Source: an uncultured Candidatus Saccharibacteria bacterium (GTDB taxonomy: Bacteria; Patescibacteriota; Minisyncoccia; Phycocordibacterales; UBA918). From it: a DNA stretch of 37,738 bases. Made by a program: the position numbers and the translations under genes. The notes beneath the pieces were generated by a model. It did no database searches and was not told the DNA's origin. It saw nothing but the letters and a program-made list of their open reading frames with translations. How positions within the stretch are numbered: the first letter of the stretch is position 1; each line of letters starts with the position of its first letter. The DNA is taken from NCBI GenBank assembly GCA_964637855.1, contig CAZWXM010000005.1:1-37738 (forward strand), written 5' to 3'. Positions 1 through 37,738 of this stretch are shown here, piece after piece.

Positions 1-153
1 AATCCAGATGATGAAATTTTTGCTAATTATGATTTCATTAGTCAGCGAAAGTCAGTCATTGAAAATTTTGCTGCCAAGCATGGATTACCATTAACTAAAG
101 AAGGGAGGTTACCAGACCAAATAATTGCCGGTCTTAAAGAAAAAATGCTTTAG
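1..153 (+). CDS. 3' end of an upstream gene (partial; hypothetical protein)
   Basis: Frame +1 is open from the window edge to TAG at 151-153 (NPDDEIFANYDF...IIAGLKEKML*). It is missing from the ORF track because no start lies in the window. No recognisable family. Confidence 0.4.
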   Translation, partial: NPDDEIFANYDFISQRKSVIENFAAKHGLPLTKEGRLPDQIIAGLKEKML

Positions 154-184
154 AATAGTTATTTCCCAAGAAAAGGAGTTAAAA

Positions 185-577
185 ATGTACGTTCAAGAAA
201 ATCAAAAAGGTGGTGGTTATCATGTGATGCCAAAACCTAAGGACCCAAATGTTGTGGCTAACAGTAAGTTTCTAGATGAATTTCATGGGATTGATAAAAA
301 GTCCTATAAACATAACCCCGATTGGCGTAATGTCGAGTTAAGTCAGGAGGAGCTGATTATACTGGCTACTTCAACCATAAAGAGCTTCAAAGAGTTTGGG
401 TTACCAAGAATTCCTGGTAACTATACTGAGGTCATGAGGTTAAACCAGCAAACTGCAGATGAGCAATGCAGAATTGCTCAAAATCGAGGCTTACCAATTA
501 TTTTTGGTAAGGTGACACGCGATGTAGTAAATATGGCAAAAGACAGACTAAGTCAGATTGAAAAATTAACGGCTTAA
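185..577 (+). CDS. hypothetical protein (130 aa)
   Basis: ATG at 185 is preceded by GGAG (175-178) with a 6-nt spacer, the only clear SD in the window. The track start (TTG 125) overlaps the previous ORF and has no signal. A terminator follows. No family recognised. Confidence 0.6.
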   Translation: MYVQENQKGGGYHVMPKPKDPNVVANSKFLDEFHGIDKKSYKHNPDWRNVELSQEELIILATSTIKSFKEFGLPRIPGNYTEVMRLNQQTADEQCRIAQNRGLPIIFGKVTRDVVNMAKDRLSQIEKLTA

Positions 578-590
578 ATCCACTTAACCC

Positions 591-620
591 AACCGATATC
601 GAAAGATATCGGTTTTTTAT
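591..620 (+). terminator. Rho-independent terminator
   Basis: AACCGATATC-GAAA-GATATCGGTT perfect 10-bp stem with a GAAA loop, followed by a T-run (613-618), 14 nt after the stop at 577. Confidence 0.75.
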
Positions 621-675
621 ATGTCATAATATTTATAAGGGAAGTGGTTGCAGAGAAATACAGCCTTTACTCTTA

Positions 676-752
676 TGACATATTCTCACACGCTTCGACG
701 TACGCAATTTACAGTAAGCCCTTAAACCGCGCGGACGCTCAAAATATATCAT
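676..752. repeat. copy A of a conserved ~77-nt inverted-repeat-closed intergenic element (candidate structured ncRNA or miniature repeat)
   Basis: Aligns end to end with 3752-3829 at roughly 80% identity. Terminal arms TGACATATT / AATATATCA. Shared core ...CGACGTA.GCAATTTA...TAAGC.CTTAA...CGCGGACGCTCAAAATAT. Confidence 0.55.
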
Positions 753-814
753 TAGAGGACGGGTCTTAAGTGAAAGGTATTGATTTTTAGCTAAATATGT
801 GTTATTATTAAAAT

Positions 815-1993
815 ATGAATGGGGGACAGTCAAAGTTCAATTTGCTACAAAAAATTTCCATGTCTCTCATGGGAGTCTTGGTTTTTATAACTTTTATTGC
901 TTCTAACTTACATGCTGTTTTGTGGCAAAAATCTGATTGGTTGGTTTCTACGGTATTGCCAGCTATTGTGATTGATTTAACTAATGAACAAAGACTTGAT
1001 AATGAAGCTCAGGAATTACATCGCAGCGCAATTCTAGACGCGGCGGCTAAGCTTAAAGCTGAAGATATGGCCAAGAACCAATACTTCGCTCATTTTAGTC
1101 CGACTGGTGTTTCACCTTGGCATTGGTTTGATAAGGCAGGATATGTTTATGCTCACGCGGGAGAGAATCTCGCTATTCATTTTACTGATTCAGATGAAGT
1201 GGTTGAAGCTTGGATGAACTCTCCCACTCATCGGCAAAATATTGTTGATAATAAATATACCGAGATTGGCGTGGCGACAGTCAAAGGAAAATTTGAAGGT
1301 TACGATACAGTCTACGTCGTGCAGTTATTTGGTACACCAGCGATAGCGCCAGTGGCGAGCACTAAGCCAGTAGTGACTGAAAACGTCGCTCAAGCCGAGG
1401 TTAAACCTAGTCTTGCGACTAAAGAAGAAGCGGTCGTAGTTGAAACTGCTAAAGAAGACCTGATTGCTACTGCACCAGTAACGCAAAAGGTGGCGCTAGC
1501 CTCAAAGACCGAAACAACTCCAAAGGCAGATGAAGTGGTCGAGGAAGATAAGACTATAATTGAGACGGAGCCCACGACTGAACCAGTGAAACCTGAAACA
1601 AATGATTTGGTTGTTAATAATGAACCTATTCTAGAAGAAACTGCTGTAAACGAACCAATAGCGGAAGCAGTAGCTAAAGTTAATGATAGCGTTGTGCTTG
1701 AGAGTTCTACTATTACAGATAGCTCTGGTTTAGCTGTGGCCAACATCTTTACTCCTGGGGTAGATAAACTCGAAAGTCCGGTCGCGGCGATTGCTACTCA
1801 ACCAAACAATCTTTTACAAATTATATATTTTGTTCTGGCTTCAGTGGTGATTATACTTTTAAGTATTTCGATTATTGTTGAGGCTAAACATTTACGCTTT
1901 GCTCAAGCTTCATATGGAGCCATTATGTTATTTTTAATGGGCGGTTTATGGTTTTTCCATTCGCTACTGACTAGTGGAGCGGTGATTGTGTAG
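815..1993 (+). CDS. CAP/SCP/PR-1-like (YkwD-type) domain protein, membrane anchored, with an acidic linker and C-terminal TM helices
   Basis: N-terminal TM (MSLMGVLVFITFIASNL). CAP-type motifs: LTNEQR...AAKLKAEDMAKNQYFAHFSP...HAGENLA...VVEAWMNSPTHRQNIVDNKYTEIGV. E/T/P/V-rich linker, then two hydrophobic C-terminal segments. Alternative start ATG 860. Confidence 0.8.
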   Translation: MNGGQSKFNLLQKISMSLMGVLVFITFIASNLHAVLWQKSDWLVSTVLPAIVIDLTNEQRLDNEAQELHRSAILDAAAKLKAEDMAKNQYFAHFSPTGVSPWHWFDKAGYVYAHAGENLAIHFTDSDEVVEAWMNSPTHRQNIVDNKYTEIGVATVKGKFEGYDTVYVVQLFGTPAIAPVASTKPVVTENVAQAEVKPSLATKEEAVVVETAKEDLIATAPVTQKVALASKTETTPKADEVVEEDKTIIETEPTTEPVKPETNDLVVNNEPILEETAVNEPIAEAVAKVNDSVVLESSTITDSSGLAVANIFTPGVDKLESPVAAIATQPNNLLQIIYFVLASVVIILLSISIIVEAKHLRFAQASYGAIMLFLMGGLWFFHSLLTSGAVIV

Positions 1994-2037
1994 GCAACTG
2001 AATTAGTGGCGGCAAGTTTTTCTTGTATAATAGCGGA

Positions 2038-2487
2038 ATGAATGATAAAGCTAGTGCCGTAAAAGTCACGGCAGTCTCTCCTACTGCTATAAATTCAAAA
2101 ACACTAATTAATCTTTATGCTTCACAGCCGGCGGCTGGTTTTCCGGCTCCAGGTGATGATTTGGTAGAAAGAGCGCTAGATTTGAATGATTTATTGGTAG
2201 ATAATCCCTCGGCCACCTTTTTTGTTAGAGTAGCAGGTGATTCAATGGAAGGAGCAAAGATTTTTGATGGTGATATTTTGGTAGTAGACAGAGCAGTTGA
2301 GGCCAAGTCAGGCAGTGTCGTAGTAGCGGCGGTTTATGGCGAGTTAGTAGTTAAACGATTAAAACAAACTCAGTCAGGGTTGGCTTTAGTGTCTGAAAAT
2401 GAACATTATGAACCGATTTTAGTAGAAAATACTGAAGAATGTTTCATTTGGGGGGTGGTAACTGGCTTGGCCAGAGTTATTAAGTAA
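2038..2487 (+). CDS. umuD: UmuD-like S24 peptidase (translesion polymerase accessory subunit / LexA-family autopeptidase)
   Basis: QPAA|GFPAPGDD...LDLNDLLVDNPSATFFVRVAGDSMEG...DGDILVVD...GELVVKRL. The Ala-Gly cleavage site, catalytic Ser (GDSM) and Lys (VKRL) are all present. I prefer ATG 2038 to the track's TTG 2023 because TATAAT at 2026-2031 lies 6 nt upstream. Confidence 0.85.
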   Translation: MNDKASAVKVTAVSPTAINSKTLINLYASQPAAGFPAPGDDLVERALDLNDLLVDNPSATFFVRVAGDSMEGAKIFDGDILVVDRAVEAKSGSVVVAAVYGELVVKRLKQTQSGLALVSENEHYEPILVENTEECFIWGVVTGLARVIK

Positions 2488-2490
2488 GAT

Positions 2491-3717
2491 ATGGCTACTT
2501 TGCACGTCATAGCGAATATGATAGAAACTAAATCAACTAATGTTTTATTAAACTTATATGTAACCTTAATTCTATTAGGGTTCTTTTTTGTACCAGCGGT
2601 GGCTCAAGGAGCAACGGCTGAAGTAGCTGCTTGGCTCCCCTGGTGGTCAGAAAAAGCTGGAATAGTCAGCGCAACTGACAATCTGGACAAATTAGACACC
2701 ATTTACCCTTTTGTGTTTGAGGTAAAAAGCGATGGCTCGTTGGTTAATAAGGTAAGTTTTAATGATAAAGATTGGAAGAATCTTTTTGCTAAAGCTGATG
2801 GTAATAAGGTAGATGTTATTCCGACGATAGCCTGGTTTAATGGCGAGGAGATTCATAAAGTTCTTAGTAATAAAAAAAGTCGGAAAGCTCACGTCGATAA
2901 GATTGTGAAAATGGTAAAGAAGTACCGTTTTGATGGTGTGAATATCGACTATGAGTCAAGAATGAGTGAGACTATGAATGACTACTCGCTTTTCCTAAAA
3001 GAGCTAAATACCGCCTTAGGTAAAAAGGCTTTGACTTGTACTATCGAAGCTCGTACCCCAGCTGATTCCCGTTTTAAGGTGGTGCCAGAGAAGATTGAAT
3101 ATTCTAATGACTATAAAGCTATCAATCAGTATTGTGATGAAGTAGAAATAATGGCTTATGATCAACAACGAGCTGATTTGAAATTAAATGATATTAGAAA
3201 GGGTGTTCCGTATGAGCCAGTGGCGGATGTGGATTGGGTGGAAAAAGTACTCAAATTAACGCTTGAAGATATTGATAACGAGAAAATCATGCTCGGAGTG
3301 CCGACTTATGGTCGAGCTTGGGATGTAACAGTATCAGCCGATTGGTACAGAGATTATAAGTCAGTCGCTTCTCTAAATCAGCCTAGAATTTTGGAATTAG
3401 CCGATAAGTATAAATCTCCAATTGGTCGGACGGCTGGTGGCGAGGCAGTGATGAGTTATTTCCCTGAAGATTCAGTTTGGAAGGTTCTTAATAGTTTACC
3501 GACTCCAGCCGGTACTCCTAAGGGCTATGAAGCAGCCGCCAAGGCCCTACAAGTGGCTACGTACACTAAGACAGACACGGTGGTTAGATTTGTTACTTGG
3601 AGTGACGCTCCGGCCATTGCTGATAAACTAGATTTAGTTAAGAAATATAATCTGAAAGGCACCGCTATCTTCAAAGTTGATGGTGAAGAAGATAAGGCGA
3701 TTTGGAAATTGTTTTAG
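2491..3717 (+). CDS. secreted glycoside hydrolase family 18-like protein (chitinase / peptidoglycan-hydrolase-like)
   Basis: Signal/TM segment (LNLYVTLILLGFFFVPAVAQG). GH18 catalytic strand FDGVNIDYE (DxxDxDxE with the middle D replaced by N, catalytic E kept). Also IMAYDQ and LGVPTYGRAW motifs. The start is 3 nt after the umuD stop. Confidence 0.75.
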   Translation: MATLHVIANMIETKSTNVLLNLYVTLILLGFFFVPAVAQGATAEVAAWLPWWSEKAGIVSATDNLDKLDTIYPFVFEVKSDGSLVNKVSFNDKDWKNLFAKADGNKVDVIPTIAWFNGEEIHKVLSNKKSRKAHVDKIVKMVKKYRFDGVNIDYESRMSETMNDYSLFLKELNTALGKKALTCTIEARTPADSRFKVVPEKIEYSNDYKAINQYCDEVEIMAYDQQRADLKLNDIRKGVPYEPVADVDWVEKVLKLTLEDIDNEKIMLGVPTYGRAWDVTVSADWYRDYKSVASLNQPRILELADKYKSPIGRTAGGEAVMSYFPEDSVWKVLNSLPTPAGTPKGYEAAAKALQVATYTKTDTVVRFVTWSDAPAIADKLDLVKKYNLKGTAIFKVDGEEDKAIWKLF

Positions 3718-3751
3718 TTCTTGAATGGAGATTTAGATATCTATCCCTCAC

Positions 3752-3829
3752 TGACATATTTATCGCACGCTCCGACGTAAGCAATTTATTATAAGCACTT
3801 AACCCTCGCGGACGCTCAAAATATGTCAG
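3752..3829. repeat. copy B of the conserved ~77-nt inverted-repeat-closed element
   Basis: TGACATATTT (3752-3761) pairs perfectly with AAATATGTCA (3819-3828). The core matches copy A. It lies between the convergent GH18 (stop 3717) and NUDIX (stop 3843) genes. Confidence 0.55.
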
Positions 3830-3842
3830 TCGGTGATAAAGC

Positions 3843-4352
3843 TCAAGGTTTAATGTGTTCCAAAAAGTGCGTCTCCAGTTGTTGGTAGACGTGCTTTTTT
3901 CTATCATCAGTAGCAGCAATAGCTTCGGCAAAGGTAACCCATTTAAACTGTGAAGCTTCTTGATCAGTGGCATTACTTAAATCAATTTCACAACCTAATT
4001 TTAATTCTAAAAAGAACCAATGATGAGCTTGTCCGATTCTGGCTACGGTTGAGTCAGTGTCTGAGTTTAGGTCTTGGTAAATGGTCCAACCAGGCACTTC
4101 TGATACTTTAGAAATTTCATTTTTGGTTAGTCCGACTTCCTCTAATAGTTCACGCCATAGCGTAGACTCAACCGCTTCGCCTAAATCAATACCACCTTGT
4201 TGAAACTGCCAAACTCCGATGGGGAATTTAGCTCTTTCAAATAGCGCCACTTCCCCGGCTTGATTGTAAATAACTGTACCAACGCCAGCTCTAAAAAATC
4301 GGGTGTCATTTTCAAACGGTGTGGGTGTATGCATAGGCGCTAAGGATAGCAT
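3843..4352 (-). CDS. NUDIX hydrolase (RppH / (di)nucleoside polyphosphate hydrolase-like)
   Basis: Canonical Nudix box GGIDLGEAVESTLWRELLEEVGL, preceded by WQFQQGG. The TGA stop shows the standard code. Alternative start at Met7 (4334). Confidence 0.85.
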   Translation of the reverse strand: MLSLAPMHTPTPFENDTRFFRAGVGTVIYNQAGEVALFERAKFPIGVWQFQQGGIDLGEAVESTLWRELLEEVGLTKNEISKVSEVPGWTIYQDLNSDTDSTVARIGQAHHWFFLELKLGCEIDLSNATDQEASQFKWVTFAEAIAATDDRKKHVYQQLETHFLEHIKP

Positions 4353-4356
4353 AAGT

Positions 4357-4365
4357 TGATATAAT
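4357..4365 (+). promoter_or_regulatory. extended -10 element (TGATATAAT) placed for a leaderless umuC transcript
   Basis: Perfect TGnTATAAT. The hexamer ends 6 nt before the umuC ATG (4372). The element sits in a 19-bp gap between divergent start codons. Confidence 0.45.
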
Positions 4366-4371
4366 TAAATT

Positions 4372-5625
4372 ATGTCGGAATCTTTAATTGGAGTACTCGA
4401 TTGCAATAATTTTTTTGTGTCTTGCGAAAGGTTGTTTCGGCCTGACTTGGTAGGCAAACCAGTAGTGGTACTTTCTAGTAATGATGGCTGTGTGATTGCT
4501 CGCTCGCAGGAGATAAAGGACATGGGAATTAGCATGGGTGTCCCTTACTTTACGATAAAGGACACGATGGAAAAAGCTGGTGCGACAACGTTTTCTTCGC
4601 ACTTCGCTTTGTATCGTGATATTTCCAGACGAGTATTTGAAGTAATGCGTGAGGAGTTGGAAGTGGTTGAACAATACTCAATTGACGAGGCTTTTTTTAC
4701 GGTGGCAGGGGATTTTGAAGGGGTAGCAAGAAGGGTAAAGCAGGCAGTTGAAACTAAGGTTGGAATCCCAGTTTCGATTGGCATCGCCAAGACTAAGACC
4801 TTAGCTAAGCTAGCGAGTAAAAAGGCTAAAAAAAGTGGGGGAGTTTATCTGCTAAATGATGAAGTTTGGACAGAGTTAATGACCGCCACAAGTTTGGCGG
4901 AAATCTGGGGAGTCGGAGGAGCGCTGGAGCTTAAATATAAGCAACATAACCTTAGAACAGTGGCTGAGTTTATTAATACTGATACGAGTAGAATAACGGC
5001 TTTGTTTGGTAGTTATGGGACTGCTTTACAGCAGGAATTAAAAGGTGTTTCGGTGTTCAAACTAGGTCACAAAATTGAACCAAAACAGAGCCTAGTTTCA
5101 TCTAGATCTTTTCAGAAAACCACTGATAAATTTGAAGTGTTGGCTGATGCAGTGGCTTATCATATGCGTCACGCGGCCGCTGATTTAAGGATGATGCAGC
5201 TAAAAACCGGAGTGGTGCGAGTGTTTATACAGCCTAGTCGTCATGGTGATTTTATTTTAAGAGGCGGCTCCAAGGAATTTATTTTAGATAAGCCCACCAA
5301 TGACTCAATTGAGCTTTTGAATATAGCTAACGAGCTCTTAAAAGCAGTTTATGAGGCCGGCGTTCCTTACAAAAAGGCCGGGGTAACCTTAAACCAGTTT
5401 GTACCTGAAAGTATTAATCAAACCACCCTGTTTGAACCGCTGGAAACCATTAATTCTAAAAATGAATTAATGAAAACGGTTGATTATTTGAATGGTAAAA
5501 AGGGTAAGGAGTTGGTATTGCTGGGTAGTCGATTGTTGAGTGAAAAGTGGCAATCGCGTTCAGCTAAAAATTCACCAGCCTATACGACTCGTTGGTCGGA
5601 CATCGCTAAGGTCCAAGCTAAGTAG
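4372..5625 (+). CDS. umuC: Y-family DNA polymerase, UmuC-like (Pol V catalytic subunit type)
   Basis: The N-terminus LDCNNFFVSCERLFRPDLVGKPVVVLSSNDGCVIARSQE is characteristic of UmuC rather than DinB. Catalytic SIDEAF motif present. 417 aa is a UmuC-like length. Confidence 0.85.
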   Translation: MSESLIGVLDCNNFFVSCERLFRPDLVGKPVVVLSSNDGCVIARSQEIKDMGISMGVPYFTIKDTMEKAGATTFSSHFALYRDISRRVFEVMREELEVVEQYSIDEAFFTVAGDFEGVARRVKQAVETKVGIPVSIGIAKTKTLAKLASKKAKKSGGVYLLNDEVWTELMTATSLAEIWGVGGALELKYKQHNLRTVAEFINTDTSRITALFGSYGTALQQELKGVSVFKLGHKIEPKQSLVSSRSFQKTTDKFEVLADAVAYHMRHAAADLRMMQLKTGVVRVFIQPSRHGDFILRGGSKEFILDKPTNDSIELLNIANELLKAVYEAGVPYKKAGVTLNQFVPESINQTTLFEPLETINSKNELMKTVDYLNGKKGKELVLLGSRLLSEKWQSRSAKNSPAYTTRWSDIAKVQAK

Positions 5626-5971
5626 ATATAATGACTTGTAAATAATTAATAGACATTTGTACTTAAGTCATTTTAAATGACATGTCTAAAAATTATTTAT
5701 GATAGTCATAAAAATATAACTAAAATTAAGGTACAAAGGTCAAGCTGAAAAGGTTATCAACAAGCAATATCGGACAGGTGATTAAAGACTTAGTACAATG
5801 TTGGTAGTTGATTGAAGAGATGAAGTTTAATTTTAAAGGCTGAGATTTTCTCATTTAAAATAAATTAAACATAGATTCATCATTCTCCACAGAAACTTCA
5901 ATCAATCGCTTCAAGATTCTAGTAATAGAAAATAGAAGTATTAGTTATTTAAAAATATAAATATAAAAAAT

Positions 5972-7060
5972 ATGTTCGCAAAACCAACAATTTTAGTTGG
6001 CTCTTTGCAACGAGTGGTCGCGACACTTGTTGCATGTTCTGTAATTGCCGCATCAATTGGGATGTACGCACGCACAGCGCAAGCAGCTAGCCTCACTTTT
6101 ATTAGTGACACATTAAGTACTTCGAATCCTGGTGTAACGTCAGCCCATACATTGGCTTTCACTATTCCAGCCGGTTCAGCTCTAACGAACTCTGACACTG
6201 TAACAATTACATTTCCAGCCGGTTTTACTGGAGTGAACACAGTTGTAACAGGTGACATTAGCGTAACTGCTAGTGGTACGCCAGATGCGCACGCAAACTT
6301 TGCGGCGGGGGCTTCAACTATCTCATTTAACAGTGTTGCAGCAACAGCTGGACAAGAGGTAATCGTCGCGATTGCTAATGGAAAAATTACTAATCCGGGT
6401 TCAATCGGTTCATACCGAATTGGAGTTAATACCGGAGCTACCACTACTGATTCAGGAAACACAGAAGTAGCTGTAGTAGATACAGTACTAGTTACAGCTG
6501 TCGTAGAAACAACCTTTACTTTTATAGTGAACGGTACTGCTACGACTACTTCTGTAAATGGAGATAACTCAACTGGTTCTACCACTGCCACACAAATTCC
6601 GTTCGGTACTCTTACAGCTGGTGTATCTGAGCTATTGGCTCAACAGCTAACTGTAGCTACTAACGCTATTCATGGGTTCTCAGTTACGGTGGAAACAGAC
6701 GGAAATCTACAATCAGCTAACGGAGCGATTATCGATAACTTCGTTGAAGGTAGTGACGTAGCTGTAGCTGGCACACCTTGGGCAGCACCTGTAACAGATA
6801 TTAACGATGCTACAACCTGGGGACACTGGGGTATGACTTCTGACGATACAGACTTAGCTAACGACCTTGACACAGCTGATTCATATATCGCAGCTTCAAC
6901 TACACCACGTGAAATCTTTAGTCATGATGGACCGGCCGATGCTACAACTCAAGATGTTGGAAAGGCAATTGTCGGTTATCAGATTGAAATTTCAGCCCTG
7001 CAAGAAGCGGCTGATGATTATCAAACAACACTAACCTACATTGCTACTCCTACTTTCTAA
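5972..7060 (+). CDS. secreted T/A/V-rich surface protein; N-terminal module shared with the 8725 gene, C-terminal half possibly WxL-like
   Basis: Long signal peptide ending AQA|AS. The module SDTLSTSNPGVTSAHTLAFT...VTITFPAGF parallels KDVLSDSGPLENSNHTLSFQ...FEITPPNGF in the 8725 protein. The C-terminal half (IPFGTL...LTVATNAIHGFSVTVE...DDYQTTLTYIATPTF) resembles the WxL-domain layout, with Y in place of the final W. Preceded by a 346-bp AT-rich region and followed by a strong terminator. Confidence 0.7.
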   Translation: MFAKPTILVGSLQRVVATLVACSVIAASIGMYARTAQAASLTFISDTLSTSNPGVTSAHTLAFTIPAGSALTNSDTVTITFPAGFTGVNTVVTGDISVTASGTPDAHANFAAGASTISFNSVAATAGQEVIVAIANGKITNPGSIGSYRIGVNTGATTTDSGNTEVAVVDTVLVTAVVETTFTFIVNGTATTTSVNGDNSTGSTTATQIPFGTLTAGVSELLAQQLTVATNAIHGFSVTVETDGNLQSANGAIIDNFVEGSDVAVAGTPWAAPVTDINDATTWGHWGMTSDDTDLANDLDTADSYIAASTTPREIFSHDGPADATTQDVGKAIVGYQIEISALQEAADDYQTTLTYIATPTF

Positions 7061-7080
7061 GTTAAGTACGTAGTAAAAAT

Positions 7081-7110
7081 AAAGACCTCTCCTTGGAGAG
7101 GTTTTTATTT
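7081..7110 (+). terminator. Rho-independent terminator
   Basis: CCTCTC-CTTG-GAGAGG stem-loop, extendable by flanking A/T pairs, followed by TTTTTATTTT, about 20 nt after the stop at 7060. Confidence 0.8.
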
Positions 7111-7181
7111 TGTGTAGACAACCTGATTTTAGGTTAATTAAAATGATATTATGTCTAGATTAATAATTTTCTTGTTTAGTT

Positions 7182-15700: not shown

Positions 15701-18700
15701 ATACTCATACTCATGCCGTTACAGGCACACTTAGTGGACCAACTGGAACCACTAATGCTTCCAATGGACCAACAGCAGTTGCTACACAAGCTCATACCCA
15801 TACAATCAGTACGACGACAGCCTCTGATAGTAGTGAACCGCCATATATTGAGGCGATTCTAGGAAAGCTTAACGCTACCACCACACTTCCTAATGATGTT
15901 ATTACTATGTGGACCGACACAGCACCAACAGATTGGAATGCCGTCTCTACTACTTCTGAGCCATTTGAAAATCGTTTCCTTAAACCGGCAGCCACTTACG
16001 GTACTACTGGTGGAGCAAGCTCCCATACTCCGGCTAATGTAAATGGAATTGTATCGTCTGGACCTAATGCTACTAATAACCGACAAACAGCTGGTACATC
16101 AGATGCGCCAGGTGGACATACTCATACCGTTAATGTTACAGGATTTTCATCTACTACACATTTACCATCGTATCGTTCAGTTATCTTCGCTAAAAGAGCA
16201 GGGGGATCACCACCCGCTGCGCCAACTATTTATACATTGTTTGATAATGAAAAAACTGGCACTTCTTCACCAAAATTAGAATTTTCAGCTGAAGATACGG
16301 TTGGAACCGATTCGATGATTTATCAAGTGCAGTGGGACGATGATTATGATATAGCTACATCACCGTCAGGTGACAGAACTTCAGATATAGAAACGGGCTG
16401 TTCACCAAATTGTTTTGAAAATCTTACCACCCCGGCCGACACTAATCCGTTTAATGAAACAGAAAGAGTACGATTTACTATACAAGATACTTTGACTGAT
16501 GGAGTGACGTACTATTGGCGGGTACGAGCCATAAAAGAAACTGGTTCGACTTGGGGAACTTGGTCAGATATTCGTAGTTTTACTTATGTGGCAGACACCG
16601 ATCCTTCACAATGGATGCAAACTACAGATGATCAATTTGATCAGGGTGTGTTCAGTAATACAGAAACTTATGGCTCAAGTAGTGTACGGATTATTCAAGA
16701 TATTCCGACTGAAGCTTTGGTGGCCTATGGTGAAGGTGTGATTACTACGCCTAGATATAGAATTTGGAGCGGAACTGCTTGGAGTGCCGAAGCTGATGCA
16801 CTAGATATTGGTGGGGTGCCACAATGGGTGCGGGTAGTACCTGGAACCACTAGAGACGAATACATATTGGGTGTTCACGATGCCAACAATGATATTAATA
16901 TGCAGGTATTTGATGGTGTGTCTGACACCTGGGGAGATTTGCAGGAAGTAACTGCCACAGCTAATGACACAACTCGTCGCGCTTTTGATGTCACTTACGA
17001 AACAAACTCGGGCGACGCGATAGTGGTCTATTGTAGCGGTACCGATGCGGCGTATCGAACCTGGAATGGTGCCACTTGGTCTGCTGCCACTACCATTACG
17101 ACAGCTTCGACAAATAATTGTCATTATATATCGATGGCCTCTGACCCAACCTCCGATGAGATAGTAATGGTGGCGCGTGATACTTCGGCTGGTGCTACAG
17201 ATTATGAAGCGTTTGTGTGGAGTGGTTCGGCTTGGGGCAATGCTGTTACTCTTGGTTCTATTACTACTACCAACAATGAAGGTATGTCTATTCAGTATGA
17301 AGAATCAGGTGGACAGGCAATGGTAGTGACTGCAAACGGAGCTGGTAATAACTTCCTGTGGATGACATGGAATGGGACTGAATGGAGTACCCCAACTACG
17401 CAAGCGGTGGGTAATGACTTCCAGTGGGGAATTCTTAAGGCTGATGTAGGTTCAGACAAATTGGCACTTTGTTACATCGATCTCGATACCGATATTGGTG
17501 TAGTGCGTTGGGATGGAGAAGCTTGGAGTGCGTTTCAAGAATTTGAAACTGCTGGCTATACTTCTGCCGGACGTAATACAAGTTGTGAATTTGAAACTAC
17601 TTCTGGTCGTGATGGCAATATTATGATTCCGTATAGTGATACCACTAACTCCAGATACACTTTCTGGAATGGTACGGTTTTGTCTGCAGAAGCTTCAATT
17701 TCTACCATCACAGAAGCGTGGGAAATTGGTACTACTCGTACCGGTGATGGAAAAATATTGTCATATTTCCATGATTCCGTGAATACAAATTATGACTTTT
17801 CTTATTGGGACGGCACGGCTTGGTCAGCAGTACAGACTTTGGAAACTTCTGCTTCAGTAACGGCTAATCCACGTCGACAACCGGTCGGCATTACTGCTAA
17901 AATTTTCCAACCATCAGAAGGTACACTCACTTCCGATCCTGTGGATTTTGATTTGGTATCAAATCGTACAGAGTGGGGCGAAGCCTTATGGAGCACAACT
18001 GAACCAATTGGTTCAGAGGTAAAAATTCAAGTGCTCTATGCTACTTCCACTAATAATTATTGCGATACTTTAATTCCTAATGGTGATTTAGCTGGTAACA
18101 GTGCTGGTTTTGGAGCGACTAGTACTCCATTGGATTTGTCAGGATTGTCTACAACGACTTACAATAATTTATGTTTGCGTGCGACTATTTCCACCACAAA
18201 TAGTTCCATTCCGACACTTGATGATTGGACTATTTCATGGGAAAGACAACCCTATTTAGTACAATCTGCATATCGTTGGTATGTAAATGCTAATTCGGAA
18301 GACCCGAGTGATGTTTGGCCACAGGGAGCAACTGATTTAGCACTTAATGAATCTATACCAATAGATTATTCCCCTGGTTCGGGTGATGTTTTGCGTTTGC
18401 GCATGGCAGTAAGAAGTGACAATGCAACATTGTCCGCTTCTACCCAAGCCTTTAAATTACAATATGCGGAAACCTCTGGTAGTTGCACTTCCACAACAGC
18501 CTGGATTGATGTGGGAAGTCAAAGTAGTAGTACAGCAAAATGGCGTGGCTACGGCAACCTATTTGCTTTTGACGGTTCAGATATTTCGACTCTTTTACTA
18601 GGTTCCGATGTCGGGGGGTCTTATGAAGAGGAAAATGATTCGGCAGTTAATCCTAATGCTATAAATGTTGGCAATGAAGGTGAGTGGGATTGGGTTTTGC

Positions 18701-21700
18701 AACATAATAGCGCGACAGATGGAGTGCAGTATTGTTTTAGAATGGTGTTAGACGACGGTACTCCGCTTGATGATTATGAACAATCTCCGGCTCTTTTAAC
18801 CAATGCCTCACCAGTTGCACCGACTTTAGAAAAATTGTTTGATAATGAGCAAGTAGCCTCAACCACACCTTGGTTTGAATTTGTGACTACAGATACTGAG
18901 AATGATGGCGTGTCCTATCAGGTGCAGGTTGATAATAATTATGATTTTAGCTCGGTGGCACTAGACAGAAATTCAATCAGTAATGTTTCAGAATTTGAAA
19001 ATATTGTGAACTTGGCTGACAAAGATCCTTTTACAAGTGGACAAAATATACAATTTAAACCATCATCAGCGCTTTCTAATAACACAACTTACTACTGGCG
19101 AGTACGAGCTAAAGATGTTGACGGTTCAAATGATTGGGGAGATTGGTCTGCCGTTAGTAGCTTCACGGTAAATACTGGTACAACTGTAACTACCTGGTAT
19201 CAGACCGAACAAGAACAGTTTGCAACTAATGATTTTAATAATACTGAGGCCACTGCTTCAGATGATGTTATCTTAACTACTGGTTTTACTGTCGGTACTA
19301 CTACTGGTACATCAATTGACTATGATGCTAAAACTAATGGCAATGCCTGGGGTGAATTGTCATGGACTGATAATGAAACACTCGGTACTGTCACTTATCG
19401 GATTGAATATTTAAACGCTGAATCTTGGGAATTAGTGCCAGATTCTTATTTACCAGGAAACTCTTCGGGCTTCAATGCTTCACCAGTTTCCTTACTAGGA
19501 CTTGATCCTCAAGTTCATAATTTAATTAGGGTCAGAGCCAATTTGGTAAATACTACTGGTACACCAAGATTATTAGATTGGAAGGTTGAGTGGGGTTTTG
19601 CGGTAGAGCAACCAACTTTAGTTGACTTGTTTGATAATGAAAAGACTAGTACGACTACTCCAACCTTTACTTTCAATACAACTGATCCAGATTCTGACTC
19701 CGTTCAATACGAAATATCATGGTCAACTGATAACACTTTTGTTTCTGGCTCAACTACTCCGCTGTCGGGTGTGAGTAGTGGTTTTGCTAATGTTACTAAT
19801 GGGGGAGATACTTCACCATTTAATTCTGGAGATACTATCAGTTATACAATTCAATCCGGCGACGCCCTAACTAACAATCAAACCTATTGGTGGAGAGTTC
19901 GTGCTCGCGACCCTTTGGGTGGAAACGCTTGGTCTGTTTGGTCGGAAGCTAGAAGTTTTACTGTCGATACGACTGTAACTGTCTCAACTTGGTTTCAGAC
20001 TACAGATGAACAATTTGATACCAGTGATTTAACCAATACAGAAACTACTGGTAGCGATTCGGTAGAAATTACATCCATTATTCGCGAGGCTTTCACAGCT
20101 TATGCTGAAGGTACAGTACAAACACCGCGTTATCGCTTATGGAATGGTAGTACCTGGTCTACGGAAGCTTCAGGTGTTTCGGTGGGAGGGACGATTCGTT
20201 TTGTAGAATCAGCGGCTTCCTCATTCCGTGATGAATATATGATAGCTACACAAGATTCTACCGGGCGAGTACGGGCGCAGGTGTATGATGGAGTTAATCA
20301 AACAACTGGTGATTTAACAACAGTTGTAACTGCCGTACCGAGCACCCTTCGTCAAGGTTTTGATGTGGCATATGAATCTGATTCTGGCGATGCTTTGGTG
20401 GTGGCTTGTGAAGGAACTGAAGCCACTTATAAAGTTTGGGATGGATCTAGTTGGAGTGCTTCAACTGCTATCACTTTGGCGGTGACAGCCAACTGTAACT
20501 GGATAAGATTAGCCTCAGATCCAGTGTCTGATGAAATAATCTTAGTAGTTCGTGACGCTACCACAGGCGCTACTGACTACGAGGCTCAGGTTTGGAATGG
20601 TTCGGCTTGGGGTAATTCTATGACTATGGGTTCAATGTCAGAAGTGGGAGATGAAGGTATTGCGGTGGAGTATGAAGAGTCTGGTGACAGAGCAGTGGTG
20701 GTGGTATCAAACGGCTTAGCCGCTTCATTTGCTTGGAATTCTTGGAATGGTTCAGCTTGGTCGGGGGCGGCAACGCAAGCTTATCAGGATGACTTTGAAA
20801 ATGGTCGTCTAGTGCGCGACTTGGGTAGTGATAATATGGTCTTGTGTGGTATTGATCAGGATACTCAAATGCATATTTCGCGGTGGACAGGTTCGTCTAA
20901 TACATGGAATGCGTATACCACAGTTGAACTAACTGGTAATGCTAAAACTGGTCGGCCGATGGATTGTGTTTTTGAAACTACTACTGGACGTGATGGTTAC
21001 ATCATGATTCCTTATAGTGATACTACTAACGGTCGGTCACAATTTTGGGATGGTTCGGTCCTATCTGGTGAAGCATCAATTTCTACCATCCAAGATTCTT
21101 TTGAAGTACGTTCAACCCGTACTGGCGACGGAACAATTCTATCTGCATTTTATGATGATATTAATACTCAGTATGATTATTCATATTGGAATGGAACAGC
21201 CTGGTCAACTCATGAAACTCTAGAATCAACTGCTATTACCACCACTAATCCACCAACCATACCGCTTGATATTGTGGCGCGTGAATATCCAACCTTTACT
21301 GAAGGAACTGTGGTTTCTGATCCAATTGTTTTCTCTGAGGGTTCTGGTTTGAAGTGGCAACAAGCAGGTTTCACTGATACTACTCCTGGTGCTAGTACTA
21401 TCTTGTATCAAGTTGAATATTATAATGGTAGTACTTGGGCTTTGATTCCTGATGCGGCATTGGCTGGTAATGCGGCCGGATTCAATGCGACATCGATTGA
21501 TTTGTCAGCGGTTAGTCGAGTTATCTATAATACTATTCGCTTAAAAGCCAATTTGGCGTGTGTGGGAGGAGATTGTCCAACTCTTAGTGATTGGAAATTG
21601 GAATGGTCGGCAGGAATCAACGTCGCCGGTACTTTAAAACAATATGATCAAGTGGCTTCTACTACTTCAGGGACGATTGCTGTGGCTATAAATGGTGTTT

Positions 21701-24700
21701 TGCAATCGGGTAAAACTGCAACAGTATCAAATGGAGCTTGGTCAATTCCTAATGTAACCGCTTTTGAAGGCGATATTGTAACTGTGTTTGTATCTGGTGC
21801 AGCTGACAGTGCTGAAGCTGTCAGTGTGACTCGTTATGATGGTGATGGTGATATTGCTGGATTTACTATGTTTGAGCGACATTTAGCACTGGGTTCAAAC
21901 GATGCTACTTCTACTCCTCTTACTAATGCAGATGTTGGAATGTTTGATTATACCAACACCGAAGATATTTTCTTTAATGTTAACGGCACTACTCTCAGTG
22001 TGTGTTCTGATACTGGCTGTGGTGAAAGTGAACTCTATATAAAATCAGGTGTTTATTACACCCCAGCTGGTCTGATTGTGACCAATGACTTTGAAAATAA
22101 TGGTATTTTCACTGCCGGTACTTATACACATGAAGTAAATGGTTCCTGGGATAATAATGCTACTACCACCATGACAGGCTCAACAATTTTGTTTGCTGCT
22201 ACAAGTACTACCGAGACTATTGATAACACTGGGGCCGTGGCGGGAGGTTTTAATAATGTAACCTTTGGCACTACAACTGGAAATGGTACTTGGAATTTAA
22301 GTAGCACTCTGGACGTTAATGGAGCACTAACTGTCACTCGTGGTACTTTAGCTCGTGGTTCAACTGAAATTACTGTGGCTGGCAATGTTCTGACTGAAGC
22401 TAATGGTTTTTGGACTGGTACTGGCACCACTACCTTTGATGGTAGTACGGCAGCTACTTGGCGTAATCAAAATGCGACTATTCAGAATATCGGTAGGGTA
22501 GTTGTTGATGGTACTTCAAAAGCGGTAACTTTAGCTAGTAATGTGGCGGCTGAATCTATCACTATTGGAGCCAACGATACGCTTGATGCTTCGGTTAGTA
22601 ATTATGATATTACTGTTTATGATAGTTGGATTAATCAAAACAATTTCGTTGCTCGTTCTGGAGAGGTACTCTTTGCAGCGGGTTCTTCAGGTAAGACTAT
22701 TACGACGGCCGGTGACGCATTTTATGATTTGTCATTTACTGGGGTGGGTGGAGGATATTCATTTACAGAAGCAACTTTGTTGGTAAATAACAATGTCTCA
22801 ATCGCTACTGGAACCGTAACGATGCCAACTGGTACCACCACTATTGCTGGTTCATTTAATGCGACTGGGGGAACATTTGCTCATAATAATGGAGTTCTAG
22901 CCTTCACCGCTGGAACAGCTAAAACCATTACTTTTGCCGGTGGCGCCTTTACTAATACAGCTTATAATTTGTTCTTCAACGGAGCTGGTAGTTGGACGAT
23001 AACAGATACCAATGCAACTAGTTCTAATGATGTAACAGTAAGACTTGGTACACTTAATTTCCCAAGTGGCACAATGGCGATTGGCGGAAGTCTGGCAGAC
23101 ACTGGTGGAACCTATGCTGGAGGTACCGGTAAAGTACTCTTCTATAGTAGTGTGGCCGAGGTCTTAACGGCGGGCGGATCGAGCTTTAATGATGTTGAAT
23201 TTTCTGGCACTGGTTCTTGGTCATTTAGTGATACAACAGCAGCTGCTTCTGGGGATTTAATTGTTACTCAAGGTACTCTCACTTTACCAACTGGAACTTT
23301 CACTTTAGGTGGCTCATATACAAATAATGCAACGGTAGTCCCAGGAACTGGTACGGTTTTATTTAATTCGAGCGATAGTGGAGAAACTATTAATTTCGGT
23401 TCGTCTAGTTTGTATGACGTTAACTTCAATAGTGCAACGGGTGGTTGGACAATTACTGCTCCAGCTACAACTACTCATAATTTAAGTTTAACTAGCTTAA
23501 GTAGTTGGACTCTTAACTCCGGACAAACTCTGTCTGTCGGTGGAACTTTCACTAATTCAGTCGGCGGCGCTAGTACCACTTGGACAGGTTCAACTCTTAA
23601 TTTAAGCAGTGGAACCACATATTCTATTAATAATAAAAGCAACTTAGGTGATGTGTATAATATTTTGGAAGTTGGAACTAGCACTGATATCAAAATGTGG
23701 AATTCATCATCCACCGCGTATGTGATTAACGCTTCAGGATCGTTGTACTCGCAAGATCACAACGCTGTAGATGGAGATTTATATATCTTTGGTGCCTATG
23801 AGCGCACTTCAGGAACTGAGTATTGGAGTTATGCAACAGACTTTGACGGCACGGCTCTAGGAGGAAGTCCGCGACAAGTAGATGTACGCTTTGCGTCTGG
23901 TGCGAGTGCGACATTTGTTAGTTCGTCACTTCAGCTTGTTGGTACAGTAGGGAATATAACCGCGATAAATGGTCAGTCATCTTCTGATTACTACGGTATA
24001 GTACTTTCAAACTCAACAATCAATGCGGAGCACTACATATTCAGTCAGTTAAACTCTTCAGGATTGGTTTTAAATAATGGAACTATCATTGATTCGCTTG
24101 AAAATGGAGAATTTAATCTAAGTGCAATCGGTGGTACATCGATTACATTGTCGACCACGACTATAGACGCAAATCCAGCGCTTCAAATTTACAATGTTGC
24201 TTTCAATACGACATTAGGAACAAACCCAGGTGGAAATGGAGAGGACACCTTCGAGTTTTTCGACGACTTTGCTGATGGAAGTATTAATACAGGGAAGTGG
24301 ACTAAAGACATTGAGCTAGGAGCCATTTCAGAGACCAGCGGCTATTTGAGAGCGGGTGGTGGTATTACAAGCGGTAACTATGGACACACATCATTAGGCT
24401 CTGAAGTGGGTTATAGTGGATTCTTAGACAATGCTGTCATCTGGCGTGCAAGAAATGCAACTGATGGTATTGGAGAAATGGTCTTTAGAGGAGACTATGG
24501 TACCAATCGTGGGTACAAGGGTCGGTTTGATGCTCGAACAGGTACAAATGGTCAAGGAATTCTCGAGGTACCTTACTCAGGTTGGACATTTTCTAATGGA
24601 ACAGGCACTTGCACTTCAGATAGTGATGAGCCTGTAGCCAATACATGGTACACCTATCAGATAACAGCTAGTAGTAGTAACTATAAATTCTATCGTGATT

Positions 24701-27700
24701 CTGTGCTAAAGCGTGATTGTACTGACACAACCACTCTGGTGTCTGGAGAAATTGCCTTGCAAAACCACTATGGAAGTTACACTGATTTTGATTGGGTTGC
24801 GGTACGTAAGTTTGTGAATCCAGAACCAACACATAGTACGTGGGGCTCAGAAGAAGAGCCAACTAGTGGTGTGTATCGAAAAAGTCACATCATCGCTGGT
24901 ACAACAGCTGGAACACAGACAGATTACGTTTTACCAGTAACTGTAAACTTCGGCGCTGGTACAGATAGTGCCCAGACTATGTACTGTGGAGGAAATTGTA
25001 ATGGAGATTTTTCTGATGTGCAGTTCACTGATGCGTCAGGTATACCACTAGATTTCTGGAGGGAAGAATCTTATGTTGCAAGTACTTCTGCTACGTTCTG
25101 GGTCAAGCTCAGCAGTATTCCAGCTTCACCTGGAACTACAAGTATGTACTTGTACTACGGTAATGCAACTGGATTTAACGTAACTGTGCCTGGTGTGGCA
25201 GAGGCAGTTTCATATGTCTGGTTTAGAAATCATTCTGGAAATCTAGATGGAGAAGCAAATGATAATGATACTGGTGACCCAGGTTCTGTGCGATGGGACG
25301 ATAGTTCACTTACTATTACCATTTCCGGGAGAGTCTATAGTGATGCAGGTGTAACACCACTAATCGGTGGTACATGTAATGGTTCTGCTCCAGTGGTCAA
25401 GGTAGTAGTAAATGGTGGCTCTTCATACACAGGAAGCTGTAGTAATATTGATGGAACATTCAGTATCTCTGGGGTAGTAATAACTGGTGACCCAACCTTA
25501 ACAATTTATCTCGATGGTGCTTCGGGTGGAGAAAAAGCCACTGTCATTACTCGTACGCCGACTGCAAATATTACTAACCTCGATATTTACGCTAACCGAG
25601 TGATAGTTCGTAATGAAGATGTAGCCGCTACGACAATTGAAAACTTAGCAGTTTACGATAGTGCTGATGATGCAGATTTGCAATTTACGGCTGCTACTTC
25701 AACTAACCCGGATACTTTAACAGTTATGGCTAATAGCGAGTTGTTCGTATTTGCCTCATCAACCTTTGCTCCGGGAGGAGAAGTTACTTTACAAGCCAAT
25801 GCTACGGCTAACAGTTATGATGGAACTCTGTATCTAGATGATAATGCCACCTTCACTGGTTCTGGTACTAGTACTTACAGTATTGGTGGAAGGCTAGTGT
25901 TGGATAGTAATGCTGTCTTTTCAGCGGCTAGCTCAACAGTTTTAATGACAGCGACCACGACCGGAAAGAGTATTACCGCTAGTGCACCAATTACGTTTAA
26001 TGATTTAGTCTTCAATGGAATAGGTGGTGGTTGGAATCTAGGAGCTAATATTGTAATTAATGGTGATATGACTATCACGAATGGTACTGTCACTGGAACT
26101 GGAAATATTTCACTTGAAACCGGCTCATTGACTGGAGATGGAATTCTTTCATTGGGAGCAGGTACAACCACAATTAAAACTTCTAATACATTAGGTGGTA
26201 ATAGTGCCTGGACCTTCTACAATCTAACTCTTGGTAATGCTTCTCAAGTAGGTACAACCACTCCAGTTTTCACAGCCACTACTACAGTTGCTGGTAAACT
26301 AACTATTCAAACCGCTCATTACTTGGCGGCTGGTAGTACAAAATGGGACTTAAGTGGTACCGGTACAGTCTTTGTTGAGACTGGTACTTTTGTCGAAGGA
26401 GCCAGTACAGTTCGTTACAGTGGAGCAGGGGCCAATGTCTTATCGACCCAGTATTACAATTTAGATATTAATTCTGGAGCTGGTAGTCAAACCTATACCG
26501 CGACCGGTTTAGGAATTATTGTTGATAATGATTTAACTATTGGTGGTGCAGCTGGCAGTATTCTAAATCTAAATACCAACGACCCACTCTTTGATGTAAA
26601 TGGAGATTTAACTATTCATTCCAACGGAACTTTGAGCGCAAGTAACAGCGGTACCTTAACTATTGCTGGTAATTACGACAATAACGGTGTCTTTACTGGA
26701 AATGGGGGAACGATTACTTTCAATGGTTCTGTCACGTCAGACATTGCGGCCGGCAGTAGTAGTTTCAGTAGTGTTTTAATTAACTCTACCGGCGACATTA
26801 CAATTTCTGAACCAGCGACCACCACCGCCACCTTTAATTTATTAAATGCTAATAGCTTCACCTTAAATAGTGGACAGACCTTAGCGGTGAGTGGTAATTT
26901 CTACAACAACTTAGGTGGGGCAGCCACTGTATGGACTGGTTCTACTCTGAATTTGTCAGGTGGAAATAATTATTCAATTAATACTTCAACCACTTCTGAT
27001 AGTTACGCTACTATTGATATAGATGGGACTACACAAATTAGAATGTGGAACTCTGATGCTAGTGCTTACAACGTTGAGTCAACGGCTTCATTGTATTCAC
27101 AAGATCAAGCGGGAGTGAGTGGAGACTTGTACATCTGGGGTGATTACCGAAAAACTGCTGGTACTGATTATTGGAGTTACGATACTGATTTTGATGGTAC
27201 TAGCTTATCTGGTAGCGAAAGAAAAGTAGATGTTTACTTCAATTCGGGCTCGAGCGCTACTATTAGCGGCGGGGCTATTTATATGATTGGTACCTCTAGT
27301 GCTTCAACTACTGTCCAAAATCAGGGTGCTGGTACCTACGGTTTATTAGTGGGAGGGAATGCTTTAGCTTCATTCTCAAATTATGAAATCCGAGATATTA
27401 ATAGTTCTGGTTTAGTATTTTCAGGTACTCCAACAATTGTAAATATTTCTCGGGGTGATTTAGAAGTTTCTCAAACTGGTGGCTCTGCTATTACGGTTGG
27501 TGGTACCGTCATAACCCAAAATCCAGCTAAAACTTTTACTGATAACCGATTTGCACTAAATGGAGCGGCTTCTGGATTCAACGTCACTGCGACTGGAACT
27601 ACGTTAAGTTCATGGCGTTTTACTAACTACACTGGCGATATTTCAGGTGAAGGTTTCGACGTTGATCCAGACGGTGACCCAGGATATATCGTTTGGGATG

Positions 27701-30700
27701 ATTCAGCGGCTAATATTACTATTTCGGGAACAGTTTATTCAGATGACGGTTCAACTACTATGGGTGCAGCAGTTTGTGACAGTTCCCGAAATGCTGTCAG
27801 AATCGTTGTGGCGGGACTAACTACCTATAATACTTCTTGTGCCACTGGTACCGGTATTTATTCAATCTCTGGTATTAGCTTCTCACCAGGGGATTCAGTT
27901 ATTGCTTACATTCTTCCAGCTTCAACCGAAGTCGGGGCCACTGTGACAGTTGACCCAGGTTCAAATATTAATAATTTTGATATTTACCAAAATCGGGTAA
28001 TTGTTCGACATGAGGGAGTAGATCCAATTTCGATTGCTGATCTGGCAGTCTGGGATTCTTCTGACGATGCAAATATTCCATTCACAGCGGTTAATGCTGG
28101 AACTGATACTTTAACTTTGCCGGCTAATCGCAAGTTGATTGTTTGGACAGGTAAAGAATTTGAACCGACTGGCAACGTCACAATTTCTGGTGGTGGAGTG
28201 GGGGCGGCCTATGACGGTACTCTCGAGTTATTTACTAATGCTATTTGGACCGGTCAAGGAACTGAATCGCTAGCGGTTGGAGGAAGTATGTTGTTGGGTT
28301 CAGGCGCGACCTTTACTTCTAGCAATGGAACTACAACTTTCACTACTACCGGAGCGTCTCGAACTATTGATGTTAATGAAAGTGCGTTTGGAAATATTAG
28401 TTTCACTGGTAGTGGTAGTTGGTCTATTACAGACCCAACGGCAACTTTCAACGGCAACTTCAGTATGACTAACGGTTCATTAACTATGCCAACCGGAACT
28501 AGTACCTTTAATGGTTCATTGGTTAAGACAGGTGGAAGTTTTGCTATCAATGGCAGTCAGTCAGTCTTTACTGGAGCTAGTTCTAAAGTTATTACTCTAG
28601 GTAGCTCTGATTTAGCCGCTGTTAAATTCTCAGGTGGAAACTATAGCTTCACCGAAGTTAATGCTACTACCACCGGAGATTTTATTATCAATAGCGGAAC
28701 TATCACTCTACCAAGCGGTAATTTAGTGGTGGGCGGCAACTTTAGAAATATTTCAGGGGCTATCACGCACAATACTTCTGAAATCATATTAACTAATCCA
28801 ACCGCTGCAACTGTTCTGGCTTCTAGTTCAGATTTATACGGAGTAACTTTTACAGGCGGTGGTAACTATAGTTTTGAAGACACAAACTTATCATTATTAG
28901 ATAGACTACTAATCCAAAGTGGCAATGTCACTTTGGCCTCAGGAACACTTTCAATTGGTGGTAGTTTTGATGCGAGCGGTGGTACCTTTGCCAACGCTTC
29001 TGGAACACTACTATTTAATTCAGGAGATTCAGGTGAATATATCGATGCCGGAATCAATAATTTCTACAATGTAGTAATTAGTTCACCAGCTGGTGGTTAT
29101 ACTTTAATGACTAATGCTACAACTACTAACAATTTCTCACTCTCAAGTGCTAGCTCATTTACTGCACAATCTGGAGTAACTCTAGCGGTTAATGGCGTCT
29201 TCCAAAACTTAGTCGGTGGTTCTAACACTACTTGGACAGGCAGCACGCTTTATTTGAATGGAAATAATTCTTACGAAGTAAATACTAAAGTTTCTGGTGG
29301 TGACCAATATAATAATCTAACAGTTGGTCCAAATAGCGATATTAGTTTCTGGAATTCAGCAGCAACTACTACTAGTACTGATTTGACCTCGTCAGTTTAT
29401 TCTCAGGATAATGCTGGAGTCAATGGAGCTTTGTTTATCTATGGTGATTACCATATTTCTACCACCACTGAATATTGGAGTTATGCCACCGACTTTGACG
29501 GTACTAGTTTGTCAGGTAGTGAACGAGCAGTGACAGTCCAAATAGCCGCTAATGCCACAACAACTGTTGATGGTGGAAGTCTACAAATAATTGGTACCTC
29601 AGGAAATAGAACGACTTTAACTAATCAAGGTTCTGGAACTTATGCTCTAAACGTATCTGCTGGAACTATCAATGCTCTTTATTACACAATCAGAAACATG
29701 AATAGTAACGGTTTGAATTTAACTGGTTCGCCGACTGTCGCATCATTATCTTATGGTAACTATGAATTAGCTGTGGCTTCAGGCTCATTAATTTCACTTG
29801 CTTCCAGTGCTCTAAATGCTAATGCTTCTTTGGTTATTACTGGAAATAACTTCTCAACCACAACGGCTATTTCTGGCTACAACGTAAATCTCACTGGTTC
29901 AACCAGTAATGCCTGGACTTTCACAGCGCACTCTGGAAATCTTGATGGTGAGGATTTCGATATCGATGGTGGTGATGCTTGTGGTTCAATTCGTTGGTCT
30001 GATAGTGCTTGTCTCCTGACACAGCAAACACAATATCGTTGGCGAAATGACGATGGTGGATTAGGGGTTCCAGATTCAGAATGGTACGACACTAATTGGT
30101 TAGCTAGAAAGAGAGTTAAAGTAGATAATCAAGATTCTACTACTTACACAGACGCTGCAGTGAAACTATTGGTCACATATGATTCAGATATGCAAGCTGA
30201 CTTCGATGATTTGCACTTCACTGATTCTGATGGAGTAACCAGTATTCCACATTGGTTTGGATCAACCACCGATAGCGCTATTGCTGAAGTTTGGGTAAAA
30301 GTACCGTCTCTTCCAGCTGATGATACTGCTACATTATTCATGTATTACAGTAATCCAACTGCCACCAGCTCTGCTTCAAGTACCGCTACCTTCATTGTCG
30401 CTGATGACTTTGAGGATGGAAATATTACAGAGTATAGTGGTCAAACTACTTTATTTACTGCTGGTACAAGTTTCAATTATAATCTTTCATATGGATTAGA
30501 TAATGCTGGTAACGAAACCGGTAGAGCTAATACTGGAGGTATCTACCGTCTTGACCAAACTGTTAGTCAAGGAGAAACCTTTAGGTATTTGCAATACATA
30601 GATACAGCTGGAACTTCTGATGAAACTTGTACTAAATTTGGTATACAGGGTTCAAATGTTCCAAATGATAACTACGCTATTTGTGTTGAGTTACCAGGTA

Positions 30701-32316
30701 CGGATCATATTTCTTTAGTACGAAATGCTATCGATAACGAAGTATCAGCTAGTTTAACCTTAGCTTCTTCAACTATTTCTCTAACAACCGGCTGGTACGA
30801 ATTTGAAGTTGATTGGGGAACTGACGATAGTTTATTTGTTTCAGTTTTTAATTCCGCCGGCTCATTAGCCGCCTCTATGTCAGCTTCAGATTCAAATTAT
30901 ACTACTGGAGGTTTTGGATTTACCTATTGGTTTAATCAGGGTGGATGGGATGCGGTTTCGTCACGACCAACTCTGACTACTGAACCAACTATAATATTTG
31001 GGGCTGAGCAAGTTGATGGAGGAGCTACCTGGAAAGGAGTTCAAAATACACCTGTCAGCTATGGTATAGACGATATTGCTAGATTAAGAGTGGTGGTTGA
31101 AAATAGTGGTCTAAACATTATTAATCAACAATTTCTATTAGAGTATGCACCAATCGGAGCGGCTCCAAGTTGTGAAGCGGTTAGTCCAGCGAGTTTTGTG
31201 ACTGTGCCAATTCAAGCTTCTTGTGGTACATCACCAATTTGTATGCAAAGTACTACTTACTTTACAAATAATGATGCCACCGTAGATTTATTGTTTGATA
31301 CCGCTGGGACTTTTGTAGCTGGTGAAGCGATTGAAAATCCGTCTGATAAAACAAACAATTTAAATATTAACCAGGATTATTACACTGAAATTGAATATGC
31401 GATAACCCCTACTGCAAATACAGTTGATGAAAGCCTATGTTTCCGAGTGACCAATGATGGTACAGACTTAGATACATACCTAAAGGTCGCACAGATGGAT
31501 TTGCGCTTTGATCCAGTTGTGACTGGAATTAGTTTGAATGACGGATTAGATATTTCACTAATACCTGGCACAACTACTGCAATTTATGCCACTGGTACAG
31601 TGACTGACTTGAACGGTTTTGCTGATATTGTCTTGGCTTCATCAACTATCTATCGTAGTGGGGTGTCGGGAGGAGCGGCTTGTGCCCCAAATAACAATGA
31701 TTGTTATATTTCAACTTCACCAAGTAAGTGTGAATTTACCAATTGTTCAGGTAATAGTTGTACGGTTGAATGTCGAGCTGATATTTACTTCCACGCTGAT
31801 CCAACTGATTTAAATAGTCTGTACGAAGGAGATCATTGGGCCGCTTTCATTGAGGTGGAAGATGCTTCAGCTGGGTATGGTTTTTCTTCAACCCCACTTC
31901 CTGGAGTGGAGATAAATACCTTACGCGCTATTGATGTTCAAGGAGCAATTGATTACGGTGCGCTAGCAGTTAATACGGACACTGGTTCATTCAACGCTTC
32001 AACTACAGTTCTTAACCAAGGAAACGTCAATATTAATATTGAAATTCTCGGTACAGATTTAACTGACGGTGCGAGTTCAACTATTCCAGCGGAACAACAA
32101 AAATTTGCTACCAGTACTTTCACATATTCCGGCTGTACTACCTGTGATGTGTTATCTAGTTCAACCCCAGTTCTAATCGACGTAGATTTAGCAAAACCAA
32201 CCATTGATACTCCACCAGTTACGGATGATGTTTATTGGGGAATTAGAATTCCAATCTCTGGAATTAATAGTGTGGCTCATCAGGGAATCAACGTCTTCAC
32301 GCCAGTAAGTCCATAA
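12793..32316 (+). CDS. giant mosaic cell-surface protein (about 6507 aa) with an N-terminal TM anchor
   Basis: Uninterrupted ORF. I prefer ATG 12793 (MVNKKILSQHRGN...) because the track start TTG 12727 lies inside the 12710-12742 hairpin. TM segment FVTATLLILISYYGI. Order of modules: acidic E/T/P/S linkers; three His-rich tail-collar-like repeats; three ...YYWRVRA.D..G..WS...SFT modules; two propeller-like modules of about 425 aa; three beta-helix-like super-repeats; two DUF2341 plus LamG/ConA-like units; a Cys-containing C-terminal region. No LPXTG motif. Confidence 0.85.
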   Translation: MVNKKILSQHRGNLIKTIFTAPKTLTRAFVSVSFFKKFVTATLLILISYYGISPASTIAGNNKKFAPQRETIAVFPSQISSSDWKNVSALGNQDLYEYSLLQDFNESNSAYLDFSESEIQNQTTESENAGEVIDPALDSTNATSDSSSATEEVLTDIPSNVTTEETVPEVESEVQLETGTNEEPKVIPEPESTVVPESPISYLKPATGLFLLAQAEIIEAINLPLEEVVPTSESEPTIEPQSEIIPETQVETIETIETIETDETDESESEILVDTNSSRHTITLEGFDIPKLESGHFVDNLQLRLSLAGEYESDLLTAASVSVDYSFGEFAKSAGTILLEEEVSNAINGGYYLITLPSITDSALLNDLKINITFEGDIEKLNSLFIDSAWLELGTVVYNKQLLEERTSMDKLVHLKGLEEMSFLSDELDFTREENPFFNLRYNSQRNFLVRGLRGLFGNQFAKVDYVTFVHNQYGPIEVAPDISITSDGLVNIVLSDSDKVDLKPGIYKVEISIDEGGYISTDSFEFQWGLLSINTNQTEYTNGDVVKVSMGALSSNGNTVCDANLNLFVTSPSGYISNIPVIESGQCDGNNVIDVPDYSTEFTIEEFGEYELYLERTDEFGEIIAHTYQIFTVVPNQEIVIERNGPTRIFPPSPYAMTLTVHAFSKSFSGEVIERVPNNFLIKNTDAEIRPGNDFTELVWNIDVLNGGSKTVSYEFDAPDISPFLFELGPAKLVAEVAPLNQTEIVPVEVVNEVTPEASSTEPTLVPVEQIILEASSTEPILPLVETELITPVSSQVVVFEESRKWQIASDATGSMLLMWDGASIPTGWTCVSCTGGDVFYQRYIVGSSTAGINGGAATHTHTVPAATVNTTLAAGVSNAAGGGTDAATLLHTHTLATPSIGTANNLPLYRNLVIIQHNSAGEPLSIPTGAIAIFDATVPTGWTQYSAQDGYYVRGESTANIGVTGGSNTHTHAVTGTLSGPTGTTNASNGPTAVATQAHTHTISTTTASDSSEPPYIEAILGKLNATTTLPNDVITMWTDTAPTDWNAVSTTSEPFENRFLKPAATYGTTGGASSHTPANVNGIVSSGPNATNNRQTAGTSDAPGGHTHTVNVTGFSSTTHLPSYRSVIFAKRAGGSPPAAPTIYTLFDNEKTGTSSPKLEFSAEDTVGTDSMIYQVQWDDDYDIATSPSGDRTSDIETGCSPNCFENLTTPADTNPFNETERVRFTIQDTLTDGVTYYWRVRAIKETGSTWGTWSDIRSFTYVADTDPSQWMQTTDDQFDQGVFSNTETYGSSSVRIIQDIPTEALVAYGEGVITTPRYRIWSGTAWSAEADALDIGGVPQWVRVVPGTTRDEYILGVHDANNDINMQVFDGVSDTWGDLQEVTATANDTTRRAFDVTYETNSGDAIVVYCSGTDAAYRTWNGATWSAATTITTASTNNCHYISMASDPTSDEIVMVARDTSAGATDYEAFVWSGSAWGNAVTLGSITTTNNEGMSIQYEESGGQAMVVTANGAGNNFLWMTWNGTEWSTPTTQAVGNDFQWGILKADVGSDKLALCYIDLDTDIGVVRWDGEAWSAFQEFETAGYTSAGRNTSCEFETTSGRDGNIMIPYSDTTNSRYTFWNGTVLSAEASISTITEAWEIGTTRTGDGKILSYFHDSVNTNYDFSYWDGTAWSAVQTLETSASVTANPRRQPVGITAKIFQPSEGTLTSDPVDFDLVSNRTEWGEALWSTTEPIGSEVKIQVLYATSTNNYCDTLIPNGDLAGNSAGFGATSTPLDLSGLSTTTYNNLCLRATISTTNSSIPTLDDWTISWERQPYLVQSAYRWYVNANSEDPSDVWPQGATDLALNESIPIDYSPGSGDVLRLRMAVRSDNATLSASTQAFKLQYAETSGSCTSTTAWIDVGSQSSSTAKWRGYGNLFAFDGSDISTLLLGSDVGGSYEEENDSAVNPNAINVGNEGEWDWVLQHNSATDGVQYCFRMVLDDGTPLDDYEQSPALLTNASPVAPTLEKLFDNEQVASTTPWFEFVTTDTENDGVSYQVQVDNNYDFSSVALDRNSISNVSEFENIVNLADKDPFTSGQNIQFKPSSALSNNTTYYWRVRAKDVDGSNDWGDWSAVSSFTVNTGTTVTTWYQTEQEQFATNDFNNTEATASDDVILTTGFTVGTTTGTSIDYDAKTNGNAWGELSWTDNETLGTVTYRIEYLNAESWELVPDSYLPGNSSGFNASPVSLLGLDPQVHNLIRVRANLVNTTGTPRLLDWKVEWGFAVEQPTLVDLFDNEKTSTTTPTFTFNTTDPDSDSVQYEISWSTDNTFVSGSTTPLSGVSSGFANVTNGGDTSPFNSGDTISYTIQSGDALTNNQTYWWRVRARDPLGGNAWSVWSEARSFTVDTTVTVSTWFQTTDEQFDTSDLTNTETTGSDSVEITSIIREAFTAYAEGTVQTPRYRLWNGSTWSTEASGVSVGGTIRFVESAASSFRDEYMIATQDSTGRVRAQVYDGVNQTTGDLTTVVTAVPSTLRQGFDVAYESDSGDALVVACEGTEATYKVWDGSSWSASTAITLAVTANCNWIRLASDPVSDEIILVVRDATTGATDYEAQVWNGSAWGNSMTMGSMSEVGDEGIAVEYEESGDRAVVVVSNGLAASFAWNSWNGSAWSGAATQAYQDDFENGRLVRDLGSDNMVLCGIDQDTQMHISRWTGSSNTWNAYTTVELTGNAKTGRPMDCVFETTTGRDGYIMIPYSDTTNGRSQFWDGSVLSGEASISTIQDSFEVRSTRTGDGTILSAFYDDINTQYDYSYWNGTAWSTHETLESTAITTTNPPTIPLDIVAREYPTFTEGTVVSDPIVFSEGSGLKWQQAGFTDTTPGASTILYQVEYYNGSTWALIPDAALAGNAAGFNATSIDLSAVSRVIYNTIRLKANLACVGGDCPTLSDWKLEWSAGINVAGTLKQYDQVASTTSGTIAVAINGVLQSGKTATVSNGAWSIPNVTAFEGDIVTVFVSGAADSAEAVSVTRYDGDGDIAGFTMFERHLALGSNDATSTPLTNADVGMFDYTNTEDIFFNVNGTTLSVCSDTGCGESELYIKSGVYYTPAGLIVTNDFENNGIFTAGTYTHEVNGSWDNNATTTMTGSTILFAATSTTETIDNTGAVAGGFNNVTFGTTTGNGTWNLSSTLDVNGALTVTRGTLARGSTEITVAGNVLTEANGFWTGTGTTTFDGSTAATWRNQNATIQNIGRVVVDGTSKAVTLASNVAAESITIGANDTLDASVSNYDITVYDSWINQNNFVARSGEVLFAAGSSGKTITTAGDAFYDLSFTGVGGGYSFTEATLLVNNNVSIATGTVTMPTGTTTIAGSFNATGGTFAHNNGVLAFTAGTAKTITFAGGAFTNTAYNLFFNGAGSWTITDTNATSSNDVTVRLGTLNFPSGTMAIGGSLADTGGTYAGGTGKVLFYSSVAEVLTAGGSSFNDVEFSGTGSWSFSDTTAAASGDLIVTQGTLTLPTGTFTLGGSYTNNATVVPGTGTVLFNSSDSGETINFGSSSLYDVNFNSATGGWTITAPATTTHNLSLTSLSSWTLNSGQTLSVGGTFTNSVGGASTTWTGSTLNLSSGTTYSINNKSNLGDVYNILEVGTSTDIKMWNSSSTAYVINASGSLYSQDHNAVDGDLYIFGAYERTSGTEYWSYATDFDGTALGGSPRQVDVRFASGASATFVSSSLQLVGTVGNITAINGQSSSDYYGIVLSNSTINAEHYIFSQLNSSGLVLNNGTIIDSLENGEFNLSAIGGTSITLSTTTIDANPALQIYNVAFNTTLGTNPGGNGEDTFEFFDDFADGSINTGKWTKDIELGAISETSGYLRAGGGITSGNYGHTSLGSEVGYSGFLDNAVIWRARNATDGIGEMVFRGDYGTNRGYKGRFDARTGTNGQGILEVPYSGWTFSNGTGTCTSDSDEPVANTWYTYQITASSSNYKFYRDSVLKRDCTDTTTLVSGEIALQNHYGSYTDFDWVAVRKFVNPEPTHSTWGSEEEPTSGVYRKSHIIAGTTAGTQTDYVLPVTVNFGAGTDSAQTMYCGGNCNGDFSDVQFTDASGIPLDFWREESYVASTSATFWVKLSSIPASPGTTSMYLYYGNATGFNVTVPGVAEAVSYVWFRNHSGNLDGEANDNDTGDPGSVRWDDSSLTITISGRVYSDAGVTPLIGGTCNGSAPVVKVVVNGGSSYTGSCSNIDGTFSISGVVITGDPTLTIYLDGASGGEKATVITRTPTANITNLDIYANRVIVRNEDVAATTIENLAVYDSADDADLQFTAATSTNPDTLTVMANSELFVFASSTFAPGGEVTLQANATANSYDGTLYLDDNATFTGSGTSTYSIGGRLVLDSNAVFSAASSTVLMTATTTGKSITASAPITFNDLVFNGIGGGWNLGANIVINGDMTITNGTVTGTGNISLETGSLTGDGILSLGAGTTTIKTSNTLGGNSAWTFYNLTLGNASQVGTTTPVFTATTTVAGKLTIQTAHYLAAGSTKWDLSGTGTVFVETGTFVEGASTVRYSGAGANVLSTQYYNLDINSGAGSQTYTATGLGIIVDNDLTIGGAAGSILNLNTNDPLFDVNGDLTIHSNGTLSASNSGTLTIAGNYDNNGVFTGNGGTITFNGSVTSDIAAGSSSFSSVLINSTGDITISEPATTTATFNLLNANSFTLNSGQTLAVSGNFYNNLGGAATVWTGSTLNLSGGNNYSINTSTTSDSYATIDIDGTTQIRMWNSDASAYNVESTASLYSQDQAGVSGDLYIWGDYRKTAGTDYWSYDTDFDGTSLSGSERKVDVYFNSGSSATISGGAIYMIGTSSASTTVQNQGAGTYGLLVGGNALASFSNYEIRDINSSGLVFSGTPTIVNISRGDLEVSQTGGSAITVGGTVITQNPAKTFTDNRFALNGAASGFNVTATGTTLSSWRFTNYTGDISGEGFDVDPDGDPGYIVWDDSAANITISGTVYSDDGSTTMGAAVCDSSRNAVRIVVAGLTTYNTSCATGTGIYSISGISFSPGDSVIAYILPASTEVGATVTVDPGSNINNFDIYQNRVIVRHEGVDPISIADLAVWDSSDDANIPFTAVNAGTDTLTLPANRKLIVWTGKEFEPTGNVTISGGGVGAAYDGTLELFTNAIWTGQGTESLAVGGSMLLGSGATFTSSNGTTTFTTTGASRTIDVNESAFGNISFTGSGSWSITDPTATFNGNFSMTNGSLTMPTGTSTFNGSLVKTGGSFAINGSQSVFTGASSKVITLGSSDLAAVKFSGGNYSFTEVNATTTGDFIINSGTITLPSGNLVVGGNFRNISGAITHNTSEIILTNPTAATVLASSSDLYGVTFTGGGNYSFEDTNLSLLDRLLIQSGNVTLASGTLSIGGSFDASGGTFANASGTLLFNSGDSGEYIDAGINNFYNVVISSPAGGYTLMTNATTTNNFSLSSASSFTAQSGVTLAVNGVFQNLVGGSNTTWTGSTLYLNGNNSYEVNTKVSGGDQYNNLTVGPNSDISFWNSAATTTSTDLTSSVYSQDNAGVNGALFIYGDYHISTTTEYWSYATDFDGTSLSGSERAVTVQIAANATTTVDGGSLQIIGTSGNRTTLTNQGSGTYALNVSAGTINALYYTIRNMNSNGLNLTGSPTVASLSYGNYELAVASGSLISLASSALNANASLVITGNNFSTTTAISGYNVNLTGSTSNAWTFTAHSGNLDGEDFDIDGGDACGSIRWSDSACLLTQQTQYRWRNDDGGLGVPDSEWYDTNWLARKRVKVDNQDSTTYTDAAVKLLVTYDSDMQADFDDLHFTDSDGVTSIPHWFGSTTDSAIAEVWVKVPSLPADDTATLFMYYSNPTATSSASSTATFIVADDFEDGNITEYSGQTTLFTAGTSFNYNLSYGLDNAGNETGRANTGGIYRLDQTVSQGETFRYLQYIDTAGTSDETCTKFGIQGSNVPNDNYAICVELPGTDHISLVRNAIDNEVSASLTLASSTISLTTGWYEFEVDWGTDDSLFVSVFNSAGSLAASMSASDSNYTTGGFGFTYWFNQGGWDAVSSRPTLTTEPTIIFGAEQVDGGATWKGVQNTPVSYGIDDIARLRVVVENSGLNIINQQFLLEYAPIGAAPSCEAVSPASFVTVPIQASCGTSPICMQSTTYFTNNDATVDLLFDTAGTFVAGEAIENPSDKTNNLNINQDYYTEIEYAITPTANTVDESLCFRVTNDGTDLDTYLKVAQMDLRFDPVVTGISLNDGLDISLIPGTTTAIYATGTVTDLNGFADIVLASSTIYRSGVSGGAACAPNNNDCYISTSPSKCEFTNCSGNSCTVECRADIYFHADPTDLNSLYEGDHWAAFIEVEDASAGYGFSSTPLPGVEINTLRAIDVQGAIDYGALAVNTDTGSFNASTTVLNQGNVNINIEILGTDLTDGASSTIPAEQQKFATSTFTYSGCTTCDVLSSSTPVLIDVDLAKPTIDTPPVTDDVYWGIRIPISGINSVAHQGINVFTPVSP
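13543..13578 (+). repeat. in-frame 9-bp tandem repeat (GAAACTATT x3 plus a diverged unit), encoding ETIETIETIETD
   Basis: Three perfect units at 13543-13569, then GAAACTGAT. It lies in the acidic linker of the giant protein. Confidence 0.8.
15241..16197 (+). repeat. three tandem ~100-aa His-rich modules, reminiscent of the phage tail-collar domain (coding)
   Basis: Each unit has ...W/F.....P(T)GW/DW... then GG(A/S)(x)THTH... then HTHT... then (L)P(x)Y(R)..(I/V)I. Approximate units are 15241-15552, 15571-15872 and 15890-16197. Confidence 0.6.
16600..17870 (+). repeat. propeller-like module 1 (repeated W-x-G-x-x-W-S blades; coding)
   Basis: YRIWSGTAWS, YRTWNGATWS, FVWSGSAWG, MTWNGTEWS, VRWDGEAWS, TFWNGTVLS and SYWDGTAWS recur at roughly 55-65 aa spacing. 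Collinear paralogue of 19981-21255. Confidence 0.6.
19981..21255 (+). repeat. propeller-like module 2 (paralogue of 16600-17870; coding)
   Basis: YRLWNGSTWS, YKVWDGSSWS, QVWNGSAWG, NSWNGSAWS, SRWTGSSNTWN, QFWDGSVLS and SYWNGTAWS. Long collinear stretches match module 1 (for example GRDG.IMIPYSDTTN.R..FW.G.VLS.EASISTI). Confidence 0.6.
21613..25305 (+). repeat. beta-helix-like super-repeat 1 (coding), carrying a nested LamG+DUF2341 insertion
   Basis: Starts with an Ig/CarboxypepD_reg-like segment, then many short T/G/S/N-rich turns. The conserved block TWTGSTLNLSSG...YSQD...GDLYIFG...YWSYATDFDG follows. The closing motif (NVAFNTT / GFNVT...FRNHSGNLDGE...GDPGSVRWDDS) is split by 24241-25170. 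Confidence 0.6.
24241..25170 (+). other. LamG/ConA-like lectin-glucanase fold plus DUF2341, inserted inside super-repeat 1 (coding)
   Basis: DTFEFFDDFADGSINTGKWTKD...WYTYQITASSSNYKFYRDS...DFDWVAVRKF is LamG/DUF1080-like. YRKSHIIAGTTAGTQTDYVLPVTVNF...FSDVQFTDASGIPLDFWREE...ATFWVKLSSIPASPGTTSMYLYYGNA matches the DUF2341 pattern. Confidence 0.6.
25306..27705 (+). repeat. beta-helix-like super-repeat 2 (coding)
   Basis: ITISGRVYSD... start. Conserved block VWTGSTLNLSGG...YSQDQAGVSGDLYIWG...YWSYDTDFDGTSLSGSERKVDV. Closing motif SGFNVTATG...WRFTNYTGDISGEGFDVDPDGDPGYIVWDDS. Confidence 0.6.
27706..30006 (+). repeat. beta-helix-like super-repeat 3 (coding)
   Basis: ITISGTVYSD... start. Conserved block TWTGSTLYLNGN...YSQDNAGVNGALFIYG...YWSYATDFDGTSLSGSERAVTV. 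Closing motif SGYNVNLTG...WTFTAHSGNLDGEDFDIDGGDACGSIRWSDS. Confidence 0.6.
30034..30960 (+). other. second DUF2341 plus LamG/ConA-like unit (coding; order reversed relative to 24241-25170)
   Basis: YRWRNDDGG...WLARKRVKVDNQDSTTYTDAAVKLLVTYDSDMQADFDDLHFTDSDGVTSIPHWF...AEVWVKVPSLPADDTATLFMYYSN is DUF2341-like. It is followed by FIVADDFEDGNITEY...GWYEFEVDWG, which is LamG-like. Confidence 0.55.
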
Positions 32317-32325
32317 GATAATGCT

Positions 32326-33858
32326 ATGATATTTCTAATGCCTAAAAAAGTTATTTCTACTTTTCTATCTCTCGTTTTATTGCTCAATGCCACAGTGGTT
32401 AGAGCCGCTGATTCGACTGCACCGGAAATTAGTAATGTGGAAATTTCTGAAGTTTCGGAAACTAGTGTGACTATTACCTGGGAAACCGATGAAGTAGCGG
32501 ATTCGCTAGTTAATTACGGCTTACAACCTGATTATGGAATCGTTAGAATCCCAGTCGCTGATAGAACTCAACATTCCATTACTCTAGATAAACTTGATCC
32601 AGGTAGAGTTTATTATTTCCGAGTCGTTTCTGCCGATAATAGTAGTAATCAGGGAATTTCGGCTGATTACCGAGTGCAAACCTCAGGTACGCCACAAGGA
32701 GCGGATGGGGAGGGAGCTTCTAGTGCTACCACTGATGGAAATGGGCAAGGGCAAGACCCGCTAGTTGGGGATGGTAATTTTGGTCAGTCAAAAACCACTA
32801 ATCAAATCATTGAACAAATCAATGAGATTACTAGCCCGCAAGCTCTGCAGGAAATTTTAAATGAGACTGTTAAAGCGATTGAAGGAATTACTGAGGATTT
32901 AACCATTGTTGGTCCACCAACCGTAGTGCCTGAAACTACCACAGCCTTAATCAAATGGACTACAGATAGATCAGCTTCCTCCGAGGTGGTATTTTCACCA
33001 ACTAATAGTTTTGATGGAAGTAACTACGCTTATAATCAAGTATCAACGGCGGGAAATACTACCGACCATGAAGTTGAGATTATTGGATTAGATCCGTTTA
33101 CTGATTATAGTTTTAAAGTTAAATCAACTGATGAATACGGTATTACTGGTGAAAGTCGCAATTATACTTTTCAAACAAAAGCCACTGCTCCAGATATTAG
33201 AAATCTACGCGTGATTAAGGTTGAGGAAAATGCTGCCACTCTAGCCTGGGATACTAACGTGCCAGCCAAAGCTTTGGTTGAATATCAAGATCAGACTACT
33301 GGATCACAAAATTCGGTCGGGCGACCAACTCTGGCGACTACTCACCAAATGCGATTAGCTGACCTTACTCTAGGAACTAGATACGTGGCTTTCGTGACAG
33401 CTGAAAATTCAGGAGGGGATAGAATCAAAAGTCAGCCGATTCAGTTTATAACCGTTAAGGATATTGCAGCGCCTATTATCACTAATGTAACTAATGAATC
33501 AACTTTATTCCCAGGGGGAGAATCAAGAATTCAAACTATTATTGAGTGGGATACTGATGAGCCAGCTTATTGTTTAATGACATATCAAGAAGGAGTAGCT
33601 GGCGGAACAGACCCATATACCATAGAAAAGGAGCAAATTAACTATTCACTTAATCATGTTGAAGTAGTGGTCGACTTTTCACCCGCCACGGTTTATCAAT
33701 TCTACCTAACTTGTACCGATGAAGCTGGTAATAAAATCCAGTCTGAGAATTTCGTGCTGTTCACACCAATTCAAGAAAAAAATATCATTGACTTAATTCT
33801 AGAAAACTTCCAAAGCACCTTCGGTTGGGTTAAAAACATTGGTGGCGGTGGCGGTTAA
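32326..33858 (+). CDS. secreted protein with four fibronectin type III-like domains
   Basis: The likely start is ATG 32338 (MPKKVISTFLSLVLLLNATVVRA signal peptide). Four units follow the pattern P.I.N....(T..)A.I.W.TD....S.V.Y...........H...L..L.P...Y.F.V.S.D..GN. A G/Q/D-rich linker follows unit 1. The protein ends in GGGG. Confidence 0.75.
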   Translation: MIFLMPKKVISTFLSLVLLLNATVVRAADSTAPEISNVEISEVSETSVTITWETDEVADSLVNYGLQPDYGIVRIPVADRTQHSITLDKLDPGRVYYFRVVSADNSSNQGISADYRVQTSGTPQGADGEGASSATTDGNGQGQDPLVGDGNFGQSKTTNQIIEQINEITSPQALQEILNETVKAIEGITEDLTIVGPPTVVPETTTALIKWTTDRSASSEVVFSPTNSFDGSNYAYNQVSTAGNTTDHEVEIIGLDPFTDYSFKVKSTDEYGITGESRNYTFQTKATAPDIRNLRVIKVEENAATLAWDTNVPAKALVEYQDQTTGSQNSVGRPTLATTHQMRLADLTLGTRYVAFVTAENSGGDRIKSQPIQFITVKDIAAPIITNVTNESTLFPGGESRIQTIIEWDTDEPAYCLMTYQEGVAGGTDPYTIEKEQINYSLNHVEVVVDFSPATVYQFYLTCTDEAGNKIQSENFVLFTPIQEKNIIDLILENFQSTFGWVKNIGGGGG

Positions 33859-33927
33859 AATTATTTACTCACCTGTACTGTGGATGTAAATACAATTAAT
33901 GAGTAAAGAGATGACATAATAGACTGT

Positions 33928-35250
33928 ATGGCGAAGCCCCTGATTATTTGTCGTGATTTATCTATTATTTACAATAAGGGTAAATCAAATGAATTTAAAG
34001 CTCTGCAAGGGGTAAGTACGGATATTTTTGAGGGTGAGTATATTATTCTCTTCGGGGCATCCGGTTCGGGAAAATCAACTTTAATGTATTCGATTCAAGG
34101 CTCCTTACCACCTGGAGACGGAACCCTGCTTATTAAAGGTGATGATATTTACTCTTATCCTCCGTCTGAACGAGTTTATTTTCAACGTTATGTGATGGGA
34201 ATTATTTTTCAGTCTTTTAACTTGATTGGCTCACTCTCGGTTTTGGATAATGTGGCTCTGCCAATGATTTTTTGTGATGCTGACAAAACTACGCGTGAGC
34301 GGCGAGCCCAATCGCTACTTGATAGATTTGGAGTGGGGCATGTATCACATAAAATTCCCTCAATGCTTTCTGGAGGACAACAGCAACGTGTGTCGGTAGC
34401 TCGTTCTATGGTTAATGACCCTAAAATTCTTTTGGCCGATGAGCCAACTGGTAACCTCGATTCGGTTTCTACTCAACAAGTAATGGACAAAATTGACGAG
34501 ATTAACACTTTTGATAGACGAACCATTATTATGGTATCGCATAATGCTGCTCACTTAAGCTACGCTCACCGAGTGTACTATCTCAAGGATGGTTTTATTG
34601 TGCGTGAAGTGGTTAATCCACAACGCAAGCAAATTAAACCCGTATTGGAAGGTGAGACGATTGTGACCGAATTAGAGCAGTTGGCACGACTATTCCCTTA
34701 TGATTCTGTGGAAACTTTGCGTGTAAAAAGTTTAGTTAATTTTTTAACTCAGGATTATTCCTTTGATCAAATTATTAGATTAGAAAGGGCGACCGCATTT
34801 TTTATTCAAGGAAAAATCGACCGAGAAGCTTATGTAAAAAGTCTGGTTTTACCAATCGAACGAGGCGGAGTGCAGATTAATGAAAACGAAGCTAGAAGAA
34901 TGGTAGGGGTGGCCACTAAGATGATTGCTCATTCAGATGATATTAGACGTTATCGAGCTCGAAAGGATAATGATGGTATTTTCTTTAGTCAACACAAATT
35001 AGCAGAAAGATTAAAGGAACACCTAACTGAGTTATACAACATAAAATTATCTAAGGAACAAAATACCAACATGACTGAGCTAATTGCCGATCGTGTGACT
35101 GGTGTAATAGAGGAGATTGATATGAATCAAAGAATGATGAAGGGAATTAGGTCTGGCGGTTTGGGATTAAGCGAAAAAGAGGCTGATGAGATTTCTCGTT
35201 ATTTTGAAAAAGTAATTGCTCAAGGAGTTGATGTTAGTTATAAAAATTAG
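33928..35250 (+). CDS. ABC transporter ATP-binding protein (MacB/LolD/FtsE-type NBD) with a ~215-aa C-terminal extension of unknown function
   Basis: Walker [10 protein letters not shown], signature [13 protein letters not shown], Walker [14 protein letters not shown]-loop VSHN. Residues from about 225 to 440 are charged and helical, with no family I recognise. TGACATAAT at 33912-33920 lies 7 nt upstream of the ATG. Confidence 0.85.
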
Positions 35251-35258
35251 TTTAGTGA

Positions 35259-36494
35259 GTGTGTAATAATACTAGTACTGTGAGAATTCAAGATCTAGCA
35301 CAACTATCAACTCGAATGTTTAAGACCAACCCGTTGCGAACTTGGTTGACGATTTTAGGTATGGGAGTAGGAACGGGGGCAGTAGTGGTTTTAGTTGGTT
35401 TAGGTTTTGGGTTGCAACAAATTATTCTTGAGCAAATTGTGTTTGGAGAAACCCTTCTTTCTCTCGGAGTTTCTTCAACTGGGGCACAAGGTTTAAGACT
35501 AACTCAAGAAACAGTCGTGTCTTTTGAAAAAAAAGAAGCTGTACTAGACGCGGCTCCCTTAGCTAAATTTCCAGCTTTGGTCACCTACAAAGGATTGACC
35601 GGAAACGTTTTTGTGCAAGGAGTAGAGCCAGCTTACTTACGCTATGCCGGAGTCACCGCTTCAGCTGGAACTGTTTTTACTGATGTTGATGCTGGTGATA
35701 CAAATTCCATTATGCTTTCACCAGCCACCTTAAAATTGTTTGGTATTGCTGATGAAGATATGAATAGCTTTATTGGACAAAAAGTTTCTCTTCGTTTATT
35801 AGTTCCGGCTGACGATGGAACTAATGATGTTAATGAGATTATTATTGATAAGGAATACACCGTGCGTGGTATTACAAAGGAGCAAGGAGTACTTAACGCC
35901 ATGATGATGTTACCTGAGCTCAGAAACTATGTGGGAATTGAGGAATACGAAAGAATTCAGGTTAGAGTTGATTCAAATGCCAATCTACCAATCGTAGAAG
36001 CAACTCTTATAGAAGAGGGTTACCGGGTAACAGCGCTTTCAAAAACCGTTGAACAAGCCTCTAAAATTTTCCAAGGAATTCAAGCCGTCCTAGCTACCTT
36101 CGGTGGAATTGCTCTAATTGTGTCTGCTATCGGTATGTTTAATACTATGACAGTGACTCTGTTGGAGCGTACCAAAGAGATTGGTATTATGCGTACTATT
36201 GGAGCTTCACCTAATGACGTTAAATACTTATTCGTTTCAGAATCGGTAGTAGTGGGCTTTCTGGGAGGGGTGAGTGGAATTGTGATGGGAGTATCACTTG
36301 GTATTGCTGTTAATTTATTCCTAAACTTCGTGGCTGGTCAATTCGGTGGCCAGTCAGTTAAACTTTTTTCTTTCCCACTCAATTTCTTGTTATTTATTGC
36401 TGTTTTCTCGGCGGCGGTTGGTTACTTAACGGGAATCTTTCCAGCTCGTCGTGCCTCAACTCTAAATCCACTTGATGCTATTCGTTACGAGTAA
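35259..36494 (+). CDS. ABC transporter permease, FtsX/MacB-type (4 TM with a large extracytoplasmic domain)
   Basis: NPLRTWLTILGMGVGTGAVVV (TM1), an extracytoplasmic domain of about 220 aa, then the FtsX-domain signature LERTKEIGIMRTIGASPNDVKYLF plus three C-terminal TMs. The start is uncertain: GTG 35259, GTG 35280 (MRIQDLAQL...) or ATG 35316. Confidence 0.8.
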   Translation: MCNNTSTVRIQDLAQLSTRMFKTNPLRTWLTILGMGVGTGAVVVLVGLGFGLQQIILEQIVFGETLLSLGVSSTGAQGLRLTQETVVSFEKKEAVLDAAPLAKFPALVTYKGLTGNVFVQGVEPAYLRYAGVTASAGTVFTDVDAGDTNSIMLSPATLKLFGIADEDMNSFIGQKVSLRLLVPADDGTNDVNEIIIDKEYTVRGITKEQGVLNAMMMLPELRNYVGIEEYERIQVRVDSNANLPIVEATLIEEGYRVTALSKTVEQASKIFQGIQAVLATFGGIALIVSAIGMFNTMTVTLLERTKEIGIMRTIGASPNDVKYLFVSESVVVGFLGGVSGIVMGVSLGIAVNLFLNFVAGQFGGQSVKLFSFPLNFLLFIAVFSAAVGYLTGIFPARRASTLNPLDAIRYE

Positions 36495-36499
36495 AATAG

Positions 36500-36541
36500 T
36501 TATCCACACTTATCCACAACCAGAATAAATATTGTGTATAA
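36500..36541. promoter_or_regulatory. cluster of DnaA-box 9-mers (two perfect tandem TTATCCACA plus one inverted TTATACACA)
   Basis: TTATCCACA at 36500-36508 and 36510-36518 (10-bp phasing). TGTGTATAA at 36533-36541 is the reverse complement of TTATACACA. The outer sequences also form a 14-bp imperfect inverted repeat, AATAGTTATCCACA / TGTGTATAACTATT. Confidence 0.45.
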
Positions 36542-36602
36542 CTATTAAATCGACTTAATATTATAGGTACAATGTAGTTAAGTTAGTTATTTATTTATTA
36601 TT

Positions 36603-37738
36603 ATGACGTACAAACACGTAGAATTTCCAAAATATGTTCGCACTGCCGGAAAAGTAACCATCCTTACAGCCATAACTGGTCTTTTGGTGTTTATCTTTGC
36701 CTTTGCCATTGATGTCGGAACAAAAGAGTTAAGTAAAGTGTCGGCTCAAACTGCTACTACCACTTTAACAGTGTTGAATACCCCTCCAGTCTTTACTGTT
36801 GGTGCGTATGAAATAGCTGAATCCTCAACTTCAACTCCAACCAACTCAAGTAGTCTTGTTAGTTGGGGAGCAGTTGGTACAGATGCTAACGGTGCCAACT
36901 ATTACCTACTTGTCTGTAGTACTAATGCAACTCCAACTCCAAACCCATCAGCTGCCCCAGTTTGTGGCGGTGGAGTACAATGGGGAGTTTCTACCTCTAC
37001 TATCAGTGGAACTCAGGCCTACGTAGCTACTACAACTACTGAAGCAGCTCCATTTGCAGAACAAAATAACTGGTATGCGTGGGTATGTGACGGTGACTCA
37101 GTTGATCCAAGATGTTCAATAACTCCTGTTCAAGGTATCAATGCTACCAACTCATCACCTTTCTTTGTTAATAAGCGTCCAGTATTATCAAGCTTCGATA
37201 ATGATGGTCCAGCCAATCCAGGTGCTGTAATAAACTTCTACTCAACCTCAACTGATCCAGACGTTGTGGATACTGAAGATGATATATATCTAATTGTTTG
37301 TTCAGGTACTGATTACAGTACTACTACTAATACTTGTGCTTCCTTAATTTCTTCTACTACCGTTGGTGTAACGGCTGATGCTTCTGCTTCTTACACACTA
37401 CCAGCCATCATTAGAGATGATGCCTATCCAGCTTATGGCTATATAGTAGATGAACATGGGCATGAAGCTACAGCTAACCCAATTCAGCAGGACTTTACAG
37501 TAAATAACGTAGCTCCGACAGTTTTGGGTGGCGATATTGACTTAAATGGTGGTCTTGACATGACACTTACTATTCCAGCCGCCGAAACAACTGGATTCAC
37601 CTTAGGTTTTACAATCAGAGATGCTAACAGTTGTCTTACAGCCGCTTCAACTAGTGAAATCGTTGGTTATAATGTCTCAGTCTTTAGATCAAGTATTGGT
37701 ACTTCAACCTGTGATGCGACCGCTGGTTCATATGATCC
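36603..37738 (+). CDS. 5' part of a further membrane-anchored T/S/A-rich, Cys-containing surface protein (runs off the window)
   Basis: ATG 36603, open to the window end (378 codons) and so absent from the ORF track. MTYKHVEFPKYVRTAGKVTILTAITGLLVFIFAFAI is a signal anchor. Recurring ...YLLVCS/YLIVCS...C...C modules follow. Confidence 0.7.
   Translation, partial: MTYKHVEFPKYVRTAGKVTILTAITGLLVFIFAFAIDVGTKELSKVSAQTATTTLTVLNTPPVFTVGAYEIAESSTSTPTNSSSLVSWGAVGTDANGANYYLLVCSTNATPTPNPSAAPVCGGGVQWGVSTSTISGTQAYVATTTTEAAPFAEQNNWYAWVCDGDSVDPRCSITPVQGINATNSSPFFVNKRPVLSSFDNDGPANPGAVINFYSTSTDPDVVDTEDDIYLIVCSGTDYSTTTNTCASLISSTTVGVTADASASYTLPAIIRDDAYPAYGYIVDEHGHEATANPIQQDFTVNNVAPTVLGGDIDLNGGLDMTLTIPAAETTGFTLGFTIRDANSCLTAASTSEIVGYNVSVFRSSIGTSTCDATAGSYD

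Follow-up and report, generated by a model that had tools for sequence, protein, structure and literature searches.

ERIC (IRU) and Correia/NEMIS, known from enterobacteria and Neisseria, are intergenic imperfect palindromes of 100–150 bp, and they are found in either orientation. These repeats are often co-transcribed, the resulting long RNA hairpins alter the processing or stability of mRNA, and some of the sites are common to relatives. Patescibacteria (CPR) have tiny, streamlined genomes. To our knowledge, their mobile and non-coding repertoire is almost unexplored, and in the literature we found no paper linking Patescibacteria (CPR) to MITE- or REP-like repeats. Here, a family of hairpin elements of this phylum is analysed. 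Compared by description, ERIC and Correia keep the sequence of their terminal repeats and Correia makes a TA duplication, whereas the present element has stems that are free in sequence and an inner fold specific to one strand. From general knowledge, and not from a search, ERIC and Correia have no sequence relation to it. We interpret the family, at about even confidence, as a non-autonomous, structure-dependent mobile hairpin element of ~100 nt restricted to one lineage.

The window, that is, the whole stretch of 37,738 nucleotides analysed, is contig C5 of the genome G000 (877 kb, 39% G+C, 92 contigs, 94% complete). The segments 676–751 and 3752–3828 (copies A and B) are aligned over their full length with 84% identity, and the likeness ends slightly beyond both, in agreement with the original prediction of a full-length match between unaligned flanks. 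The unit had been described as 77 nt long with terminal inverted repeats of 9–10 nt. The inverted repeats exist, but the unit is ~100 nt long and its stem is 16–28 bp. The arms were set by anchoring on the conserved interior, followed by ungapped outward extension of the stem, and the resulting features are listed in Table 1. The interior of each copy is ~55 nt. The alignment of the covariance model R1 spans 657–768 for copy A, and the R1 match to copy B spans 3733–3845 with 116 bits.

Table 1. Positions in the window of the two element copies and of features outside them
Feature	Position	Strand	Sequence	Basis
Intrinsic terminator of upstream gene, outside element	591–618	+	AACCGATATC-GAAA-GATATCGGTT + T run	Read from sequence
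Orphan terminal motif, outside element	619–627	.	ATATGTCAT	9-mer count; nhmmer/covariance model
Copy A, 5' arm of closing stem	670–686	+	CTCTTATGACATATTCT	Ungapped extension, 17 bp with 3 mismatches
Copy A, conserved block 1	686–701	+	TCACACGCTTCGACGT	Alignments A2, A4, A7
Copy A, core (54 nt: block 1, variable middle, block 3)	687–740	+		Alignments A2, A4, A7
Copy A, conserved block 3	730–745	+	CGCGGACGCTCAAAAT	Alignments A2, A4, A7
Copy A, 3' arm of closing stem	741–757	+	AAAATATATCATTAGAG	17-bp stem extension
Copy B, 5' arm of closing stem	3740–3761	+	TCTATCCCTCACTGACATATTT	22-bp stem
Copy B, core with conserved blocks 1 and 3	3762–3818	+		Alignments
Copy B, 3' arm of closing stem	3819–3840	+	AAATATGTCAGTCGGTGATAAA	22-bp stem

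Copy A is placed between the terminator of the upstream gene and the promoter of a CAP-domain gene (start 815). Copy B is placed 22 nt past the stop codon of a GH18 gene and 2 nt before the stop codon of a NUDIX gene on the opposite strand. A third copy of the terminal motif had been proposed directly after the terminator. The 9-mer is present there, but its frequency is at the level of chance, with five occurrences outside the elements genome-wide against ~15 expected from base composition, and no partial match was obtained at this point by nhmmer or the covariance model. The proposal that the terminal motif is an extended -10 promoter was not sustained, as TGACATATT is the inner stem and most copies have TAACATATT or TAACCTATT without the TG. 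Farther downstream in the window, a GC-rich hairpin (3857–3893) lies between an A run and a T run and overlaps the final codons of the NUDIX gene. The congener G013 has kept this hairpin, with the stop codon placed immediately after the U run. The hairpin resembles a partly coding terminator that would work in both directions. We also considered that copies A and B delimit a CAP-umuD-GH18 cassette. The idea was rejected: many congeners have the same CAP-S24 peptidase-GH18-NUDIX block, G013 has no copy B, and no sampled congener has an R1 match beside the CAP gene.

The two copies had been regarded as a pair, but they are members of a dispersed family. The search of the genome and its relatives by nhmmer, which the original prediction had suggested, gave 29 matches in the own genome, and the covariance model R1 gave 27, corresponding to ~27 copies in 877 kb; more than 120 copies were found elsewhere. 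Such numbers greatly exceed what chance would produce. All the own-genome copies are intergenic, both orientations occur, and the orientation relative to the neighbours is mixed. No recurrent gene or protein family is found beside the own-genome copies. Five pairs of copies have members within ~3 kb of each other. According to the R1 search, 26 of the 150 genomes of the same GTDB family are positive with 1–27 copies each, whereas none of the 149 genomes from other families in the order (~118 families) is positive. The positive genomes are distributed among the genera g1 (22/113), g28 (1/3, with 17 copies) and g33 (3/5), and genus g30 has none (0/21). They cluster among the closest relatives of G000, as judged by Xer identity. 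An exact-pattern scan added five Patescibacteria MAGs with the element, together with 85 metagenome stretches, mostly from groundwater and similar sources; R1 applied to 70 of these stretches gave 57 matches. The same scan gave no match in the IMG/VR viral contigs. The identity of the variable middle is 73–74% within expanded genomes and 52–60% between genomes, whereas the identity of the conserved blocks is 77–89% with no consistent difference within and between genomes. The element family is lineage-restricted and patchy, with genome-specific expansions.

Some features of individual copies were also observed. In independent assemblies of the same strain, contigs break inside the element, as expected for a repeat. 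Three contigs of G000 (C21, C48 and C51) carry identical or 96%-identical versions of one locus including the element, which indicates strain heterogeneity or a duplicated assembly, consistent with the contamination of 4.96%. A tandem pair in the same orientation, 117 nt from start to start, is present in L193 (8442–8671), L200, L201, L202 and L213, five related metagenome contigs from different samples. Two truncated copies (C34:289–332 and C8:5160–5198) consist of the 3' half only, namely block 3 and the 3' arm, and the start of each immediately follows the stop codon of the preceding gene.

The pairing of the closing stem was analysed using 151 distinct copies. The stems contain 2877 Watson–Crick pairs and 246 mismatches, and RNAalifold detected double changes at 19 of the 21 stem pairs. 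These results indicate that the pairing is under selection, the point on which the original prediction had looked to covariation, and the family alignments bear out its view of a conserved element closed by inverted repeats. The stem sequences themselves are essentially unrelated between genomes, and they are variable within genomes too. At the outer 12 stem positions, an arm forms 10.6 of 12 pairs with its own partner, and 3.8 of 12 with arms from other genomes. In the interior, TTTTTCACACGCTCCGAYGT and CCCCGCGGACGCTCAAAATA are almost invariant, whereas the ~25 nt between them vary except for a GCAC motif. A hairpin in this middle region was looked for, and neither consistent pairing nor covariation was found. 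Judged from these alignments, the element behaves as if a folded single strand, and not the DNA letters alone, were under selection.

The combination of a sequence-free stem and an invariant apical domain is the typical pattern of a structured RNA. A functional RNA made from the complement of the window + strand, for example, a module for protein binding or processing, or a small ribozyme, is the main rival of the mobile element, and we consider it possible but rather unlikely. According to this explanation, the copies are kept at each locus for stabilization or cleavage of the transcript or for sequestering of a protein, and the multi-copy spread is secondary. It accounts well for the stems of copies within one genome, which are still 92% paired when the middle regions differ by ~27%, and for low-copy genomes such as G019 and G006, which keep three or four very divergent copies with perfect stems. 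On the other hand, ~80% of the genomes in the genus are without the element.

The strand that folds was examined using the types of mismatch. In the window + orientation, the 246 mismatches comprise 128 of the A-C type, 57 of the G-T type and 61 others. On the complementary strand, the A-C mismatches become G-U (or G-T) wobbles. The excess of A-C over G-T is observed for co-directional neighbours in the plus orientation (36 versus 15) and in the minus orientation (27 versus 8), for divergent neighbours (19 versus 6) and for convergent neighbours (10 versus 6). As the excess is present in every context, the strand asymmetry is a property of the element and not of local transcription. This independence of the transcription context argues against the functional RNA.

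For the inner structure, 118 distinct sequences of the minus strand were aligned with the conserved blocks as anchors (alignment A7). The alignment supports a 4-bp helix (helix A) adjoining the long stem on the minus strand. The first pair is G-U in 65, G-C in 33 and A-U in 20 sequences with none unpaired; the second is C-G in 112 and U-A in 5; the third is G-U in 72, A-U in 35 and C-G in 8; and the fourth is U-G in 112 and U-A in 3. On the + strand, the same positions read A-C, C-G, A-C and C-A, and no helix is formed. Beyond helix A, a 3-nt bulge is followed by a 3-bp helix, CCG/CGG, and a tandem G-A/A-G mismatch is located between helix A and the long stem. In one G100 sublineage, the tandem G-A and the wobbles are replaced by Watson–Crick pairs. 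The pairing GCT(T/C)CG/CGGACGC had been proposed for both copies, and it can form. Its inner 3 bp are backed by compensatory changes, but its outer register is not; the first pair of that register is unpaired in 20 of the 118 sequences, and the favoured outer register is possible only on the opposite strand. Folded as RNA, copy A gives -32.3 kcal/mol (z -2.6) for the minus strand and -19.1 kcal/mol (z -0.6) for the plus strand, and copy B gives -33.9 and -24.9 kcal/mol, respectively; this gain of 9–13 kcal/mol is partly compositional. The original prediction had left the strand undecided. The wobble statistics and the covariation of the inner helix resolve this question: both indicate that folding occurs in the strand complementary to the window + strand. 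The better folding of the minus strand is also expected for the functional RNA, as are the interconversion of G-U with G-C and A-U, but never A-C, in the inner helix, and the tandem G-A/A-G and G-U helix, which are more natural in RNA than in DNA.

These strand-specific features bear on another explanation, in which the element is a palindrome acting at the DNA level. A cruciform with a protein-binding core would be an orientation-independent architectural or regulatory site, for example, a site for a nucleoid protein, or an insulator placed at the end of an operon or between promoters. In the core there are two direct ACGCTC repeats ~45 bp apart, copies are located just upstream of -35 boxes or after stop codons and terminators in either orientation, and some of the sites are probably in untranscribed spacers. 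For such a site, however, A-C and G-T mismatches should be equally frequent (the counts are 128 and 57), the inner helix pairs on only one strand, and most relatives are without the element at the same promoters, so that it is dispensable there. Thus, we regard the DNA-level site as very unlikely.

The surroundings of the copies are difficult to reconcile with the functional RNA. Their orientation is mixed (34 co-directional plus, 22 co-directional minus, 23 divergent and 13 convergent), and about one-third of the copies have both neighbours antisense to the folding strand. For some copies, which are flanked by divergent leaderless promoters, transcription of either strand is not expected. Promoters were scored with 13 possible points, 12 for hexamer matches and one for the TG of an extended -10. 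A score of at least 9 was obtained in five of 103 plus-strand and two of 103 minus-strand upstream regions, and no sigma-70-like promoter at a fixed distance was found on either strand. A T run after the stem was not found, and no terminator follows the element. These results indicate that the element is not a self-contained RNA gene, and the lack of a dedicated promoter on either side argues against an independent RNA gene. The Rfam 15 scan of the window was empty at the gathering thresholds, in accordance with the original prediction of no match to a known RNA. With permissive thresholds, only chance hairpin matches appeared (E ≤ 10 around copy A; E ≤ 1 for both strands of 20 diverse members). 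Among Rfam families, the small ribozymes (hammerhead, twister, pistol, hatchet and HDV-like), small SRP RNA, Y RNA and group II D5-D6 gave no match, which also speaks against a functional RNA. Neither tRNA nor tmRNA is present.

Empty and filled sites were identified by comparison of congeners. At the site of copy B, the spacer between the GH18 and NUDIX genes is 148 nt here and 27 nt in the element-free congener G013, which has the same gene order, whereas in the congener G123 this site is occupied by a copy. A second site, the clearest case, is the spacer separating a stop codon from the next promoter, and it is marked by the conserved sequence TGGGGA(A/C)AA. This site is empty in seven genomes: G000 (C4:21565–21614), G013, G006, G139, G002, G316 and G178. 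It is filled in G119 and the metagenome contig L199 in the plus orientation, and in L224 and G160 in the minus orientation. The flanks of the filled loci still align at ~70%, whereas the four stems share nothing. Unrelated stems within alignable flanks indicate independent insertions, and not one old copy. Inversion in situ as the cause of the opposite orientations was rejected, since the arms are unrelated. That one site is empty or filled in either orientation stands against a functional RNA. The TGGGGA(A/C)AA point also holds unrelated insertions in L270 (G063), L271 (G019), L285 (G062) and L290 (G167), which are strong terminator hairpins or longer structured sequences of ~100 nt (G167) to ~150 nt (G063). 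This point is a permissive point of a compact spacer.

Several intergenic regions hold a copy in more than one species, sometimes at an identical nucleotide position; examples are the regions following GH18 and upstream of the promoters of S16 and PfkB. Sites common to several species are in favour of the functional RNA, and those at the same nucleotide could be old, maintained copies. Insertion at permissive points explains copies at the same region in different species, and the independent insertions weaken, but do not abolish, the reading as old, maintained copies for some of them. In C20:6280–6500 and the congener locus L060, the element lies between the divergent promoters of the PfkB kinase and ribosomal protein L25 genes, and its distance to the PfkB start is 53 nt in each of the two species. 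The PfkB promoter is TTGACT-17 nt-TATACT-7 nt-ATG, and the L25 gene has an extended -10, TGgTAATCT, 7 nt before ATG. Both promoters appear to be leaderless.

Direct repeats of 5–6 bp (ACAAGT, GACAA) flank two of the four filled copies at the TGGGGA(A/C)AA site, and none is found at G160. Across 99 copies, neither a common flanking motif nor a target-site duplication of fixed length was found. Strain-level insertion polymorphism was not detected by exact-protein look-ups of four flanking genes, which retrieved this one strain, from a single study, with an unchanged arrangement. Another reading is an ordinary MITE, descended from an insertion sequence of the DDE type and moved through terminal inverted repeats; the element does have such repeats, is small, intergenic and multi-copy, and forms local clusters, namely the five pairs of copies described above. 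In a MITE, however, the inverted repeats should not be the least conserved part of the sequence with the interior the most conserved, as is the case here, and a target duplication of fixed length would be expected, which is not apparent in the copies. A parent element was sought as half-elements 70–6000 nt apart, and only adjacent full copies were found; the genome has neither a split nor a full-length parent, and rve, the one DDE transposase family searched, is absent. We therefore consider that an ordinary MITE is extremely unlikely.

Other candidate enzymes and RNA-binding proteins were searched for in the own genome (94% complete). Y1_Tnp (PF01797) is absent, whereas control genomes gave matches, and the TnpB zinc ribbon (PF07282), the reverse transcriptase RVT_1 (PF00078), TROVE (PF05731) and L7Ae (PF01248) are absent as well. 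A repeat derived from a retroelement (retron, group II intron or DGR) was rejected, as PF00078 is absent. A kink-turn bound by L7Ae was rejected, too: the tandem G-A/A-G is present, but the comparative register leaves no 3-nt bulge for it, and PF01248 is absent. A Y RNA bound by Ro60 was rejected, because PF05731 is absent and Rfam gave no match. The sole tyrosine recombinase (C7:6852–7763, minus strand) is an Xer-like housekeeping gene, and it is found in 146 of the 151 genomes of the family with or without the element. It was therefore rejected as a specific partner, also because it adjoins the element in only one other genome. Two sister copies in the same orientation bracket this gene (C7:6404–7937), and they are the only two copies with a common 1-nt insertion in the middle region. 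In the congener G164, a copy is located 83 nt upstream of the Xer-like ortholog. In genus g1, the Xer identity to G000 is bimodal (73–89% and 31–48%), which suggests two deep subclades or two non-orthologous recombinases.

The original prediction had held both a structured RNA and a MITE-like repeat to be possible, and at that level it stays right. The mobile hairpin element is our preferred explanation, since the family is multi-copy and patchy, shows genome-specific expansions, is inserted in both orientations, has empty sites and has a structure defined on one strand. The long closing stem, free in sequence but obliged to pair, would close the apical domain with its two almost invariant blocks. 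We infer that the element propagates as a single strand, either RNA or single-stranded DNA, which is folded and complementary to the window + strand. The conserved apical domain and the hairpin shape would be recognized by a protein acting in trans, by analogy with the logic of REP/RAYT, the IS200/IS605 ends and attC. New copies would land in either orientation at the few permissive intergenic points, which follow a stop codon or terminator or immediately precede a promoter, and would then persist. The G-U-rich helix and the tandem G-A favour an RNA intermediate, whereas the absence of reverse transcriptase favours DNA. The copies at 676–752 and 3752–3829 are most likely passive insertions, and their read-through would add a long hairpin to the transcript.

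Several observations stand against the mobile element. No transposase or other mobilizing enzyme was found in the own genome; no constant target-site duplication and no conserved flanking motif were found at the copies; and near-identical strains, all from one study, show no insertion polymorphism. The well-paired stems of copies with diverged middle regions may reflect continued selection, which implies a local function. In the own genome, 19 of 25 copies (assembly-duplicate contigs included) have the + orientation on the G-rich strand, and this is not predicted by a model of single-stranded DNA on the lagging-strand template with a minus-strand fold. The same GC-skew test is uninformative in G119, where the skew is below 0.04.

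A more speculative explanation, which we consider unlikely, is that the element is the recognition module of an undescribed mobilization or processing system of Patescibacteria. It might be an attC-like mobile unit, free-standing and structure-guided with an as yet hypothetical driving protein, or a small RNA of a new class, catalytic or protein-sequestering, with an active minus-strand fold. The fold is modelled as a long stem, the tandem G-A, the G-U-rich helix, a bulge and a conserved loop of 36 nt.

With more than 150 sequenced members, the family is a clean case of a structure-recognized element in a reduced genome. Its covariation is very strong, the strand that folds has been resolved, and sites with and without the element are documented. 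In practice, the family can serve to mark assembly breaks, to type strains of the lineage and, as it stands, to seed an Rfam-style model. It also poses the question of which protein moves or binds the element in genomes without Y1, TnpB, rve and RVT_1, the families searched.

The mobile hairpin element shares features with several known systems. Similarly to REP/REPIN-RAYT, it is an intergenic multi-copy palindrome with a folded single strand and lineage-specific expansions, without DDE-type terminal repeats and apparently without a fixed target duplication. REPs, however, are 20–40 nt with a conserved GTAG foot, and the RAYT gene co-occurs, whereas the element is ~100 nt with a conserved apical domain of 55 nt; no conserved motif is found at the foot of its stem, and the own genome has no Y1_Tnp. 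The ends of IS200/IS605 and PATEs are hairpins on one strand that transpose without target duplication, and a strand bias is expected for them. IS200/IS605 has short subterminal hairpins with TnpA (Y1) and often TnpB, whereas the element is one hairpin over its whole length and both genes are absent. In classical MITEs, the terminal repeats are conserved and the interior drifts; the element is the reverse. The sites of attC are imperfect hairpins that vary in sequence and are conserved in structure, in which one folded strand is active and pairing and bulged bases matter more than sequence, and the element resembles them in these respects. In attC, the base (the R and L boxes) is conserved, the centre is variable and the sites form arrays near intI, whereas in the element the apex is conserved, the base is free and the copies are dispersed. 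By these features, the element is not a member of REP/RAYT, the IS200/IS605 ends or attC. It is a real, previously undescribed family, for which Rfam has no model, and a variation on the theme of small palindromic repeats.
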